Source of the DNA: Shigella phage ESh3 | Sequence record: ON528717 | DNA: 39,180 nucleotides | Reading direction: 5' to 3' (one strand) | Part shown: positions 1 through 39,180 of the stretch, one piece after another | Numbering within the stretch: the stretch's first letter is position 1 | How the letters are laid out: every line of letters begins with the position of its first letter | The notes under the pieces: generated by a model | The model's input: only the letters and a program-made list of their open reading frames with translations | Database searches by the model: none | Told to the model about the DNA's origin: nothing | Made by a program: the position numbers and the translations under genes

Positions 1-107
1 CACCTGATGGGTTCGCAATGAAACAGCGAATCGAACGCCTTAAGCGTGAACTGCGCATCAACCGTAAGATTAACAAGATAGGTTCCAGCTATGACAGAAC
101 GCACTGA
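1..107 (+). CDS. 0.6: gene 0.6A, C-terminal part; the ORF begins at 39129 and continues across the window end into the window start
   Basis: Joining 39129..39180 to 1..107 gives one uninterrupted 52-codon ORF (MKHYVMPIHTSNGATVC-TPDGFAMKQRIERLKRELRINRKINKIGSSYDRTH), stop TGA 105-107; position between 0.5 and 0.7. Confidence 0.6.
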   Translation, partial: PDGFAMKQRIERLKRELRINRKINKIGSSYDRTH

Positions 108-309
108 TGGCTTAAAGAAAGGATATATGCCCAATGGGACACTGTACGCTGCAAATCGGCGTATAGTAAGGACGTGGCGAGAGAACAACCTCGAACGCCG
201 CAAGGCCCAAGAGAGGGCGGCATGGCATCGGCGAAAGGAAAAGGTTAAAGCCAAGAAACTAGCCGCACTTGAACAGGCACTAGCCAACACACTTAACGCT
301 ATCTCATAA
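91..309 (+). CDS. 0.6: 0.6B-type overlapping ORF (72 aa, basic), in a different frame from 0.6A; would be reached by frameshift
   Basis: ORF from track, overlaps 3' end of 0.6A, Lys/Arg rich; T7 annotates a 0.6B product at this position (recalled). Confidence 0.4.
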   Translation: MTERTDGLKKGYMPNGTLYAANRRIVRTWRENNLERRKAQERAAWHRRKEKVKAKKLAALEQALANTLNAIS

Positions 310-333
310 CGAACACATAAAGGACACACTGCA

Positions 334-1413
334 ATGAACATTACTGACATCATGAACGCTATCGACGCAATCAAAGCACTGCCAATCTGTGAACTTGACA
401 AGCGCCAAGGGATGCTTATTGACTTACTGGTCGAGATGGTCAATAGCGAGACATGCGATGGTGAGATAACCGAACTGAATCAGTGTCTTGAGGCGCAAGA
501 CTGGTGGACTACCTTGAAGTGCCTCACGGCTGACGCAGGGTTCAAGATGCTCGGTAATGGTCACTTCTCGGCTGCTTATAGTCATCCGCTGCTACCTAAC
601 AGAGTGATTAAGGTGGGCTTTAAGAAAGAGGACTCAGGCGCTGCGTACACTGCATTCTGCCGCATGTATCAAGGTCGCGCTGGTATCCCTAACGTCTACG
701 ATGTACAGCGTCATGCGGGGTGCTATACGGTGGTTCTTGATGCACTCAACGACTGTGAATCGTATGATAATGAGGTGCACGATAAATATGCTGGGATTGC
801 AAGCGATATTATTGATTACAAATCGGCTGCATACGATAAGCGTACCGGATGGGATGGGGAGTTCGTCGAGACTTGTAAGCTAATCCGCAAGTTCTTTGAG
901 GGCATCGCCTCGTTCGATATGCATAGCGGTAACATCATGTTCGACGATAACGATGTACCGTACATTACTGACCCTGTGTCATTCTCGCACAAGAAAGACG
1001 GCGGCGCTTTCAGTATTGACCCTGAGGAACTCATTAAGGAAGTCGAGGAAGTAGCGATACAGAGGGCAATCGACCGCGCTAAGGCACGCAAGGTACGCCA
1101 CGAGGGGCGCTTAGCGGCTCGCAAAATGAAACGTCGCAACCGTAAGGCACGCAAAGCACACCGCGAAAAATGCCAACGCAAGGTTGCACTGATGAACATA
1201 GCAAGAGGCCAGGACTGGCGCAATCACGTCAGAGTAAGGGATGCCATTGGTACAGTCAGACACGCAAACGCATGGGCGCAAATGCAGCTTGCGGACTTTA
1301 AGGCGCTTGAAGAACGCATAGCGGCCCATTGGTTCAACGCTGACAGAATGGCTATAGCTAACGGTCTACCGCTGAACATCGACAAGAAACTTGACGCAAT
1401 GTTTATGGGCTGA
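334..1413 (+). CDS. 0.7: gene 0.7 Ser/Thr protein kinase / host transcription shutoff protein
   Basis: 359-aa ORF, same length and position as T7 gp0.7, basic C-terminal tail; ATG 334. Confidence 0.93.
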
Positions 1414-1470
1414 TAGTCTTATCTTACAGGTCATCTACGGGTGGCCTGAATAGATACGATTTACTAACCG
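1414..1470 (+). promoter_or_regulatory. RNase III processing site R1 (hairpin upstream of gene 1)
   Basis: tagtcttatcttacaggtcatctacgggtggcctgaatagatacgatttactaa, matches recalled T7 R1 sequence and position. Confidence 0.5.
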
Positions 1471-1483
1471 AAAGAGGCGCTAA

Positions 1484-4135
1484 ATGAACACGATTAACAT
1501 CGCTAAGAACGACTTCTCTGACATTGAACTGGCTGCTATCCCTTTCAATACTCTCGCTGACCATTATGGTGAGCGTTTAGCTCGTGAGCAACTAGCTCTT
1601 GAGCATGAGTCTTACGAAATGGGTGAAGCACGTTTCCGCAAGATGTTTGAGCGTCAACTTAAGGCGGGTGAGGTTGCTGATAATGCTGCTGCAAAGCCTC
1701 TGATTACTACCCTGCTCCCTAAGATGGTTGCACGCATCAACGATTGGTTTGAAGAGGTAAAAGCTAAGCGCGGCAAGCGTCCAACGGCTTTCCAATTCCT
1801 GCAAGAAATCAAGCCGGAAGCCGTAGCGTACATCACCATTAAGACAACTCTGGCTTGCCTAACCAGTGCAGACAATACAACGGTTCAGGCTGTAGCAAGT
1901 GCAATCGGTCGAGCTATCGAGGATGAGGCTCGCTTTGGTCGCATCCGTGACCTTGAAGCTAAGCACTTCAAGAAGCGCGTTGAGGAACAGCTTAACAAGC
2001 GCGTAGGGCACGTCTACAAGAAAGCATTCATGCAGGTTGTCGAAGCGGATATGCTCTCTAAGGGTCTACTAGGTGGCGAGGCGTGGTCTTCGTGGCATAA
2101 GGAAGACTCCATTCACGTAGGTGTGCGCTGCATTGAGATGCTCATTGAGTCCACCGGAATGGTTAGCTTACATCGTCAAAATGCTGGAGTAGTGGGCCAA
2201 GACTCTGAGACTATCGAACTCGCACCGGAATATGCTGAGGCCATCGCTACTCGTGCTGGGGCACTGGCTGGTATCTCTCCGATGTTCCAGCCTTGCGTAG
2301 TTCCTCCTAAGCCTTGGACCGGAATTACTGGTGGTGGCTACTGGGCTAACGGTCGCCGTCCTCTTGCACTGGTGCGTACTCACAGCAAGAAAGCACTGAT
2401 GCGCTACGAAGATGTTTACATGCCTGAGGTATACAAAGCGATTAACATTGCGCAAAACACCGCATGGAAAATCAACAAGAAAGTCCTAGCGGTAGCCAAC
2501 GTGATAACCAAGTGGAAGCATTGCCCTGTAGAGGACATCCCTGCGATTGAGCGTGAAGAACTCCCGATGAAACCGGAAGACATTGACACGAATCCTGAGG
2601 CGCTCACAGCTTGGAAACGTGCTGCCGCCGCTGTGTACCGAAAAGACAAGGCTCGCAAGTCTCGCCGTATCAGCCTTGAGTTCATGCTTGAGCAAGCCAA
2701 TAAGTTTGCTAACCATAAGGCCATCTGGTTCCCTTATAACATGGACTGGCGTGGTCGTGTTTACGCTGTGTCAATGTTTAACCCACAGGGTAACGACATG
2801 ACCAAGGGCCTTCTGACGCTGGCTAAAGGTAAACCAATCGGCAAGGAAGGTTACTACTGGCTGAAAATCCACGGTGCAAACTGTGCGGGTGTCGATAAGG
2901 TTCCCTTCCCTGAGCGCATCAAGTTCATTGAGGACAACCACGAGAACATCCTAGCGTGCGCTAAGTCTCCTCTGGAGAACACTTGGTGGGCTGAGCAAGA
3001 TTCTCCGTTCTGCTTCCTTGCGTTCTGCTTTGAGTACGCTGGTGTACAGCACCACGGATTAAGCTACAACTGCTCTCTTCCGCTGGCGTTCGATGGGTCT
3101 TGCTCTGGCATTCAGCACTTCTCTGCGATGTTGCGCGATGAGGTAGGTGGTCGTGCTGTTAACCTACTGCCTAGTGAAACCGTTCAGGACATCTACGGGA
3201 TTGTCGCTAAGAAAGTAAACGAGATTCTACAAGCGGATGTAATCAACGGGACCGACAACGAAGTAATTACTGTGACCGATGAGAACACTGGTGAAATCTC
3301 TGAGAAAATCAAGCTGGGCACCAAGGCGCTGGCTGGTCAATGGCTGGCTTACGGTGTTACTCGTAGCGTGACTAAGCGTTCAGTCATGACGCTGGCTTAC
3401 GGGTCCAAAGAGTTCGGCTTCCGTCAACAAGTGCTGGAAGATACCATTCAGCCAGCTATTGATTCCGGCAAGGGCCTGATGTTCACTCAGCCGAATCAGG
3501 CTGCTGGATACATGGCTAAGCTGATTTGGGAATCGGTGAGCGTTACGGTGGTAGCTGCGGTTGAAGCAATGAACTGGCTCAAGTCTGCTGCTAAGTTGCT
3601 GGCTGCTGAGGTAAAAGATAAGAAGACTGGAGAGATTCTTCGCAAGCGTTGCGCTGTACATTGGGTGACTCCTGATGGATTCCCTGTGTGGCAGGAATAC
3701 AAGAAGCCGATTCAGACCCGCTTGAACCTGATGTTCCTCGGTCAGTTCCGCTTGCAGCCAACCATTAACACTAACAAGGACAGTGAGATTGACGCACACA
3801 AACAGGAGTCTGGCATAGCTCCTAACTTTGTGCATAGCCAAGACGGTAGCCACCTGCGTAAGACTGTAGTGTGGGCACATGAGAAGTACGGAATAGAATC
3901 GTTTGCACTGATTCATGACTCCTTCGGGACAATTCCGGCTGACGCTGCCAACCTGTTCAAAGCTGTACGCGAAACTATGGTTGACACCTACGAGTCTTGC
4001 GATGTACTGGCTGACTTCTATGACCAGTTCGCCGACCAGTTACATGAGTCTCAATTGGATAAAATGCCAGCACTTCCGGCTAAAGGTAACTTGAACCTCC
4101 AAGACATCCTTAAGTCAGACTTCGCGTTCGCATAA
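1484..4135 (+). CDS. 1: gene 1, T7-type single-subunit DNA-dependent RNA polymerase
   Basis: 883-aa ORF, starts MNTINIAKNDFSDIELAAIPFNTLADHYGERLAREQLALEHESYEMGEARFRKMFERQ, ends ...LNLQDILKSDFAFA; same length as T7 RNAP. Confidence 0.98.
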   Translation: MNTINIAKNDFSDIELAAIPFNTLADHYGERLAREQLALEHESYEMGEARFRKMFERQLKAGEVADNAAAKPLITTLLPKMVARINDWFEEVKAKRGKRPTAFQFLQEIKPEAVAYITIKTTLACLTSADNTTVQAVASAIGRAIEDEARFGRIRDLEAKHFKKRVEEQLNKRVGHVYKKAFMQVVEADMLSKGLLGGEAWSSWHKEDSIHVGVRCIEMLIESTGMVSLHRQNAGVVGQDSETIELAPEYAEAIATRAGALAGISPMFQPCVVPPKPWTGITGGGYWANGRRPLALVRTHSKKALMRYEDVYMPEVYKAINIAQNTAWKINKKVLAVANVITKWKHCPVEDIPAIEREELPMKPEDIDTNPEALTAWKRAAAAVYRKDKARKSRRISLEFMLEQANKFANHKAIWFPYNMDWRGRVYAVSMFNPQGNDMTKGLLTLAKGKPIGKEGYYWLKIHGANCAGVDKVPFPERIKFIEDNHENILACAKSPLENTWWAEQDSPFCFLAFCFEYAGVQHHGLSYNCSLPLAFDGSCSGIQHFSAMLRDEVGGRAVNLLPSETVQDIYGIVAKKVNEILQADVINGTDNEVITVTDENTGEISEKIKLGTKALAGQWLAYGVTRSVTKRSVMTLAYGSKEFGFRQQVLEDTIQPAIDSGKGLMFTQPNQAAGYMAKLIWESVSVTVVAAVEAMNWLKSAAKLLAAEVKDKKTGEILRKRCAVHWVTPDGFPVWQEYKKPIQTRLNLMFLGQFRLQPTINTNKDSEIDAHKQESGIAPNFVHSQDGSHLRKTVVWAHEKYGIESFALIHDSFGTIPADAANLFKAVRETMVDTYESCDVLADFYDQFADQLHESQLDKMPALPAKGNLNLQDILKSDFAFA

Positions 4136-4143
4136 CGTCAAAT

Positions 4144-4166
4144 TAATACGACTCACTATAGAGGGA
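4144..4166 (+). promoter_or_regulatory. phage RNAP promoter phi1.1A (class II)
   Basis: TAATACGACTCACTATAGAGGGA, -17 to +6 consensus match. Confidence 0.85.
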
Positions 4167-4167
4167 C

Positions 4168-4215
4168 AAACTCAAGGTCACTTACCGAGTGGCCTTTATG
4201 ATTGACCTTCTTCCG
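4168..4215 (+). promoter_or_regulatory. RNase III site R1.1
   Basis: ctcaaggtcacttaccgagtggcctttatgattg hairpin motif shared with other R sites in this genome. Confidence 0.55.
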
Positions 4216-4217
4216 GT

Positions 4218-4240
4218 TAATACGACTCACTATAGGAGAA
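4218..4240 (+). promoter_or_regulatory. phage RNAP promoter phi1.1B (class II)
   Basis: TAATACGACTCACTATAGGAGAA. Confidence 0.85.
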
Positions 4241-4318
4241 CCTTAAGGTTTAACTTTAAGACCCTTAAGTGTTAATTAGAGATTTAAATTAAAGAATTAC
4301 TAAGAGAGGACTTTAAGT
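4241..4318 (+). other. AT-rich segment of the primary origin of replication downstream of phi1.1A/B
   Basis: ccttaaggtttaactttaagacccttaagtgttaattagagatttaaattaaagaattactaag, AT-rich, position as in T7. Confidence 0.5.
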
Positions 4319-4447
4319 ATGCGTAACTTCGAAAAGATGACCAAACGTTCTAACCGTAACGCTCATGACTTCGAGGCAACTAAAGGTCGCAAGTTGAATA
4401 AGACTAAGCGTGACCGCTCTCATAAACGTAGCTGGGAGGGTCAGTAA
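4319..4447 (+). CDS. 1.1: gene 1.1, small basic protein of unknown function
   Basis: 42-aa ORF MRNFEKMTKRSNRNAHDFEATKGRKLNKTKRDRSHKRSWEGQ, RBS agagagga upstream, 129 bp as in T7. Confidence 0.8.
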   Translation: MRNFEKMTKRSNRNAHDFEATKGRKLNKTKRDRSHKRSWEGQ

Positions 4448-4448
4448 G

Positions 4449-4706
4449 ATGGGACGCTTATACAGTGGGAACTTGAATGACTTCAAGGCTGCTTGCAACA
4501 GGCTCTACCAGTTGGACTTTGCTGTTATAGCTGTTGAGAAGGAAGGTTCACCAAACATAAAGGCAACCATGTACCTTCGGATTGAAGACCGTACTGGGCG
4601 AATGGTGGTTCAGGAAGAGATTCACCACTGCGACGAAGATGTTCTGTACAATATGTGCACTGAGTGGCTGAACCGTATGTACGACCAGTTGAAGGACTGG
4701 AAGTAA
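4449..4706 (+). CDS. 1.2: gene 1.2, host dGTPase (Dgt) inhibitor homologue
   Basis: 85-aa ORF MGRLYSGNL...MYDQLKDWK; conserved N and C termini, central part diverged from recalled T7 gp1.2. Confidence 0.85.
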   Translation: MGRLYSGNLNDFKAACNRLYQLDFAVIAVEKEGSPNIKATMYLRIEDRTGRMVVQEEIHHCDEDVLYNMCTEWLNRMYDQLKDWK

Positions 4707-4726
4707 TACGACTCACTAAAGGAAGA
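4704..4726 (+). promoter_or_regulatory. phage RNAP class II promoter (phi1.3 position), here immediately upstream of the HNH ORF
   Basis: TAATACGACTCACTAAAGGAAGA; overlaps gene 1.2 stop. Confidence 0.8.
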
Positions 4727-4731
4727 AACCA

Positions 4732-5145
4732 ATGAACGACATAAAGCGATTCAACGATAAGACCGAACCATGTGGTGACTGTTTGCGTTGGATTGGTAGC
4801 ATCCAGCCTAATGGCTACGGACGGTTTCGCCTGCATGGTAAGCCTATGTATGCCCATAGGGCTTCGTACATTCTGTTCAACGGTGAGTTGAATAATGGTG
4901 ATGTAGTCCTACACTCCTGTGACAATAGATGGTGTGTAAATCCGGCACACCTAATCAAGGGCACACAGGCAGATAACCTTATAGACATGGCTATCAAAGG
5001 CCGTGGCGCTAGAAAGATAACTAATGAGCAGGTCGAGATGATACGTATGGACCCTCGCTCCGGCAGGGAGCTAGCAAGGGTACTTAATGTAGCTGCTTCG
5101 ACAATAAGCCACATACGAAACGGTAAACTGAGGAAATATATATGA
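4732..5145 (+). CDS. free-standing HNH homing-type endonuclease (zinc-finger HNH with C-terminal helix-turn-helix)
   Basis: 137 aa; Cys14/Cys17 (PCGDCLRW), NGYGR, HR, HSCDNRWCVNPAHL HNH core, C-terminal LARVLNVAASTISHIRNGK; stop overlaps ligase start (ATGA). Confidence 0.85.
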   Translation: MNDIKRFNDKTEPCGDCLRWIGSIQPNGYGRFRLHGKPMYAHRASYILFNGELNNGDVVLHSCDNRWCVNPAHLIKGTQADNLIDMAIKGRGARKITNEQVEMIRMDPRSGRELARVLNVAASTISHIRNGKLRKYI

Positions 5146-6224
5146 TTATCAACTTTAAGACTTCACCATACAAGGCAGTATCTTTCGTAGAGTCTGCCAT
5201 CAAGAAAGCTCTGGATAACGCTGGGTATCTTATCGCTGACATTAAGTACGATGGTGTCCGTGGTAACATCTGCGTAGACAATACCGCTAACTGCTGCTGG
5301 CTCTCTCGTGTGTCTAAAACGATTCCGGCACTGGAGCACCTAAACGGATTTGATGTTCGCTGGAAGCGCCTACTGAACGATGACCGTTGCTTCTACAAAG
5401 ATGGTTTTATGTTAGATGGGGAACTCATGGTCAAAGGCGTAGACTTTAACACAGGGTCCGGCCTACTGCGTACCAAATGGACTGACACCAAGAACCAAGA
5501 GTTCCACGAAGAGTTATTCGTTGAGCCAATCTGTAAGAAAGATAAGGTTCCCTTTAAGCTACACACTGGACACCTTCACGTCAAACTGTACGCTATCCTC
5601 CCGCTGCACATAGTAGAGTCTGGAGAAGACTGTGACGTTATGACGTTGCTCATGCAGGAACACGTTAAGAACATGCTGCCTCTGCTACAGGAATACTTCC
5701 CTGAAATCGAATGGCAAGCGGCTGAGTCTTACGAGGTTTACGACATGGTGGAACTACAGCAACTGTACGAGAAGAAGCGTGAAGAAGGGAACGAGGGTCT
5801 AATTGTGAAAGACCCGATGTGTGTCTATAAGCGCGGTAAGAAGTCAGGCTGGTGGAAAATGAAACCTGAGAACGAAGCTGACGGCATCATTCAAGGTCTG
5901 GTATGGGGTACGAAAGGTCTGGCTAATGAAGGCAAAGTGATTGGTTTTGAGGTGCTTCTTGAGAGTGGTCGTTTAGTTAACGCCACGAATATCTCTCGCG
6001 CCTTAATGGATGAGTTCACTGAGACAGTAAAAGAGGCCACCCTAAGTCAATGGGGATTCTTTAGCCCATACGGTATTGGCGACAATGATGCCTGTACGAT
6101 TAACCCTTACGATGGCTGGGCGTGTCAAATCAGCTACATGGAGGAAACACCTGACGGCTCTCTACGTCACCCATCGTTCGTAATGTTCCGTGGCACAGAG
6201 GACAACCCTCAAGAGAAAATGTAA
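5142..6224 (+). CDS. 1.3: gene 1.3 ATP-dependent DNA ligase
   Basis: 360 aa, KYDGVRG adenylation motif (IKYDGVRGNI), near-identical to recalled T7 ligase. Confidence 0.97.
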   Translation: MIINFKTSPYKAVSFVESAIKKALDNAGYLIADIKYDGVRGNICVDNTANCCWLSRVSKTIPALEHLNGFDVRWKRLLNDDRCFYKDGFMLDGELMVKGVDFNTGSGLLRTKWTDTKNQEFHEELFVEPICKKDKVPFKLHTGHLHVKLYAILPLHIVESGEDCDVMTLLMQEHVKNMLPLLQEYFPEIEWQAAESYEVYDMVELQQLYEKKREEGNEGLIVKDPMCVYKRGKKSGWWKMKPENEADGIIQGLVWGTKGLANEGKVIGFEVLLESGRLVNATNISRALMDEFTETVKEATLSQWGFFSPYGIGDNDACTINPYDGWACQISYMEETPDGSLRHPSFVMFRGTEDNPQEKM

Positions 6225-6231
6225 TTATATT

Positions 6232-6262
6232 GGCTCACCTTCGGGTGGGCCTTTCTGCGTTT
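6232..6262 (+). terminator. early terminator TE (rho-independent, host RNAP)
   Basis: GGCTCACC-TTCG-GGTGGGCC stem-loop followed by TTTCTGCGTTT directly after the ligase stop. Confidence 0.7.
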
Positions 6263-6276
6263 ATAGGAGGAACTTT

Positions 6277-6432
6277 ATGTTTAAGAAGGTTGGTAAATTC
6301 CTTGCAGCTTGGGCAGCTATCCTGACGTTTGCGTATCTTCTTGCGGTATACCCTCAAGTAGCACTCGTAGTAGTTGGTGCTTGCTGCTTAGCGGCAGCGT
6401 GTGCTTGCGTATGGTGCTTCGTTAACTGCTAA
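6277..6432 (+). CDS. 1.4: gene 1.4, small hydrophobic protein
   Basis: 51 aa MFKKVGKFLAAWAAILTFAYLLAVYPQVALVVVGACCLAAACACVWCFVNC; RBS taggagg. Confidence 0.75.
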   Translation: MFKKVGKFLAAWAAILTFAYLLAVYPQVALVVVGACCLAAACACVWCFVNC

Positions 6433-6452
6433 TACGACTCACTAAAGGAGGT
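6430..6452 (+). promoter_or_regulatory. phage RNAP promoter phi1.5 (class II)
   Basis: TAATACGACTCACTAAAGGAGGT. Confidence 0.8.
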
Positions 6453-6459
6453 ACACATC

Positions 6460-6549
6460 ATGATGTACTTAATGCCATTACTCATTGTTATCATAGGATG
6501 CCTTGCGCTCCATTGTAGTGACGATGACATGCCAGATGGTCACGCTTAA
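6460..6549 (+). CDS. 1.5: gene 1.5, 29-aa hydrophobic peptide
   Basis: MMYLMPLLIVIIGCLALHCSDDDMPDGHA, 90 bp between phi1.5 and phi1.6 as in T7. Confidence 0.7.
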   Translation: MMYLMPLLIVIIGCLALHCSDDDMPDGHA

Positions 6550-6569
6550 TACGACTCACTAAAGGAGAC
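6547..6569 (+). promoter_or_regulatory. phage RNAP promoter phi1.6 (class II)
   Basis: TAATACGACTCACTAAAGGAGAC. Confidence 0.8.
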
Positions 6570-6574
6570 ACTAT

Positions 6575-6835
6575 ATGTTTCGACTTCATTACAACAAAAG
6601 CATTAAGAATTTCACGGTTCGCCGTGCTGACCGTTCAATCGTATGTGCGAGCGAGCGCCGAGCTAAATTACCTCTTATTGGTAACACAGTTCCTCTGGCA
6701 CCGAGCGTCCACATCATTATCACCCGTGGTGACTTCGAGAAAGCAGTAGACAAGAAACGTCCGGTTCTTAGTGTGGCAGTGACCCGCTTCCCGTTCGTCC
6801 GTCTGTTACTCAAACGAATCAAGGAGGTGTTCTGA
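6575..6835 (+). CDS. 1.6: gene 1.6, unknown function
   Basis: 86-aa ORF from track, promoter-proximal ATG. Confidence 0.85.
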
Positions 6836-7396
6836 TGGGACTGTTAGATGGTTCAGATTGGGAAAAAGAAAACCCACCAGTTCAATCAACTGGATGTATA
6901 GCTTGCTTAGAGAAAGATGACCGTTATCCACACACCTGTAACAAAGGAGCTAATAATAATATGACCGAACGTGAACAAGAGATGATCATTAAGTTGATAG
7001 ACAATAACGAAGGTCGCCCCGATGATTTGAATGGCTGCGGTATTCTTTGCTCTAATGTCCCTTGCCACCTCTGCCCGGCAAATAACGATCAAAAGATAAC
7101 CTTAGGTGAAATCCGAGCGATGGACCCACGTAAGCCTAAACTGGATAAACCAGAGGTAACTCCTACAGATGACCAGCCTTCCGCTGAGACCATCGAAGGT
7201 GTCACTAAGCCTTCCCATTACATGCTGTTCGATGACATTGAGGCTATCGAAGTGATTGCCCGTTCTATGACTCGTGAGCAGTTCAAAGGGTACTGCTTAG
7301 GGAACATCCTTAAGTACCGCCTACGTGCTGGTAAGAAGTCCGAACTGGCTTACTTAGAGAAGGACATGGCGAAAGCTGGGTTCTACGGTGAACTGT

Positions 7397-7736
<340 letters not shown>

Positions 7737-7739
<3 letters not shown>

Positions 7740-7760
7740 TACGACTCACTATTAGGGAGG
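7737..7760 (+). promoter_or_regulatory. phage RNAP promoter phi2.5 (class II, extra T at -1)
   Basis: TAATACGACTCACTATTAGGGAGG. Confidence 0.8.
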
Positions 7761-7807
7761 GAAGACTCCCTTTGAGAAACCAAACGAAACCTAAGGAGAT
7801 TAATATT

Positions 7808-8506
7808 ATGGCTAAGAAGATTTTCACCTCTGCGCTTGGCACTGCTGAACCTTACGCTTACCTCTCTAAGCCGGACTACGGTAACGAAGAGCGTGGCTTT
7901 GGGAACCCTCGCGGTGTCTACAAAGTTGACCTGACTATTCCCAACAAAGACCCGCGCTGCCAGCGTATGGTCGATGAAATCGTGAAGTGCCACGAAGAGG
8001 CTTATGCTGCTGCCGTTGAGGAATACGAAGCTAACCCGCCTGCTGTAGCTCGTGGTAAGAAACCGCTGAAACCATATGAAGGCGACATGCCGTTCTTCGA
8101 TAACGGTGACGGCACGACTACCTTTAAGTTCAAATGCTACGCGTCTTTCCAAGACAAGAAAACCAAAGAGACCAAGCACATCAATCTGGTTGTGGTTGAC
8201 TCCAAGGGCAAGAAGATGGAAGACGTTCCTATTATCGGTGGTGGCTCTAAACTGAAAGTCAAATACTCTCTGGTTCCCTACAAGTGGAACACGGCTGTAG
8301 GTGCGAGCGTTAAGCTGCAACTGGAATCCGTGATGCTGGTCGAACTGGCTACCTTTGGCGGTGGTGAAGACGATTGGGCTGACGAAGTTGAAGAGAACGG
8401 CTATGTTGCCTCTGGTTCTGCCAAAGCGAGCAAACCACGCGACGAAGAAAGCTGGGACGAAGACGACGAAGGCTCTTACGAAGAAGACTCAGACGGAGAC
8501 TTCTAA
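7808..8506 (+). CDS. 2.5: gene 2.5 single-stranded DNA-binding protein
   Basis: 232 aa MAKKIFTSALGTAEPYAYLSKPDYGNEERGFGNPRGVYKVDL..., acidic C-terminal tail ending ...EEDSDGDF. Confidence 0.95.
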   Translation: MAKKIFTSALGTAEPYAYLSKPDYGNEERGFGNPRGVYKVDLTIPNKDPRCQRMVDEIVKCHEEAYAAAVEEYEANPPAVARGKKPLKPYEGDMPFFDNGDGTTTFKFKCYASFQDKKTKETKHINLVVVDSKGKKMEDVPIIGGGSKLKVKYSLVPYKWNTAVGASVKLQLESVMLVELATFGGGEDDWADEVEENGYVASGSAKASKPRDEESWDEDDEGSYEEDSDGDF

Positions 8507-8962
8507 GTGGCTGGCGCATACGCTGCGCGTGGTATCAGAAAGGTCGGGACATTCCGTTCCGGCCTAGAAGATAAGGTCTCTAAGCAGCTAGAGGGTAAGG
8601 GCATTAAGTTCGACTATGAACTGTGGAAAATCCCTTACGTTGTCCCTGCGAGCAACCATGTGTATACTCCAGACTTCCTGCTGCCTAACGGAATCTTTAT
8701 TGAAACCAAAGGTTTATGGGAGAGTGACGACCGAAAGAAACACTTACTGATTCGCGAACAGTTTCCCGAACTGGACATCCGTCTGGTGTTCTCAAGCTCA
8801 CGCACTAAGCTGTATAAAGGGTCTCCTACCAGTTATGGTGAGTGGTGTGAGAAGCACGGTATTCTGTTTGCTGACAAATTAATTCCTGTAGAATGGCTCA
8901 AAGAACCCAAAAAGGAGGTGCCATTTGACAAGCTGAAACAATCGAAGGGAGGAAAGAAATAA
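8507..8962 (+). CDS. 3: gene 3 endonuclease I (Holliday-junction resolvase), apparent GTG start
   Basis: 151 aa MAGAYAARGIRKVGTFRSGLEDKVSKQLEGKGIKF...PDFLLPNGIFIETKGLWESDDRKKHLLIREQ; starts directly after 2.5 stop. Confidence 0.9.
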   Translation: MAGAYAARGIRKVGTFRSGLEDKVSKQLEGKGIKFDYELWKIPYVVPASNHVYTPDFLLPNGIFIETKGLWESDDRKKHLLIREQFPELDIRLVFSSSRTKLYKGSPTSYGEWCEKHGILFADKLIPVEWLKEPKKEVPFDKLKQSKGGKK

Positions 8963-9417
8963 TGGCTCGTGTACAGTTTAAACAACGTGAATCTACTGAC
9001 GCAATCTTTGTTCACTGCTCGGCTACTAAGCCAAGTCAGAATGTAGGAGTTCGCGAGATTCGGCAGTGGCATAAAGAGCAGGGTTGGCTTGATGTAGGGT
9101 ATCACTTTATCATCAAGAGAGATGGTACTGTGGAGGAAGGCCGAGATGAGATGGCTGTAGGCTCTCACGTTAAGGGACACAACCACAACTCTATTGGCGT
9201 CTGCCTTGTAGGTGGTATCGACGATAAAGGTAAGTTTGACGCTAACTTTACGCCAGCCCAAATGCAATCCCTTCGCTCACTGCTTGTCACACTGCTGGCT
9301 AAGTACGAAGGTGCTGTGCTTCGGGCGCATCATGATGTGGCACCTAAGGCTTGCCCATCGTTCGACCTTAAGCGTTGGTGGGAGAAGAACGAACTGGTCA
9401 CTTCTGACCGTGGATAA
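8962..9417 (+). CDS. 3.5: gene 3.5 lysozyme (N-acetylmuramoyl-L-alanine amidase; inhibitor of phage RNAP)
   Basis: 151 aa MARVQFKQRESTDAIFVHCSATKPSQNVGVREIRQWHKEQGWLDVGYHFII... Confidence 0.95.
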   Translation: MARVQFKQRESTDAIFVHCSATKPSQNVGVREIRQWHKEQGWLDVGYHFIIKRDGTVEEGRDEMAVGSHVKGHNHNSIGVCLVGGIDDKGKFDANFTPAQMQSLRSLLVTLLAKYEGAVLRAHHDVAPKACPSFDLKRWWEKNELVTSDRG

Positions 9418-9418
9418 T

Positions 9419-9441
9419 TAATTAAACTCACTAAAGGGAGA
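9419..9441 (+). promoter_or_regulatory. phage RNAP class II promoter (phi3.8-type variant), here directly upstream of gene 4
   Basis: TAATTAAACTCACTAAAGGGAGA; differs from consensus at -13, -12, -11 and -2. Confidence 0.7.
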
Positions 9442-9473
9442 CCACAACGGTTTCCCTTTGTTCGCAATGTTGA

Positions 9474-11223
<1,750 letters not shown>

Positions 11224-11235
11224 AGGAGACACATC

Positions 11236-11448
11236 ATGTTCAAACTGATTAAGAAATTAGGCCAACTGCTGGTTCGCATGTACAACGTGGAAGCCAAACG
11301 ACTGAACGATGAGGCCCGTAAAGAGGCCACACAGTCACGCGCTCTGGCGATTCGCTCCAACGAACTGGCTGACAGTGCGTCCACCAAAGTTACCGAAGCT
11401 GCTCGTGTAGCGAACCAAGCTCAACAGCTTTCCAAATTCTTTGAGTAA
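11236..11448 (+). CDS. 4.3: gene 4.3, unknown function
   Basis: 70-aa ORF MFKLIKKLGQLLVRMYNVEAKRLNDEARKEATQS... Confidence 0.8.
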   Translation: MFKLIKKLGQLLVRMYNVEAKRLNDEARKEATQSRALAIRSNELADSASTKVTEAARVANQAQQLSKFFE

Positions 11449-11467
11449 TCAAACAGGAGAAACCATT

Positions 11468-11737
11468 ATGTCAAATGTAGCTGAAACTATTCGCCTATCC
11501 GATACGGCTGACCAGTGGAATCGTCGAGTCCACATCAATGTCCGCAACGGCAAGGCGACTATGGTCTATCGTTGGAAGGACTCTAAGTCCTCTAAGAATC
11601 ACACTCAGCGTATGACGTTGACAGATGAGCAAGCACTTCGTCTGGTTAATGCGCTTACCAAAGCTGCCGTGACAGCAATCCATGAGGCTGGTCGCGTCAA
11701 TGAAGCTATGGCTATCCTCGACAAGATTGATAGCTAA
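11468..11737 (+). CDS. 4.5: gene 4.5 (in T7, inhibitor of Lon-dependent toxin-antitoxin activation)
   Basis: 89 aa MSNVAETIRLSDTADQWNRRVHINVRNGKATMVYRWKDSKSSKNHTQRMTL...; RBS aggaga 7 nt upstream of ATG 11468. Confidence 0.8.
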   Translation: MSNVAETIRLSDTADQWNRRVHINVRNGKATMVYRWKDSKSSKNHTQRMTLTDEQALRLVNALTKAAVTAIHEAGRVNEAMAILDKIDS

Positions 11738-11787
11738 GAGTGGTATCCTAAAGGTCGCCCAATTGGTGGCCTTCATGAATACTATTC
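11738..11787 (+). promoter_or_regulatory. probable RNase III site R4.7
   Basis: aaaggtcgcccaattggtggccttcatgaat hairpin upstream of phi4.7. Confidence 0.4.
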
Positions 11788-11804
11788 AACTCACTATAGG
11801 AGAT
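11782..11804 (+). promoter_or_regulatory. phage RNAP promoter phi4.7 (class II, degenerate upstream half)
   Basis: CTATTCAACTCACTATAGGAGAT; -10 to +6 matches, -17 to -11 poorly conserved. Confidence 0.55.
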
Positions 11805-11810
11805 ATTATC

Positions 11811-12218
11811 ATGCGTGACCCTAAAGTTATCCAAGCAGAAATCGCTAAGTTGGAAGCTGAACTGGAGGACGTTAAGTACCATGAAGCTAAGACTCGCTCC
11901 GCTGTTCATATCTTGAAGAACTTAGGTTGGACTTGGACAAGACAGACTGGCTGGAAGAAACCAGAAGTTACCAAGATGAGCCACAAGGTGTTCGATAAGG
12001 ACACTATGACCCACATCAAGGCTGGTGATTGGGTTAAGGTTGACATGGGAGTCGTTGGTGGATATGGCTACGTCCGCTCAGTGAGTGGTAAATATGCACA
12101 AGTATCATACATCACAGGTGTTACCCCACGAGGAGCAATCGTTGCCGATAAGACCAACATGATTCACACAGGTTTCTTGACAGTTGTCTCGTATGGAGAG
12201 ATTGTTAAGTCACGATAA
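11811..12218 (+). CDS. 4.7: gene 4.7, unknown function
   Basis: 135 aa MRDPKVIQAEIAKLEAELEDVKYHEAKTRSAV... Confidence 0.85.
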   Translation: MRDPKVIQAEIAKLEAELEDVKYHEAKTRSAVHILKNLGWTWTRQTGWKKPEVTKMSHKVFDKDTMTHIKAGDWVKVDMGVVGGYGYVRSVSGKYAQVSYITGVTPRGAIVADKTNMIHTGFLTVVSYGEIVKSR

Positions 12219-12236
12219 TCAATAGGAGAAATCAAT

Positions 12237-14351
12237 ATGATCGTTTCTGACATCGAAGCTAACGCCCTCTTAGAGAGCGTCACTAAGTTCCACTGCGGGG
12301 TTATCTACGACTACTCCACCGCTGAGTACGTAAGTTACCGCCCGAGTGACTTCGGTGCGTATCTGGATGCGCTGGAAGCCGAGGTTGCACGAGGCGGTCT
12401 TATTGTGTTCCACAACGGTCACAAGTATGACGTTCCTGCATTGACCAAACTGGCAAAGCTACAATTGAACCGAGAGTTCCACCTTCCTCGTGAGAACTGT
12501 ATTGACACCCTAGTGCTGTCACGCTTGATTCACTCCAACCTAAAGGACACCGATATGGGTCTTCTGCGTTCCGGCAAGTTGCCAGGTAAACGCTTTGGGT
12601 CTCACGCTTTGGAGGCGTGGGGCTATCGCTTAGGTGAAATGAAGGGTGAATACAAAGATGACTTTAAGCGTATGCTTGAAGAGCAGGGTGAAGAATACGT
12701 TGACGGAATGGAGTGGTGGAACTTCAACGAAGAGATGATGGACTATAACGTTCAGGACGTTGTGGTCACTAAAGCTCTCCTTGAGAAGCTACTATCTGAC
12801 AAACATTACTTCCCTCCTGAGATTGACTTCACGGACGTAGGATACACTACGTTCTGGTCAGAATCCCTTGAGGCCGTTGACGTTGAACATCGTGCTGCAT
12901 GGCTGCTCGCTAAGCAAGAGCGCAATGGGTTCCCGTTTGACACGAAAGCAATCGAAGAGTTGTACGTAGAGTTAGCTGCTAGACGCTCTGAGTTACTACG
13001 TAAATTGACCGAAACGTTCGGCTCGTGGTATCAGCCTAAAGGTGGCACTGAGATGTTCTGCCATCCGCGAACAGGTAAGCCGCTACCTAAGTACCCTCGC
13101 ATTAAGACACCTAAAGTTGGTGGAATCTTTAAGAAGCCTAAGAACAAGGCACAGCGAGAAGGCCGTGAGCCTTGCGAACTGGATACCCGCGAGTACGTTG
13201 CTGGTGCTCCTTATACTCCAGTGGAGCACGTAGTGTTTAACCCTTCGTCTCGTGACCACATTCAGAAGAAACTCCAAGAGGCTGGATGGGTCCCGACCAA
13301 GTACACCGATAAGGGTGCTCCTGTGGTGGACGATGAGGTACTCGAAGGTGTTCGTGTAGATGACCCTGAGAAGCAAGCTGCTATCGACCTCATTAAAGAG
13401 TACTTGATGATTCAGAAGCGAATCGGACAGTCTGCTGAGGGAGACAAGGCATGGCTTCGTTATGTTGCTGAGGACGGTAAGATTCATGGTTCTGTTAACC
13501 CTAATGGGGCGGTTACTGGGCGTGCGACTCATGCGTTCCCCAACCTTGCGCAAATTCCGGGTGTACGTTCTCCTTATGGAGAGCAGTGTCGTGCTGCTTT
13601 TGGTGCTGAGCACCATTTGGATGGGATAACTGGTAAGCCTTGGGTTCAGGCTGGTATAGACGCCTCAGGTCTGGAGTTGCGCTGCTTGGCCCACTTCATG
13701 GCTCGCTTTGATAACGGTGAGTATGCTCACGAGATTCTTAATGGTGACATCCACACGAAGAACCAGATGGCTGCTGAATTACCTACCCGTGATAACGCTA
13801 AGACGTTCATTTATGGGTTCCTTTATGGTGCTGGTGACGAGAAGATTGGGCAGATTGTTGGTGCTGGTAAAGAGCGCGGTAAGGAACTCAAGAAGAAATT
13901 CCTTGAGAACACCCCTGCGATTGCAGCACTCCGCGAATCTATCCAACAGACACTTGTCGAGTCCTCTCAGTGGGTGGCTGGCGAACAGCGAGTCAAATGG
14001 AAACGCCGTTGGATTAAAGGTCTGGATGGTCGTAAAGTACACGTTCGTAGTCCTCACGCTGCCTTGAATACCCTACTGCAATCTGCTGGTGCCCTCATCT
14101 GCAAACTGTGGATTATCAAGACCGAAGAGATGCTTGTAGAGAAAGGCTTGAAGCATGGCTGGGACGGTGACTTTGCGTACATGGCATGGGTACACGATGA
14201 AATCCAAGTAGGTTGCCGTACCGAAGAGATTGCTCAGGCGGTCATTGAGACCGCACAAGAGGCGATGCGCTGGGTTGGAGACCACTGGAACTTCCGGTGC
14301 CTTCTGGATACCGAAGGTAAGATGGGTCCTAATTGGGCCGTATGTCACTGA
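12237..14351 (+). CDS. 5: gene 5 DNA polymerase (family A, with 3'-5' exonuclease and thioredoxin-binding domain)
   Basis: 704 aa [36 protein letters not shown]...; same length as T7 DNAP. Confidence 0.98.
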
Positions 14352-14370
14352 TTCTATAGGAGAAATTATT

Positions 14371-14670
14371 ATGGCTATGACAAAGAAATTTAAAGTGTCC
14401 TTCGACGTTACCGCCAAGATGTCGTCTGACGTTCAGGCAATCTTGGAGAAAGATATGCTGCATTTGTGCAAGCAGGTAGGCTCAGGTGCGATTGTTCCCA
14501 ATGGCAAACAGAAGGAAATGATTGTCCAGTTCCTGACACATGGTATGGAAGGCCTGATGACATTCGTAGTACGGACAGCATTTCGTGAGGCCATCAAGGA
14601 CATGCACGAAGAGTATTCCGATAAGGATTCTTTCAAACTCTCTCCCGCGACTGTACGGGAGGTGTTCTAA
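14371..14670 (+). CDS. 5.5: gene 5.5 (in T7, H-NS-binding protein)
   Basis: 99 aa MAMTKKFKVSFDVTAKMSSDVQAILEKDMLHLCKQVGSGAIVPNGKQKEMIVQF... Confidence 0.9.
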   Translation: MAMTKKFKVSFDVTAKMSSDVQAILEKDMLHLCKQVGSGAIVPNGKQKEMIVQFLTHGMEGLMTFVVRTAFREAIKDMHEEYSDKDSFKLSPATVREVF

Positions 14671-14786
14671 TGACTATCCGACGTATCAAGAATAAAAAGG
14701 AGTGCGACCACTCTTTCATAGTCAAGGGGGTCGTTGGTTTTTGCTGCCGAGAGTGTATCAAATGCGGATATTTTGAGGTGATGTGA
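14670..14786 (+). CDS. 38-codon Cys-rich micro-ORF (candidate zinc-ribbon peptide), coupled between 5.5 and 5.7
   Basis: MTIRRIKNKKECDHSFIVKGVVGFCCRECIKCGYFEVM; ATG overlaps 5.5 stop (TAATG) and its stop overlaps 5.7 start (TGATG). Confidence 0.5.
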   Translation: MTIRRIKNKKECDHSFIVKGVVGFCCRECIKCGYFEVM

Positions 14787-14995
14787 TGAGTGAATATCTT
14801 AAAGTGCTGCAAGCAATCAAAAGTTGCCCTAAGACTTTCCAGTCCAACTATGTACGGAACAATGCGAGCCTCGTAGCTGAGGCCGCTTCCCGTGGCCACA
14901 TCTCATGTCTGACTACGAGTGGACGTAACGGTGGCGCTTGGGAAATCACTGCTTCCGGTACTCGCTTTCTGAAACGAATGGGAGGGTGTGTCTGA
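14786..14995 (+). CDS. 5.7: gene 5.7 (in T7, inhibitor of sigmaS-RNA polymerase)
   Basis: 69 aa MSEYLKVLQAIKSCPKTFQSNYVRNNASLVAEAASRGHISCLTTSGRNGGAWEITASGTRFLKRMGGCV. Confidence 0.85.
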   Translation: MSEYLKVLQAIKSCPKTFQSNYVRNNASLVAEAASRGHISCLTTSGRNGGAWEITASGTRFLKRMGGCV

Positions 14996-15153
14996 TGATA
15001 CGTGACACTGTAACAATTCCTCGTGATGCGTGGAACGATATGCAGGGCTACATCGACTCTCTGGAGCGTGAGAACGATAGCCTTAAGAATCAACTGATGG
15101 AAGCTGACGAATACGTAGCGGAACTAGAGGAGAAACTTAATGGCACTTCTTGA
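14995..15153 (+). CDS. 5.9: gene 5.9 RecBCD nuclease inhibitor
   Basis: 52 aa MIRDTVTIPRDAWNDMQGYIDSLERENDSLKNQLMEADEYVAELEEKLNGTS; start overlaps 5.7 stop (TGATG). Confidence 0.85.
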   Translation: MIRDTVTIPRDAWNDMQGYIDSLERENDSLKNQLMEADEYVAELEEKLNGTS

Positions 15154-16042
15154 CCTTAAACAATTCTACGAGTTACGTGAAGGCTGTGACGACAAGGGTA
15201 TCCTAGTGATGGACGGTGACTGGCTTGTCTTCCAAGCGATGAGTGCTGCTGAGTTTGATGCCTCATGGGAGGAAGAGATTTGGCACCGCTGCTGTGACCA
15301 CGCTAAGGCCCGTCAGATTCTTGAGGATTCCATTAAGTCCTATGAGACCCGTAAGAAGGCTTGGGTAGGTGCTCCGATTGTCCTTGCGTTCACCGATAGT
15401 GTTAACTGGCGTAAAGAACTGGTGGACCCGAACTACAAGGCTAACCGTAAGGCCACTAAGAAACCTGTAGGTTACTTTGAGTTCCTTGATGCTCTCTTTG
15501 AGCGAGAAGAGTTCTACTGCATCCGTGAGCCTATGCTTGAGGGTGATGACGTTATGGGAGTAATTGCTTCCAATCCGTCTGCCTTTGGTGCTCGTAAGGC
15601 GGTAATCATCTCGTGTGATAAGGACTTTAAGACCATCCCTAACTGTGACTTCCTGTGGTGTACCACTGGTAACATCCTAACTCAGACCGAAGAGTCCGCT
15701 GACTGGTGGCACCTCTTCCAGACCATCAAGGGTGACATCACCGATGGGTACTCTGGGATTGCTGGGTGGGGTGATACTGCTGAGGACTTCTTGAATAACC
15801 CGTTCATAACCGAGCCTAAAACGTCTGTGCTTAAGTCTGGGAAGAACAAAGGCCAAGAGGTTACAAAGTGGGTTAAACGTGCTCCTGAGCCTCATGAGAC
15901 GCTCTGGGACTGCATTAAGTCCATCGGTGCGAAGGCTGGTATGACCGAAGAGGATGTTATCAAGCAGGGTCAGATGGCTCGCATCCTGCGGTTCAACGAG
16001 TACAACTTTATTGACAAGGAGATTTACCTATGGAGACCTTAG
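15140..16042 (+). CDS. 6: gene 6 5'-3' exonuclease
   Basis: 300 aa MALLDLKQFYELREGCDDKGILVMDGDWLVFQAM... Confidence 0.95.
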   Translation: MALLDLKQFYELREGCDDKGILVMDGDWLVFQAMSAAEFDASWEEEIWHRCCDHAKARQILEDSIKSYETRKKAWVGAPIVLAFTDSVNWRKELVDPNYKANRKATKKPVGYFEFLDALFEREEFYCIREPMLEGDDVMGVIASNPSAFGARKAVIISCDKDFKTIPNCDFLWCTTGNILTQTEESADWWHLFQTIKGDITDGYSGIAGWGDTAEDFLNNPFITEPKTSVLKSGKNKGQEVTKWVKRAPEPHETLWDCIKSIGAKAGMTEEDVIKQGQMARILRFNEYNFIDKEIYLWRP

Positions 16043-16143
16043 AGTGGCTGGGTATTACTATTGGTGTTCTCGGAATGTGCATAATTGCGCTGGGCCTTTG
16101 GGACTTAGCCTTAGTAATCAAGTCGTTACAAGACAATAAGTGA
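16030..16143 (+). CDS. 6.3: gene 6.3, 37-aa hydrophobic peptide
   Basis: METLEWLGITIGVLGMCIIALGLWDLALVIKSLQDNK, overlaps gene 6 stop. Confidence 0.6.
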   Translation: METLEWLGITIGVLGMCIIALGLWDLALVIKSLQDNK

Positions 16144-16145
16144 TA

Positions 16146-16212
16146 AACTCAAGGTCCCTAAATTAATACGACTCACTATAGGGAGATAGGGGCCTTTATG
16201 ATTATTACTTTA
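16146..16212 (+). promoter_or_regulatory. RNase III site R6.5 (encloses phi6.5)
   Basis: ctcaaggtccctaaatt...ggggcctttatgattattact flanking the promoter. Confidence 0.5.
16164..16186 (+). promoter_or_regulatory. phage RNAP promoter phi6.5 (class III, consensus)
   Basis: TAATACGACTCACTATAGGGAGA exact. Confidence 0.9.
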
Positions 16213-16240
16213 AGATTTAACTCTAAGAGGAATCTTTATC

Positions 16241-16495
16241 ATGTTAACACCTATTAACCATTTACTTAAGAACCCTAACGATATTCCAGATGTACCTCGT
16301 GCAACCGCTGAGTATCTACAGGTTCGATTCAATTATGCGTACCTCGAAGCGTCTGGTCATATAGGACTTATGCGTGCTAATGGCTGTAGTGAAGCCCACA
16401 TCTTGGGTTTCATTCAGGGCCTACAGTATGCCTCTAACGTCATTGACGAGATTGAGCTACGCAAGGAACAACTAAGAGATGATGGGGAGGATTGA
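16241..16495 (+). CDS. 6.5: gene 6.5, unknown function
   Basis: 84-aa [33 protein letters not shown]... Confidence 0.8.
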
Positions 16496-16499
16496 CCTT

Positions 16500-16766
16500 A
16501 TGTGTTTCTCACCGAAAGTTAAAGTTCCGAAGATGGATACCAATCAGATTCGAGCCGTTGAGCCAGCGCCCCTGACCCAAGAAGTGTCAAGCGTAGAGTT
16601 CGGTGGGTCTTCTGATGAGACGGATACCGAAGGCACCGAAGTGTCTGGACGCAAAGACCTCAAGGTCGAACGCGATGATTCCGTAGCGAAGTCTAAAGCC
16701 AACGGCACTGGCTCCGCTCGTATGAAGTCTTCAATCCGTAAGTCTGCATTTGGAGGCAAGAAGTGA
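16500..16766 (+). CDS. 6.7: gene 6.7, small virion/ejected protein
   Basis: 88 aa MCFSPKVKVPKMDTNQIRAVEPAPLTQEVSSVEFGGSSDETD...; track ORF begins earlier at 16479. Confidence 0.8.
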   Translation: MCFSPKVKVPKMDTNQIRAVEPAPLTQEVSSVEFGGSSDETDTEGTEVSGRKDLKVERDDSVAKSKANGTGSARMKSSIRKSAFGGKK

Positions 16767-17167
16767 TGTCTGAGTTCACATGTGTGGAAGCTGAGAGTCG
16801 CTTCCGTGCAATCCGGTGGACTGTGGAACACCTTGGGTTGCCTAAGGGATTTGAAGGACACTTTGTGGGCTACAGCCTCTACGTAGACGAAGTGATGGAC
16901 ATGTCTGGTTGCCGTGAAGAGTACATTCTTGACTCTACAGGAAAACATGTAGCGTACTTCGCGTGGTGCGTAAGCTGTGACATTCACCATAAGGGAGACA
17001 TTCTGGACGTTACGTCCGTTGTTATTAATCCTGAGGCAGACTCTAAGGGCTTACAGCGATTCATGGCGAAACGCTTTAAGAACCTTGCAGAACTCCATGA
17101 TTGCAATTGGGTGTCCCGCTGTAAACATGAAGGCGAGACAATGCGTGTATACTTTAAGGAGGTATAA
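16766..17167 (+). CDS. 7: gene 7, virion protein
   Basis: 133 aa MSEFTCVEAESRFRAIRWTVEHLGLPKGFEGHF...; ATG overlaps 6.7 stop. Confidence 0.85.
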   Translation: MSEFTCVEAESRFRAIRWTVEHLGLPKGFEGHFVGYSLYVDEVMDMSGCREEYILDSTGKHVAYFAWCVSCDIHHKGDILDVTSVVINPEADSKGLQRFMAKRFKNLAELHDCNWVSRCKHEGETMRVYFKEV

Positions 17168-17170
17168 GTT

Positions 17171-17491
17171 ATGGGTAAGAAAATCAAGAAGGCCGTGAAG
17201 AAAGTCACCAAGCCAATTACGAAAGCCGTGAAGAAAGTTACCAAGGAAGTGGCCCGTCCGGTTAAACAGGTTGCTGGTGCGCTGGCTGGTGGAGCTGGTG
17301 AAGCACAGGTAGTGGAAGTACCACAACCAACGGCTGCTGCAACCCCTGCTGCACAGATTGTGGACGTACCTGAGAAAGAGGTTTCCACTGAGGACGAAGC
17401 ACAGACAGAAAGCGGACGCCGAAAAGCTCGTGCTGGTGGTAAGAAGTCCTTGAGTGTAGCCCGTAGCTCCGGTGGCGGCATCAATATTTAA
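17171..17491 (+). CDS. 7.3: gene 7.3, tail assembly / ejected protein
   Basis: 106 aa MGKKIKKAVKKVTKPITKAVKKVTKEVARPVKQVAG..., Lys-rich repeats. Confidence 0.85.
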   Translation: MGKKIKKAVKKVTKPITKAVKKVTKEVARPVKQVAGALAGGAGEAQVVEVPQPTAAATPAAQIVDVPEKEVSTEDEAQTESGRRKARAGGKKSLSVARSSGGGINI

Positions 17492-17505
17492 ACAGGAGGT
17501 GACAC

Positions 17506-19116
17506 ATGGCTGAGAAGCGTACAGGTCTAGCCGAGGAAGGAGCAAAGTCGGTTTATGAGCGATTAAAGAACGACCGCGCTCCTTATGAGACTCGTGCTCA
17601 AAACTGCGCTCAGTACACCATTCCGTCCCTCTTCCCTAAGGACTCCGATAACTCATCCACAGACTACACAACTCCGTGGCAAGCTGTGGGTGCCCGTGGT
17701 CTCAATAACTTAGCCTCTAAGCTCATGCTGGCTCTATTCCCGATGCAAACGTGGATGAAGCTGACCATCTCTGAGTTCGAGGCTAAACAGTTACTGAATG
17801 ACCCCGATGGACTCGCTAAGGTAGATGAGGGTCTCTCAATGGTAGAGCGTATCATCATGAACTACATTGAGTCGAACAGCTACCGAGTGACTCTCTTTGA
17901 GGCTCTCAAGCAGTTAGTCGTAGCAGGTAACGTCCTGCTGTACCTACCGGAACCAGAAGGGTCAAACTACAATCCCATGAAGCTGTACCGATTGTCTTCT
18001 TATGTGGTCCAACGAGACGCATTCGGCAACGTTCTGCAAATGGTGACTCGTGACCAGATAGCTTTTGGTGCTCTCCCTGAGGACATCCGTAAGGCTGTAG
18101 AAGGTCAAGGCGGTGAGAAGAAAGCTGATGAGACCGTCGATGTGTACACTCACGTCTATCTGGATGAGGACTCAGGTGAATACCTCCGATACGAAGAGGT
18201 TGAGGGAATGGAAGTACAAGGCTCCGATGGGACTTACCCTAAAGAGGCTTGCCCATACATCCCGATTCGAATGGTTCGGCTCGACGGTGAATCCTACGGT
18301 CGTTCGTACATTGAGGAATACTTAGGTGACTTACGGTCCCTTGAGAATCTACAAGAGGCCATCGTCAAGATGTCCATGATTAGCTCTAAGGTTATCGGCT
18401 TAGTGAATCCTGCTGGTATCACCCAGCCACGCCGACTGACCAAAGCCCAGACTGGTGACTTCGTTACTGGTCGTCCAGAAGACATCTCGTTCCTCCAACT
18501 GGAGAAGCAAGCGGACTTTACTGTAGCCAAGGCTGTCAGTGACGCTATTGAGGCGCGCCTTTCGTTTGCCTTTATGTTGAACTCTGCGGTTCAGCGCACA
18601 GGTGAACGTGTGACCGCCGAAGAGATTCGGTATGTAGCTTCTGAACTTGAAGATACTTTAGGTGGTGTCTACTCTATCCTTTCTCAAGAATTACAATTGC
18701 CTCTGGTACGAGTGCTCTTGAAGCAACTACAAGCCACGCAACAGATTCCTGAGTTACCTAAGGAAGCCGTAGAGCCAACCATTAGTACAGGTCTGGAAGC
18801 AATCGGTCGAGGCCAAGACCTTGATAAGCTGGAACGCTGTGTCACTGCGTGGGCTGCTCTAGCTCCTATGCGTGATGACCCTGACATCAACCTTGCGATG
18901 ATTAAGTTGCGCATTGCGAACGCTATTGGTATTGACACTTCTGGTATTCTACTCACCGAAGAACAGAAGCAACAGAAGATGGCCCAACAGTCTATGCAAA
19001 TGGGTATGGATAATGGTGCTGCTGCACTGGCCCAAGGTATGGCTGCACAAGCTACAGCTTCACCTGAGGCTATGGCTGCTGCCGCTGATTCCGTAGGTTT
19101 ACAGCCGGGCATTTAA
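17506..19116 (+). CDS. 8: gene 8 portal (head-tail connector) protein
   Basis: 536 aa MAEKRTGLAEEGAKSVYERLKNDRAPYETRAQNCAQYTIPSLFP... Confidence 0.97.
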   Translation: MAEKRTGLAEEGAKSVYERLKNDRAPYETRAQNCAQYTIPSLFPKDSDNSSTDYTTPWQAVGARGLNNLASKLMLALFPMQTWMKLTISEFEAKQLLNDPDGLAKVDEGLSMVERIIMNYIESNSYRVTLFEALKQLVVAGNVLLYLPEPEGSNYNPMKLYRLSSYVVQRDAFGNVLQMVTRDQIAFGALPEDIRKAVEGQGGEKKADETVDVYTHVYLDEDSGEYLRYEEVEGMEVQGSDGTYPKEACPYIPIRMVRLDGESYGRSYIEEYLGDLRSLENLQEAIVKMSMISSKVIGLVNPAGITQPRRLTKAQTGDFVTGRPEDISFLQLEKQADFTVAKAVSDAIEARLSFAFMLNSAVQRTGERVTAEEIRYVASELEDTLGGVYSILSQELQLPLVRVLLKQLQATQQIPELPKEAVEPTISTGLEAIGRGQDLDKLERCVTAWAALAPMRDDPDINLAMIKLRIANAIGIDTSGILLTEEQKQQKMAQQSMQMGMDNGAAALAQGMAAQATASPEAMAAAADSVGLQPGI

Positions 19117-19136
19117 TACGACTCACTATAGGGAGA
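19114..19136 (+). promoter_or_regulatory. phage RNAP promoter phi9 (class III)
   Basis: TAATACGACTCACTATAGGGAGA exact. Confidence 0.9.
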
Positions 19137-19215
19137 CCTCATCTTTGAAATGAGCGATGACAAGAGGTTGGAGTCCTCGGTCTTCCAATAGTTCAACTTT
19201 AAGGAGACAATAATA

Positions 19216-20130
19216 ATGGCTGAATCTAATGCAGACGTATATGCATCTTTTGGCGTGAACTCCGCTGTGATGTCTGGTGGTTCCGTTGAGGAACATGAAC
19301 AGAACATGCTGGCTCTTGATGTTGCTGCCCGTGATGGCGATGATGCAATCGAGTTAGCGCCCGACGAAGTGGAAACAGAACGAGACCTGTATGACAACTC
19401 TGACCCATTCGGTCAAGAGGATGATGAGGGTCGCATTCAGGTTCGTATTGGTGATGGCTCTGAGCCGACCGATGTTGACACTGGGGAAGAAGGCGTTGAG
19501 GGTTCCGAAGAGTTTACCCCACTGGGTGAGACTCCAGAAGAACTGGTAGCTGCCTCTGAGCAACTTGGTGAGCACGAAGAGGGCTTCCAAGAGATGATTA
19601 ACATTGCTGCCGAGCGTGGCATGAGCGTCGAGACCATCGAGGCCATCCAGCGTGAGTACGAGGAGAACGAAGAGTTATCCGCTGAGTCCTACGCTAAGCT
19701 GGCTGAAATTGGTTACACGAAGGCTTTCATCGACTCGTACATTCGCGGTCAAGAAGCTCTGGTGGAGCAGTACGTAAACAGTGTCATTGAGTATGCTGGT
19801 GGTCGTGAGAGTTTTGACGCACTGTATAATCACCTTGAGACGCACAACCCTGAGGCTGCACAGTCGCTGGACAATGCGTTGACCAATCGTGACTTAGCGA
19901 CCGTTAAGGCTATCATCAACTTGGCTGGTGAGTCTCGCGCTAAGGCGTTTGGCCGTAAACCAACTCGTAGCGTGACAAATCGTGCTATTCCGGCTAAACC
20001 TCAAGCTACCAAGCGTGAAGGCTTTGCGGACCGTAGCGAGATGATTAAAGCTATGAGTGACCCACGGTATCGCACAGATGCCAACTATCGTCGTCAAGTC
20101 GAACAGAAAGTAATCGACTCGAACTTCTGA
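19216..20130 (+). CDS. 9: gene 9 capsid assembly (scaffolding) protein
   Basis: 304 aa, highly acidic, MAESNADVYASFGVNSAVMSGGSVEEHEQNMLALDVAARDGDDAIEL... Confidence 0.95.
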   Translation: MAESNADVYASFGVNSAVMSGGSVEEHEQNMLALDVAARDGDDAIELAPDEVETERDLYDNSDPFGQEDDEGRIQVRIGDGSEPTDVDTGEEGVEGSEEFTPLGETPEELVAASEQLGEHEEGFQEMINIAAERGMSVETIEAIQREYEENEELSAESYAKLAEIGYTKAFIDSYIRGQEALVEQYVNSVIEYAGGRESFDALYNHLETHNPEAAQSLDNALTNRDLATVKAIINLAGESRAKAFGRKPTRSVTNRAIPAKPQATKREGFADRSEMIKAMSDPRYRTDANYRRQVEQKVIDSNF

Positions 20131-20143
20131 TAGACTCTGAAAT

Positions 20144-20166
20144 TAATACGACTCACTATAGGGAGA
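20144..20166 (+). promoter_or_regulatory. phage RNAP promoter phi10 (class III) followed by the gene 10 translation leader
   Basis: TAATACGACTCACTATAGGGAGACCACAACGGGTTTCCCTCTAGAAA...TTTAACTTTAAGAAGGAGA. Confidence 0.92.
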
Positions 20167-20225
20167 CCACAACGGGTTTCCCTCTAGAAATCATTATTGT
20201 TTAACTTTAAGAAGGAGACATACAT

Positions 20226-21257
20226 ATGGCTACTATGACTGGTGGACAGCAACTGGGTACTAACCAAGGTAAAGGTCAAAGTGCTGGTGATAAACTGGCG
20301 CTGTTCTTGAAGGTATTTGGTGGTGAAGTCCTGACTGCATTCGCTCGTACCTCTGTGACCACTTCTCGCCACATGACCCGTTCCATCTCCAGCGGTAAAT
20401 CCGCTCAGTTCCCTGTACTGGGTCGCACTCAGGCAGCTTACTTGTCTCCGGGTGAGAACCTCGATGATATTCGTAAAGACATCAAACACACCGAGAAGAC
20501 CATCACCATTGATGGCCTCCTGACGGCAGACGTTCTGATTTACGACATTGAGGACGCGATGAACCACTACGACGTTCGCTCTGAGTATACCTCCCAGTTG
20601 GGTGAGTCTCTAGCGATGGCTGCGGATGGTGCGGTTCTGGCGGAGATTGCTGGTCTGTGTAACTTGGCGAGCGCCTATAACGAGAACATTGAGGGCTTAG
20701 GTACCGCAACTGTAATTGCGACCACTCAGGACAAGGCTACACTTACCGACCAAGTTGCGCTGGGTAAGGAGATTATTGCAGCACTGACCAAGGCTCGTGC
20801 GGCTCTGACCAAGAACTACGTTCCGGCTGCTGACCGTGTGTTCTACTGTGACCCAGATAGCTATTCTGCGATTCTGGCAGCACTGATGCCGAACGCGGCA
20901 AACTACGCTGCTCTTATTGACCCTGAGAAGGGTTCTATCAGAAACGTTATGGGCTTCGAGGTTGTAGAAGTTCCTCACCTCACCGCTGGTGGCGCTGGCA
21001 CCTCTCGTGCGGATGCAACTGGTCAGAAACATTCCTTCCCTGCGTCTCATGATAGCACCAACAAGGTTGCTAAGGACAATGTTATTGGCCTGTTCATGCA
21101 CCGCTCTGCGGTAGGTACTGTTAAACTGCGTGACTTGGCTCTGGAGCGCGCTCGCCGTGCTAACTTCCAAGCTGACCAGATTATCGCTAAGTACGCAATG
21201 GGCCATGGTGGTCTGCGCCCAGAAGCTGCTGGTGCTGTGGTTTTCAAGACGGAGTAA
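20226..21257 (+). CDS. 10A: gene 10A major capsid protein
   Basis: 343 aa MATMTGGQQLGTNQGKGQSAGDKLALFLKVFGGEVLTAFARTSVTTSRHM... Confidence 0.97.
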   Translation: MATMTGGQQLGTNQGKGQSAGDKLALFLKVFGGEVLTAFARTSVTTSRHMTRSISSGKSAQFPVLGRTQAAYLSPGENLDDIRKDIKHTEKTITIDGLLTADVLIYDIEDAMNHYDVRSEYTSQLGESLAMAADGAVLAEIAGLCNLASAYNENIEGLGTATVIATTQDKATLTDQVALGKEIIAALTKARAALTKNYVPAADRVFYCDPDSYSAILAALMPNAANYAALIDPEKGSIRNVMGFEVVEVPHLTAGGAGTSRADATGQKHSFPASHDSTNKVAKDNVIGLFMHRSAVGTVKLRDLALERARRANFQADQIIAKYAMGHGGLRPEAAGAVVFKTE

Positions 21258-21415
21258 TGCTAAAGGTGGCCTCGACGGTCGCTGCTAGTCCCGAAGAGGC
21301 GAGCGTTACTTCAACAGAAGAAACCTTAACGCCAGCACAGAAGGCCGCACGCACCCGCGCTGCTAACAAAGCCCGAAAGGAAGCTGAGTTGGCTGCTGCC
21401 ACCGCTGAGCAATAA
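20226..21415 (+). CDS. 10B: gene 10B minor capsid protein, made by programmed -1 ribosomal frameshift near the end of 10A
   Basis: Slippery GGTTTTC just before the 10A stop; -1 frame stays open to TAA at 21413-21415 (..GFQDGVMLKVASTVAASPEEASVTSTEETLTPAQKAARTRAANKARKEAELAAATAEQ). Confidence 0.65.
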
Positions 21416-21463
21416 CTAGCATAACCCCTTGGGGCCTCTAAACGGGTCTTGAGGGGTTTTTTG
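21416..21463 (+). terminator. Tphi, phage RNAP terminator
   Basis: CTAGCATAACCCCTTGGGGCCTCTAAACGGGTCTTGAGGGGTTTTTTG. Confidence 0.92.
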
Positions 21464-21480
21464 CTGAAAGGAGGAACTAT

Positions 21481-22071
21481 ATGCGCTCTTACGATATGAA
21501 CGTTGAGACTGCCGCTGAGTTATCCGCTGTGAACGACATTCTGGCATCTATCGGTGAACCTCCGGTATCGACGCTGGAAGGTGACTCTAACGCAGACGTA
21601 GCTAACGCTCGGCGTATTCTCAATAAGATTAACCGACAGATTCAGTCTCGTGGATGGACGTTCAACATTGAGGAAGGCATAACGCTATTACCTGATGTTT
21701 ACTCCAACCTGATTGTATACAGTGATGATTATTTATCCCTAATGGCTACTTCCGGTCAATCCATCTACGTGAACCGAGGTGGCTATGTGTATGACCGAAC
21801 GAGTCAGTCAGACCGATTTGAGTCCGGTATTACTGTGAATATTATCAGGCTGCGCGACTACGACGAGATGCCCGAGTGCTTCCGCTACTGGATAGTCACT
21901 AAGGCTTCCCGTCAGTTCAACAACCGATTCTTTGGGGCACCAGAAGTAGAGGGTGTACTCCAAGAAGAGGAGGATGAGGCTCGACGTCTCTGCATGGAAT
22001 ACGAAGTGGACTACGGTGGGTACAATATGCTGGATGGTGATGCGTTCACTTCCGGTCTACTGACTCGCTAA
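21481..22071 (+). CDS. 11: gene 11 tail tubular protein A
   Basis: 196 aa [35 protein letters not shown]... Confidence 0.95.
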
Positions 22072-22094
22072 TAGTAATAAATAAGGAGGCTCTA

Positions 22095-24482
22095 ATGGCA
22101 CTCATTAGCCAATCAATCAAGAACTTGAAGGGTGGTATCAGCCAACAGCCGGACATCCTTCGTTATCCAGACCAAGGGTCACGCCAAGTTAACGGTTGGT
22201 CTTCGGAGACCGAGGGCCTCCAAAAGCGTCCACCTATGGTTTTCCTTAAGACCCTAGGAGGAAGTGGCGACTTAGGACAAGCTCCATTCATTCACCTGAT
22301 AAACCGCGATGAGAACGAACAGTATTACGCTGTGTTTACTGGCACAGGAATCCGAGTGTTTGACCTCGCTGGCAACGAGAAACAGGTACGATACCCTACA
22401 GATGGTGCTTCGTATATCACCACTTCAAACCCAAGGAATGACTTGAGGATGGTCACTGTGGCTGACTATACGTTCATCGTTAACAGAAACGTAAGGGTAG
22501 CGCGTAATACCAACGCGGTAAACCTTGCTGGGTTTAACCCTAAGAAGGACGCATTAATCAACGTTCGTGGTGGTCAGTACGGCAGAACACTACAGATTCA
22601 GATAAATGGTGGAACACAAGCAAGCTATCAGATTCCTGATGGCTCACAGCCAGCGCATGTTAATAACACCGACGCTCAATGGCTTGCTGAGGAACTTGCA
22701 CGACAACTTCGGGCAAATACTCCCGGATGGACCTTTAACGTTGGACAGGGTTTCATTCACATTATTGCTGACGCTGCTGGTGAGATTAACTCCCTAGTGA
22801 CTAAGGACGGTTACGCTGACCAGCTAATTAACCCTGTTACTCACTACGCTCAGTCGTTCTCTAAGTTGCCACCTAACGCTCCTGATGGATACATGGTGAA
22901 AATCGTAGGGGATGCGTCAAAGTCTGCTGACCAATATTACGTCAGATATGATGCTACTCGCAAAGTATGGGTTGAGACCTTGGGGTGGAACGTTAACAAT
23001 CAGCTTCTGTGGGAAACGATGCCACACGCGTTGGTACGCGCTGCTGATGGTAACTTTGAGTTCAGATGGCTTGAGTGGAGTTCGAAAACCTGTGGTGACG
23101 ACGATACAAACCCATGGCCTTCCTTTATGGACTCCACAATCAACGATGTGTTCTTCTTCCGCAACCGTTTAGGTTTCCTTAGTGGGGAGAATATCATCTT
23201 GAGTAGAACCGCTAAGTACTTTAACTTCTACCCAGCGTCAATCGCGAACTTGAGTGACGATGACCCTATTGACGTGGCTGTAAGTACCAACCGAATAGCA
23301 ATCCTTAAGTATGCCGTTCCGTTCTCAGAAGAGTTACTCATCTGGTCCGATGAAGCACAATTCGTACTGACTGCTTCTGGTACCCTCACATCGAAGTCAG
23401 TCGAGTTGAACCTGACGACCCAGTTTGATGTGCAGGACCGAGCGAGACCTTTTGGTATTGGGCGTAATGTCTATTTTGCTAGTCCGAGGTCCAGCTTCAC
23501 GTCCATCCACAGATACTACGCTGTACAGGATGTAAGTTCCGTTAAGAACGCTGAGGACATTACGGCACACGTTCCTAACTACATACCAAATGGTGTGTTT
23601 AGTATTTGTGGTAGTGGTACGGAAAACTTCTGTTCGGTACTATCTCACGGTGACCCTAGCAAAATCTTCATGTACAAATTCCTGTACCTGAACGAAGAGT
23701 TACGGCAACAGTCGTGGTCTCACTGGGACTTTGGGGAAAACGTGCAGGTTTTGGCGTGTCAGAGCATCAACTCAGATATGTACATTATCCTACGTAACGA
23801 GTTCAATACGTTCCTTGCGAGAGTTTCCTTTACGAAGAACGCCATTGACTTACAGGGAGAACCTTATCGGGCATTTATGGACATGAAGATTCGCTACACG
23901 ATTCCTAGTGGAACATACAATGATGACACGTTCACTACCTCTATCCATATTCCAGCCATTTATGGCGCGAACTTCGGGAGAGGCAAAATAACTGTATTGG
24001 AGCCTGATGGTAAGATAACCGTATTTGAGCAACCTACGGCTGGGTGGAACAATGACCCATGGTTGAGACTAAGTGGTAATTTAGAGGGACGAACTGTATA
24101 CATTGGGTTCAACATTAACTTCGTCTATGAGTTCTCTAAGTTTCTCATCAAGCAGACTGCCGACGACGGGTCTACCTCCACGGAAGACATTGGTCGCTTA
24201 CAGTTACGCCGAGCGTGGGTTAACTATGAGGAATCTGGTACGTTCGACATTTATGTTGAGAACCAATCATCCAATTGGAAGTATACAATGGCTGGTGCTC
24301 GCTTAGGCTCTAACACTCTGAGGGCTGGGCGATTGAACTTAGGGACAGGCCAATACAGATTCCCTGTGGTTGGTAACGCAAAGTTCAATACCGTGTCCAT
24401 CTTGTCTGACGAGACTACCCCGTTGAACATCATTGGATGTGGCTGGGAAGGTAACTACTTACGGAGAAGTTCCGGTATTTAA
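22095..24482 (+). CDS. 12: gene 12 tail tubular protein B
   Basis: 795 aa MALISQSIKNLKGGISQQPDILRYPDQGSRQVNGWSSETEGLQKRPP... Confidence 0.97.
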   Translation: MALISQSIKNLKGGISQQPDILRYPDQGSRQVNGWSSETEGLQKRPPMVFLKTLGGSGDLGQAPFIHLINRDENEQYYAVFTGTGIRVFDLAGNEKQVRYPTDGASYITTSNPRNDLRMVTVADYTFIVNRNVRVARNTNAVNLAGFNPKKDALINVRGGQYGRTLQIQINGGTQASYQIPDGSQPAHVNNTDAQWLAEELARQLRANTPGWTFNVGQGFIHIIADAAGEINSLVTKDGYADQLINPVTHYAQSFSKLPPNAPDGYMVKIVGDASKSADQYYVRYDATRKVWVETLGWNVNNQLLWETMPHALVRAADGNFEFRWLEWSSKTCGDDDTNPWPSFMDSTINDVFFFRNRLGFLSGENIILSRTAKYFNFYPASIANLSDDDPIDVAVSTNRIAILKYAVPFSEELLIWSDEAQFVLTASGTLTSKSVELNLTTQFDVQDRARPFGIGRNVYFASPRSSFTSIHRYYAVQDVSSVKNAEDITAHVPNYIPNGVFSICGSGTENFCSVLSHGDPSKIFMYKFLYLNEELRQQSWSHWDFGENVQVLACQSINSDMYIILRNEFNTFLARVSFTKNAIDLQGEPYRAFMDMKIRYTIPSGTYNDDTFTTSIHIPAIYGANFGRGKITVLEPDGKITVFEQPTAGWNNDPWLRLSGNLEGRTVYIGFNINFVYEFSKFLIKQTADDGSTSTEDIGRLQLRRAWVNYEESGTFDIYVENQSSNWKYTMAGARLGSNTLRAGRLNLGTGQYRFPVVGNAKFNTVSILSDETTPLNIIGCGWEGNYLRRSSGI

Positions 24483-24512
24483 TTAAGTGTTCTCCCTGTG
24501 GTGGTTCGAAAT

Positions 24513-24535
24513 TAATACGACTCACTATAGGGAGA
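24513..24535 (+). promoter_or_regulatory. phage RNAP promoter phi13 (class III)
   Basis: TAATACGACTCACTATAGGGAGA exact. Confidence 0.9.
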
Positions 24536-24562
24536 ACAATACGACTACGGGAGGGTTTTCTT

Positions 24563-24979
24563 ATGATGATTATAAGACCTACTAAAAGTACAGACTTTGA
24601 GGTATTCACTCCGGCTCACCATGACATTCTTGAAGCTAAGGCTGCTGGTATTGAGCCGAGTTTCCCTGATGCTTCCGAGTGTGTCACGTTGAGCCTCTAT
24701 GGGTTCCCTCTAGCTATCGGTGGTAACTGTGGGGACCAGTGCTGGTTCGTTACGAGTGACCAAGTGTGGCGACTTAGTGGAAAGGCTAAGCGAGAGTTCC
24801 GTAAGTTAATCATGGAGTATCGCGATAAGATGCTTGAGAAGTATGATACTCTTTGGAATTACGTATGGGTAGGCAATACGTCCCACATTCGTTTCCTCAA
24901 GACTATCGGTGCGGTATTCCATGAAGAGTACACACGAGATGGTCAGTTTCAATTATTTACAATAACGAAAGGAGGATAA
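24563..24979 (+). CDS. 13: gene 13 internal virion protein A
   Basis: 138 aa MMIIRPTKSTDFEVFTPAHHDILEAKAAGIEPSFPDASEC... Confidence 0.9.
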   Translation: MMIIRPTKSTDFEVFTPAHHDILEAKAAGIEPSFPDASECVTLSLYGFPLAIGGNCGDQCWFVTSDQVWRLSGKAKREFRKLIMEYRDKMLEKYDTLWNYVWVGNTSHIRFLKTIGAVFHEEYTRDGQFQLFTITKGG

Positions 24980-24983
24980 CCAT

Positions 24984-25574
24984 ATGTGTTGGGCAGCCGC
25001 AATACCTATAGCTATAGCTGGTGCTCAGGCTATCAGTGGCCAGAACGCTCAGGCGAAAATGATTGCCGCTCAGACCGCTGCTGGTCGTCGCCAAGCTATG
25101 GAAATCATGAAGCAGACTAACATCCAGAATGCCGACCTATCGCTGCAAGCCCGAAGTCGCCTTGAGGAAGCATCCTCTGAGTTGACCTCTCAGAACATGC
25201 AGAAGGTCCAAGCTCTGGGGTCTATCCGAGCGGCTATCGGGGAGAGTATGCTTGAAGGGGCCTCAATGGACCGCATTAAGCGAGTCACAGAAGGACAGTT
25301 CATTCGGGAAGCAAATATGGTAACTGAGAACTATCGCCGTGACTACCAAGCAATCTTCGCACAGCAACTTGGCGGTACTCAAAGTGCTGCAAGCCAGATT
25401 AGCGAAATCTATAAGGGCGAACAGAAACAGAAGAGTAAGCTACAGATGGTTCTTGACCCACTGGCTATCATGGGGTCTTCCGCTGCGAGTGCTTACGCAT
25501 CCGGTGCGTTCGACTCTAAGCCCACAACTAAGGCACCTATTGTTGCCGCTAAAGGAACCAAGACTGGGAGGTAA
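24984..25574 (+). CDS. 14: gene 14 internal virion (core) protein B
   Basis: 196 aa MCWAAAIPIAIAGAQAISGQNAQAKMIAAQTAAGRRQAMEIMKQ... Confidence 0.92.
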   Translation: MCWAAAIPIAIAGAQAISGQNAQAKMIAAQTAAGRRQAMEIMKQTNIQNADLSLQARSRLEEASSELTSQNMQKVQALGSIRAAIGESMLEGASMDRIKRVTEGQFIREANMVTENYRRDYQAIFAQQLGGTQSAASQISEIYKGEQKQKSKLQMVLDPLAIMGSSAASAYASGAFDSKPTTKAPIVAAKGTKTGR

Positions 25575-25580
25575 TGAGCT

Positions 25581-27824
25581 ATGAGTAAAATTGAATCTGC
25601 CCTTCAAGCGGCACAACCGGGACTCTCTCGGTTACGTGGTGGTGCTGGTGGTATGGGCTATCGTGCGGCTACCACTCAGGCTGAACAGCCAAAGTCAAGC
25701 CTATTGGACACCATTGGTCGGTTCGCTAAGGCTGGTGCCGATATGTATACCGCTAAGGAACAACGAGCACGAGACCTAGCTGACGAACGCTCTAACGAGA
25801 TTATCCGTAAGCTGACTCCTGAGCAACGCCGAGAAGCTCTCAACAACGGGACTCTTCTGTATCAAGATGACCCATACGCTATGGAAGCACTTCGAGTCAA
25901 GACAGGTCGTAACGCTGCGTACCTTGTGGACGACGACGTTATGCAGAAGGTCAAGGAGGGTGTCTTCCGCACTCGTGAGGAGATGGAACAGTATCGCCAT
26001 AGTCGTCTTCAAGAGGGTGCTAAGGCATACGCTGAGCAGTTCGGTATTGACCCTGAGGACGTTGATTATCAGCGTGGTTTCAATGGGGACATTACCGAGC
26101 GTAATATCTCGCTGTATGGTGCACATGATAACTTCTTGAGCCAGCAAGCTCAGAAGGGTGCCATCATGAACAGTCGAGTGGAACTCAATGGTGTCCTTCA
26201 AGACCCTGATATGCTTCGTCGCCCAGACTCTGCGGACTTCTTTGAGAAGTACATCGACAACGGTCTGGTCACTGGAGCAATCCCGTCTGACGCTCAGGCT
26301 ACACAGCTTATAAGCCAAGCATTCAGTGACGCTTCCAGCCGTGCTGGTGGTGCTGACTTCCTGATGCGAGTAGGTGATAAGAAGGTAACACTTAACGGAG
26401 CCACTACGACTTACCGAGAGTTGATGGGTGAGGAACAGTGGAATGCTCTTATGGTCACAGCACAACGTTCTCAGTTTGAGAATGACGCTAAGCTGAACGA
26501 GCAGTACCGCTTGAAGATTAACTCTGCGCTGAACCAAGAGGACCCTCGTACTGCGTGGGAGATGCTTCAAGGTATCAAGGCTGAACTCGATAAGGTTCAA
26601 CCTGATGAGCAGATGACACCACAACGTGAGTGGCTAATCTCAGCACAGGAGCAAGTTCAGAATCAGATGAACGCATGGACGAAAGCTCAGGCCAAGGCTC
26701 TGGATGACTCCATGAAGTCAATGAACAAACTTGACGTAATAGACAAGCAGTTCCAGAAGCGAATCAACGGTGAGTGGGTCTCAACTGACTTCAAAGATAT
26801 GCCAGTCAACGAGAACACTGGTGAGTTCAAGCATAGCGATATGGTTAACTACGCTAATAAGAAGCTCGCTGAGATTGACCGTATGGATATTCCAGATAGC
26901 GCCAAGGACATGATGAAGTTGAAATACCTTCAAGCGGACTCTAAGGACGGGGCATTCCGTACAGCAATAGGAACTATGGTGACTGACGCTGGTCAAGAGT
27001 GGTCTGCCGCTGTGATTAACGGTAAGTTGCCAGAACGAACCCCAGCTCTGGATGCTCTGCGTAGAATCCGTAATGCCGACCCTCAGTTGATTGCTGCGCT
27101 ATACCCAGACCAAGCTGAGCTATTCCTAACGATGGACATGATGGACAAGCAAGGTATTGACCCTCAGGTTATTCTTGATGCCGACCGACTGGCTGTCAAG
27201 AGGTCCAAAGAGCAACGCTTTGAGGATGATAAGGCATTCGAATCAGCACTGAATGCGTCTAAGGCTCCTGAGATTGCCCGTATGCCAGCGTCACTGCGCG
27301 AATCTGCACGTAAGATTTATGACTCCGTCAAGTACCGCTCAGGTAACGAAAGTATGGCTATGGAGCAAATGACCAAGTTCCTTAAGGAATCTACCTACAC
27401 GTTCACTGGTGATGATGTTGACGGTGATACCGTTGGTGTAATTCCGAAGAACCTGATGCAAGTCAACTCTGACCCGAAATCATGGGAGCAAGGTCGTGAT
27501 ATTCTGGAGGAAGCACGTAAGGGAATAATTGCGAGCAACCCTTGGATAACTAATAAGCAATTGACCATGTATTCACAAGGTGACTCCATTTACCTTATGG
27601 ACACCACTGGTCAAGTCCGAGTCCGCTATGATAAAGAGTTACTCTCGAAGGTCTGGAGTGAGAACCAGAAGAAACTCGAAGAGAAAGCTCGTGAGAAGGC
27701 TCTGGCTGATGTTAACAAGCGAGCACCTATAGTTGCCGCTAAGAAGGCCCGTGAAGCTGCTGCTAAACGAGTCCGAGAGAAACGTAAACAGACTCCTAAG
27801 TTCATCTATGGACGTAAGGAGTAA
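25581..27824 (+). CDS. 15: gene 15 internal virion (core) protein C
   Basis: 747 aa MSKIESALQAAQPGLSRLRGGAGGMGYRAATTQAEQPKSSLLDTIGRF... Confidence 0.95.
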   Translation: MSKIESALQAAQPGLSRLRGGAGGMGYRAATTQAEQPKSSLLDTIGRFAKAGADMYTAKEQRARDLADERSNEIIRKLTPEQRREALNNGTLLYQDDPYAMEALRVKTGRNAAYLVDDDVMQKVKEGVFRTREEMEQYRHSRLQEGAKAYAEQFGIDPEDVDYQRGFNGDITERNISLYGAHDNFLSQQAQKGAIMNSRVELNGVLQDPDMLRRPDSADFFEKYIDNGLVTGAIPSDAQATQLISQAFSDASSRAGGADFLMRVGDKKVTLNGATTTYRELMGEEQWNALMVTAQRSQFENDAKLNEQYRLKINSALNQEDPRTAWEMLQGIKAELDKVQPDEQMTPQREWLISAQEQVQNQMNAWTKAQAKALDDSMKSMNKLDVIDKQFQKRINGEWVSTDFKDMPVNENTGEFKHSDMVNYANKKLAEIDRMDIPDSAKDMMKLKYLQADSKDGAFRTAIGTMVTDAGQEWSAAVINGKLPERTPALDALRRIRNADPQLIAALYPDQAELFLTMDMMDKQGIDPQVILDADRLAVKRSKEQRFEDDKAFESALNASKAPEIARMPASLRESARKIYDSVKYRSGNESMAMEQMTKFLKESTYTFTGDDVDGDTVGVIPKNLMQVNSDPKSWEQGRDILEEARKGIIASNPWITNKQLTMYSQGDSIYLMDTTGQVRVRYDKELLSKVWSENQKKLEEKAREKALADVNKRAPIVAAKKAREAAAKRVREKRKQTPKFIYGRKE

Positions 27825-27850
27825 CTAAAGGCTACATAAGGAGGCCCTAA

Positions 27851-30800
27851 ATGGATAAGTACGATAAGAACGTACCAAGTGATTATGATGGTCTGTTCCA
27901 AAAGGCGGCTGATGCCAACGGGGTCTCTTATGACCTTTTACGTAAAGTCGCTTGGACGGAATCACGATTTGTACCAACAGCTAAATCTAAGACTGGACCA
28001 TTAGGCATGATGCAATTTACCAAGGCAACCGCTAAGGCCCTAGGTCTGCGAGTTACCGATGGTCCAGACGACGACCGACTGAACCCTGAGTTAGCCATCA
28101 ATGCTGCCGCTAAGCACCTTGCAGGTCTGGTGGGTAAATTCGATGGTGACGAACTCAAAGCTGCCCTTGCGTACAACCAAGGTGAGGGACGCTTGGGTAA
28201 TCCACAACTTGAGGCGTACTCCAAGGGAGACTTTGCGTCCATCTCTGATGAAGGACGTAATTACCTTCGTAATCTTCTAGATGTGGCTAAGTCTCCTATG
28301 GCTGGACAGTTGGAAGCATTCGGTGGTATCACCCCAAAGGGTAAAGGCATTCCTGCTGAGGTAGGACTTGCTGGTATTGGGCATAAGCAGAAGGTTACGC
28401 AGGAACTTCCTGAGTCCACAAGTTTTGACGTTAAAGGTATCGAACAGGAGGCTCCGGCGAAACCATTCGCCAAGGACTTTTGGGAGACCCACGGAGAAAC
28501 TCTTGACGAATACAACAGTCGTTCAACCTTCTTCGGATTCAAAAATGCTGCCGAAGCTGAACTCTCCAACTCAGTCGCTGGGATGGCTTTCCGTGCTGGT
28601 CGCCTCGATAATGGTTTTGATGTGTTTAAAGACACCATTACGCCGACTCGCTGGAACTCTCACGTCTGGACTCCAGAAGAGTTAGAGAAGATTCGAACCG
28701 AAGTGAAGAACCCAGCGTACCTCAACGTGGTTACAGGTGGCTCTCCTGAGAACCTAGATGCCCTCATCAAGCTGGCTAACGAGAACTTTGAGGCTGACTC
28801 ACGCGCTGCTGAGGCTGGTCTTGGGGCTAAGCTAAGTGCTGGCGTTATCGGTGCTGGTGTGGACCCTCTCAGCTATGTACCTATGGTTGGGGTTACGGGT
28901 AAGGGCTTCAAGTTAATCAACAAGTCTCTTGTGGTTGGTGCAGAAAGTGCTGCCCTTAACGTGGCTTCGGAAGGACTACGTACCTCAGTTGCTGGTGGGG
29001 ATGCTGACTATGCTGGCGCTTCCCTAGGTGGCTTTATGTTCGGTGCTGGAATGTCAATAATCAGCGATACTATCGCCGCTGGCCTCAAACGGAATAAGCC
29101 AGAAGCTGAGTTTGACAATGAGTTTATTGGACCAATGATGCGAATGGAAGCACGCGAGACGGCACGGAATGCTAACTCTACGGACCTCTCTCGGGTGAAT
29201 ACAGACAGCATGAAGTTTGAGAGTGAGCATAACGGTATTCCGTATGCAGACCTTCCTACTGAGAAGGGTGCTGTGGTTCTCCATGATGGCTCTGTGCTTA
29301 GTGCGAGTAACCCAATCAATCCCAAGACTCTCAAAGAGTTCTCCGAGGTTGACCCTGAGAAAGCGGCACGAGGCATCAAACTAGCAGGATTCACTGAGAT
29401 TGGGTTGAAGACCTTAGGCTCAGACGACGCCGATATTCGACGGGTGGCGATTGACCTAGTGCGGTCTCCTACTGGAATGCAATCAGGTTCCTCAGGTAAG
29501 TATGGTTCAACAGCTTCGGATATTTTCGAGAAACTTCGTGGCACTGACCAGCGTACTTACAACGACTTGTATAAGGCGATGTCTGACGCGATGAAAGACC
29601 CTGAGTTCTCCACTGGCGGCGCTAAAATGTCTCGCGAAGAAGCTCGTTACACTATAGAGCGTCGAGTGGCCTTGGCTATTGAGAACCCTGAGTTACAGAA
29701 GTCTTTAACTCCTAACGAGCGAATCGTAATGGACATCGTTAAGCAACATTATGACACCAAGCGTGAACTCATGGAGAACCCTGCGGTCTTTGGTAATACC
29801 AAGGCTGTGAGTATCTTCCCAGAGAGTCGCCACAAGGGTACATATGTTCCACATGTGTACGACAAGTACGCTAAGGCACTCAAGATTCAACGCTATGGCG
29901 CTGAGGGCTTACAGGAAGGTATTGCTCGGTCGTGGATGTGTAGCTATGATTTGAGACCTGCGGTAAAGGCCCGTATTGACGAAGCACTTAAAGAGATGCA
30001 CGGTGTAGAGGAAGTCACACACGATATGGTGTATAAGTACGCTATGGATAAAGCATATGGTATCTCTCACTCAGACAGGTTCACTAATAGCTCCATCATT
30101 GAGGAGAACATTGAGGGTCTTGTCGGCATTGAGAATAACTCATTCCTTGAAGCACGAAACCTCTTTGACTCCGACTTAGCAATCACCATGCCAGATGGCG
30201 AGCAATTCTCTGTGAACGATTTGAGGGACTTTAGTATGTTCCGTATCATGCCAGCATATGACCGCCGTATCAACGGTGACATCGCAATCATGGGGTCTAC
30301 TGGGAAAACCACTAAGGAACTTAAGGATGAGATTTTGGCTCTTAAGGCGAAAGCGGAGGGTGACGGTAAGAAGACTGGCGAGGTTCATGCTCTAATGGAT
30401 ACCGTTAAGATTCTTACTGGTCGTGCCCGCCGCAATCAGGACACTGTGTGGGAAACCTCACTGCGCTCCATCAATGACCTAGGGTTCTTCGCTAAGAACG
30501 CCTATATGGGTGCTCAGAACATTACGGAGATTGCTGGGATGATTGCAACAGGTAACGTCCGCGCTCTCGGTCATGGTATCCCAATCCTTCGCGATACTCT
30601 CTATAAGTCTAAACCAGTTTCCGCTAAGGAACTTAAGGAACTGCACTCGGCTCTATTCGGTAAGGAGGTTGACCAGTTGATTAGACCTCAACGTGCTGAC
30701 ATAGTGCAGCGTCTAAGGGAAGCAACTGACACAGGACCTGTGGTGGCTAATATCGTAGGAACCTTAAAGTATTCCACGCAGGAACTGGCTGCCCGTTCTC

Positions 30801-31807
30801 CTTGGACGAAGCTACTCAATGGGACTACTAACTACCTTCTGGATGCTGCCCGACAAGGGATGCTTGGAGACGTGATTAGTGCCACTCTCTCAGGGAAGAC
30901 GACTAGATGGGAGAAGGAAGGCTTCCTGCGTGGTGCTTCTGTAACTCCTGAGCAGATGAAGGGAATCAGGGCACTCATTAAGGAACACATGGTACGTGGT
31001 GAGGACGGTAAGTATACTGTTAAGGATAAGCACGCGTTCTCTATGGACCCAAGAGCTATGGACTTGTGGCGACTGGCTGACAAGGTAGCCGATGAGGCTA
31101 TGCTGAGGCCACATAAGGTTTCCTTACAGGATTCCCATGCGTTTGGTGCGTTAGGGAAGATGGTAATGCAGTTCAAGTCGTTTACTATCAAATCACTGAA
31201 CTCTAAGTTCCTCCGTACCTTCTACGATGGTTACAAGAATAACCGAGCGATTGATGCCGCACTGAGTGGTATCATCTCTATGGGTCTTGCCGGAGGCTAC
31301 TACGCAATGGCTGCACACGTCAAAGCGTATGGAATGCCGAAGGAGAAACGTAAGGAGTACTTAGAGCGAGCATTGGACCCGACCATGATTGCTCACGCTT
31401 CTCTGTCTCGTAGTTCTCAATTGGGTGCACCCTTGGCTATGGCTGACCTAGTTGGTGGCCTGTTCGGGGTTGAGTCCTCAAAGATGGCCCGTTCTACGAT
31501 TCTGCCTAAAGACACCATGAAGGAGCGTGACCCTAATAAGCCTTATACCTCGTGGGAGGTAATGGGTAATATGGGGTCTAACATTCTGGAACAGATGCCT
31601 TCGGCTGGCTTCGTGGCTAACGTGGGGGCTTCCCTACTAAATACCGCTGGTGTGGTTAATGCTCCCAACAAAGCTACTGAGCAGGACTTCATGACTGGTC
31701 TTATGAACTCCACAAAAGAGTTAGTACCGAACGACCCATTGACGCAACAGCTTGTGTTGAAGATTTATGAGGCGAACGGTGTTAACCTGAGGGAGCGTAA
31801 GAAATAA
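27851..31807 (+). CDS. 16: gene 16 internal virion (core) protein D with N-terminal lytic transglycosylase domain
   Basis: 1318 aa; N-terminal SLT-like motif (VAWTESRF...GPLGMMQFTKATAKALGL...AYNQGEG). Confidence 0.97.
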   Translation: MDKYDKNVPSDYDGLFQKAADANGVSYDLLRKVAWTESRFVPTAKSKTGPLGMMQFTKATAKALGLRVTDGPDDDRLNPELAINAAAKHLAGLVGKFDGDELKAALAYNQGEGRLGNPQLEAYSKGDFASISDEGRNYLRNLLDVAKSPMAGQLEAFGGITPKGKGIPAEVGLAGIGHKQKVTQELPESTSFDVKGIEQEAPAKPFAKDFWETHGETLDEYNSRSTFFGFKNAAEAELSNSVAGMAFRAGRLDNGFDVFKDTITPTRWNSHVWTPEELEKIRTEVKNPAYLNVVTGGSPENLDALIKLANENFEADSRAAEAGLGAKLSAGVIGAGVDPLSYVPMVGVTGKGFKLINKSLVVGAESAALNVASEGLRTSVAGGDADYAGASLGGFMFGAGMSIISDTIAAGLKRNKPEAEFDNEFIGPMMRMEARETARNANSTDLSRVNTDSMKFESEHNGIPYADLPTEKGAVVLHDGSVLSASNPINPKTLKEFSEVDPEKAARGIKLAGFTEIGLKTLGSDDADIRRVAIDLVRSPTGMQSGSSGKYGSTASDIFEKLRGTDQRTYNDLYKAMSDAMKDPEFSTGGAKMSREEARYTIERRVALAIENPELQKSLTPNERIVMDIVKQHYDTKRELMENPAVFGNTKAVSIFPESRHKGTYVPHVYDKYAKALKIQRYGAEGLQEGIARSWMCSYDLRPAVKARIDEALKEMHGVEEVTHDMVYKYAMDKAYGISHSDRFTNSSIIEENIEGLVGIENNSFLEARNLFDSDLAITMPDGEQFSVNDLRDFSMFRIMPAYDRRINGDIAIMGSTGKTTKELKDEILALKAKAEGDGKKTGEVHALMDTVKILTGRARRNQDTVWETSLRSINDLGFFAKNAYMGAQNITEIAGMIATGNVRALGHGIPILRDTLYKSKPVSAKELKELHSALFGKEVDQLIRPQRADIVQRLREATDTGPVVANIVGTLKYSTQELAARSPWTKLLNGTTNYLLDAARQGMLGDVISATLSGKTTRWEKEGFLRGASVTPEQMKGIRALIKEHMVRGEDGKYTVKDKHAFSMDPRAMDLWRLADKVADEAMLRPHKVSLQDSHAFGALGKMVMQFKSFTIKSLNSKFLRTFYDGYKNNRAIDAALSGIISMGLAGGYYAMAAHVKAYGMPKEKRKEYLERALDPTMIAHASLSRSSQLGAPLAMADLVGGLFGVESSKMARSTILPKDTMKERDPNKPYTSWEVMGNMGSNILEQMPSAGFVANVGASLLNTAGVVNAPNKATEQDFMTGLMNSTKELVPNDPLTQQLVLKIYEANGVNLRERKK

Positions 31808-31827
31808 TACGACTCACTATAGGGAGA
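31805..31827 (+). promoter_or_regulatory. phage RNAP promoter phi17 (class III)
   Basis: TAATACGACTCACTATAGGGAGA exact, overlaps gene 16 stop. Confidence 0.9.
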
Positions 31828-31879
31828 GGTGAAAGAATCTTCTCCCTGTAGTCTCTTAGATTTACTTTAAGGAGGTCAA

Positions 31880-33709
31880 ATGGCTAACGTAATTAAAACC
31901 GTTTTGACTTACCCGTTAGATGGTTCCAATCGTGATTTTAATATCCCGTTTGAGTATCTAGCCCGTAAGTTCGTAGTGGTAACTCTTATCGGTGTAGACC
32001 GCAAGGTCCTTACGATTAATACAGACTATCGTTTTGCTACGCGTACTACAATCTCACTGACCAAGGCTTGGGGTCCAGCCGATGGCTATACTCTCATAGA
32101 GCTACGTCGAGTAACCTCCACGACCGACCGCTTGGTTGACTTTACTGACGGCTCAATCCTCCGTGCGTATGACCTTAACGTTGCTCAGATTCAAACAATG
32201 CACGTAGCAGAAGAAGCTCGTGACCTAACTGCTGATACCATTGGTGTCAATAACGACGGTCACTTGGATGCCCGTGGTCGTCGCATCGTGAACGTAGCGG
32301 ATGGTATTGAACCAGGCGATGCAATAACTCTAGGTCAAGTCACGCGGTGGAATGATTCTGCCCTGAACTCAAAGAACGCCGCAAAGGTCTCTGAGACAAA
32401 CGCTAAGGATTCCGAGAACAAGGCGAAAGCGTCTGAGACCAATGCAAAGAACTCTGAGAACCTAGCTCACGATTGGGCGCAGAAGTCCGAGGACTCTCCG
32501 GTGACTGGCTCTGAATATTCCGCTTACCATTATTCCCGTAAGTCGTCAGCTAGTGCTAATGCGGCTGCTTCGAGTGCTGCTGCAAGTCTGTCCTCACAGA
32601 ACGCTGCGAAGGTCTCCGAGGATAACGCCAAGGTCTCAGAGACAAACGCTAAGGCTTCTGAGGTTTCCGCTAAGGATGATGCTGATAGAGCAGAACGTGA
32701 GGCAGATAAGCTGGGTAACATGAATGCCCTTGCTGAGGCAATAGAGACAGTACAAGATGGTTATGTGCTCTGGAAGAACCACGTAAGGACAAAGAGTGGA
32801 AACGTGTTTGCGGAACGGTGGTTTGATGTAGAACCCGCATTTAACGAGTATTATGCTTCGAGTTTGCTGATTGCGACTTATCGTATTAGCGGTATTGAGA
32901 GACTTACTACAGCACTGTATACTGAGGGTAATTGGGGGCAGGGCGCTACCGAGCGCGGGACGATTGCCATACTTCGCAGGAATGGTGGTAACGAACTCAC
33001 TGGTGGCGCCTATTTCCACTTTTACCCAAATGGCTCTTTCTACTCTAATACCCACTCAGCGATGGGATGGCAAGGTGGTTGGGAGGACGTAGCAAGAGAA
33101 CCTCATCGCGCACCATTCAGAGTAAACGATGTTGTTAATAACAATGGCGGGTTTGTTCCTGCCTTAACTTGTTACAGCGTGTCCACTGGGGGGTATCCTC
33201 TTCGCTTCACAACTGGTATCATTTCCAATGGAACAGGGAATTGGCCTGAGGCTGTAATTGCACGCATGGACGGAGATAATAACCATTCGGCGACTTACCA
33301 GTGCCAGATGGGAGGCGGGATTTACGCGTGGATGAGATCATATGATGGGTCTGTTCGCGGGATCTCGTTCGCCGTAGAACCACAGTCAGATGCGCGCCTT
33401 AAGACTGTTCATGGTCGGTTGGATACCAAACTACCACTAAGTAACATTGAGTCTATGAACTTTGTTGAGTTTACCTTTAACTACGACAAGAAGGAAGCAA
33501 TACGCCGTGGAGTCATTGCACAGGAACTACAGAAGATTGACCCAGAGTACGTCCACAAAAAGGTGTATAAGATCGGTGGTGGGGAGGAAATGGAAATCCT
33601 TCAGTTAGACCTTACACCAATGACTCTGGATGCACTAGCCGCAATCCAAGAGTTGTCGAATCAAGTTAAAGAACTCAAGGCAGAACTTAAACAAATCAAG
33701 GGAGACTAA
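31880..33709 (+). CDS. 17: gene 17 tail fibre, mosaic: T7-like N-terminal attachment domain, different distal domain, C-terminal intramolecular chaperone
   Basis: 609 aa; N-terminus MANVIKTVLTYPLDGSNRDFNIPFEYLARKFVVVTLIGVDRKV... matches T7 gp17, homology lost after about residue 140. Confidence 0.92.
   Translation: MANVIKTVLTYPLDGSNRDFNIPFEYLARKFVVVTLIGVDRKVLTINTDYRFATRTTISLTKAWGPADGYTLIELRRVTSTTDRLVDFTDGSILRAYDLNVAQIQTMHVAEEARDLTADTIGVNNDGHLDARGRRIVNVADGIEPGDAITLGQVTRWNDSALNSKNAAKVSETNAKDSENKAKASETNAKNSENLAHDWAQKSEDSPVTGSEYSAYHYSRKSSASANAAASSAAASLSSQNAAKVSEDNAKVSETNAKASEVSAKDDADRAEREADKLGNMNALAEAIETVQDGYVLWKNHVRTKSGNVFAERWFDVEPAFNEYYASSLLIATYRISGIERLTTALYTEGNWGQGATERGTIAILRRNGGNELTGGAYFHFYPNGSFYSNTHSAMGWQGGWEDVAREPHRAPFRVNDVVNNNGGFVPALTCYSVSTGGYPLRFTTGIISNGTGNWPEAVIARMDGDNNHSATYQCQMGGGIYAWMRSYDGSVRGISFAVEPQSDARLKTVHGRLDTKLPLSNIESMNFVEFTFNYDKKEAIRRGVIAQELQKIDPEYVHKKVYKIGGGEEMEILQLDLTPMTLDALAAIQELSNQVKELKAELKQIKGD
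32370..32690 (+). repeat. imperfect tandem 21-nt (heptad) repeats encoding the (A/S)ETNAK(x) coiled-coil shaft of the tail fibre
   Basis: Two blocks: AAKVSETNAKDSENKAKASETNAKNSEN and AAKVSEDNAKVSETNAKASEVSAKDDAD, visible at nucleotide level (gtctctgagacaaacgctaagg twice). Confidence 0.6.
33386..33709 (+). other. C-terminal intramolecular chaperone / peptidase S74-type self-cleaving domain of the tail fibre (predicted cleavage at Ser503)
   Basis: SDARLK motif (Ser503, Lys508) followed by ...LSNIESMNFVEF..., IRRGVIAQELQKIDPEYV and a C-terminal helical segment QELSNQVKELKAELKQIKGD. Confidence 0.6.
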
Positions 33710-33746
33710 CTAATAGACCACGGATGGTCAACATAGGGAGGACACA

Positions 33747-33950
33747 ATGCTGTCATTGGATTTCAATAATGAATTAGTCAAAGCTGCACCTATTGTTGGC
33801 ACAGGTGTTGCCGATGGCGCTGCGAGGCTTTTCTTCGGGCTGAGTCTTAATGAGTGGTTCTACGTTGCCGCTATCGCCTACACAGTGGTTCAGATTGGTG
33901 CCAAGGTAGTCGATAAGATGATTGACTGGAAGAAAGCCAATAAGGAGTGA
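33747..33950 (+). CDS. 17.5: gene 17.5 holin (class II)
   Basis: 67 aa MLSLDFNNELVKAAPIVGTGVADGAARLFFGLSLNEWFYVAAIAYTVVQIGAKVVDKMIDWKKANKE, hydrophobic segments. Confidence 0.9.
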   Translation: MLSLDFNNELVKAAPIVGTGVADGAARLFFGLSLNEWFYVAAIAYTVVQIGAKVVDKMIDWKKANKE

Positions 33951-33955
33951 CATGT

Positions 33956-34225
33956 ATGGAAAAAGATAAGAGCCTTATCACGTTCTTAGAGATGTTGGAC
34001 ACCGCGATGGCTCAGCGTATGCTTGCGGACCTTTCGGACCCTGAGCGTCGTTCCCCACAACTCTATAACGCCATCAACAAACTGTTAGACCGCCACAAGT
34101 TCCAGATTGGTAAGTTGCAGCCGGATGTTCACATCTTGGGTGGCCTTGCTGGTGCTCTTGAAGAGTACAAAGAGAAAGTCGGTGATAACGGTCTTACGGA
34201 TGACGATATTTACACTTTACAGTGA
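33956..34225 (+). CDS. 18: gene 18 terminase small subunit
   Basis: 89 aa MEKDKSLITFLEMLDTAMAQRMLADLSDPERRSPQLYNAINKLLDRHKFQIGKL...; track ORF starts at GTG 33947. Confidence 0.9.
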   Translation: MEKDKSLITFLEMLDTAMAQRMLADLSDPERRSPQLYNAINKLLDRHKFQIGKLQPDVHILGGLAGALEEYKEKVGDNGLTDDDIYTLQ

Positions 34226-34228
34226 TAT

Positions 34229-34268
34229 ACTCAAGGCCACTACATATAGTGGTCTTTATGGATGTCAT
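34229..34268 (+). promoter_or_regulatory. RNase III site R18.5
   Basis: actcaaggccactacatatagtggtctttatggatg hairpin. Confidence 0.5.
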
Positions 34269-34319
34269 TGTCTATATGAGATGCTCCTACGTGAAATCTG
34301 AAAGTTAACGGGAGGCATT

Positions 34320-34763
34320 ATGCTGCAATTTTTACGTAAGCTGGTCCCTTGGGTTCTCGCTGGGATGCTATTCGGATGGGGATGGCAACTTGGGGCAGAC
34401 TCAATGGACGCTAAGTGGAAACAGGAGGTACAGAATGAGTACGTTAAGAGAGTTGAGGCTACGAAGAGCACTCAAAGAGCAATCGATGCGGTATCGGCTA
34501 AGTATCAAGAAGACCTTGCCGCGCTGGAAGGGAGCACTGATAGGATTATTTCTGATTTGCGTAGCGACAATAAGCGGTTGCGCGTCAGAGTCAAACCTAC
34601 CGGAACCTCCGATGGTCAGTGTGGATTCGAGCCTGATGGTCGAGCCGAACTTGACGACCGAGATGCTAAGCGTATTCTCGCAGTGACCCAGAAGGGTGAC
34701 GCATGGATTCGTGCGTTACAGGATACTATTCGTGAACTGCAACGTAAGCAGGAAATCAAGTAA
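34320..34763 (+). CDS. 18.5: gene 18.5 Rz-like inner-membrane spanin
   Basis: 147 aa, N-terminal TM (LVPWVLAGMLFGWGW) then coiled-coil periplasmic region. Confidence 0.9.
   Translation: MLQFLRKLVPWVLAGMLFGWGWQLGADSMDAKWKQEVQNEYVKRVEATKSTQRAIDAVSAKYQEDLAALEGSTDRIISDLRSDNKRLRVRVKPTGTSDGQCGFEPDGRAELDDRDAKRILAVTQKGDAWIRALQDTIRELQRKQEIK
34435..34686 (+). CDS. 18.7: gene 18.7 Rz1-like outer-membrane lipoprotein spanin, embedded in +1 frame of 18.5
   Basis: 83 aa MSTLRELRLRRALKEQSMRYRLSIKKTLPRWKGALIGLFLICVATISGCASES..., lipobox ISGC, Pro-rich; RBS aggagg. Confidence 0.8.
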   Translation: MSTLRELRLRRALKEQSMRYRLSIKKTLPRWKGALIGLFLICVATISGCASESNLPEPPMVSVDSSLMVEPNLTTEMLSVFSQ

Positions 34764-34772
34764 GGAGGTAAC

Positions 34773-36533
34773 GTGTCTACTCAATCCAACCGTAATGCGC
34801 TCGTAGTGGCGCAACTGAAAGGAGACTTCGTGGCGTTCCTGTTCGTCTTATGGAAGGCGTTAAACCTTCCGGTGCCAACTAAGTGTCAGATTGACATGGC
34901 TAAGGTACTGGCGAATGGGGATAACAAGAAGTTCATCCTACAGGCTTTCCGTGGTATCGGTAAGTCGTTCATCACATGTGCGTTCGTTGTGTGGTCCCTA
35001 TGGAGAGACCCTCAGTTGAAGATACTCATTGTATCAGCCTCTAAGGAACGTGCAGACGCTAACTCCATCTTCATTAAGAACATCATTGACCTGCTGCCAT
35101 TCCTCGCTGAGCTAAAGCCGAGGCCCGGTCAGCGTGACTCTGTAATCAGCTTTGATGTAGGCCCAGCCAATCCTGACCACTCTCCTAGTGTGAAATCAGT
35201 AGGTATCACTGGTCAGTTAACTGGTAGCCGTGCTGACATTATCATTGCGGATGACGTGGAGATTCCGTCTAACAGTGCGACTATGGGTGCCCGTGAGAAG
35301 CTCTGGACTCTTGTTCAGGAGTTCGCTGCGTTACTTAAGCCGCTGCCCACCTCTCGCGTTATCTACCTCGGTACACCTCAGACAGAGATGACTCTCTATA
35401 AGGAACTTGAGGATAACCGTGGGTACACAACCATAATCTGGCCTGCTCTGTACCCAAGGACTCATGAAGAGAACCTCTATTACTCACAGCGTCTTGCTCC
35501 TATGCTACGCGCTGAGTACGATGAGAACCCTGAGGCACTTGCTGGTACTCCTACAGACCCTGTGCGCTTTGACCGTGATGACCTCCGTGAGCGTGAATTG
35601 GAATACGGTAAGGCTGGCTTCACACTACAGTTCATGCTTAACCCGAACCTGAGTGATGCCGAGAAGTACCCTCTGAGGCTCCGTGACGCTATCGTAGCGG
35701 CCTTAGACTTAGAGAAGGCCCCAATGCATTACCAGTGGCTTCCTAACCGTCAGAACATCATTGAGGACCTTCCTAACGTTGGTCTTAAGGGTGATGACCT
35801 TCATACGTACCATGATTGCTCCAACAACTCAGGTCAGTATCAACAGAAGATTCTGGTTATTGACCCTAGTGGTCGCGGTAAGGACGAAACAGGTTACGCT
35901 GTTCTGTACACCCTGAACGGCTACATCTACCTTATGGAAGCTGGAGGTTTCCGTGATGGCTACTCCGATAAGACCCTTGAGTTGCTCGCTAAGAAAGCTA
36001 AGCAATGGGGAGTCCAGACGGTTGTCTACGAGAGTAACTTCGGTGACGGTATGTTTGGTAAGGTGTTCAGTCCCATCCTTCTTAAACACCACAACTGTGC
36101 AATGGAAGAGATTCGTGCCCGTGGTATGAAAGAGATGCGTATTTGTGATACCCTTGAGCCAGTCATGCAGACTCACCGCCTTGTCATTCGTGATGAGGTC
36201 ATTAGGGCCGACTACCAGTCCGCTCGTGACGTAGACGGTAAGCATGACGTTAAATACTCACTGTTCTACCAGATGACCCGTATCACTCGTGAGAAAGGTG
36301 CTCTGGCCCATGATGACCGATTGGATGCCCTTGCGTTAGGCATTGAGTATCTCCGTGAGTCCATGCAGTTGGATTCCGTTAAGGTCGAAGGTGAAGTGCT
36401 TGCTGACTTCCTTGAGGAGCACATGATGCGTCCTACAGTGTCTGCTACCCACATCATTGAGATGTCTGTAGGAGGAGTTGATGTGTACTCCGAGGACGAT
36501 GAGGGTTACGGTACGTCTTTCATTGAGTGGTGA
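34773..36533 (+). CDS. 19: gene 19 terminase large subunit (DNA maturase B), apparent GTG start
   Basis: 586 aa [45 protein letters not shown]..., RBS aaggagg 4 nt upstream. Confidence 0.97.
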
Positions 36534-36614
36534 TTTATTCACTGAGACTGCATAGGGATGCACTATAGACCACGGATGGTAAGTTCTTTAAGTTACTGAA
36601 AAGACACAATAAAT

Positions 36615-36637
36615 TAATACGACTCACTATAGGGAGA
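36615..36637 (+). promoter_or_regulatory. phage RNAP promoter phiOR (right-end replication/packaging promoter)
   Basis: TAATACGACTCACTATAGGGAGA exact. Confidence 0.9.
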
Positions 36638-36792
36638 GGAGGGACGAAAGGTTACTATATAGATACTGAATGAATACTTATAGAGTGCATAAAGTATGCA
36701 TATAGGTGTACCTAACGTGACCTCTAAGAATGGTGATTATATTGTTATTAATATCACCTCTACTTAAAGACCAACATAAAGGAGGGAGACTC

Positions 36793-36942
36793 ATGTTCCG
36801 CTTATTGTTGACCTTGTTGCGGCATAGAGTCACCTACCGATTTCTTGTGGTACTTTGTGCTGCCCTTGGGTACGCATCTCTTACTGGAGACCTCAGTTCA
36901 CTGGAGTCTGCCGTTTGCTCTATACTCACTTGTAGCGATTAG
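36793..36942 (+). CDS. 19.5: gene 19.5, small hydrophobic protein
   Basis: 49 aa MFRLLLTLLRHRVTYRFLVVLCAALGYASLTGDLSSLESAVCSILTCSD; RBS aaggaggga. Confidence 0.75.
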   Translation: MFRLLLTLLRHRVTYRFLVVLCAALGYASLTGDLSSLESAVCSILTCSD

Positions 36943-36959
36943 GGTCTTCCTGACCGACT

Positions 36960-37181
36960 GATGGCTCACCGAGGGATTCAGCGGTATGATTGCATCACGC
37001 CACTTCATCCCTATAGAGTCAAGTCCTAAGGTATATCCACAAAGAGCCTCTAATGGTCTATCCTAAGGTCTATACCTAAAGATAGACCATCCTATCAGTG
37101 GAACCTAAAGAGGGTCTCAGAGAGGGCCTAAGGAGTCCATAGAGGGTCCTTTAAAATATACCATAAAAATCTGAGTGACTA
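36960..37181 (+). repeat. right-end non-coding region with CCTAAAG/CCTAAGG-type short repeats preceding the terminal repeat (packaging / concatemer-processing region)
   Basis: cctaaggtatatcc..cctaaggtctatacctaaagatagaccatcc..aacctaaagagggtc..gggcctaaggagtcc; matches recalled T7 right end. Confidence 0.45.
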
Positions 37182-37347
37182 TCTCACAGTGTACGGACCT
37201 AAAGTTCCCCCATAGGGGTACCTAAAGCCCAGCCAATCACCTTGAGTCAACTTTCAGTTGACCTTGAGGGTTCCCTAGGGTTGGGGTTGGTCCCTTGGGG
37301 TTTACCTTGAGTGTCTCTTCTTGTCCCTATCTGTTCAGTCTCCTAAA
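37182..37347 (+). repeat. direct terminal repeat of the linear genome (single collapsed copy); physical genome ends lie here
   Basis: Begins TCTCACAGTGTACGGACCTAAAGTTCCCCCATAGGGG and ends ..CTGTTCAGTCTCCTAAA, colinear with the recalled 160-bp T7 terminal repeat. Confidence 0.6.
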
Positions 37348-37348
37348 G

Positions 37349-37512
37349 TATCCTCCTAAAGTCACCTCCTAAAGTCATTCCTACCGTCTACAACCTAAAG
37401 ACTACACCTAAAGACCCATCGAGTCAACGCCTATCTTAAAGTATCTTCTAAAGACCATCCTAAAGACCATTCTAAAGACCATCCTAAAGACCATCCTAAA
37501 GCCTATTCCTAC
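37349..37512 (+). repeat. left-end short tandem repeat region (CCTAAAG heptamers, then a 12-bp tandem array of about 6 units)
   Basis: gtatcttctaaa gaccatcctaaa gaccattctaaa gaccatcctaaa gaccatcctaaa gcctattcctac at 37441-37512. Confidence 0.6.
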
Positions 37513-37562
37513 AGACGCCTTGTTGTTATCTATAAAGAGATAATCTTCAATCATTGTCTCTT

Positions 37563-37585
37563 TAATACGACTCACTATAAGGAGA
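37563..37585 (+). promoter_or_regulatory. phage RNAP promoter phiOL (left end)
   Basis: TAATACGACTCACTATAAGGAGA. Confidence 0.8.
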
Positions 37586-37634
37586 CTACTTAAAGATACC
37601 TTAAAAGAGAAATTAAAGAATTTTAAAAAGAGTA

Positions 37635-37663
37635 TTGACTTAAAGAGTCCTAGGGATTACTAT
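37635..37663 (+). promoter_or_regulatory. host sigma70 early promoter A1
   Basis: -35 TTGACT, 17-bp spacer, -10 TACTAT. Confidence 0.7.
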
Positions 37664-37761
37664 TCATCTCGTCAACGGGACAACGGCCTTAAAGCCACTC
37701 CCTGAGATACCGGGGTCAACCGGATAAGTAGACAGCCTGTAAGTCGCACGAAAAACAGGTA

Positions 37762-37791
37762 TTGACAACACGAAATAACATGCAGTAAGAT
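37762..37791 (+). promoter_or_regulatory. host sigma70 early promoter A2
   Basis: -35 TTGACA, 18-bp spacer, -10 TAAGAT. Confidence 0.75.
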
Positions 37792-37876
37792 ACACAACGT
37801 AGCGTCAACCGGACGCACGCAAGGTGTCTTCTAGGTGACTTAAGCGCACCACGGCACACAAAGTGAAACAAAACGG

Positions 37877-37905
37877 TTGACAACATGAAGTAAACACGGT
37901 ACGAT
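37877..37905 (+). promoter_or_regulatory. host sigma70 early promoter A3
   Basis: -35 TTGACA, 17-bp spacer, -10 TACGAT. Confidence 0.75.
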
Positions 37906-38044
37906 GTACCACAGCTACCACAGGGTAGCACATGAAACGACAGTGAGGCGCAACACTGAAAGGCGCTAGGGTCTAACGAAACCTGACCGACATGCTCTTT
38001 AACAATCTGGTAAATAGCTCTTGAGGTGCACGAATAGCGGATAA

Positions 38045-38081
38045 CTCAAGGGTATCGCAAGGTGCCCTTTATGATATTCAC
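38045..38081 (+). promoter_or_regulatory. RNase III site R0.3
   Basis: ctcaagggtatcgcaaggtgccctttatgatattcac hairpin upstream of gene 0.3. Confidence 0.5.
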
Positions 38082-38106
38082 TAATAACTGCACGAGGTAA
38101 CACAAG

Positions 38107-38448
38107 ATGGCTATGTCTAACATGACTTACAACAACGTTTTCGACCACGCTTACGAAATGCTGAAAGAAAACATCCGTTATGATGACATCCGCGACACTG
38201 ATGACATGCACGATGCTATTCATATGGCTGCCGATAGCGCAATCCCGCACTACTACGCTGATATTTTTAGCGTAATGGCAAGCGAGGGCATTGACCTTGA
38301 GTTCGAAGACTCTGGTCTTATGCCGGACACCAAGGACATAATCCGTATCCTGCAAGCTCGTATCTATGAGCAACTCACGATTGACCTCTGGGAAGACGCT
38401 GAGGACTTACTTAACGAGTACCTTGAGGAAGTCGAGGAAGAAGAGTAA
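38107..38448 (+). CDS. ocr: gene 0.3 Ocr, DNA-mimic anti-restriction protein (inhibits type I R-M; reported to inhibit BREX)
   Basis: 113 aa [77 protein letters not shown]..., acidic. Confidence 0.95.
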
Positions 38449-38603
38449 TGGCTAACAACAACACGCAATACGGTCTGACCGCTCAAACTGTACTGTTTTA
38501 TAGTGACATGGTGCGCTGTGGGTTTAACTGGTCGCTCGCAATGACACACCTTAAGGAACTGTACGAAAACAACAAGGCAATCGCTCTAGAATCTGCTGAG
38601 TGA
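38448..38603 (+). CDS. 0.4: gene 0.4 (in T7, inhibitor of FtsZ / cell division)
   Basis: 51 aa [51 protein letters not shown]; ATG overlaps ocr stop. Confidence 0.85.
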   Translation: MANNNTQYGLTAQTVLFYSDMVRCGFNWSLAMTHLKELYENNKAIALESAE

Positions 38604-38607
38604 TAGG

Positions 38608-38650
38608 CTCAAGGTCGCTCCTAACGAGTGGCCTTTATGATTATCACTTA
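38608..38650 (+). promoter_or_regulatory. RNase III-type site (R0.5), copy a of a 43-bp direct repeat
   Basis: ctcaaggtcgctcctaacgagtggcctttatgattatcactt. Confidence 0.6.
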
Positions 38651-38671
38651 ACTTGCAGTAGGACTAACATC

Positions 38672-38872
38672 ATGAGTAAACTTTTGGCAACCTCCAAAAT
38701 CAAAGGCCAATGCACTGTGACACTGCGTGAGTATTACCACGGGTCTATGGGAAGCACCTACGTTGTACGATACGGTAAACAGGTAACACATTGGGTAAAC
38801 CCGATTTTGGCGCAAGAAGAGTATCAAGCCTGTGTGATACACCAAGCAACATGTGCAGGCTGGAATGATTGA
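38672..38872 (+). CDS. 66-aa early accessory ORF of unknown function, bracketed by the duplicated R site
   Basis: MSKLLATSKIKGQCTVTLREYYHGSMGSTYVVRYGKQVTHWVNPILAQEEYQACVIHQATCAGWND; track ORF starts at 38600, ATG 38672 chosen because it follows R site copy a. Confidence 0.6.
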   Translation: MSKLLATSKIKGQCTVTLREYYHGSMGSTYVVRYGKQVTHWVNPILAQEEYQACVIHQATCAGWND

Positions 38873-38924
38873 CAACACTATTTGCACTAACTGGACATAG
38901 CCTTCGAGTCTACCCAGTGATAAA

Positions 38925-38967
38925 CTCAAGGTCGCTCCTAGCGAGTGGCCTTTATGATTATCACTTT
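38925..38967 (+). promoter_or_regulatory. RNase III-type site, copy b of the 43-bp direct repeat (42/43 identical to copy a)
   Basis: ctcaaggtcgctcctagcgagtggcctttatgattatcactt; upstream gtgata also shared with copy a. Confidence 0.6.
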
Positions 38968-38988
38968 TACTTATGGGAGTAATACACA

Positions 38989-39117
38989 ATGCTTACTATC
39001 GGTCTACTCACCGCTCTAGGTCTAGCTGTAGGCGCATCCTTTGGGAAGTCTTTGGGTGTCGCTGTAGGCGCTTACTTGGTCGCTTGTATCATCACGGGAG
39101 CACTACGCAAATGCTGA
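38989..39117 (+). CDS. 0.5: small hydrophobic membrane peptide at the gene 0.5 position
   Basis: 42 aa MLTIGLLTALGLAVGASFGKSLGVAVGAYLVACIITGALRKC; RBS gggag 9 nt upstream; Gly/Ala-rich TM-like. Confidence 0.6.
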   Translation: MLTIGLLTALGLAVGASFGKSLGVAVGAYLVACIITGALRKC

Positions 39118-39128
39118 AACAGCACGGT

Positions 39129-39180
39129 ATGAAACACTACGTTATGCCCATCCACACTTCCAACGGGGCAACTGTATGCA
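39129..39180 (+). CDS. 0.6: gene 0.6A, N-terminal part (continues at window position 1)
   Basis: ATG 39129 then MKHYVMPIHTSNGATVC, open to the end of the window and in frame with 1..107. Confidence 0.6.
   Translation, partial: MKHYVMPIHTSNGATVC

Follow-up and report, generated by a model that had tools for sequence, protein, structure and literature searches.

Papers describing the genomes of T7 and T3 relatives routinely count HNH genes among the variable elements, under the names 'mobile' or 'parasitic' (PMC4925675, PMC11680406, PMC12295037), and the HNH genes dispersed in T3 relatives have been described as parasitic (PMC11680406). In T7, genes 2.8, 3.8 and 7.7 are regarded as coding for homing endonucleases, a phage with all three deleted is viable, and such proteins have been proposed to attenuate the break-sensing defence GAPS4 independently of catalysis (bioRxiv 10.1101/2025.09.07.674715). 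The two T7 proteins that matter most here are gp2.8 and gp7.7, which are dispensable, and with which the protein described below shares a length of 130–139 aa, a free-standing gene lodged between conserved genes with start/stop overlaps, a C..W..G..GYG motif, an H-x-CDN-x-x-C-x-N-x-x-HL core, a GT..(D/E)N helix and a C-terminal helix-turn-helix (HTH). Our literature search found no paper characterising the enzyme encoded at the junction of genes 1.2 and 1.3 in such phages, or showing homing by gp2.8 or gp7.7.

More distant systems provide useful points of reference. I-HmuI of SPO1, an HNH nicking enzyme (PDB 1U3E), is intron-encoded, larger (174 aa) and devoid of the Cys/His zinc site of the protein studied here, while I-PpoI is eukaryotic, intron-encoded and dimeric, and lacks the HTH that this protein possesses. 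As regards the lifestyle that we propose, the parallel is with SegB, SegG and MobE of T4-type phages, which occupy an intergenic slot, cleave the endonuclease-less allele nearby and cause co-conversion of the flanks (PMC2330249, PMC2790892). The Seg proteins are GIY-YIG enzymes for which homing and marker exclusion are experimental, whereas for the gene described below homing is deduced from comparative genomics.

The 1.2/ligase junction in ESh3

The window analysed here is the whole 39,180-nt sequence of Shigella phage ESh3, a complete, circularly permuted genome of the T7-like genus Teseptimavirus, whose position 1 corresponds approximately to T7 nt 1691. Over its first 25 kb, this genome is 96% identical at the nucleotide level to Shigella phage ESh1 and 92% identical to T7, and the T7 gene order is kept, that is, 0.7, 1 (RNA polymerase), 1.1, 1.2, 1.3 (ligase) and onward. 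Upstream of the junction, and like all the features below on the + strand, lies gene 1.2 (4449–4706), annotated as dGTPase inhibitor in relatives, the product of which is 96.5% identical to YpYeO9 gp1.2 and 60% identical to T7 gp1.2. Downstream lies gene 1.3 (5142–6224), annotated as DNA ligase in relatives, which encodes an ATP-dependent DNA ligase that is 94% identical to the T7 enzyme over its first 215 aa. Between the two, an open reading frame (ORF) of 137 codons plus stop, supported by profile matches and a structure model, runs from an ATG at 4732 to 5145. When ESh3 was compared by blastn with the whole T7 genome, and the alignments inspected, the segment 4723–5130 had no T7 counterpart. 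The other ESh3 segments absent from T7 are the tail-fibre C-terminus, 14676–14774 and 38655–38896, while T7 has genes 2.8, 3.8, 5.3 and 7.7 and a tail-fibre C-terminus that are absent from ESh3.

A first-pass annotation of this DNA, made from the sequence alone, had placed a free-standing HNH gene at 4704–5145, behind a class II phage promoter and with its stop codon overlapping the ligase start. The 137-codon ORF, the promoter and the overlap are all as it described, except that 4704 is where the promoter begins and not the ORF, which starts at 4732. The promoter, TAATACGACTCACTAAAGGAAGA, occupies 4704–4726, has two mismatches to the T7 RNA polymerase consensus and aligns with T7 phi1.3, of which it is the orthologue; 10 sites of this quality occur in ESh3 and none in shuffled sequence. 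Its first 3 nt are the TAA stop codon of gene 1.2 (4704–4706), exactly as at T7 phi1.3. Transcription is predicted to start at G4721, which would leave an 11-nt leader before the ATG of the HNH ORF, and AAGGAAG (4719–4725) is its likely Shine-Dalgarno sequence. The possibility that this promoter (…CACTAAAGGAAGA) is a T7/T3 hybrid from a T3-like donor is unproven: the HNH genes of phages Bas104 and 64795_ec1 stand behind normal phi1.3-type sequence, and CACTAAAGG is present in natural T7 class II promoters.

At the other end of the ORF, its TGA (5143–5145) overlaps the ligase ATG (5142–5144) in an ATGA at 5142–5145, and the ligase ribosome-binding site (RBS), a GAGG at 5130–5133, lies 8 bases 5' of that ATG, inside the 3' end of the HNH ORF (the whole arrangement spanning 5130–5145). 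The ligase is thus translationally coupled to the HNH ORF, which, starting 11 nt past the predicted +1 and carrying the ligase RBS and start overlap, has taken over the promoter and translational coupling of the ligase, as the first-pass annotation had it. Its description of the T7 interval as holding just phi1.3 and an RNase III site was also accurate, since these 80 nt comprise only the phi1.3 promoter, a strong hairpin (−23 kcal/mol, z −3.5 on RNA folding) and the ligase RBS. On the basis of published T7 work, we equate this hairpin with R1.3, an RNase III site. The picture of an insertion between gene 1.2 and the ligase gene therefore stands as to position only: this is no simple insertion, as the R1.3 hairpin is absent in ESh3, as is the original RBS of the ligase, and the HNH cassette stands in their place. 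On folding, the RNA of the ESh3 HNH/ligase junction is unstructured, and a search for a replacement RNase III-type hairpin at the 5' end of the HNH ORF and at the HNH/ligase junction found none. Two moderately stable folds occur within the HNH ORF (4805–4915, about −22 kcal/mol), which may be due to chance.

A two-domain HNH protein of the gp2.8/gp7.7 type

The predicted protein (MNDIKRFNDKTEPCGDCLRW...HSCDNRWCVNPAHL...RKYI) displays a C14/C17 pair, N27-G-Y-G-R31, H42-R43 and the HNH core HSCDNRWCVNPAHL, which spans H61–L74. It matches Pfam HNH_3 (PF13392) over aa 40–82 with 34.6 bits, well above the gathering cut-off of 24.8, and PHROG 59 ('HNH endonuclease') with an E-value of 1e-30. These scores, together with dN/dS values of 0.15–0.28 among the ESh3, WW2 and Bas104 copies, which show that the gene is under purifying selection, rule out a chance reading frame. 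Elsewhere the profile and sequence searches gave little: the match to the Pfam His-Cys box family zf-His_Me_endon reached 25.8 bits, under the family cut-off of 27, Pfam HTH profiles matched below threshold only, NCBIfam yielded no model for this protein, and a PDB sequence search returned nothing significant (best E-value 1.1).

An AlphaFold2 model built from 45 homologues has a mean pLDDT of 89. It consists of a β-rich N-terminal domain ending in a β-hairpin and helix (strands 58–61 and 74–77, helix 79–88), which has the ββα-metal fold, followed after a short linker of lower confidence by three short helices (98–106, 111–118 and 122–129). The closest structures found by Foldseek are I-HmuI and I-PpoI, with weak E-values (0.017), and it took this structural comparison to reveal the link because the PDB sequence search was empty. 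The product thus has two domains, a ββα-metal nuclease that is probably zinc-stabilised (aa ~1–90, nt 4732–5001) and a C-terminal HTH (aa ~98–129, nt 5023–5118). The HTH, which had already been suspected on first reading, is supported by the modelled three-helix structure, sub-threshold though its Pfam matches are.

Across the 45 homologues, C17, Y29, G30, H42, H61, C63, C68, P71 and H73 are invariant, and conservation reaches at least 95% at D64, N65, N70 (43 of 45), N82 (44 of 45) and D85, so that the metal-site His and Asn residues, the loss of which on careful alignment would have spoken against an active HNH enzyme, are retained. By the spacing of the HNH_3 profile rather than by superposition, we propose that H61 is the general base and that N82 is a metal ligand, the counterpart of Asn96 in I-HmuI; N70 would be the structural Asn. 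C17, C63 and C68 probably form a structural zinc site with H42 or H73. The zinc-finger CxxC of the first-pass annotation is therefore only partly borne out: both C14 and C17 are present, and C17 is invariant, but C14 is found in just 11 of the 45 homologues.

The protein is about 39% identical to both T7 gp2.8 (E-value 5e-23) and T7 gp7.7 (E-value 8e-26), over 120–128 aligned aa, and this similarity is full-length, including the C-terminal HTH, which places it in the gp2.8/gp7.7 subfamily. That a member of the same family sits at gene 2.8 in T7, where ESh3 has no ORF, had been proposed on first reading and is correct, the T7 2.8 segment having no ESh3 counterpart. The ESh3 genome was searched for further members of the family and contains none, and the 2.8 position is occupied in phage pO111 by a copy that is 47.6% identical. 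The differences from the T7 proteins are those of site and context. The ESh3 gene is at the 1.2/1.3 junction, whereas genes 2.8 and 7.7 are at 2.5/3 and 7.3/8; unlike them, it follows immediately on a phage promoter and takes the place of an RNase III-type hairpin; and its product has both cysteines of the CxxC, when gp2.8 has only the second.

Distribution among T7-group phages

When the region 4300–5600 of ESh3 was used in a megablast search, 187 phage records matched, of which only two, ESh1 and Yersinia phage WW2, covered at least 80% of it. Most of the others skip the HNH ORF, including T7, 13a, YpYeO9 and LNA7, which settles in the negative the question of whether this might be a core gene of all relatives, as T7 and most close relatives have no ORF at the junction. 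By tblastn, the sub-lineage of the ESh3 protein (at least 89% identity) comprises only ESh1 (100%; URY10656.1, 'hypothetical protein'), WW2 (94%; UYE95489.1, 'HNH endonuclease') and Bas104 (89%; XPK40403.1, 'endonuclease'). Next come more distant copies, many of them annotated 'HNH endonuclease', in T3-like, Klebsiella and Morganella phages: these are 61–65% identical in 64795_ec1, Yanou, CT02, ESh12, ECA2, E-2, Patroon and several Klebsiella phages, 56% in Morganella phage phiA020 and ~43% in numerous Klebsiella phages of the Przondovirus group, IME205 among them.

All the copies inspected lie between gene 1.2 and the ligase gene and abut the ligase start, and all except that of phiA020 have a stop/start overlap with it, which is annotated in ESh1, WW2, Bas104, Patroon, ECA2, 64795_ec1, IME205 and Yanou. 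The junction genes of other Studiervirinae (ESh1, WW2, Bas104, 64795_ec1, ECA2, Patroon, E-2, Yanou, IME205 and phiA020) are thus of the same family and at the same junction, from 100% down to 43% aa identity, and the HNH–ligase linkage extends to at least four Studiervirinae genera. Of 50 IMG/VR loci that a search with the ligase brought up, 8 also have the HNH gene. The same slot can be held by something else: at the 1.2/ligase junction of Yersinia phage Yep_9 is a different HNH, 52% identical to T7 gp3.8 (E-value 9e-23) and only marginally similar to the ESh3 protein. In sum, presence is sporadic among otherwise collinear relatives, one family is found at several sites and several families are found at one site, which is the classical pattern of free-standing homing endonuclease genes. 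The ESh3 gene is an ordinary example, of a kind that is already known and mostly annotated at this same junction in T7-group phages.

Possible transfer and the 5' end of the ligase gene

The cassette is more alike between carriers than the genes around it. At synonymous sites, the HNH genes of ESh3 and WW2 differ less than the adjacent ligase genes (dS 0.18 vs 0.48), and the same is true for ESh3 and ESh1 (0.02 vs 0.14). The block made of the promoter, the HNH gene and the initial 45 nt of the ligase gene shows significantly fewer differences than its neighbouring genes in each of the three comparisons (p 9e-7, 9e-8 and 1e-13). With the RNA polymerase gene as reference, the excess similarity of the cassette is modest for ESh1 (p 0.02) and WW2 (p 2e-4), and absent for Bas104 (p 0.45). 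An ungapped dN/dS of 0.68 for the Bas104 ligase was discarded as an indel artefact. In Bas104, gene 1.2 is only ~50–65% similar to that of ESh3, after which similarity rises to ~90% exactly from the promoter, an onset that is so abrupt because Bas104 carries another allele of gene 1.2 (66% at the nucleotide level), and the high similarity extends ~250 nt into the ligase gene. This pattern would fit gene conversion with short co-converted flanks. We regard it as suggestive, because T7-group genomes are generally mosaic and the excess over the RNA polymerase gene is weak or absent.

Across genera, the HNH gene has diverged about as much as the ligase gene (65/70% and 57/55%), which would equally fit long vertical residence with repeated loss. 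In the 64795_ec1/Yanou type, on the other hand, the HNH protein is 61–62% identical to that of ESh3 while the ligase is 86% identical, which suggests that the gene was acquired independently in that type or that the two types parted at an earlier date. Taken together, these comparisons point to a history in which the gene may have resided for long in some lineages and have been acquired separately at least once.

The part of the ligase gene that adjoins the cassette appears to move with it. Its first ~15 codons (5142–5186) differ by 0–1 nt in 45 among HNH-bearing genomes, and the first ~13–15 codons read MIINFKTSPYKAV in the HNH-bearing clade of ESh3 and MMNIKTNPFKAV in HNH-less relatives, beyond which the two kinds of sequence become nearly identical. 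Among 61 loci with a readable ligase start, the Pro-Tyr-Lys variant occurs in 12 of the 16 with a gp2.8-type HNH vs nine of the 44 without (Fisher p 1.7e-4, related loci being treated as independent), the exceptions being 64795_ec1, Yanou, L041 and L042. These codon differences are candidates for a co-conversion tract, for polymorphisms conferring target-site immunity, or for both, and our guess is that the recognition site of the HNH protein may include these conserved codons.

How the gene is maintained

We conclude that the ESh3 ORF is most probably a free-standing homing endonuclease gene, intron-less and intein-less, of the T7 gp2.8/gp7.7 type, although its homing and cleavage activities are themselves inferred. 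The view of it as a mobile homing endonuclease, which was already that of the first-pass annotation, draws its support from the presence of the family at other sites and from the patchy distribution. In such a scenario, the protein would be made early or mid-infection from phi1.3 and read-through transcripts. During a mixed infection, its HTH and N-terminal domain would bind an extended, degenerate site at or close to the HNH-less 1.2/ligase junction, which probably takes in the highly conserved first ~13 ligase codons, and H61, with a bound divalent metal, would nick or cut the HNH-less DNA. Recombinational repair from the HNH-bearing genome would then copy the cassette along with the ligase 5' codons next to it. 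We propose that the carrier genome is spared because its hairpin/RBS spacer is missing and its ligase 5' codons differ, and that precise loss of the cassette is costly, since the ligase RBS and start codon would go with it.

It may be asked whether the gene persists chiefly for some benefit to the phage, its product binding DNA ends or breaks and blunting break-sensing host defences, or cutting the DNA of co-infecting competitors, which would partly overlap with homing. In favour of such a role, catalytically dead T7 gp3.8, as well as an HNH of a BASEL phage, is reported to attenuate GAPS4, and T7 without 2.8, 3.8 and 7.7 to be outcompeted only in the presence of GAPS4 (bioRxiv 10.1101/2025.09.07.674715); purifying selection on the HNH gene and persistence of its linkage to the ligase in at least four genera are also as expected. 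However, the only T7 protein tested singly in that preprint is gp3.8, which belongs to another HNH lineage, gp2.8 and gp7.7 having been covered by the triple deletion only. Most close relatives have no gene at all at the junction, ESh3 does without all four T7 cassettes while being otherwise collinear, and the catalytic residues are invariant, which pure DNA binding would not need. We therefore hold benefit to the phage to be an unlikely main reason for the maintenance of the gene. Somewhat less likely again is that the HNH–ligase pairing is a selected partnership, and not simply the outcome of a conserved target in the ligase 5' codons, in which nicks would be sealed by the co-expressed ligase, or DNA ends bound and the phage shielded from break-sensing defences in the way proposed for gp3.8 and GAPS4, the gene having become a domesticated accessory; what prompts this reading is the repeated pairing in at least four genera, always coupled, and the loss of the R1.3 site.

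Still more doubtful is the notion that the ORF is a decaying, inactive relic of a homing endonuclease retained for the ligase RBS and start codon that it contains. Precise loss would indeed require a replacement RBS, given that the RBS and the ATGA overlap are within the ORF, and the family varies at C14 of the CxxC. A relic is hard to reconcile, however, with a reading frame that is intact in every copy seen, with dN/dS values that are low across the whole ORF, with proposed catalytic and zinc residues that are all invariant and with a confident structure model, and since alleles that lack HNH but have an RBS of their own are frequent, recombinational loss would be easy. Least probable of all is a non-mobile part of a replication or repair module, working as a nicking partner or a regulator of the ligase. 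The constant location of the gene directly 5' of the ligase gene, with translational coupling, across genera, and the C-terminal HTH, might suggest as much, but T7 and most relatives have functional ligase genes without any HNH, paralogues are found at unrelated junctions (2.8 and 7.7), a different HNH lineage can hold this very junction, and conserved ligase 5' codons serving as target provide a simpler account of the linkage. A terminase-associated HNH of the HK97 gp74 type was also considered and is excluded, given a location in the class II region, at a distance of ~29 kb from gene 19 (34773–36533), and absence from most relatives.

Implications

The significance of a homing endonuclease gene at this junction is small beyond annotation, for which it allows the ESh1 orthologue, now a 'hypothetical protein', to be named. 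It does offer a clean example of how most of the differences in gene content between T7 and a relative that is 92% identical consist of homing-endonuclease cassettes, and it identifies the 1.2/ligase junction as a recurrent landing site, used by two different HNH lineages. For those who engineer or recombine T7-group phages, biased inheritance of the 1.2–ligase region is to be expected in mixed infections with HNH-bearing phages. As for the molecular mechanisms, (i) the cassette, by removing the R1.3 RNase III site and rewiring ligase translation, amounts to a natural experiment on T7 mRNA processing, and (ii) the PFK-to-PYK change in the ligase N-terminus provides a concrete guess at the recognition site of an endonuclease family that is otherwise uncharacterised.

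Gene 1.2 and the 1.2/ligase junction

Gene 1.2 (window 4449-4706), the dGTPase inhibitor gene lying upstream of the HNH ORF, encodes a protein that shares only 60% identity with its T7 counterpart, against 96.5% with the gp1.2 of Yersinia phage YpYeO9. A third gene 1.2 allele (approximately 43% identical) adjoins the same HNH in Bas104, in 64795_ec1 and in the T3-like phages. These identities, and the third allele beside the same HNH, show gene 1.2 to be strongly mosaic; a recombination boundary falls at the phi1.3 promoter. Tandem gene 1.2 alleles, T7-type then T3-type, are found in another T7-like genome, IMGVR_UViG_2974612054_000001 (locus L020, 852-1423), where the ligase downstream of the pair is HNH-less.

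In Yersinia phage vB_Yep_9 (locus L005), the slot that holds the HNH in the window is occupied by a gp3.8-type HNH (743-1165), which is 52% identical to T7 gp3.8, and the ligase N-terminus, MQIKTMPFKAV, is yet another variant.

Genome-wide comparison with T7

Relative to T7, the window is circularly permuted: its position 1 corresponds to approximately T7 nt 1691, while genes 0.3-0.5, which T7 has at its left end, are found at 38107-39111 (within the region 36600-39180). The assembly has evidently collapsed the terminal repeat. In the whole-genome comparison, genes 2.8, 3.8, 5.3 and 7.7 (T7 nt 9861-10277, 11214-11585, 16469-16833 and 19844-20239) are the sole T7 segments unmatched in the window besides the tail-fibre C-terminus. 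All four endonuclease-like cassettes of T7 are missing from this genome, which carries a single one, at 1.2/1.3. As for the tail fibre, nothing in T7 matches the C-terminal part of gene 17 (ORF 31880..33709) at nucleotide level, over 32300-33713; this is a swap of the receptor-binding domain, as is typical when host range varies.

Two short segments have no T7 counterpart, one of 242 nt between genes 0.4 and 0.5 (38655-38896), with a small ORF on the + strand (within 38600..38872; counted from its internal ATG it encodes approximately 66 aa, MSKLLATSKIKGQC...), and one of 99 nt directly after gene 5.5 (14676-14774). The gene 4.7 homologue (11682-12218) shows 98.5% identity to T7 gp4.7 across 11811-12215. 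The ORF that holds it starts at an ATG 43 codons before this stretch, an extension that is probably no more than an open frame rather than part of a longer protein.

Follow-up and report, generated by a model that had tools for sequence, protein, structure and literature searches.

In Shigella phage ESh3, gene 2.5, which encodes the ssDNA-binding protein (7808-8506, + strand; 97% identical to T7 gp2.5 over 232 aa by tblastn), is followed directly by gene 3, which encodes endonuclease I (8507-8962, + strand). In the window, as we call the whole 39,180-bp stretch of ESh3 DNA that was analysed, the gene 2.5 stop codon TAA occupies 8504-8506 and the gene 3 start codon GTG occupies 8507-8509, with no spacer between them (0 nt), and an SD-like GGAGA at 8495-8499, within the last codons of gene 2.5, serves gene 3. 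The window sequence across this junction is GACGGAGACTTCTAAGTGGCT. The hexamer TAAGTG (8504-8509, + strand) is common to the window and T7; its GTG is the start codon of gene 3 in the former and of gene 2.8 in the latter, in which gene 3 is started instead from a GGGAGG...ATG furnished by the 3' end of 2.8. ESh1 (ON528715.1), 13a and phiA1122 have an identical junction; it reads TAAATG in Serratia phage vB_SmaP-UFV01 (hereafter UFV01) and TAATG in T3.

Two other junctions of the window, identified from the sequence and by blastn, are similarly compact. At the 5/5.5 junction (14349-14373, + strand), the gene 5 stop codon TGA (14349-14351) is separated from the gene 5.5 ATG (14371) by a 19-nt spacer containing AGGAGA at 14358-14363; it is inside this spacer that T7 carries its 5.3 cassette, with an SD of its own, and T3 carries an unrelated HNH gene, also named 5.3, at the same point. 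At the 7.3/8 junction (17489-17508, + strand), a 14-nt spacer containing AGGAGG at 17494-17499 lies between the gene 7.3 stop codon TAA (17489-17491) and the gene 8 ATG (17506). This AGGAGG serves gene 8 in the window and 7.7 in T7, in which the end of 7.7 gives gene 8 the element GGAGA...TAATG. The sequence-only reading of this DNA had placed three compact junctions at these positions and had stated that T7 carries genes 2.8, 5.3 and 7.7 there; both points were confirmed, the former by the sequence together with tblastn gene identities and the latter by the T7 record NC_001604, in which 2.8 (9857-10276), 5.3 (16483-16839) and 7.7 (19848-20240) occupy the same junctions. In addition, the whole-genome alignment to T7 that this reading had proposed, with a tabulation of 2.8, 3.8, 5.3 and 7.7, found all four genes absent from the window and thereby added a fourth empty site, the 3.5/4 spacer (9418-9488, + strand; blastn), which in T7 is filled by gene 3.8. 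This 71-nt spacer has kept a T7-type promoter (9419-9441, equivalent to phi3.8) that directly precedes gene 4.

The window is a complete T7-like (Teseptimavirus) genome that is circularly permuted relative to the T7 map, starting inside gene 0.6 and with the T7 left end aligning at 37182 (blastn). Ten collinear blastn segments from the window cover T7, as expected of a member of Teseptimavirus, and 53 of the 56 T7 proteins have a counterpart in the window by tblastn, two of them matching a paralogous HNH protein only. Over aligned columns, nucleotide identity is 89.9% to T7 and 94.4% to ESh1, the closest record found. The T7 proteins encoded around the compact junctions are well conserved in part (gp5 99%, gp8 98.5%, gp5.5 97%, gp3 86% and gp7.3 76% by tblastn), and lower identity was also seen for gp0.7 (82%) and gp1.2 (60%). 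The most divergent core gene is gene 3, with approximately 74% nucleotide identity to T7. The tail fibre comprises 609 aa in the window and 553 aa in T7; its N-terminal part is approximately 60% identical to that of T7, and no match to the T7 fibre was detectable beyond it. The window also carries two specific inserts relative to T7, of 318 and 116 nt, and a 38-aa ORF at 14670-14786 without a match in Pfam or PHROGs. With 89.9% nucleotide identity overall and approximately 74% in gene 3, the earlier description of the core replication and morphogenesis genes as near-identical to those of T7 was overstated. Its companion statement, that endonuclease content is the main variable between the two phages, holds for gene presence and absence, since 5 of the 10 indels that span 40 nt or more, and 1848 of the 2480 indel bases (approximately 75%), are due to endonuclease genes, but not overall, given the differences in the tail fibre, gp1.2, gp0.7, gp7.3 and the two inserts.

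At the four slots, the indels between the window and T7 are exactly bounded and ORF-sized, as judged from blastn breakpoints and junction sequences: window positions 8510/8531, 9469/9504, 14352/14354 and 17500/17506 correspond to T7 positions 9860/10278, 11213/11586, 16468/16834 and 19843/20240, respectively. Displaced orthologues of 2.8, 3.8, 5.3 and 7.7 were not detected elsewhere in the window (tblastn, E <= 0.01). Neither gp3.8 nor gp5.3 had a single tblastn match in it, and gp2.8 and gp7.7 matched only the HNH gene at 4732, a paralogue with 39% identity. Homologues of these T7 genes elsewhere in the genome had been named as the finding that would overturn the earlier reading, and this paralogue, the only one recovered, had already been taken into account there.

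The T7 genes in question belong to two nuclease classes. T7 gp2.8, gp3.8 and gp7.7 match Pfam HNH_3 (E = 7e-6 to 3e-15), with bit scores of 26.1, 56.0 and 49.8 against a curated cut-off of 24.8, whereas the only match of T7 gp5.3 is PDDEXK_5 (E = 1e-10; 42.1 bits against a cut-off of 26.1); gp5.3 matched no HNH profile and showed no blastp similarity to any HNH protein of the panel. The earlier suggestion that at least some of the T7 genes are HNH-like is therefore correct for 2.8 and 7.7, as well as for 3.8, and incorrect for 5.3. The sole endonuclease gene of the window, located in the 1.2/1.3 slot (4732-5145, + strand), had been recognized as HNH from its sequence, and this assignment is borne out by an HNH_3 match (E = 1.5e-8; 34.6 bits). 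It starts 5 nt after the promoter phi1.3 (4704-4726), and its 3' end carries a GAGG SD for the ligase gene and overlaps the ligase start (ATGA at 5142). The encoded protein is 100% identical in ESh1 and 94% identical in Yersinia phage vB_YenP_WW2 (WW2).

Among annotated relatives, the occupancy of these slots is patchy. ESh1, WW2 and UFV01 resemble the window in that all four junctions are compact; ESh1 and WW2 also share with it a single HNH gene between 1.2 and 1.3, while UFV01 differs in carrying its one HNH gene between genes 1 and 1.1. ESh1 differs from the window in its gene 5.5 allele (56-67% identity) and in the absence of both inserts (318 and 116 nt). T7 carries 2.8, 3.8, 5.3 and 7.7. 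In 13a there are a different 3.8 (32% identical to that of T7), an HNH gene in a gene 5 intron, a different 7.7 (51%) and 19.4, and in phiA1122 there are HNH genes overlapping the 1.7/1.8 region and at 3/3.5, together with 3.8 (100% aa identity to that of T7) and 7.7 (99%); 2.5/3 and 5/5.5 are compact in both phages. T3 has only its HNH gene 5.3, unrelated to T7 5.3, and is compact at 2.5/3, 3.5/4 and 7.3/8. Thus, the same slot can hold differing nuclease genes, as in T3 and T7 at 5/5.5.

Junction scans with 1-kb probes against a phage collection, in which 45-60 rows were sampled of the 262-694 records per junction and the counts of filled sites are inflated by T7 laboratory derivatives, extended this picture. 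Among the sampled rows, 2.5/3 was interrupted in T7 records only, besides an additional 123 bp in one Klebsiella phage, and was contiguous in all other records with a match spanning the junction, including T3-like and Klebsiella phages. The 5/5.5 slot was filled in T7, PDP351P2 and PGX1. The 7.3/8 slot was filled in six natural lineages (T7, ESh2, HZ2R8, YpP-Y, phiA1122 and AH67C600_Q5) and empty in nine other natural Teseptimavirus-level phages, and 3.5/4 was empty in ESh1, EFA-2, CICC 80001 and EG1. Because compact junctions prevail both in the annotated relatives and in the sampled scans, the compact arrangement is the common, majority state and T7 is an unusual, heavily invaded genome. The sequence-only reading had presented the window as the phage lacking T7 genes, and this framing has to be reversed.

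The comparison of carriers and non-carriers by sliding-window identity, based on a seven-genome alignment, revealed a sharp divergence between the two groups immediately downstream of each HNH slot, with none elsewhere in the vicinity. Occupancy is accompanied by a linked flanking haplotype at 2.5/3, 3.5/4 and 7.3/8 and at the HNH gene of the window itself at 1.2/1.3, and each of these blocks is completely linked with occupancy and reaches from the insertion point 65-450 nt into the gene that follows. In the window, genes 3, 4 and 8 are of the endonuclease-free haplotype, and the ligase gene, which adjoins the window's HNH gene, is of the endonuclease-linked one.

In gene 3, the divergent block runs from the 2.5/3 junction to the 3/3.5 border, and 101 of the 108 T7-private differences over 7808-9417 fall inside the gene (8508-8962). 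The window-type gene 3 (8507-8962) is 97-100% identical to that of relatives without 2.8 and 72-75% identical to that of T7; the identity of T7 in this gene to the window and 13a, which belong to its own genus (74%), is even below that of T3 to the same two phages (79-80%). Apart from T7 records, only two records contained T7-type sequence of 2.8 plus gene 3 at 90% identity or more (one of them AH67C600_Q5, 91.5%); there were no matches at 80-90%, and the remaining records matched gene 3 alone, at approximately 70-74%. The 2.5/3 block is defined by one carrier lineage, T7, in the detailed alignment, with AH67C600_Q5 known from the 2.8 plus gene 3 sequence search only. At the next slot, the block linked to the absence of 3.8 comprises the end of the spacer and approximately the first 170 nt of gene 4 (9462-9661, + strand; multi-genome alignment). 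It contains 40 of the 42 carrier/non-carrier differences of the gene 4 region, and the sliding identity of the window within it is 50-81% to 3.8 carriers and 93-100% to non-carriers. The presence of the window HNH gene is linked to 13 fixed differences at 5144-5207, which covers roughly the initial 65 nt of the ligase gene. A wider stretch of low identity at this locus in the first multi-genome alignment (68-76% at 5050-5200) proved to be largely misaligned HNH sequence, the real linked block being the one of approximately 65 nt.

For the linkage at gene 8, eleven junction loci were added to the seven-genome alignment, and the natural phages compared comprised 10 with an empty and 7 with a filled slot. 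In the first 400 nt of gene 8 (nt 1-400), identity is 94.5% between empty alleles, 93.5% between filled alleles and 84.9% between empty and filled alleles, with ranges that do not overlap; over nt 401-780, the corresponding values are 93.2%, 92.4% and 92.7%. No occupancy-related identity structure was found in the upstream genes 7 and 7.3 of the same phages. The haplotype without 7.7 spans roughly 270 nt at the start of the window's gene 8 (17506-17775, + strand) and is set apart by 18 fixed differences from every phage with 7.7 in the set. These differences all lie at gene 8 nt 12-264, are densest at nt 96-126 (window 17601-17631) and are synonymous in 14 of the 16 codons concerned. Of the 19,448 possible 7/10 partitions of the phages, the occupancy partition alone yields more than one fixed difference; as these phages are related by descent, this count is to be read as a contrast with the neighbouring unstructured segments, which serve as the control, and not as a probability. 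With T3 as outgroup, 8 of the 18 sites are of the empty type, 8 are of the filled type and 2 have other states, which gives no polarity to the two haplotypes.

A different result was obtained at 5/5.5. A linked block was looked for there and none was found: only 9 T7-private differences are present, and the flanks are 95% and 91% identical to T7. The linked flanking haplotype, which is the homing signature of the other slots, is thus absent for the slot of gene 5.3.

The 3' end of each T7 HNH cassette supplies the downstream gene with a substitute ribosome-binding site and start, and genes 3 and 8 of the window are translated from the start region that has been taken over by the insert in T7. 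The window's HNH gene, with its SD for the ligase gene, is built in the same way. Natural phages and laboratory T7 clones without the inserted genes indicate that these are dispensable. In agreement with this, 3.8, 5.3 and 7.7 are seamlessly deletable and have been removed routinely (PMC12153263, PMC9825161), and 2.8, 3.8 and 7.7 of T7 have been treated as three HNH homing endonucleases whose triple deletion is viable (bioRxiv 10.1101/2025.09.07.674715). That closely related T7-like phages differ notably in whether they carry such genes has been described before (PMC4925675).

Taken as a whole, the slots display the features expected of empty sites of mobile genes, namely an exact ORF-sized indel, a nuclease-class ORF in the filled allele, patchy presence and dispensability. 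The junctions 2.5/3, 5/5.5 and 7.3/8, together with 3.5/4, are thus endonuclease-free alleles of recurrent insertion slots, in which the translational signals of the downstream essential genes are intact. Very probably, these short intergenic slots were invaded in T7 by the free-standing mobile HNH genes 2.8, 3.8 and 7.7 and by the PD-(D/E)XK gene 5.3, and the window lineage inherited the uninvaded alleles instead of deleting the T7-type ones. The compact junctions as such are an ordinary, already-known homing-endonuclease polymorphism, and ESh1 shows the same arrangement; the modest addition of our analysis is the haplotype blocks, which give testable predictions of targets.

Comparable arrangements are known from other phages. 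The free-standing genes of T4-type phages, SegG by gene 32 and MobE by nrdB, are like the T7 slots in being small nuclease genes that lie between conserved genes and are patchily present, and the accounts of these systems (PMC2988022, PMC2790892; for SegG via PMC10448857) indicate that their spread converts flanking markers and thereby generates linked haplotype tracts. For SegG and MobE, however, cleavage sites and marker exclusion have been experimentally established, whereas recipient-type alleles are all that the window displays. Within the T7 group, the 5/5.5 slot, empty in the window, contains in T3 the free-standing HNH gene 5.3, which shares 48% identity with the intron HNH of 13a. The T3 free-standing endonuclease gene is described as taking part in collaborative homing (PMC10448857, citing Bonocora & Shub 2009). 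The window differs from T3 and 13a in having neither HNH gene and no gene 5 intron, and T7 5.3 at this site is of the unrelated PD-(D/E)XK type. In ICP1 and other phages, homing endonuclease genes have been found to sit at the boundaries of genetic exchange (Barth, Dunham & Seed 2023, PMC10448857). The ICP1 case is similar in that nuclease genes adjoin essential genes and edge divergent segments, just as 2.8 and 3.8 bracket T7 genes 3 and 3.5, and it differs in concerning another phage group and in that the window is read from the endonuclease-free side.

An alternative hypothesis is that selection, and not selfish homing, governs the occupancy of the slots: the HNH genes would be kept or lost according to their benefit, for example in counteracting GAPS4-type defence systems, and the blocks would result from ordinary modular recombination. 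It finds backing in the reports that GAPS4 defence is weakened by a catalytically inactive T7 gp3.8 and that T7 without 2.8, 3.8 and 7.7 loses to the wild type only in the presence of GAPS4 (bioRxiv 10.1101/2025.09.07.674715). What this hypothesis leaves unexplained is why the blocks start exactly at the insertion point, run downstream only and consist mostly of synonymous differences, and why T7 and phiA1122, whose genomes each differ from the window by approximately 10%, have 3.8 and 7.7 proteins that are 100% and 99% identical. We therefore consider selection unlikely as a replacement for homing; the two can nevertheless both hold, as they are not mutually exclusive.

Another explanation is secondary loss, in which a T7-like ancestor with 2.8, 3.8, 5.3 and 7.7 would have lost these genes by precise deletion, for instance where selection favoured a genome that was smaller or faster. 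The dispensability of the genes speaks for this, as does the recovery upon serial passage of T7 derivatives without 5.3, 3.8 or 7.7. The product of such a loss can be seen in the laboratory T7 clone T7_300L (MZ375291.1), which has lost 7.7 and keeps T7-type flanks, its gene 8 allele being 100% identical to that of T7 and 85% identical to that of the window. By comparison, the 5' end of gene 8 in the window is 85% identical to T7 and 92-98% identical to other empty alleles, and genes 3, 4 and 8 of the window are of the separate, endonuclease-free haplotype. We also considered a recent-deletion derivative of a T7-type filled allele, which would combine an empty junction with T7-type flanks; the empty junctions of the window are instead flanked by sequence with 85% (gene 8) and 74% (gene 3) identity to T7. 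Because laboratory T7 deletion clones retain T7-type flanks, the window has not undergone a recent loss of the T7 gene at 7.3/8. Furthermore, the junctions match those of many relatives without the genes, including a member of another genus (T3) and, at 2.5/3, Klebsiella phages, and the spacers of 0, 14 and 19 nt contain no cassette remnant. The case of 5/5.5 is different, as the flanks there are T7-like (91-95%) and a T7-type 5.3 may have been lost from this slot. As a general explanation, secondary loss is quite improbable, and the inheritance of uninvaded alleles is favoured because the deletion pattern of T7_300L differs from that of the window and because empty junctions are widespread. 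Finally, an assembly collapse or mis-joined contigs at the compact junctions can be dismissed almost entirely: the circular permutation relative to the T7 map (left end at 37182) does point to a genome assembled from reads, but several independent records share these junction sequences, none of the flanking frames is disrupted and each ribosome-binding site is present.

The divergent blocks probably represent co-conversion tracts or cleavage-immunity polymorphisms, as are known for T4 free-standing endonuclease genes and for phage nuclease genes at boundaries of exchange (PMC2988022, PMC10448857). On this reading, gp2.8, gp3.8 and gp7.7 would be likely to target the endonuclease-free alleles of genes 3, 4 and 8, respectively, near their 5' ends, and in a mixed infection T7 could cut the alleles of the window and then convert them. 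We therefore propose tentatively, and with slightly less than even confidence, that the blocks at 8507-8962, 9462-9661 and 17506-17775 (the last being densest at 17601-17631) mark the recognition regions of the T7 HNH enzymes and that the window would carry cleavable alleles of all three. A published cleavage target for T7 gp2.8, gp3.8, gp5.3 or gp7.7 was not found in the literature searched. The proposal thus predicts, in testable form, the cutting positions of the T7 HNH enzymes. Should it be true, this phage would be a natural recipient for homing and marker-exclusion tests in the T7 group, and it could be used to test whether endonuclease-free phages are weaker against defences that sense DNA breaks, such as GAPS4. 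The window also constitutes a natural genome backbone with one such endonuclease gene only.

The comparison also bears on annotation. The HNH label is wrong for T7 gp5.3, the start of gene 3 in the window is GTG 8507, and the promoter known as phi3.8 in T7 directly serves gene 4 here.

The products of genes 3.8 and 7.7 of T7 (T7 11225-11590 and 19848-20240) are 100% and 99% identical, respectively, to their counterparts in phiA1122, although the T7 and phiA1122 genomes each differ from the window by approximately 10%, which suggests that these two HNH genes spread horizontally in the recent past. In addition, the 3/3.5 boundary of phiA1122 is occupied by an HNH gene (8369-8827 in phiA1122; aligned region of the window, 8950-9100), and downstream of it identity falls to 74% over roughly 150 nt at the start of gene 3.5. 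The downstream-block pattern, a divergent stretch just 3' of an occupied slot, recurs here at one more site.

Allelic variation was also found in genes 5.5 and 1.2. Two alleles of gene 5.5 (window 14371-14670) are present among the phages compared: one is common to the window, T7, 13a, UFV01 and WW2 (83-95% identity), and the other, with only 56-67% identity, is found in ESh1, the closest record found, and in phiA1122; this split shows no relation to the presence or absence of the endonuclease genes. The gene 1.2 product (window 4449-4706) is just 60% identical to that of T7, while at the nucleotide level the window allele is 90-96% identical to those of 13a, UFV01, ESh1 and WW2, indicating that T7 and phiA1122 harbor a different allele.

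The tail-fibre gene (window 31880-33709) probably represents the largest functional difference from T7, affecting host range. Its product is 609 aa long, compared with 553 aa in T7, and shows ~60% identity to the T7 protein across about the first 290 aa, beyond which similarity to the T7 tail fibre is undetectable.

Relative to T7, an insert of 116 nt lies between genes 5.5 and 5.7 (window 14675-14790) and encodes a 38-aa Cys-rich ORF (window 14670-14786; product MTIRRIKNKKECDHSFIVKGVVGFCCRECIKCGYFEVM) that overlaps the stop codon of gene 5.5 as well as the start of gene 5.7 and had no match in Pfam or PHROG. The insert was absent from all six panel genomes and present in only one of 186 matching records, MT350293.1 (92%). 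This record is named 'Enterococcus phage EFA-2', with Enterococcus faecalis as the stated host; it is 92-93% identical to the window Teseptimavirus in two core regions, and the host label looks doubtful.

A second insert, of 318 nt, is located between genes 0.4 and 0.5 (window 38648-38966); T7, ESh1, UFV01 and 13a are all without it, and the alignments of WW2 and phiA1122 also have gaps in this region. The associated ORF (window 38600-38872) matched PHROG 6500, a family of unknown function (E = 1e-44). Finally, at window 37182-37328 the right end of the T7 map meets its left end, and the ~150-bp terminal repeat is present there in a single copy; the window is thus a circularly permuted assembly rather than the packaged linear form.

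Follow-up and report, generated by a model that had tools for sequence, protein, structure and literature searches.

A putative zinc-ribbon microprotein gene embedded in the coupled 5.5-5.7 junction of Shigella phage ESh3

Classical morons carry their own promoter and terminator, homing endonuclease cassettes populate the gene junctions of T7-like phages, with HNH proteins typically longer than 100 aa, and phages commonly encode small accessory proteins of the zinc-ribbon type. In the annotated T7 genome, gene 5.5 (16851..17150) directly abuts gene 5.7 (17150..17359) with no gene between them. The T7 Gp5.7 protein is a winged helix-turn-helix, and a 5.5-5.7 frameshift fusion of this phage has been reported as not expressed (PMC5569994).

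Shigella phage ESh3 is described as a member of the genus Teseptimavirus with a genome of 39,180 bp (ON528717; PMC9686686), and the window analysed in this work is this whole stretch of 39,180 nucleotides. Over the first 25 kb of ESh3, the closest relative in the phage collection is ESh1 (96.3% identity), and T7 displays approximately 92% identity. The original prediction placed a 117-bp ORF with a 38-aa product between ESh3 genes 5.5 and 5.7, its ATG overlapping the upstream stop (TAATG) and its own stop overlapping the downstream start (TGATG); ORF, overlaps and product were confirmed from the sequence and the ORF list, as was the statement that both genes abut in T7. The features of this region to which we refer are as follows:

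14371..14670, plus strand: gene 5.5, H-NS-binding protein family, 99 aa, with its TAA at 14668-14670
14633..14899, minus strand: antisense ORF of 88 aa (ORF list)
14657..14663, plus strand: Shine-Dalgarno GGGAGGT, 6 nt 5' of the micro-ORF ATG
14670..14785, plus strand: segment of 116 bp that is in ESh3 but not in T7 or ESh1 (alignment and annotated T7 and ESh1 junctions)
14670..14786, plus strand: micro-gene of 38 codons plus stop, ATG at 14670-14672 and TGA at 14784-14786, product MTIRRIKNKKECDHSFIVKGVVGFCCRECIKCGYFEVM (sequence and ORF list)
14703..14711, plus strand: putative knuckle 1, codons C12-D13-H14, with C and H unvarying in every full-length homologue
14715..14756, plus strand: predicted beta-hairpin joining the knuckles, residues 16-21 and 24-29 (AlphaFold models and conservation of F16, K19, G20, R27 and E28)
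14754..14765, plus strand: putative knuckle 2, codons C29-I30-K31-C32, both Cys unvarying with the exception of the singleton variant P0037
14775..14779, plus strand: GAGGT within codons E36-V37, also the Shine-Dalgarno of gene 5.7, with a 6-nt spacer to the ATG at 14786
14786..14995, plus strand: gene 5.7, RNA-polymerase-binding protein family, 69 aa, its start overlapping the micro-ORF stop (TGATG)
14995..15153, plus strand: gene 5.9, RecBCD inhibitor family, 52 aa, the next link in the chain of start/stop overlaps (PF25708 on homologues)
15140..16042, plus strand: gene 6, which extends the overlap chain after gene 5.9

The exact 38-aa peptide is deposited as URY10716.1, 'hypothetical protein [Shigella phage ESh3]'. 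Among its homologues described below, the gene lacks annotation in EFA-2, SH2, CR8, phiTE, SSBI34 and F2M1E and is labeled 'hypothetical protein' in six other phages; in PcCB7V, a 39-aa homologue carries the label 'DNA-directed RNA polymerase subunit'. A literature search for 'gp5.6' or 'gene 5.6' with phage returned no paper, the SH2 paper contains nothing on the micro-ORF, and neither do the parts of the ESh paper that mention ESh3 (PMC9686686). Thus, the ORF is already annotated as a hypothetical protein with no function assigned, whereas the family to which it belongs is uncurated and is not discussed in the literature found.

Genes flanking the micro-gene in ESh3 are close to their T7 counterparts, with nucleotide identities of 92.6% for gene 5.5 and 94.7% for gene 5.7, and a multiple alignment of thirteen 5.5-5.7 regions revealed a clean indel of 116 bp with respect to T7 and ESh1. 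In these two phages the junction reads GGGAGGTGTTCTGATG, immediately followed by gene 5.7, whereas in ESh3 it reads GGGAGGTGTTCTAATG, followed by the micro-ORF, and then ...GAGGTGATGTGATG and gene 5.7. The gene 5.5 TAA and the micro-ORF ATG have one A in common, and so do the micro-ORF TGA and the gene 5.7 ATG. According to the alignment, gene 5.7 of T7 and ESh1 uses the very GGGAGGT element that stands ahead of the micro-ORF in ESh3. The ends of the indel are ambiguous inside a repeated junction motif (GAGGTG-N4-TRATG), which flanks the insert on both sides as an imperfect direct repeat, GAGGTGTTCTAATG and GAGGTGATGTGATG; such a repeat would permit gain or loss of the segment via recombination between coupling junctions. 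On the plus strand near the insert, neither a promoter-like or terminator-like site (promoter/terminator scan) nor an RNA element (Rfam) was found. The window as a whole has neither gene 5.3 nor any HNH gene, with gene 5 ending at 14351 and gene 5.5 starting at 14371.

An ORF of this size is not in itself informative, since the chance of an open frame of 37 codons is (61/64)^37, approximately 0.17, and chance alone is therefore not excluded by the ORF. What excludes it is the conservation of the frame, the dN/dS ratio, the codon-position bias and the homologues in unrelated phages. By tblastn, 10 Studiervirinae records contain the ORF in the corresponding place: EFA-2, with 95% amino acid identity to the ESh3 copy; seven Teetrevirus phages at 71-76% (Keithsmous, 066044, F5M1C, SH2 with two records, phage 31, mtp1 and mtp14); and Kayfunavirus TM1 as the remaining Studiervirinae record with the insert. 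Many metagenomic contigs display it at the same junction as well, and PF11247 (Phage_T7_55) is present on the gene 5.5 homologues beside the metagenomic copies. The exact peptide was found on 15 contigs, and the 6 displayed all have the order 5.5, micro-gene, 5.7. Loss of the reading frame in relatives carrying the insert would speak against a functional peptide, and was looked for; the frame is intact at the 5.5/5.7 junction in eight other Studiervirinae phages and in many metagenomic contigs, the TM1 lineage being the exception, and this outcome favours coding.

By the Nei-Gojobori method, dN/dS was 0.05 between the ESh3 and EFA-2 copies (8.5 synonymous and 2.5 non-synonymous differences) and 0.06-0.16 between Teseptimavirus and Teetrevirus copies, favouring a coding role, while gene 5.7 yielded 0.07-0.11 for the same phage pairs; hence, purifying selection on the micro-gene is as strong as on gene 5.7. 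Variable alignment columns numbered 10, 8 and 23 at codon positions 1, 2 and 3, respectively, an excess at the third position. Variation that was only synonymous among contigs encoding the identical peptide was set aside as circular, as these contigs had been chosen by peptide identity. Considering these sequence comparisons together, the micro-ORF is almost certainly a real coding gene maintained by selection. The 88-aa antisense ORF could be proposed as the real feature of this region, given that reverse frame 0 is stop-free in 10/10 Studiervirinae copies; however, the variable sites concentrate at the plus-strand third position, which is the first codon position of the antisense frame, no counterpart ORF is present in T7 or ESh1, and, to our knowledge, T7-like phages transcribe the plus strand only. 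We consider the probability that it is a genuine feature to be practically nil.

Presence of the micro-gene varies among close relatives, as it is missing from ESh1 and T7 and present in SH2, next to gp5.5 and gp5.7. The gene 5.5 region of ESh1 is mosaic, with a very different 5.5 allele (67% identical). The SH2 proteins gp5.5 and gp5.7 share 99-100% identity with those of phiYeO3-12 (SH2 paper), and no phiYeO3-12 record appears among the tblastn matches of the micro-ORF. In L025, the micro-gene is 88% identical yet gene 5.5 just 72%, indicating that the micro-gene stands beside differing 5.5 alleles. Among Teseptimavirus carriers, divergence of the micro-gene (about 90% identity) is similar to that of its flanks, and because of this resemblance the gene appears to be a resident of a Teseptimavirus sublineage, rather than a very recent arrival.

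The predicted product has a mass of about 4.5 kDa, a pI of about 9 and a net charge of about +3.5. Comparison of 21 full-length sequences revealed that M1, C12, H14, G20, E28, C29, C32 and V37 are invariant, and that F16, K19, R27, K31 and G33 are nearly so. The conserved ligand signature is CxH-x14-CxxC (C12, H14, C29 and C32), with the singleton P0037 as the sole deviant. The pattern C-x-H...CC-x2-C-x2-C, on which a zinc-binding peptide had been proposed, is present in the ESh3 copy, and its four-ligand CHCC set is maintained throughout the family; the CC pair, in turn, is not conserved, since C25 is replaced by Ala in Teetrevirus and by Phe, Tyr or Leu in myoviruses, and C26 by Val in myoviruses. 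The 17 sequences that cluster with the ESh3 peptide at 90% identity vary in the N-terminal tail and in the hairpin, and never on the ligands.

In AlphaFold2 models built with the family alignment, the ESh3 protein (pLDDT 70) has strands at residues 16-21, 24-29 and 35-37, and those of a Certrevirus homologue (pLDDT 69) lie at 15-20, 23-28 and 34-38. Both models share, with modest confidence, an arrangement of knuckle, hairpin, knuckle and third strand, which is the layout of a three-stranded zinc ribbon. The top ranks of a Foldseek search against the PDB, all non-significant, include many zinc ribbons and small zinc fingers (eIF2beta 1k81, Rpb9, ZifS 8yoz and HVO_0758 8q5b). Ligand conservation and the models make it probable that the product is a metal-binding zinc ribbon. 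Conversely, no significant similarity to solved zinc ribbons was detected by sequence or structure (PDB sequence search and Foldseek); the former returned noise alone (GTP cyclohydrolase I and L32, E > 1). No family was assigned by Pfam, PHROGs, NCBIfam or PADLOC, where the best matches (E 0.003-0.2) fell well short of curated cut-offs and did not agree from member to member; in particular, the micro-ORF matches neither PF11247 (Gp5.5) nor PF25708 (Gp5.9). Furthermore, curated family scans and the PDB sequence search found no homology to characterised, host-interference or anti-defence proteins.

Given its length, the product could also be regarded as a phage-encoded imitation of bL36, a ribosomal zinc-ribbon protein of 38 aa, or of bL32, an idea to which the equal length, the basic N-terminus, a superficial resemblance and a weak bL32 match in the PDB (E 1.6) would lend themselves. 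No Pfam ribosomal family was matched, however, and an hhalign comparison of the family profile with E. coli L36 (manually entered sequence) gave a probability of 4.7%, with the aligned segment out of register. On account of these two results the mimic is effectively refuted at the sequence level, and we hold it to be extremely improbable.

Beyond the Studiervirinae, tblastn identified homologues with 42-49% identity in Vequintavirinae myoviruses (about 25 records, E 5e-5 to 6e-3), those retrieved being mostly Certrevirus, with CR3, CR8, CR9, PBES 02, phiTE, POP15/17/18, SSBI34 and the vB_ExiM phages as examples. A profile search of 5.8 billion proteins, for which a 40-aa homologue was used as first sequence, recovered 14 clusters only, and IMG/VR contained 4 loci, so the family is rare there. 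No member was found in 185,579 species-representative genomes (GTDB), nor in PLSDB plasmids (tblastn). In a library of 1.8 billion proteins, the domain of the micro-gene was detected at the C-terminus of P0018, a 77-aa protein (E 9.6e-6); besides this protein and family members, the exhaustive profile search of these 1.8 billion representatives returned only Cys-rich repeat or eukaryote-like zinc-finger proteins (P0015-P0017 and P0019-P0021), which were treated as compositional matches; one of them, the repeat protein P0015, has its ligands spaced in the same way. The P0018 gene belongs to a conjugative element, where it shortly precedes ParA. Wherever the host of a known carrier phage is credibly assigned, it belongs to the Enterobacterales; the 'Enterococcus' host label of EFA-2, itself doubtful, would be the exception. 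Overall, the family appears to be confined to virulent phages plus the single homologue on a conjugative element.

Across the family, the micro-gene was found in five gene contexts:

Context 1, Studiervirinae: gene 5.5, micro-gene, gene 5.7
Context 2, Certrevirus: 113-aa protein, micro-gene, 71-aa or 104-aa protein
Context 3, a podovirus with other gene order: 134/136-aa protein, micro-gene, Endonuclease VII
Context 4: DUF3310 protein, 30-aa micro-gene product, DNA ligase
Context 5, a large phage: 117-119-aa protein, micro-gene, then a 166-aa protein followed by DNA methylase, or the methylase directly

In nearly all of them the micro-gene start overlaps or abuts the upstream stop. The upstream neighbours in the five contexts share no mutual BLASTP similarity, and none of the proteins flanking the micro-gene in the other contexts is related by BLASTP to Gp5.5, Gp5.7 or Gp5.9. 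A conserved module of two or three genes, with Certrevirus neighbours akin to Gp5.5 or Gp5.7 for instance, was considered and discarded, the neighbours being devoid of BLASTP similarity. The original prediction had taken the location in the 5.5-5.7-5.9 host-interference operon as a hint of host targeting; the gene is, however, not specific to this operon and occupies four other junctions in other phages, and because of this, its position between 5.5 and 5.7 says little about its function.

With this distribution, the micro-gene is very probably accessory and horizontally shuffled. A patchy occurrence at gene junctions of many phages, with HNH genes nearby in SH2, TM1 and L025, would also suit a component or leftover of some selfish mobile element, such as an accessory or degenerate fragment of a homing-endonuclease cassette. 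Nevertheless, ESh3 contains neither gene 5.3 nor an HNH gene, and linkage to endonucleases is inconsistent; similarity to HNH, GIY-YIG or LAGLIDADG families was not found in curated family scans, and 38 aa are too few for a nuclease; besides, purifying selection on the gene equals that on gene 5.7. We therefore deem a selfish origin of this kind highly improbable, and favour a shuffled accessory gene.

Coupling signals seem to travel with the gene. Podovirus copies end in ...E-V-(M/L)-stop, which is encoded as GAGGT-N6-ATG with the stop overlapping the downstream ATG in all of them, an arrangement that is held ahead of gene 5.7, Endonuclease VII or DNA ligase. Judging from these copies, the podovirus micro-gene would provide a Shine-Dalgarno and a stop/start overlap to whichever gene comes next. 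Myovirus copies retain E-V, but as GAAGT, which is not Shine-Dalgarno-like; therefore, selection on E-V acts on the protein, and the codons chosen in podoviruses are a second use of the same residues.

In TM1, as well as in P0014 from metagenomic data, a 1-nt deletion offset by a 1-nt insertion has replaced the CxxC half by unrelated residues, while the ORF retains the same length and still overlaps the gene 5.7 start. These sequences apparently represent a decayed copy retaining the coupling function alone, and in the TM1 lineage at least, retention of the ORF for coupling may outweigh the peptide. If extended to the whole family, this would make the ORF a translated spacer, that is, an open frame kept merely so that ribosomes leaving gene 5.5 are passed on to gene 5.7, with a functionless peptide, and the origin of the gene 5.7 Shine-Dalgarno in the 3' end of the micro-ORF fits such a role. 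Against it stand the dN/dS values of 0.05-0.15 in informative pairs, the invariance of C/H/C/C and other residues across phages with unrelated neighbours, and the direct, spacer-free coupling of 5.5 and 5.7 in T7 and ESh1, with which we judge a mere spacer to be very unlikely and retain the selected microprotein.

Our overall best explanation, which we consider rather probable, is that of an accessory, shuffled, basic zinc-ribbon microprotein acting by macromolecule binding. In the proposed mechanism, the micro-gene would be transcribed together with the class II genes; ribosomes ending gene 5.5 would restart at the overlapping ATG, aided by GGGAGGT; and the terminal GAG GTG ATG TGA would recreate a Shine-Dalgarno and a stop/start overlap, with gene 5.7 thus remaining coupled. 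The product would be a basic, stand-alone zinc ribbon of 4.5 kDa, coordinating one metal ion on C12, H14, C29 and C32, with a beta-hairpin between the knuckles and a third strand after them. Since only about 27 residues would be structured and there is no catalytic apparatus, action by binding, not catalysis, is expected. The gene would behave as a self-contained 116-bp cassette, put by recombination at several coupled junctions in virulent enterobacterial phages and easily lost, and it appears to be dispensable for core replication. The protein presumably binds in stoichiometric amounts to a macromolecule common to infections of Enterobacterales, which would be a host protein or nucleic acid (for takeover or counter-defence) or, less likely, a component of phage DNA metabolism.

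Binding to a host target is a tentative proposal, somewhat short of an even chance, and is favoured because the gene is accessory and patchily distributed and because the T7 proteins encoded next to this site offer a precedent. Which molecule is bound, and whether it belongs to the host or to the phage, is pure inference, as no homology to any characterised protein was found. In a different reading, the product would be a small basic zinc ribbon serving phage DNA metabolism, by binding to nucleic acid (DNA or RNA) or to an enzyme of phage replication, recombination or modification. The micro-ORF of ESh3 sits amid DNA-metabolism genes, from polymerase to exonuclease, while in other contexts it immediately precedes Endonuclease VII or DNA ligase, or comes 1-2 genes ahead of a DNA methylase; in addition, the protein is basic (pI about 9) with K19, R27 and K31 conserved, and the homologue P0018 is encoded beside ParA on a conjugative element. 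Yet the neighbours change with every context and imply no single partner, close relatives replicate without the micro-gene, and similarity to known nucleic-acid-binding ribbons is below significance. A role in DNA metabolism is thus rather unlikely in our opinion, and is the main rival of the host-directed binding that we prefer.

A more specific scenario is that the 116-bp unit constitutes a portable, self-coupling micro-gene that can begin on the stop codon of whichever gene precedes it, hops between coupled junctions by microhomology (GAGGT-N6-ATG) and encodes a zinc ribbon inhibiting some conserved target in enterobacteria, such as a component of anti-phage defence, a nucleoid factor or a transcription factor. 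We regard this combination as unlikely and speculative; if true, it would define a new host-range or counter-defence microprotein family common to T7-like podoviruses, Certrevirus myoviruses and a conjugative element.

Annotation routinely overlooks genes as short as 30-40 codons, and the sequence evidence gathered here presents the micro-gene as a well-supported candidate for a phage microprotein that is under selection and bears a clear metal-binding signature. Phages of the ESh3 type, compared with ESh1 and T7, offer a natural, isogenic-like contrast between carriers and non-carriers. Should the target be a host defence or takeover factor, the protein would be a new small inhibitor in the T7 class II repertoire and would show how micro-genes spread between phages via translational-coupling junctions; should it not be a host factor, the gene would be one more uncharacterised small accessory gene, whose built-in coupling signals are neat, not surprising.

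When compared with known systems, the predicted protein resembles zinc-ribbon domains such as the C-terminal ribbon of eIF2beta (1k81) and the C-terminal ribbons of Rpb9 and TFIIS, which likewise comprise two knuckles, a hairpin, a third strand, four ligands and about 30 structured residues. It differs from them in that its knuckle 1 is CxH instead of CxxC and in being a stand-alone protein rather than a domain, and the matches are non-significant. Haloferax HVO_0758 (8q5b) and Thermus ZifS (8yoz), both among the Foldseek matches, are also very small stand-alone zinc-binding proteins; these are cellular, however, and lack sequence homology to the micro-protein.

The T7 class II proteins Gp2, Gp5.5, Gp5.7 and Gp5.9 are comparable in operon, size class, coupled expression and presumed stoichiometric binding, whereas they show no homology to the micro-protein and are not zinc ribbons, and the micro-gene is missing from T7. 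Lastly, as in phage morons and accessory cassettes, the presence of the micro-gene varies in near-identical genomes, and it occurs in unrelated phages and at different sites. In contrast to classical morons with a promoter and a terminator of their own, it has neither on the coding strand, and supplies instead a Shine-Dalgarno and a stop/start overlap.

In Escherichia phage TM1, as well as in the metagenomic protein P0014, the micro-gene between genes 5.5 and 5.7 carries a 1-nt deletion past codon 24 and a 1-nt insertion close to its end, and this pair of indels has exchanged the CxxC half for unrelated residues, while the reading frame stays open and still overlaps the start of gene 5.7. A sequencing error is an unlikely source of the frameshift, since it was found in two independent sequences. 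The features concerned here are the following:

TM1 locus (L004) 1501-1620, also protein P0014: decayed copy of the micro-gene
Window 14633-14899, minus strand: antisense ORF of 88 aa, covering the entire insert
Conjugative-element loci (L032/L033) 4001-4234: P0018 (77 aa), with the CxH...CxxC domain of the micro-protein as its C-terminal half

The antisense ORF is open in every Studiervirinae copy; it was rejected as a gene because its substitution pattern identifies it as a by-product of plus-strand codon usage.

Upstream of the micro-gene, gene 5.5 of phage ESh1 (L022 1316-1612) is only 67% identical to window positions 14371-14667, against 96% overall between ESh1 and the window; gene 5.5 therefore occurs in strongly divergent alleles, which are swapped through recombination independently of the micro-gene. 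The preceding junction differs as well: T7 has the HNH-like gene 5.3 (16483..16839) between its genes 5 and 5.5, and this gene is absent from the window, where the end of gene 5 (14351) is followed at 14371 by the start of gene 5.5. Gene 5.3 is also missing from ESh1 and EFA-2, and an HNH gene occupies this position in SH2 and TM1.

The record 'Enterococcus phage EFA-2' (MT350293.1; L001), which gives Enterococcus faecalis as the host, holds a T7-like Studiervirinae genome with about 90-96% identity to the window from gene 5 to gene 6, and its host label looks doubtful. One GenBank record calls the 39-aa Certrevirus homologue P0002 (UTC25295.1, Pectobacterium phage PcCB7V) a 'DNA-directed RNA polymerase subunit'; no significant similarity backs this name, which presumably derives from a weak zinc-ribbon (Rpb9-like) resemblance.

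Among the members found for the micro-protein family, P0018 is the sole one of non-phage origin; its gene lies directly upstream of a ParA-like ATPase gene on a conjugative element that further encodes topoisomerase III, DUF3846, MobC and a relaxase. The CxH-x14-CxxC spacing of the micro-protein recurs in P0015, a membrane-anchored metagenomic protein of 353 aa built from CEHEYVTKYDxTNHWxECSKCG repeats (summed E of 2e-9 over 5 stretches), which could be either a distant relative of the micro-protein domain or a convergent Cys/His repeat.

Follow-up and report, generated by a model that had tools for sequence, protein, structure and literature searches.

Gene 17 of Shigella phage ESh3 (ON528717; genus Teseptimavirus) encodes a mosaic tail fibre in which a T7 attachment end is joined to a T5-like tip with a built-in chaperone, a design that is real and already well known. 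Its domain architecture, the conservation of the catalytic motif, the chaperone fold, the homologies and the cassette boundaries were established computationally in a window of 39,180 nucleotides, the whole stretch analysed, to whose + strand all coordinates below refer. We consider it very probable that gp17 is the precursor of six trimeric T7-type fibres, that it is assembled from four interchangeable modules (adaptor, shaft, tip and chaperone), and that an S74 domain assists its folding and cleavage; the receptor of its swapped tip is probably an O-polysaccharide.

The gene 17 locus, adaptor and shaft

In the list of open reading frames, gene 17 (31880..33709, stop codon included) codes for a 609-aa tail fibre precursor of 66.9 kDa, and its product matches the annotated 'non-contractile tail fiber protein' of ESh3 (P0001) with 100% identity. 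Gene 16 and the holin gene 17.5 flank it, and it lies behind a phi17 promoter, as in the T7 annotation. This promoter, the class III equivalent of phi17 that drives gene 17, is an exact match of 23 nt to TAATACGACTCACTATAGGGAGA (31805..31827) with a chance expectation of zero, and in T7 the annotated phi17 promoter has the same placement. A Shine-Dalgarno AAGGAGG could be read from the sequence at 31869..31875, with the ATG 4 nt downstream. Gene 17 is followed immediately by the holin gene, without a separate chaperone gene. The paper on the ESh phages contains neither a tail-fibre analysis nor a host range for ESh3.

The first-pass annotation had assigned the first ~140 residues to a T7 gp17-type adaptor, and this assignment was borne out. 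Phage_T7_tail (PF03906) matches residues 1-155 with E 1.1e-66 (223.8 bits against a Pfam cut-off of 25.2), and in the phmmer alignment residues 1-140 differ from the solved T7 gp17 (7boz) by 3 substitutions. Matches of ESh3 gp17 to the solved T7 gp17 entries 7boz, 8e4g and 8dsp ranged from E 1e-87 to 1e-103. At the DNA level, identity to T7 and ESh1 is 91-93% over nt 1-420 of gene 17, and nucleotide similarity is undetectable past nt 420. On the basis of PF03906 and the T7 gp17 alignment, the adaptor common to the Teseptimavirus backbone was placed at aa 1-140 (31880..32299), with the Pfam domain extending to aa 155. The segment from aa 1 to about 150 would essentially be the T7 gp17 N-terminal domain, which would dock the fibre on the tail and maintain its compatibility with the Teseptimavirus tail.

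The adaptor is followed by an Ala/Ser-rich shaft of SETNAK-type heptad repeats (aa 141-282; 32300..32725), delimited by its tandem arrays and composition. The heptad-repeat shaft proposed earlier is real, as tandem arrays with a 21-nt (7-aa) period were found at 32381-32461 and 32609-32654; residues 151-289 contain 21.6% Ala and 16.5% Ser. The shaft probably forms a trimeric coiled coil. Up to gene nt 847 it is 93% nucleotide-identical to its counterpart in Yersinia phage vB_YenP_WW2. The fibre of WW2 is chaperone-less, and downstream of it lies a 128-aa ORF first suspected to encode a trans-acting assembly chaperone; this ORF gave no Pfam or PHROG match, and the suggestion was dropped. Everything beyond the adaptor had also been described as unlike T7 gp17. 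That description stood for the tip, where similarity to T7 is absent, but not for the shaft, through which weak protein similarity to T7 gp17 runs on to about residue 304-316 (phmmer, BLASTP).

The shaft ends at a conserved junction motif, ADRAEREADKLGN (aa 268-280; 32681..32719), which marks the boundary with the tip cassette and was defined by comparison of 7 fibres. ADRA (268-271), EADKL (274-278) and N280 of the motif are invariant in these 7 fibres, which bear at least 4 different tips, and the motif is part of the region weakly similar to T7 gp17. The segment from aa about 151 to 282 would thus be a rod of Ala/Ser-rich heptad repeats closing with ADRAEREADKLGN. Overall, ESh3 and T7 have near-identical adaptors and agree in promoter, gene order and junction motif; their shafts are weakly similar.

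The tip and the C-terminal chaperone domain

Homology and an AlphaFold2 model place a beta-rich receptor-binding domain of the LtfA/pb1 family of T5-like side fibres at aa 302-502 (32783..33385). The distal region had been described as rich in Gly, Asn and Trp; the enrichment is real, though mild (13.1% Gly, 7.5% Asn and 3.3% Trp in residues 290-502). A search for the source of this region, suggested in the first-pass annotation, led to two groups of proteins. Residues 302-606 share 39% identity (E 4e-63) with aa 692-996 of LtfA/pb1 of Tequintavirus STP-SP2, with identity evenly distributed across the tip, so that the alignment covers tip and chaperone rather than the chaperone alone. Tip and chaperone together are 77% identical to T7-like Salmonella phage fibres (CECAV_058, JSS1). 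A query with the tip only retrieved 115 phage records, mostly T5-like, 33 of them at ≥80% coverage, and a BFVD search matched DT57C LtfA over 351 alignment columns. When the distal fragment alone was used against a large database, it returned one close fragment and otherwise short prophage 'tail fiber domain-containing' proteins that matched the chaperone. Mentions of JSS1 in the literature concern an anti-defence kinase, and a Kenyan Salmonella phage paper merely cites the chaperone paper.

The AlphaFold2 model of the tip is beta-rich, with pLDDT of 83-91 at aa 315-384 dropping to 52-59 at aa 385-424. Foldseek comparison with the bullet domain of T5 pb1 (4uw7) was weak (probability 0.63, poor TM-score), the model being a monomer of an expected intertwined trimer. 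Fold-search matches to the tip were weak and in part spurious (beta-barrels, lectins), and a fold assignment beyond LtfA homology was rejected. By sequence, T5 pb1 (4UW7/4UW8) was not found in the PDB with either a protein or a profile query; the entries matched were DT57C LtfA, MyRF, a cyanophage fibre and S16 gp37, all via the chaperone only. Pfam matches to gp37_trimer (PF20744) and gp37_C (PF12604), both present in T7 gp17, were absent from ESh3 gp17. The third module (aa about 302-502) would be read as a beta-rich tip without enzymatic function that is homologous to the outer end of the T5-like LtfA/pb1 L-shaped side fibres.

An enzymatic tailspike (depolymerase) in place of a binding fibre would be a different reading of the same region. 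The precedent is K1F gp17 (endoNF), the S74 chaperone prototype, which like ESh3 gp17 is encoded between genes 16 and 17.5 and has the same outer modules, N-terminal PF03906 and C-terminal PF13884, here flanking an enzyme; in addition, the homologue in Enterobacter phage NJ2 is annotated 'tail spike protein'. Between these modules K1F carries ~700 aa of endosialidase catalytic domains, and ESh3 a coiled-coil shaft with a small, non-enzymatic tip. The distal region of ESh3, however, is only about 200 aa long and has no enzymatic or beta-helix Pfam domain, depolymerase folds were absent from the fold-search matches, and no enzymatic activity is known for pb1, the one side fibre of this family with a solved structure (PMC4690869). 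K1F is also distant in other respects, as its adaptor shares only 39% identity with that of ESh3 and its genus is Kayfunavirus, not Teseptimavirus. We therefore regard a depolymerase as very improbable and retain the binding tip.

The C-terminus is formed by an intramolecular chaperone of the Peptidase_S74 family (aa 503-609, 12.19 kDa; 33386..33706) with a long terminal helix at aa 578-608. The earlier proposal that S503-D-A-R-L-K508 opens a C-terminal segment of ~107 aa agrees with what we found, the motif being present and the segment measuring 107 aa. The segment had been taken for an endosialidase-type S74 chaperone, and the HMM search suggested for this claim returned PF13884 at residues 503-558 (E 1.6e-11, 44.7 bits against a gathering score of 22; 48.9 bits with the fragment alone). 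A sequence profile also matched DT57C LtfA (8hqz_d; E 1.9e-20) and MyRF (2.9e-12). The AlphaFold2 model has a mean pLDDT of 76, and Foldseek matched its chaperone to 7dc3 (probability 1.0) and to the endoNF chaperone 3gw6 (0.98). The C-terminal domain has a mixed alpha/beta fold with the long helix at its end, as in S74-type domains. T7 gp17, as the first-pass annotation stated, is 553 aa long and lacks an S74 domain, ending instead in a gp37_trimer plus gp37_C tip.

The predicted autocleavage motif (33386..33403), with Q502/S503 as the scissile bond, was assigned by conservation and by equivalence to T5 pb1. In a set of 36 homologues whose distal regions share 23% to 91% identity with ESh3, S503, D504, K508, G544, I546, A547 and Q548 are invariant (36/36), and the S74 domain is more conserved than the adjoining tip. 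The domain opens with the catalytic pair, a Ser and a Lys at a distance of five residues (S-D-x-x-x-K), in a motif shared with the T5-like LtfA/pb1 fibres (T5 pb1, 4UW7/4UW8; DT57C LtfA, 8HQZ; STP-SP2 ltf). In T5 pb1, the equivalents of S503 and K508 are Ser1264 and Lys1269, cleavage occurs at Thr1263/Ser1264 and is abolished by S1264A, and O-antigen binding is masked as long as the chaperone stays attached (PMC4690869). Upstream of the motif, R462 (29/36) and D466 (34/36) are conserved. Their spacing to the serine differs from that of Arg1250 and Asp1239 in T5, and a positional mapping of this T5 sensor onto ESh3 was rejected as unsupported.

By analogy with these systems, gp17 would cleave itself, and cleavage would depend on trimer folding. 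Following the precedents of K1F endosialidase and T5 pb1, the three C-terminal chaperone domains would meet first via their terminal helices, and the associated chaperones would then template trimerisation and folding of the tip. In the correctly folded trimer, Ser503, activated by Lys508, would cut the Q502-S503 bond. The predicted products are a released fragment of 12.2 kDa and a mature fibre of 54.7 kDa with its tip unmasked. The ESh3 fibre and T5-like LtfA/pb1 would in this way use the same fold-cleave-unmask mechanism, in proteins of different standing: LtfA/pb1 is a siphovirus side fibre of 1000-1400 aa with another proximal part and acts as an accessory adhesin, whereas gp17 is the only fibre of a podovirus.

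The S74 domain could instead be a degenerate remnant that aids folding without being released, or does neither, so that the mature fibre retains its C-terminus. The T5-type upstream folding-sensor residues were indeed not identified in ESh3. Against this stand the invariance of the motif Ser, Asp and Lys in all 36 homologues, a domain that outconserves the tip next to it, a Pfam score of twice the gathering cut-off and a chaperone fold that is intact in the model. In T5 pb1, moreover, the uncleaved chaperone blocks receptor binding (PMC4690869). We consider a degenerate domain improbable and favour an active, self-releasing chaperone.

An S74 domain on a T7-like fibre is not unusual, because ESh1, Bas102 and the prototype K1F gp17 all carry one. 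Fibres of 609-624 aa with both PF03906 and PF13884 were found in the Salmonella phages vB_CECAV_058, JSS1 and JSS2 (Berlinvirus), the Shigella phages CT02 and ESh1, Enterobacter phage NJ2 and Escherichia phage MeretOppenheim Bas102, and the adaptor-plus-S74 layout is common to dozens of metagenomic T7-like fibres. For Bas102, of the BASEL collection, the fibre chaperone has been noted explicitly in print (PMC11990801).

Cassette replacement in ESh3 relative to ESh1

ESh3 and ESh1 are siblings with 96% identity, and direct comparison of the two genomes bore out the proposed swap of the receptor-binding module as a clean replacement from codon 141 to the stop codon. By genome blastn, the replaced cassette comprises shaft, tip and chaperone and reaches just past the stop codon (32300..33715). 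This is the largest block of the ESh3 genome without a match to ESh1, and its flanks are 94-97% identical. Elsewhere the genomes are collinear at 94-97% identity, with the further exceptions of short stretches at 14413-14774, 37914-37939 and 38655-38896 and of weaker similarity (86%) at 38897-39180. The tips of ESh1 and Bas102 are unrelated to that of ESh3, with BLASTP alignment confined to residues 1-304.

Within gene 17, breakpoints fall at nt 420 and nt 819-847. The WW2-like match stops at gene nt 847 and the match to Salmonella phage CECAV_058 begins at nt 819, both at or just past ADRAEREADKLGN. CECAV_058 has the tip family in common with ESh3 and differs in adaptor subtype and shaft; a metagenomic relative shows the same pattern, with 76% identity in the adaptor and about 35% in the shaft. 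Among 28 homologues, the adaptor, the shaft and the tip-chaperone unit reassort independently, and tip and chaperone co-vary. Tip and chaperone would thus move as a single cassette, and in ESh3 this cassette, with a different shaft, would have taken the place of the corresponding part of an ESh1-type fibre. Recombination at conserved sequence in or near ADRAEREADKLGN is the likely route of exchange.

Such a chimera might also arise in assembly, if reads of two phages were mixed. Grounds for this are the UNVERIFIED flag on ESh1 in GenBank, the circular permutation of the assembled ESh genomes and the joint isolation of several T7-like phages. The reading frame is nevertheless intact, the breakpoints fall at conserved module borders, and nine independent clusters contain proteins of 609-610 aa that are 85-94% identical over their full length. 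A 609-aa fibre with 90% identity, in the same gene 16/17/17.5/18/18.5/19 context, is present in independent ENA and Logan contigs from two unrelated assemblies. On this last finding an assembly artefact was rejected; we give it next to no weight and retain a genuine cassette replacement.

A wider reading, which we hold tentatively and at a little under an even chance, is that the tip plus chaperone is a self-sufficient portable cassette and that ESh1 and ESh3 are a natural near-isogenic pair differing essentially only there. The cassette could cross between unrelated scaffolds, from T5-like or other siphovirus side fibres to T7-like gene 17, because it brings its own folding device. If this is true, the host ranges of ESh1 and ESh3 on Shigella serotypes would map O-antigen specificity to a 1.4-kb segment, and the pair would show that a short-tailed phage can have a non-enzymatic O-antigen binder as its sole adhesin.

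The receptor and the consequences of the swap

The receptor of ESh3 is probably an O-antigen. Homologous LtfA tips bind specific O-antigens, and a Shigella or related enterobacterial O-polysaccharide is therefore the most likely receptor, in which case the swap would retarget host range. T5 pb1 binds polymannose (PMC4690869), LtfA of DT57C and of DT571/2 recognise the specific O-antigens O22-like and O87 (PMC4728585), and the Teseptimavirus Bas102, with its chaperone-bearing fibre, depends on the O16 O-antigen (PMC11990801). The specificity itself is not transferable to ESh3, because even the closest tip relatives whose receptor is known share only about 15-40% identity with it. By comparison with homologues, the swap would have changed the receptor.

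The architecture would stand equally if the ligand of the tip were not an O-antigen but, for instance, LPS core or an outer-membrane protein; in that event the swap would alter the class of receptor and not serotype specificity. LPS core is the receptor of T7, T3 and many relatives (PMC11990801), identity between the ESh3 tip and T5-like LtfA tips is only about 37-39%, and phages of hosts as different as Salmonella, E. coli, Klebsiella, Enterobacter and Shigella carry homologous tips, so specificities clearly vary. On the other side, O-antigen is what the characterised side fibres of this family bind, Bas102, the only Teseptimavirus whose fibre bears a chaperone and whose receptor has been studied, requires it, and clinical Shigella hosts are smooth strains. 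A receptor of another class is thus rather unlikely, though it is the most serious of the alternatives, and an O-antigen remains the preferred reading.

Taken together, the analysis identifies what is predicted to determine the host range of a candidate therapeutic Shigella phage. The exact borders of its modules, at codon 141, at the junction ADRAEREADKLGN and at the stop codon, could serve to re-target T7-type phages, and tip-chaperone cassettes employed in this way need no separate assembly chaperone. ESh1 and ESh3 offer a ready natural experiment for mapping receptor specificity. For the family as a whole, the ESh3 fibre is one further example of modular tail-fibre exchange and of S74 fibre chaperones, and it leaves the established picture unchanged.

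Gene 17 of ESh3 and its T7-type adaptor and shaft

ESh3 (ON528717) is among four Teseptimavirus isolates of a Shigella phage-cocktail study, in which both a discussion of tail fibres and the host range of ESh3 are absent (PMC9686686). Its nearest genome in the phage collection is that of the sibling phage ESh1 (96% identical across the initial 25 kb), followed by T7 (~92%). Judged from window 1 and 36600-39180, ON528717 presents a T7-type genome in circularly permuted form: window position 1 corresponds to T7 coordinate 1691, and window 38897-39180 joins ESh1 8383-8649, just ahead of the point where window position 1 aligns on ESh1. Both physical ends of the genome and its terminal repeat must therefore be internal to the window, downstream of gene 19 (end 36533); the ON528717 coordinates differ from the packaged DNA layout.

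Gene 17 occupies 31880-33709 (+), where the 609-aa ORF exactly matched its description in the first-pass annotation, and its product is 100% identical to the ESh3 database entry 'non-contractile tail fiber protein'. As in T7, the gene is preceded by a perfect class III promoter (31805-31827, +) and a strong ribosome-binding site. Ten T7-type promoters were found on the + strand between window 4144 and 37585, six of them perfect 23-mers (16164, 19114, 20144, 24513, 31805 and 36615); none would be expected by chance in the window.

The Pfam family Phage_T7_tail matched gp17 residues 1-155 (E 1.1e-66), and residues 1-140 contain only three substitutions relative to the solved T7 gp17, bearing out the proposed T7-type adaptor of ~140 residues. 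At the DNA level, nt 1-420 of the gene were 91-93% identical to T7 and ESh1, and identity vanished beyond nt 420. One correction concerns the claim that the rest of the protein does not match T7: low-level protein similarity persisted along the shaft as far as about residue 304-316. The predicted heptad-repeat shaft was evident from 21-nt tandem arrays in its DNA (32381-32461 and 32609-32654) and from an Ala/Ser-rich composition (21.6% Ala, 16.5% Ser). T7 gp17 has 553 aa and carries gp37_trimer and gp37_C tip domains without an S74 domain.

The C-terminal S74 chaperone domain

The ~107-residue C-terminal segment had been proposed to be an intramolecular chaperone. Pfam Peptidase_S74 indeed matched residues 503-558 (E 1.6e-11), its 44.7 bits exceeding the gathering score of 22, and segment 503-609 comprises 107 aa (12.19 kDa). 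Only S503, D504, K508, G544, I546, A547, Q548 and one Leu of the terminal helix were unchanged throughout 36 aligned homologues that are 23% to 91% identical to ESh3 in the distal region. The family sequence profile retrieved DT57C LtfA (8hqz_d, E 1.9e-20) and the MyRF autocleavage domain (7dc3, E 2.9e-12), as well as a cyanophage fibre, S16 gp37 and, weakly, the phi29 gp12 autochaperone. An AlphaFold2 model of residues 285-609 (mean pLDDT 76) contained a mixed alpha/beta unit with a 31-residue helix at its end, and Foldseek matched this model to MyRF ICA (probability 1.0, TM 0.65-0.69) and the endoNF chaperone 3gw6 (probability 0.98). The chaperone call is based on four independent lines, namely HMM, conservation, sequence profile and fold. 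A 21-nt tandem repeat at window 33666-33705 encodes the final heptads of the chaperone helix (KELKAELKQIK), which is consistent with the trimeric coiled coil in which S74 domains end.

The architecture, motif, fold and cassette borders were established directly; from its homology to K1F endosialidase and T5 pb1, we infer that gp17 most likely also cleaves itself. The C-terminal domains would trimerise and template tip folding, after which Ser503, activated by Lys508, would cleave the Q502-S503 bond, releasing a 12.2-kDa chaperone to yield a 54.7-kDa mature fibre. T5 pb1 is cleaved between Thr1263 and Ser1264, which is blocked by S1264A; an arginine of the neighbouring chain ties cleavage to correct trimer folding, and uncleaved pb1 fails to compete for the O-antigen receptor (PMC4690869). 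There is no separate assembly chaperone gene directly after ESh3 gene 17, the next gene being the holin gene.

The receptor-binding tip and exchange of fibre modules

Residues 302-606 of gp17 aligned with residues 692-996 of LtfA/pb1 from Tequintavirus STP-SP2 (1027 aa; 39% identity, E 4e-63), with matches distributed evenly over tip and chaperone. In STP-SP2, ltf is followed downstream by the gene of another large protein, resembling the two-protein fibre (LtfA plus LtfB) of DT57C. A tip-only query (aa 300-502) returned 115 phage records, predominantly T5-like phages of 108-138 kb, with some siphoviruses of Drexlerviridae size and a handful of T7-like phages (CECAV_058, JSS1, JSS2, NJ2 and CT02). 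The best tip match (77% identical) was in Salmonella Berlinvirus phages. Predicted structures in BFVD agreed, with DT57C LtfA matched across 351 alignment columns; the modelled tip is only suggestive of a fold related to the T5 pb1 bullet domain. The distal region, described as rich in Gly, Asn and Trp, contained 13.1%, 7.5% and 3.3% of these residues, respectively (residues 290-502), and a Pfam search detected no enzymatic domain in gp17. Two precedents make an O-polysaccharide the probable receptor: O22-like and O87 antigens are recognised by LtfA of DT57C and DT571/2 (PMC4728585), and Bas102, a Teseptimavirus with a chaperone domain on its fibre, is O16 O-antigen-dependent (PMC11990801).

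Several database labels look erroneous: 'Enterococcus phage EFA-2' (H12/H138, MT350293.1) is a 40-kb T7-like genome ~90% identical to the ESh3 gene 17, which is of coliphage type; Brucella melitensis is given as the source of a T7-type tail fibre (P0037); and 'Campylobacter phage A148' (H70) is a 113-kb T5-like genome. Contamination or a mislabelled host is the probable cause.

ESh3 and ESh1 were collinear at 94-97% identity except at window 32300-33715, which runs from gene 17 codon 141 to six bases beyond the stop, 14413-14774 (360 nt), two short segments for which no match was reported (37914-37939 and 38655-38896), and 38897-39180, where similarity was weaker (86%). Within 14413-14774, gene 5.5 diverges at its end, and an additional Cys-rich ORF of 38 aa (MTIRRIKNKKECDHSFIVKGVVGFCCRECIKCGYFEVM; 14670-14786) lies between genes 5.5 and 5.7. 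This peptide is encoded by 26 T7-like phages of Pectobacterium, Cronobacter, Klebsiella, Citrobacter and others, mostly unannotated or under 'HNS binding protein'.

Gene 17 has two internal breakpoints. Its nt 1-847 were 93% identical to Yersinia phage vB_YenP_WW2, whose fibre has a different tip and is chaperone-less, and nt 819-1830 shared 82% identity with Salmonella phage CECAV_058. These two matches overlap at or just past the motif ADRAEREADKLGN (aa 268-280), in which ADRA, EADKL and N280 are invariant among seven fibres with differing tips. Across 28 full-length homologues, adaptor, shaft and tip-chaperone reassorted independently: P0011 has an ESh3-type tip and an unrelated shaft, and P0013, P0017 and P0020 have an ESh3-type shaft with a tip 33-37% identical. 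Tip and chaperone always co-varied, the chaperone being better conserved. The ESh1 comparison, the breakpoints and this reassortment together uphold the suggested swap of the receptor-binding module. An assembly artefact was rejected, as a 609-aa fibre with 90% identity is flanked by the same genes in independent ENA and Logan assemblies.

In WW2 (locus L002, 904-3035), the gene 17 annotation consists of two CDS (904-1047 and 1055-2638), pointing to a frameshift or sequencing error. The 128-aa ORF after this fibre had no match in Pfam or PHROG and might be a trans-acting assembly factor.

Tip-chaperone cassettes in T7-like phages

An adaptor combined with S74 is already the layout of the prototype, K1F gp17, in which endosialidase domains lie between PF03906 (residues 10-115) and PF13884 (residues 916-971), and both domains occurred in about a third of the best 120 database homologues. 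PF13884 is also present in gp17 of ESh1 (624 aa; L003 1472-3346) and Bas102 (BASEL phage MeretOppenheim, 622 aa; L004 2501-4369), whose tips are unrelated to that of ESh3; BLASTP similarity stops after residue 304, and these fibres, too, end in a Peptidase_S74 domain, with an SDRRLK motif. At least two unrelated tip-chaperone cassettes are therefore in use in Teseptimavirus. The Bas102 chaperone has already been mentioned in print (PMC11990801). The first-pass annotation was correct in observation and interpretation, for a feature that is well delimited and of known layout. According to the BASEL paper (PMC11990801), T5-like tips have been transferred horizontally, along with their chaperones, among Tequintavirus, Gordonclarkvirinae and Wifcevirus, and ESh3 and its Salmonella relatives widen this transfer to Studiervirinae.

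Follow-up and report, generated by a model that had tools for sequence, protein, structure and literature searches.

Non-ATG initiation codons of the terminase and endonuclease I genes in Shigella phage ESh3

The 39,180-nucleotide stretch of DNA analysed here, referred to as the window (sequence record ON528717), is a circularly permuted genome of the T7 group (Teseptimavirus) from Shigella phage ESh3. Its DNA is approximately 96% identical to that of T7, 13a and their relatives, and the T7 gene order is kept along the window, in which gene 0.7 lies at position 334, gene 19.5 at position 36793 and genes 0.3 to 0.5 at the right end. Two essential genes of this genome, gene 19 and gene 3, appear to begin with GTG, and a preliminary description had regarded both codons as consistent with deliberately low translation of a packaging ATPase and of a nuclease. 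These codons raise the question of whether they are the true starts and, if so, whether they serve to restrain expression. The searchable literature yielded neither an N-terminal peptide nor a ribosome footprint for the start of gp19 or gp3 in ESh3 or T7, and on the N-termini, expression or GTG codons of these two proteins we found genome tables and general start-codon studies only.

Here, we describe a comparative analysis of the two sites. In all likelihood both GTGs are genuine initiation codons, gene 19 probably yielding a moderate output from a weakly constrained start codon and gene 3 presumably being translated mainly through termination and reinitiation. The GTG starts are ordinary, already annotated T7-group biology; the modest added value lies in the reading of the gene 3 start as a coupling junction and in the changeable terminase start, both of which leave the understanding of T7 unchanged, and in the documentation of errors in public annotation.

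The GTG codons at the starts of genes 19 and 3

Gene 19 (34773..36533, + strand) encodes a 586-residue protein that is identical to URY10740.1 of Shigella phage ESh3 and 99.1% identical to T7 gp19 over residues 1-586. The protein matches the Pfam families Terminase_6N (residues 60-204) and Terminase-T7_RNaseH-like (residues 363-470) as well as PDB entries 4bij and 8dgc, and its translation contains AFRGIGKS and IIIADDVE, as expected for Walker A and B motifs in a protein with ATPase and RNase H-like nuclease domains. By these similarities, the product is a T7-type terminase large subunit.

The + strand at 34761-34775 reads TAAGGAGGTAACGTG. This segment holds a Shine-Dalgarno (SD) sequence, TAAGGAGGT (34761..34769), with 9 nt complementary to the 3' end of 16S rRNA, followed by the GTG initiation codon (34773..34775). 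The spacer between AAGGAGG (34762-34768) and the GTG is the 4-nt TAAC, or 3 nt when counted from TAAGGAGGT. The sequence AAGGAGGT occurs seven times in the window, always on the + strand, against an expectation of 1.2, and seven copies were reached in 0 of 100 shuffles. The GTG is the first candidate start after an in-frame TAA, and its homolog in T7 and 13a is likewise a GTG annotated as the start. Because this TAA, 9 nt before the GTG, closes the open reading frame upstream, no ATG start can yield the conserved N-terminus. The TAA (34761-34763) is the stop codon of gene 18.5 (34320..34763, + strand), an Rz-like spanin gene whose product is 94% identical to T7 gp18.5 and matches Pfam Phage_lysis; it lies inside the gene 19 SD and in the gene 19 frame. 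In T7, gene 18.5 ends at a TAG 21 nt upstream, whereas the window has CAG at that position and its gene 18.5 continues for four more codons to the TAA within the gene 19 SD. A readthrough fusion of 18.5 and 19 was considered and rejected; the two genes share a frame in the window and in T7 but are in different frames in other lineages.

The same arrangement is found in T7 (V01146, CDS 37370..39130), in which gene 19 stands in the same place after 18.5/18.7, begins with GTG behind AAGGAGG and a 4-nt spacer, and encodes 586 residues. The T7 start reads AATGTG, with an out-of-frame ATG 2 nt upstream of the GTG, whereas the window reads AACGTG; motifs of the AUGUG type, as at T7 gene 19, have been studied (PMC9841429). 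The gene 19 GTG is thus textbook T7 annotation and already known. The 40 codons that follow it behave as coding sequence. Synonymous and nonsynonymous codon differences in codons 2-41 number 5:0 against T7 and, for relatives at a greater distance, 10:4, 14:4 and 20:8, a mostly synonymous pattern that resembles that of codons 42-200. Sister lineages carry ATG or TTG, behind a strong SD, at the position of the window's GTG or within a few codons of it.

It is very improbable that gene 19 truly starts downstream, at GTG codon 12 or 20 or at ATG codon 42, with the upstream GTG and its SD being fortuitous. In-frame GTGs before the first ATG are present at codons 12, 20 and 34, and the first in-frame ATG (Met42, 34896..34898) is the site that a truncating gene caller would pick. 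The preliminary description held that the GTG at 34773 is the only in-frame initiation codon behind a strong ribosome binding site. Its coordinates, AAGGAGG motif and 4-nt spacer are correct, but exclusivity needs qualification, as the GTG at codon 20 (34830..34832) has AAAGGAG (34818-34824) at a 5-nt spacing, making it a possible though unlikely start. The AAAGGAG is a by-product of conserved Lys-Gly-Asp codons, and in predicted SD pairing codon 1 (-13.5 kcal/mol) exceeds both codon 12 (-0.3 kcal/mol) and codon 20 (-8.7 kcal/mol). Inspection by eye of the bases just upstream of Met42 (actaagtgtcagattgac) revealed no SD, and the 545-residue product of a Met42 start was not found in the protein collection. 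A downstream start has the RefSeq record of phage C5 in its favor, which places the start at codon 12; against it stand the curated T7, 13a and K11 records, all of which take the first codon, together with the conservation of residues 2-41 and the start sites of the other lineages. On these comparisons, we have high confidence that the GTG at 34773 is the genuine gene 19 initiation codon.

Gene 3 (8507..8962, + strand) encodes a protein of 151 residues, and its stop codon overlaps the ATG of gene 3.5 (TAATG). The product matches Pfam Phage_endo_I (PF05367) over profile positions 1-148 of 149 (E 6.7e-82) and PDB entries 2pfj, 1m0d and 1fzr, the alignment with 2pfj covering residues 4-151. Residues E21, D56, E66 and K68 have identical counterparts in the alignments with 2pfj/1m0d, 2pfj itself carrying K67A; these would correspond to E20, D55, E65 and K67, which we take to be the catalytic residues of T7 endonuclease I. 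By homology, the product is a phage endonuclease I (PF05367, T7 gp3). The N-terminus is conserved in relatives, and the exact protein sequence, which carries the 13a accession ACF15899.1, is present in 281 contigs. The listing of the gene 3 cluster also contained 151-residue gp3.5 lysozymes, and cluster names were not used as evidence.

The start of gene 3 lies at a stop-start junction. The sequence TAAGTG at 8504-8509 comprises the TAA of gene 2.5 and the GTG of gene 3 (8507..8509, + strand) with a 0-nt gap, a junction that is shared with 14 related contigs and 13a. Gene 2.5 (7808..8506, + strand) encodes the single-stranded DNA-binding protein (SSB; 97% identity to T7 gp2.5, Pfam SBB_T7), and its TAA (8504-8506) is in the gene 3 frame. 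This TAA closes the gene 3 reading frame immediately before the GTG. The frame contains no in-frame ATG over its whole length, and the next in-frame GTG, codon 52, lies downstream of the conserved catalytic Glu21. Within the acidic-tail codons of gene 2.5, 8 nt before the GTG, is a weak SD-like GGAG (8495..8498, + strand). The hexamer TAAGTG is not enriched in the window (17 found, 22 expected), and the junction therefore takes its meaning from the reading frames and the homology around it. The preliminary description had placed the endonuclease I start at this GTG, directly after the SSB stop codon, and the placement is correct: 13a annotates the same GTG, so that in 13a-type phages the start is known. 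We are highly confident, given this reading frame and its homologs, that the GTG at 8507 is the genuine gene 3 initiation codon.

Strength of the initiation regions and the gene 2.5/3 junction

The 46 gene starts in the window were scored for the predicted SD duplex and for the predicted fold of the initiation region. With an SD duplex of -13.5 kcal/mol, gene 19 ranked third of 46 (median -9.75), and its initiation region folds at -7.9 kcal/mol (z +1.37), 183 of 200 shuffles folding at least as well. On these predictions, the start codon is the only feature in which gene 19 departs from an efficient initiation site. The SD duplex of gene 3, at -6.6 kcal/mol, ranked 39th of 46, and the predicted fold of its initiation region (-19.3 kcal/mol), the most stable of the 46, pairs the GTG and part of the GGAG in a hairpin. 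A hairpin selected to hide the gene 3 start was considered and rejected, its z being only -0.6 against same-composition shuffles; the fold is kept as weak evidence.

Published tests in E. coli indicate the price of a non-AUG start. GUG and UUG give 10-100% of the AUG level (10.1101/063800); the ratio for UUG:GUG:AUG is 1:2:6 at cyaA, lacZ expression drops 2-3 fold, and highly expressed genes, such as tufA, also use non-AUG starts (PMC5499595). At gene 19, we propose that ribosomes initiate de novo at the GTG, possibly joined by others that have only just finished translating 18.5. The codon would cost a few-fold in initiation relative to ATG, but with an SD this strong and so little structure the output would be moderate rather than minimal. 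Coupling of gene 18.5 to gene 19 is suggested by the 9-nt distance between stop and start and is possible.

Gene 3, in contrast, would be translated mainly by ribosomes that terminate on gene 2.5 and then reinitiate. Under such coupling, synthesis of a toxic nuclease would follow that of the SSB at a small, constant fraction. The suggestion that both GTGs reflect deliberately low translation is accordingly divided in its fortunes: it is plausible for gene 3, with its GTG, weak SD, stable fold and abutment on the gene 2.5 stop, and it finds no support for gene 19, for which both the initiation region and the start codons of relatives, described below, point the other way.

Comparison with T7 and other relatives also bears on the gene 3 start. 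Phage 13a (NC_011045, CDS 8442..8897) shows no substantial difference from the window: its gene 3 GTG adjoins the gene 2.5 TAA, the product has 151 residues, and gene 2.8 is lacking. T7 has an identical gacttcTAAGTGG junction after gene 2.5, but there the GTG opens gene 2.8, a 139-residue HNH endonuclease gene (Pfam HNH_3) occupying 400 nt that are absent from the window. T7 gene 3 begins 400 nt further on, with an ATG at 10257 behind its own SD, AAGGGAGG. Comparison with the start codons of T7, which the preliminary description had suggested as a check, thus recovers the same GTG for gene 19 (V01146, 37370) but not for gene 3.

Among 45 related loci, the gene 2.5/3 junction is almost always of the stop-start type, with TAATG as the usual form, TAAATG seen once, and TAAGTG in the T7 group. 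Of the 45, none of which has an inserted reading frame at this place, 42 show a gap of -1 to +2 nt between the two genes. When a reading frame is inserted after gene 2.5 (T7 gene 2.8 and the insertions at loci L107 and L117), it takes over the junction, leaving gene 3 to start at an ATG with a separate SD. The end of gene 2.5 would serve whichever reading frame adjoins it, which in T7 is the inserted HNH gene 2.8. Since the junction is conserved among relatives and the T7 GTG is used by 2.8, the gene 3 GTG of the window would be a lineage variant of a coupling junction rather than a T7 feature. Compared with the usual TAATG- or ATGA-type coupling junctions, the 2.5/3 junction of the window has a weaker GTG at 0-nt spacing in place of an overlapping ATG; the 3/3.5 junction of the window (TAATG) shares the stop-start coupling anatomy. 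A small comparative gain of this analysis is that gene 3 appears tied to the SSB gene by a conserved junction that is open to takeover by inserted homing-endonuclease genes.

A changeable terminase start codon among T7 relatives

A further comparative gain concerns the terminase start, which varies much more than the starts of neighboring genes. In 80 related viral contigs, gene 19 starts with TTG in 37, ATG in 29 and GTG in 14, so that 51 of 80 (64%) are non-ATG, as compared to 21 of 405 starts (5.2%) for genes 14, 15, 16, 17, 17.5, 18 and 18.5 in this same set. The contigs are not independent of one another in phylogeny, and the starts were called from SD energy, a rule that errs in some cases and leaves some neighbor-gene calls doubtful. 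At least 10 switches between ATG and non-ATG were placed on the gp19 tree, as compared to 0-5 for neighboring genes. When the 90 distinct sequences of at least 70% identity were grouped at 95% amino acid identity, the resulting 30 clusters comprised 18 with ATG, 7 with GTG and 5 with TTG (12 of 30 non-ATG), distant environmental homologs (<70% identity), which have ATG starts but weak SDs and unreliable calls, being left out of these lineage counts. By these comparisons, T7 relatives show unusual variation in the start codon of gene 19, and the frequent switching among ATG, GTG and TTG suggests that its identity is weakly constrained. Even within the identical T7-group context, 12 contigs have GTG and one has ATG; the latter reads AAGGAGGTAAT-ATG-TCTACTCAA and is otherwise the same as the window's gene 19 start. 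Compensation of a weak start codon by a stronger SD, of the kind described in PMC5622118, was also considered and rejected: at the lineage level the SD duplex is -12.4 kcal/mol for ATG and -12.7 kcal/mol for non-ATG starts (p=0.36). The two groups of lineages thus do not differ in SD strength, and the comparison demonstrates neither compensation nor buffering.

Nearly all TTG starts share bases with the stop codon of 18.5 in the form TTGA. In Klebsiella phage K11 and Escherichia phage K1F (Przondovirus and Kayfunavirus), gene 19 opens at the homologous position, as in the window, with a non-ATG codon that follows a very strong SD; this codon, however, is a TTG overlapping the stop of 18.5, whereas the window has GTG and no overlap. 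The curated K11 record annotates the TTG. This geometry raises the idea that non-ATG starts are partly forced by the spanin overlap: in the arrangement NTGA, the base N both opens the start codon and fills the third position of the final codon of 18.5. TTG is found in 32 of 35 sequences with the 4-nt overlap, and in 24 of these 32 the last 18.5 codon is CAT (His), in which only T or C keeps the residue; the three ATG overlaps have AAA or CAA. Eight TTG cases nevertheless end in a 4-fold degenerate codon (CCT, CGT), and the overlap gives no account of the window or the T7 group, in which 9 nt separate the stop from the start. We consider such forcing unlikely, even as a partial cause.

The same eight sequences lend some weight to adaptive down-tuning, in which selection would have favored a non-ATG codon as a limit on terminase dosage, for instance because a surplus of nuclease/ATPase does harm or because host defence proteins sense the terminase. 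In each of them a synonymous change in 18.5 would make ATG, yet TTG is kept, and it is likewise kept in 27 distinct Przondovirus-type sequences although the upstream context varies. The contrast between 64% non-ATG at gene 19 and 5% at neighboring genes of the same genomes is in keeping with this explanation, as is the presence of a T7-like terminase large subunit in PDB 8dgc/9o4e, which we take to be terminase complexes with an Avs defence sensor. In phage pK3-24, moreover, the terminase gene is the only TTG-start reading frame among 45 (PMC11533715). Yet the gene 19 SD is among the strongest of the window and its initiation region is open, unlike a gene whose expression is minimized; ATG prevails in 18 of 30 lineages (approximately 60%) and occurs naturally as a point variant in identical context; and the terminases of SP6 and phiKMV, which belong to other subfamilies, start with ATG. 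Adaptive down-tuning thus seems rather unlikely to us, and we prefer a weakly constrained codon at a site of moderate output. A broader and more speculative extension, which we also doubt, holds that in Studiervirinae, where gene 19 is non-AUG in approximately 40% of lineages as compared to approximately 5% for neighboring late genes and its start invariably follows a strong SD, the terminase start would be a recurrently re-set expression dial, with selection rather than drift capping dosage or tuning it to the host in response to nuclease toxicity or to delay terminase-sensing defence.

Non-ATG starts in public records

The practical value of these observations lies in annotation, where non-ATG starts in T7-like phages have led to real errors in public records. 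The warning that gene callers may truncate these genes is borne out by three records. In Escherichia phage HZ2R8 (MG832642), the 455-nt interval of gene 3 is without a CDS, and gene 3 is missing from its RefSeq copy as well. The RefSeq terminase of phage C5 starts at GTG codon 12 and, at 575 residues, is 11 residues short. The RefSeq terminase of K1F, likewise 11 residues short, starts at an internal ATG; 11 codons before it there is a TTG preceded by GAAGGAGGTGA. For curators, the SD and the stop-start junction are the landmarks on which to anchor gene 3 and gene 19. The ESh3 record itself calls the full 586-residue gene 19; it labels the product 'terminase small subunit'.

Sequence context of the gene 19 start

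The sequence at the gene 19 GTG differs between the window and T7, reading AACGTG in the window (34768-34778) and AATGTG in T7 (37365-37375). AATGTG is found at this start in most T7-group genomes, and AACGTG in the window and two contigs. The common form constitutes an AUGUG motif, in which an out-of-frame ATG would open an ORF of 11 codons; initiation in both frames at motifs of this type is documented for E. coli (PMC9841429). The upstream gene 18.5, encoding an Rz-like spanin, is four codons longer in the window, where it ends CAG GAA ATC AAG TAA (34749-34763), than in T7, where it ends at TAG. As a consequence of this extension, which is common to most T7-group relatives, the gene 18.5 stop codon falls inside the gene 19 Shine-Dalgarno sequence (34761-34769).

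Non-ATG starts in other genes and their annotation

Apart from gene 19, gene 16, which encodes an internal virion protein, stands alone among the late genes in having a non-ATG call throughout a lineage. Its apparent GTG start follows TAGGAGGT or AAGGAGGC (contigs L179, L194, L211 and L220) and occurs in T3-like phages and one related lineage. The embedded ORF 19.2 (35419-35670) retains a GTG start, as it does in T7 and 13a, whereas genes 6.3 and 17.5 begin with GTG in T7 and with ATG in the window (location given as 16030).

Non-ATG starts are linked to annotation errors in the public records of K1F, C5 and HZ2R8. An internal ATG is annotated as the terminase start of K1F (L419, NC_007456, 1998-2033), GTG codon 12 as that of phage C5 (P0003), and the GenBank record of HZ2R8 (L245, MG832642) lacks gene 3. 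No endonuclease feature appears in the record feature listings of the RefSeq copy of HZ2R8 or of HZP2. The ESh3 record labels the exact gp19 of the window 'terminase small subunit'. The listing of the gp3 protein cluster (P0018 and P0020) also included 151-aa gp3.5 lysozymes, which are unrelated to gp3 in sequence and whose inclusion appears to be an artefact of database clustering or listing.

Genome ends and an ORF between genes 1.2 and 1.3

The window (1-39180) holds a complete, circularly permuted T7-group genome, its first base inside gene 0.6 and its last in gene 0.5. The physical genome ends are therefore internal to the window, and lie between gene 19.5 (36793) and gene 0.3 (38107). 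Two short tandem arrays within 37340-37516, comprising 4.5 copies of CTAAAGACCATC (37448-37501) and 2.9 copies of a 13-nt unit (37340-37377), are situated in the presumed terminal-repeat and concatemer-junction region. A minus-strand ORF with FRMVFRMV repeats is a spurious product of these arrays.

A 137-aa ORF (4732-5145) is flanked by genes 1.2 and 1.3, a site at which T7 has no gene. Its product shares 39% identity with the products of T7 genes 2.8 and 7.7, both absent from the window at their T7 positions; of the proteins compared here, it is the T7 gene 2.8 product that matches Pfam HNH_3. The TGA stop of the ORF shares bases with the ligase ATG (ATGA).

Follow-up and report, generated by a model that had tools for sequence, protein, structure and literature searches.

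The segment between genes 0.4 and 0.5 of the window, by which we mean the whole stretch of 39,180 nucleotides that was analysed, is very probably the gene 0.45 module of the T7/T3 group (Studiervirinae) lying between two intact R0.5-type hairpins, a mobile module that would be gained and lost by homologous recombination within the hairpins and released as its own mRNA of approximately 317 nt. The gene, its processing site and the exact layout are already found in public records, and the feature thus represents an ordinary gene module that comes and goes, not a new kind of element.

The window is a complete T7-like genome that is circularly permuted, with an early region that begins at approximately position 37600 and, past the end of the window, resumes at position 1. 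Reading of 37600-39180 together with the ORF list gave the order of three sigma-70 promoter-like sites, an R0.3-type hairpin, ocr, 0.4, a hairpin, the 66-aa ORF, a second hairpin and 0.5. The features, all on the plus strand, are as follows.

37635..37905, plus strand: three sigma-70 promoter-like sites of the T7 A1-A3 type (promoter scan; positions match A1-A3 in the annotation of T7, T3 and phiYeO3-12), the presumed source of the early polycistronic transcript that would span the gene 0.45 cassette
38036..38082, plus strand: putative R0.3-type RNase III hairpin 5' of ocr (fold; core sequence shared with the T7 R0.3 region)
38107..38448, plus strand: gene 0.3 (ocr), 113 aa (Pfam PF08684, E=1.3e-62; PHROG 2568)
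38448..38603, plus strand: gene 0.4 homologue, 51 aa (ORF list; comparison with T7 gp0.4; PHROG 7202)
38597..38650, plus strand: upstream R0.5-type RNase III hairpin, equivalent to 'R0.45' of phiYeO3-12 and phiSG-JL2 (fold, repeat, alignment to T7 R0.5 and phiSG-JL2 R0.45, covariation)
38651..38671, plus strand: gene 0.45 leader with an AGGA Shine-Dalgarno-like motif at 38660-38663 (conservation in other phages)
38672..38872, plus strand: gene 0.45, 66-aa early protein (identity to gp0.45 entries; PHROG 6500; third-position substitutions; AlphaFold2 model)
38873..38896, plus strand: non-coding trailer of gene 0.45 ('..CGCTATTTGCAC..' is also found 3' of 0.45 in P694-type genomes)
38897..38923, plus strand: probable scar, in which the 3' end of a 0.4-type gene would survive in diverged form (70-nt repeat; T7 BLAST alignments; nested-deletion variants)
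38916..38965, plus strand: downstream R0.5-type RNase III hairpin, orthologous to T7 R0.5 (fold; core identical to T7 R0.5)
38989..39117, plus strand: gene 0.5 homologue, 42 aa, hydrophobic (ORF list; PHROG 16572, E=7e-26; clusters with T7 gp0.5)

Gene 0.4 ends with a TGA stop codon at 38601-38603 that forms part of the lower stem of the first hairpin. The AGGA motif is located 8 nt 5' of the ATG of gene 0.45, and the leader 'ATAGGACTAACACC ATG' is kept 5' of 0.45 in both T3-like and T7-like contexts, moving together with the gene. The trailer is missing in shorter variants of the cassette.

A repeat search identified a direct repeat of 70 nt with 84% identity between 38580-38649 and 38897-38966. 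The original prediction had placed a 43-bp repeat with 42 identical positions here. Its presence and the near identity of the two copies were confirmed, but the figures have to be corrected; the quoted core is 42 nt long (38608-38649 and 38925-38966), contains a single R (A/G) position and is identical at 41 of 42, whereas the 43-nt spans 38608-38650 and 38925-38967 agree at 41/43, with A at 38650 and T at 38967. The core has two matches in the sequence and none in 100 dinucleotide-preserving shuffles. The similarity does extend upstream to gtgata as had been described, with 'agtgata' preceding both copies.

The folding of the two copies was then examined. As an RNase III site we regarded a hairpin of approximately 50 nt in which an internal loop divides two stems, lower and upper, each about 10 bp long. 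Both copies form such a two-stem hairpin with an internal loop, the form typical of T7 RNase III sites (upstream copy, 38597-38650: dG -25.3 kcal/mol, z -5.3; downstream copy, 38916-38965: dG -22.1 kcal/mol, z -5.5), and in each case 0 of 200 shuffles folded as well. The core of the downstream copy is identical to T7 1440-1471, its flanks are also identical, and the upstream copy differs at one loop base. Both hairpins are intercistronic in the early transcript of the host polymerase, 3' of A1-A3. As a search of 36500-39180 against Rfam gave no family, even with the threshold relaxed to E<=1, the identification of the hairpins rests on homology to T7 R0.5, a site at which RNase III cleavage was reportedly mapped experimentally by Dunn and Studier in 1983.

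We gathered 39 distinct R0.5-type hairpins from the fetched loci and aligned the 25 that had the standard length of 56 nt. When these 25 sequences were placed on the predicted structure of the copy in the window, 93% of cells were standard pairs, and four base pairs displayed compensatory double changes. The register was specific, since sliding the 3' partner by 1-3 columns left pairing in only 26-55% of cells. This covariation supports the hairpin being a conserved RNA structure and, taken together with the folds and the homology to T7 R0.5, agrees with the earlier description of the repeats as RNase III-type sites.

We propose that host RNA polymerase would read the early region from A1-A3 as a single long RNA, and that both hairpins would be cut in their internal loops by host RNase III. 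By analogy with T7 R0.5, the cuts are expected after CCUUUAU, near 38638/38639 and 38955/38956, and together would release an RNA of approximately 317 nt with gene 0.45 alone. The product would be a monocistronic 0.45 mRNA with a protective 3' hairpin, apart from the 0.3-0.4 mRNA and the 0.5-0.7 mRNA. The hairpin of approximately 50 nt, near-identical at the module boundaries that carry it, may at the same time provide a homology patch for recombination. Crossovers in the hairpin could then move a unit consisting of the 3' hairpin half, leader, gene 0.45, trailer and 5' hairpin half between genomes and, where two direct-repeat copies are present, a crossover between the copies would delete the module cleanly.

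Concerning the 66-aa ORF, the original prediction had found no recognisable motif. The protein nevertheless has a clear identity, being 97-100% identical to entries named gp0.45 or 'putative 0.45 protein' (97% to phiSG-JL2 gp0.45 over 66/66 residues) and matching PHROG 6500 over residues 1-66 with E=5.4e-45. The ORF is thus gene 0.45 of the phiYeO3-12/phiSG-JL2 group, and both 'putative RNase III site R0.45', located 5' of the gene, and 'gp0.45' or 'putative 0.45 protein' are already annotated in the phiSG-JL2 and phiYeO3-12 records. Gene and site were reportedly named in the phiYeO3-12 genome paper of 2001. The exact protein of the window has a database entry as a hypothetical protein from Shigella phage ESh3 and shares a 90%-identity cluster with NP_072070.1 and ACD75664.1. 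A tblastn search with the 66-aa protein gave matches in 156 of 50,697 phage records, with approximately 15 listed host genera and mostly 80-100% identity. The gene is located in the class I (early) region, 5' of the gene 0.7 kinase.

We then examined where the layout 0.4-R-0.45-R-0.5 occurs, R representing the hairpin. Of the two junctions, 0.4-R-0.45 occurred in 15 phage records and 0.45-R-0.5 in 10, the full layout being present in approximately 10-15 GenBank records, including those of Yersinia phage vB_YpYeO9 (YpYeO9), Salmonella phage C2, Escherichia phages CICC 80001, 04922B and KKE5P, and Serratia phage Pila. An identical gp0.45 was also found on 18 assembled metagenomic contigs, and 10 of the 10 that were read carried ocr-0.4-0.45-0.5-0.6-0.7 with a hairpin on either side of 0.45. 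The novelty implied by the original prediction does not stand in view of these records and contigs. Alignment with T7 confirmed one extra gene and one extra site between 0.4 and 0.5, and alignment with T7, phiSG-JL2 and vB_YpYeO9 revealed that the material between the hairpins corresponds to the leader and coding sequence of phiSG-JL2 gene 0.45. T7 carries one site and lacks 0.45, the gene is likewise absent in T3, and most Teseptimavirus-type records have one site. Shigella phage ESh1, which is nearest to the window at the whole-genome level (96.3% identity over 25 kb), is missing exactly 317 bp, made up of one repeat unit and gene 0.45, and its flanks match the outer flanks of the two copies in the window. 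The layout is hence present in some genomes and absent in others, with the limits of this difference set precisely by the repeat. The condition that the original prediction had named as speaking against an insertion, a two-site arrangement universal in close T7 relatives and in T7 itself, thus does not apply.

Recombination at the hairpin, as had been suggested, is the best explanation for this arrangement. The stretch 38897-38923, which precedes the downstream hairpin, resembles the last codons of gene 0.4 (IAFESTQ-stop versus IALESAE-stop) with the register relative to the hairpin kept; the likeness amounts to 17/27 nt, of which 6 of the 17 fall within the hairpin stem. BLAST alignments with T7 begin at 38897, on the end of T7 gene 0.4 (1410 onwards). 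A 0.4-like tail at this position suggests that the 27-nt stretch is a 0.4 remnant and that the downstream copy once lay directly after a 0.4 gene, in which case the module was originally an addition. The opposite direction, in which 0.4-R-0.45-R-0.5 is the older layout of the lineage and T7 and ESh1 are deletion derivatives that arose by recombination between the repeats, is somewhat less likely but a serious contender. The difference from ESh1, one repeat unit plus the gene, is just the product expected from such recombination, T7 was reportedly found by Studier and colleagues in 1979 to lose readily the DNA between short direct repeats, and the two-site layout is common among environmental contigs. 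In addition, the spacer from 0.45 to the second hairpin occurs in three nested lengths among contigs (hairpin start at +255, +233 and +215 from the ATG, with the longest in the window), which would point to ongoing deletional erosion. On the other hand, the apparent 0.4 tail places the second hairpin once next to 0.4, as in T7, most Teseptimavirus-type records carry a single site, and horizontal acquisition is favoured by the module being much nearer to its T3-like copies than its neighbours are to theirs. In terms of numbers, the R+0.45 segment is 87-88% identical between the window and T3-like phages, whereas gene 0.7 aligns in patches only (67-81%) and the start of gene 1 displays 74-77%; the higher identity of R+0.45 suggests a more recent shared ancestry of the module across lineages. 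The deletion alternative differs in direction alone and for the rest agrees with a module moving by recombination in its hairpins. Returning to acquisition, we conclude that the module was probably acquired by hairpin recombination and repeatedly lost likewise, and the event separating the window from ESh1 may have been either of the two.

In order to see how the hairpin is distributed among other early regions, gene order was tabulated for 26 of them. The R0.5-type hairpin was present 1-3 times per early region, always between modules, these being the SAMase, ocr-0.4, a 94-aa ORF, 0.45 and 0.5-0.6. The arrangements were as follows.

SAMase-R-0.45-0.6: phiYeO3-12 type
SAMase-R-0.6: T3
ocr-0.4-R-0.5: T7
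ocr-0.4-R-0.45-R-0.5: the window
ocr-0.4-R-[94-aa ORF]-R-0.45-R-0.5: EG1 and WW2
SAMase-R-ocr-0.4-R-0.45-0.6: P694
SAMase-R-0.45-0.5: ESh2, with an R0.5-type hairpin also detected between its 0.45 and 0.5
0.45 after SAMase, without a matching hairpin: Klebsiella-type genomes

The 5' flank of the hairpin follows the upstream gene, with CTGAGTGATAG after 0.4, CCCAGTGATAA after 0.45, GTAAGTGATA after the SAMase and ACTAGTGATAA after the 94-aa ORF. In the same manner the 3' flank depends on the gene that comes next, and the 5' and 3' flanks combine in many ways. Crossovers inside the hairpin would yield such combinations of flanks, and from these we infer recombination within the hairpin. A scan of IMG/VR for the hairpin gave 19 stretches, mostly from the genomes already known. 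In the searchable literature, queries that combined recombination with RNase III sites and the early regions of T7-like phages returned nothing relevant, and we did not find there an explicit description of the hairpin as a recurrent module junction.

The term moron-like, which had been applied to the cassette, does not fit. A sigma-70-like promoter was not found within 38604-38988, and the sole terminator-like match there is the minus-strand image of the hairpin; the unit thus has neither a promoter nor a terminator of its own. Its G+C content (0.445-0.46) matches that of the flanks (0.42-0.50).

The gp0.45 protein itself was then examined. A word-indexed search of 5.8 billion proteins gave 19 clusters only, each at least 65% identical to the gp0.45 query, and a HMMER profile scan of 1.84 billion representatives gave 39 matches at E<=1e-3. 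Most HMMER matches were proteins of 60-90 aa with the common motifs GQxxVTL, YxVxYG and C-x2-H-x3-CAG, and in an alignment of gp0.45 with 14 distant members Y34, G35, A47, H57 and C61 were invariant. The AlphaFold2 model (pLDDT 89.9) consists of four beta strands followed by a C-terminal helix. Structure matches in BFVD were uncharacterised proteins of approximately 60 aa from Bordetella, Pseudomonas, Klebsiella and Escherichia phages, jumbo phages included. Neither the model, searched with Foldseek, nor the sequence gave a match among the structures in the PDB. Nothing in Pfam exceeded the cut-off (best: Root_cap, E=0.08), no NCBIfam family was found, and the PHROG families that matched are all annotated 'unknown function'. 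In the searchable literature 'gp0.45' appeared in one paper, as a BLAST label only, and functional work was not found. We also considered a zinc site made up of C14/C54/H57/C61, prompted by a Cys-to-His swap in EG1 and P694. This candidate was rejected because variation was seen at all of its positions except H57: C, H, Y or F occurs at position 14, S or N takes the place of C54 in some members, and Y or G that of C61 in two close homologues.

Our working guess is that gp0.45 is a conserved, dispensable cytoplasmic early protein that most likely binds a host macromolecule during takeover, a guess drawn from its position, size, conservation and patchy distribution. A more specific reading, that the segment is a recently acquired moron-like cassette with an anti-restriction or anti-defence factor, appears unlikely to us. 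Gene 0.45 does adjoin ocr and 0.4 in the first DNA entering the cell, is dispensable and patchy in distribution, and encodes a small protein without cellular homologues, and its strong conservation implies that it is clearly useful on some hosts. Comparison of gp0.45 with characterised anti-defence families (Ocr, Acr and similar) revealed neither sequence nor structural homology, the structural resemblances being weak and generic, and an anti-defence or host-modulation role as proposed in the original prediction is at present pure conjecture. Still less probable is that gp0.45 acts as a small nucleic-acid-binding regulator of host or phage DNA or RNA, a possibility raised by the likeness of its sheet-plus-helix fold to AP2, integrase arm-binding or WGR domains.

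As for the coding status of the ORF, the nucleotide differences are concentrated at third codon positions: 14/16 in comparison with phiSG-JL2, and 5/6 in comparison with YpYeO9, with zero amino-acid changes. The bias recurs in 16 pairwise comparisons altogether (17/19 in another of them), and the protein remains 80-100% identical despite the drift in DNA. As judged from these substitutions, gene 0.45 is evidently a real gene under strong purifying selection. A 113-aa ORF on the reverse strand (38648-38989) and a 90-aa GTG-extended ORF were also considered and rejected, since it is the 66-aa frame on the plus strand, which has the conserved ATG and Shine-Dalgarno-like motif, that agrees with the distribution of substitutions over codon positions. 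The view that the ORF is spurious and the region a tandem-duplicated processing site around a non-coding spacer would agree with the lack of annotation in several GenBank records, YpYeO9 among them, but it is already refuted by the codon pattern, is opposed as well by the conserved start region, the confident fold prediction and the existence in unrelated phages of remote homologues that agree in length and fold, and can practically be set aside.

The feature alone is of little importance. The window and ESh1, on the other hand, form a near-isogenic natural pair with a clean 317-bp presence/absence of 0.45, and would provide a convenient handle on an unstudied, widespread and conserved early protein. 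One hairpin sequence marks the site-carrying module boundaries in the surveyed enterobacterial early regions of the T7/T3 type, whereas the Klebsiella-type regions are without a matching hairpin. The hairpin pattern, including the genomes with three copies and the R0.3 case of phage 13a, would neatly illustrate how mosaicism in phages can arise by crossovers at regulatory RNA elements. For annotators there is a practical warning: 0.45 was missed in several records, and it is unannotated even in YpYeO9, the closest cassette-bearing relative of the window.

Beyond this, and as a speculation that we regard as rather improbable in its full extent, the conserved RNase III hairpins of Studiervirinae early regions may double as portable recombination junctions, allowing an integrase-free exchange of cassettes with small genes for host takeover or anti-defence (SAMase, ocr-0.4, 94-aa ORF, 0.45 and 0.5-0.6) between T7-like and T3-like phages, each with a ready-made processing site, and gp0.45 may be a counter-defence or takeover effector belonging to a wider phage family of approximately 60-aa proteins (four strands and a helix, with invariant YG and H-x3-C) that extends from podoviruses to jumbo phages.

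Among the known systems, T7 (NC_001604) provides the reference for both hairpins. Its R0.5, located between 0.4 and 0.5, corresponds to the downstream copy of the window in core, 3' leader and the following gene 0.5, and to the upstream copy in having gene 0.4 upstream with its stop codon within the stem. T7 has this one site and no 0.45, whereas the window has two copies with 317 bp between equivalent positions. In phiYeO3-12 (NC_001271) and phiSG-JL2 (NC_010807), the 66-aa protein, its leader and the type of hairpin immediately 5', annotated as a putative RNase III site, are the same as in the window. These phages differ in that the SAM hydrolase (0.3) is found upstream instead of ocr-0.4, and in that the second hairpin is absent, 0.45 being followed directly by 0.6. 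Compensatory changes distinguish the upper stem of the phiSG-JL2 hairpin from that of the window. The phages of identical layout, from YpYeO9 to Pila, carry ocr-0.4-R-0.45-R-0.5-0.6-0.7 as in the window and differ from it only in hairpin loop bases and spacer length; in YpYeO9, the protein is identical and the cassette DNA is 93% identical. Escherichia phage EG1 and Yersinia phage vB_YenP_WW2 (WW2) likewise have the 0.45 module between R0.5-type hairpins, between 0.4 and 0.5, but carry three hairpin copies and an extra 94-aa ORF module before 0.45. Finally, in Escherichia phage 13a (EU734174), a homologous gene with the annotation gp0.45 is again flanked by duplicated RNase III-type hairpins. 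Here, unlike in the window, the sites are of the R0.3 type and 0.45 is the first early gene, located before ocr; the protein is more diverged, with DNA approximately 67% identical to that of the window, and the second hairpin copy combines R0.3 and R0.5 parts in a chimera whose lower stem is of the R0.5 type. Phage 13a is an independent case, with the duplication at R0.3.

The early region of Escherichia phage 13a (EU734174) carries gene 0.45 as its first early gene, in the interval 880-1220. The gene is flanked on both sides by hairpins of the R0.3 type, named after the T7 RNase III site:

888-916, phage 13a, R0.3-type hairpin, first copy
1149-1177, phage 13a, R0.3-type hairpin, second copy

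The second copy proved to be a chimera, with a lower stem of the R0.5 type and an upper stem of the R0.3 type. The gene 0.45 locus of phage 13a is an independent case of the footprint seen in the window, in which a gene is bracketed by two copies of a processing site.

Other arrangements of modules and hairpins were also observed. The R0.5-type hairpin occurs three times within a single early region in Escherichia phage EG1 (1595-2280) and Yersinia phage WW2 (1457-2164), and in both phages an additional module, a conserved 94-aa ORF, lies between hairpin copies 1 and 2. Escherichia phage P694 (1300-2720) combines a T3-type SAM hydrolase and a T7-type ocr-0.4 pair in one early region; an R0.5-type hairpin divides the SAM hydrolase from ocr-0.4, which is followed by 0.45 and then by a T3-type 0.6. 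In the window itself, the R1.1-type hairpin at 4173-4202 has the 3' half GAGTGGCCTTTATGAT that is common to the R0.5-type copies, indicating that the conserved sequence extends beyond the 0.3-0.7 region.

The product of gene 0.45 (window 38672-38872, + strand) belongs, with proteins P0020-P0057, to a wider family of phage proteins of ~60-90 aa, in which Y34, G35, A47, H57 and C61 are invariant (YG and H-x3-CAG motifs). The fold of gp0.45 was matched in BFVD by uncharacterised proteins of Bordetella phage BB8, Pseudomonas phages phiIBB-PF7A and VCM, and the jumbo phages RaK2 and PBECO4. In a number of GenBank records, including OQ828305 (YpYeO9), MN026740 (C2), ON528716 (ESh2) and MG832642 (HZ2R8), gene 0.45 gives a tblastn match without an annotated feature; among relatives of the window that carry the cassette, YpYeO9, a Yersinia phage, is the closest.

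Among the metagenomic contigs encoding an identical gp0.45 (L046-L055), the spacer that runs from the stop codon of 0.45 to the second hairpin takes three nested lengths, placing the hairpin start at +215, +233 or +255 from the ATG, and the window has the longest form. These nested lengths look like a non-functional scar deleted stepwise. At window 38869-38874, the stop codon of 0.45 is overlapped by an exact TTGACA; no acceptable -10 hexamer is present 16-18 nt downstream, and the promoter scan made no call there.

Outside the cassette, the window ocr (113 aa) is 27 nt shorter than that of ESh1, the closest whole-genome relative (window 38440-38448). The missing sequence, retained in ESh1, corresponds to nine codons of an acidic C-terminal tail (EDYEEGEE-like). 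Relative to ESh1, the window also contains a 15-nt insertion at 39117-39131, directly 3' of the gene 0.5 stop codon (TGAAACAGCACGGTATGAAACAC versus TGAAACAC), and this insertion at the 0.5/0.6 junction looks like a short duplication.

Short repeats of the CCTAAAG type form arrays in window 37025-37515, including the following:

37426-37509, window, five overlapping CCTAAAG-type copies with 12-nt spacing

These arrays are similar to the repeat arrays that adjoin the left-end terminal repeat in the T7 group, a likeness that confirms the window as a rotated whole genome.
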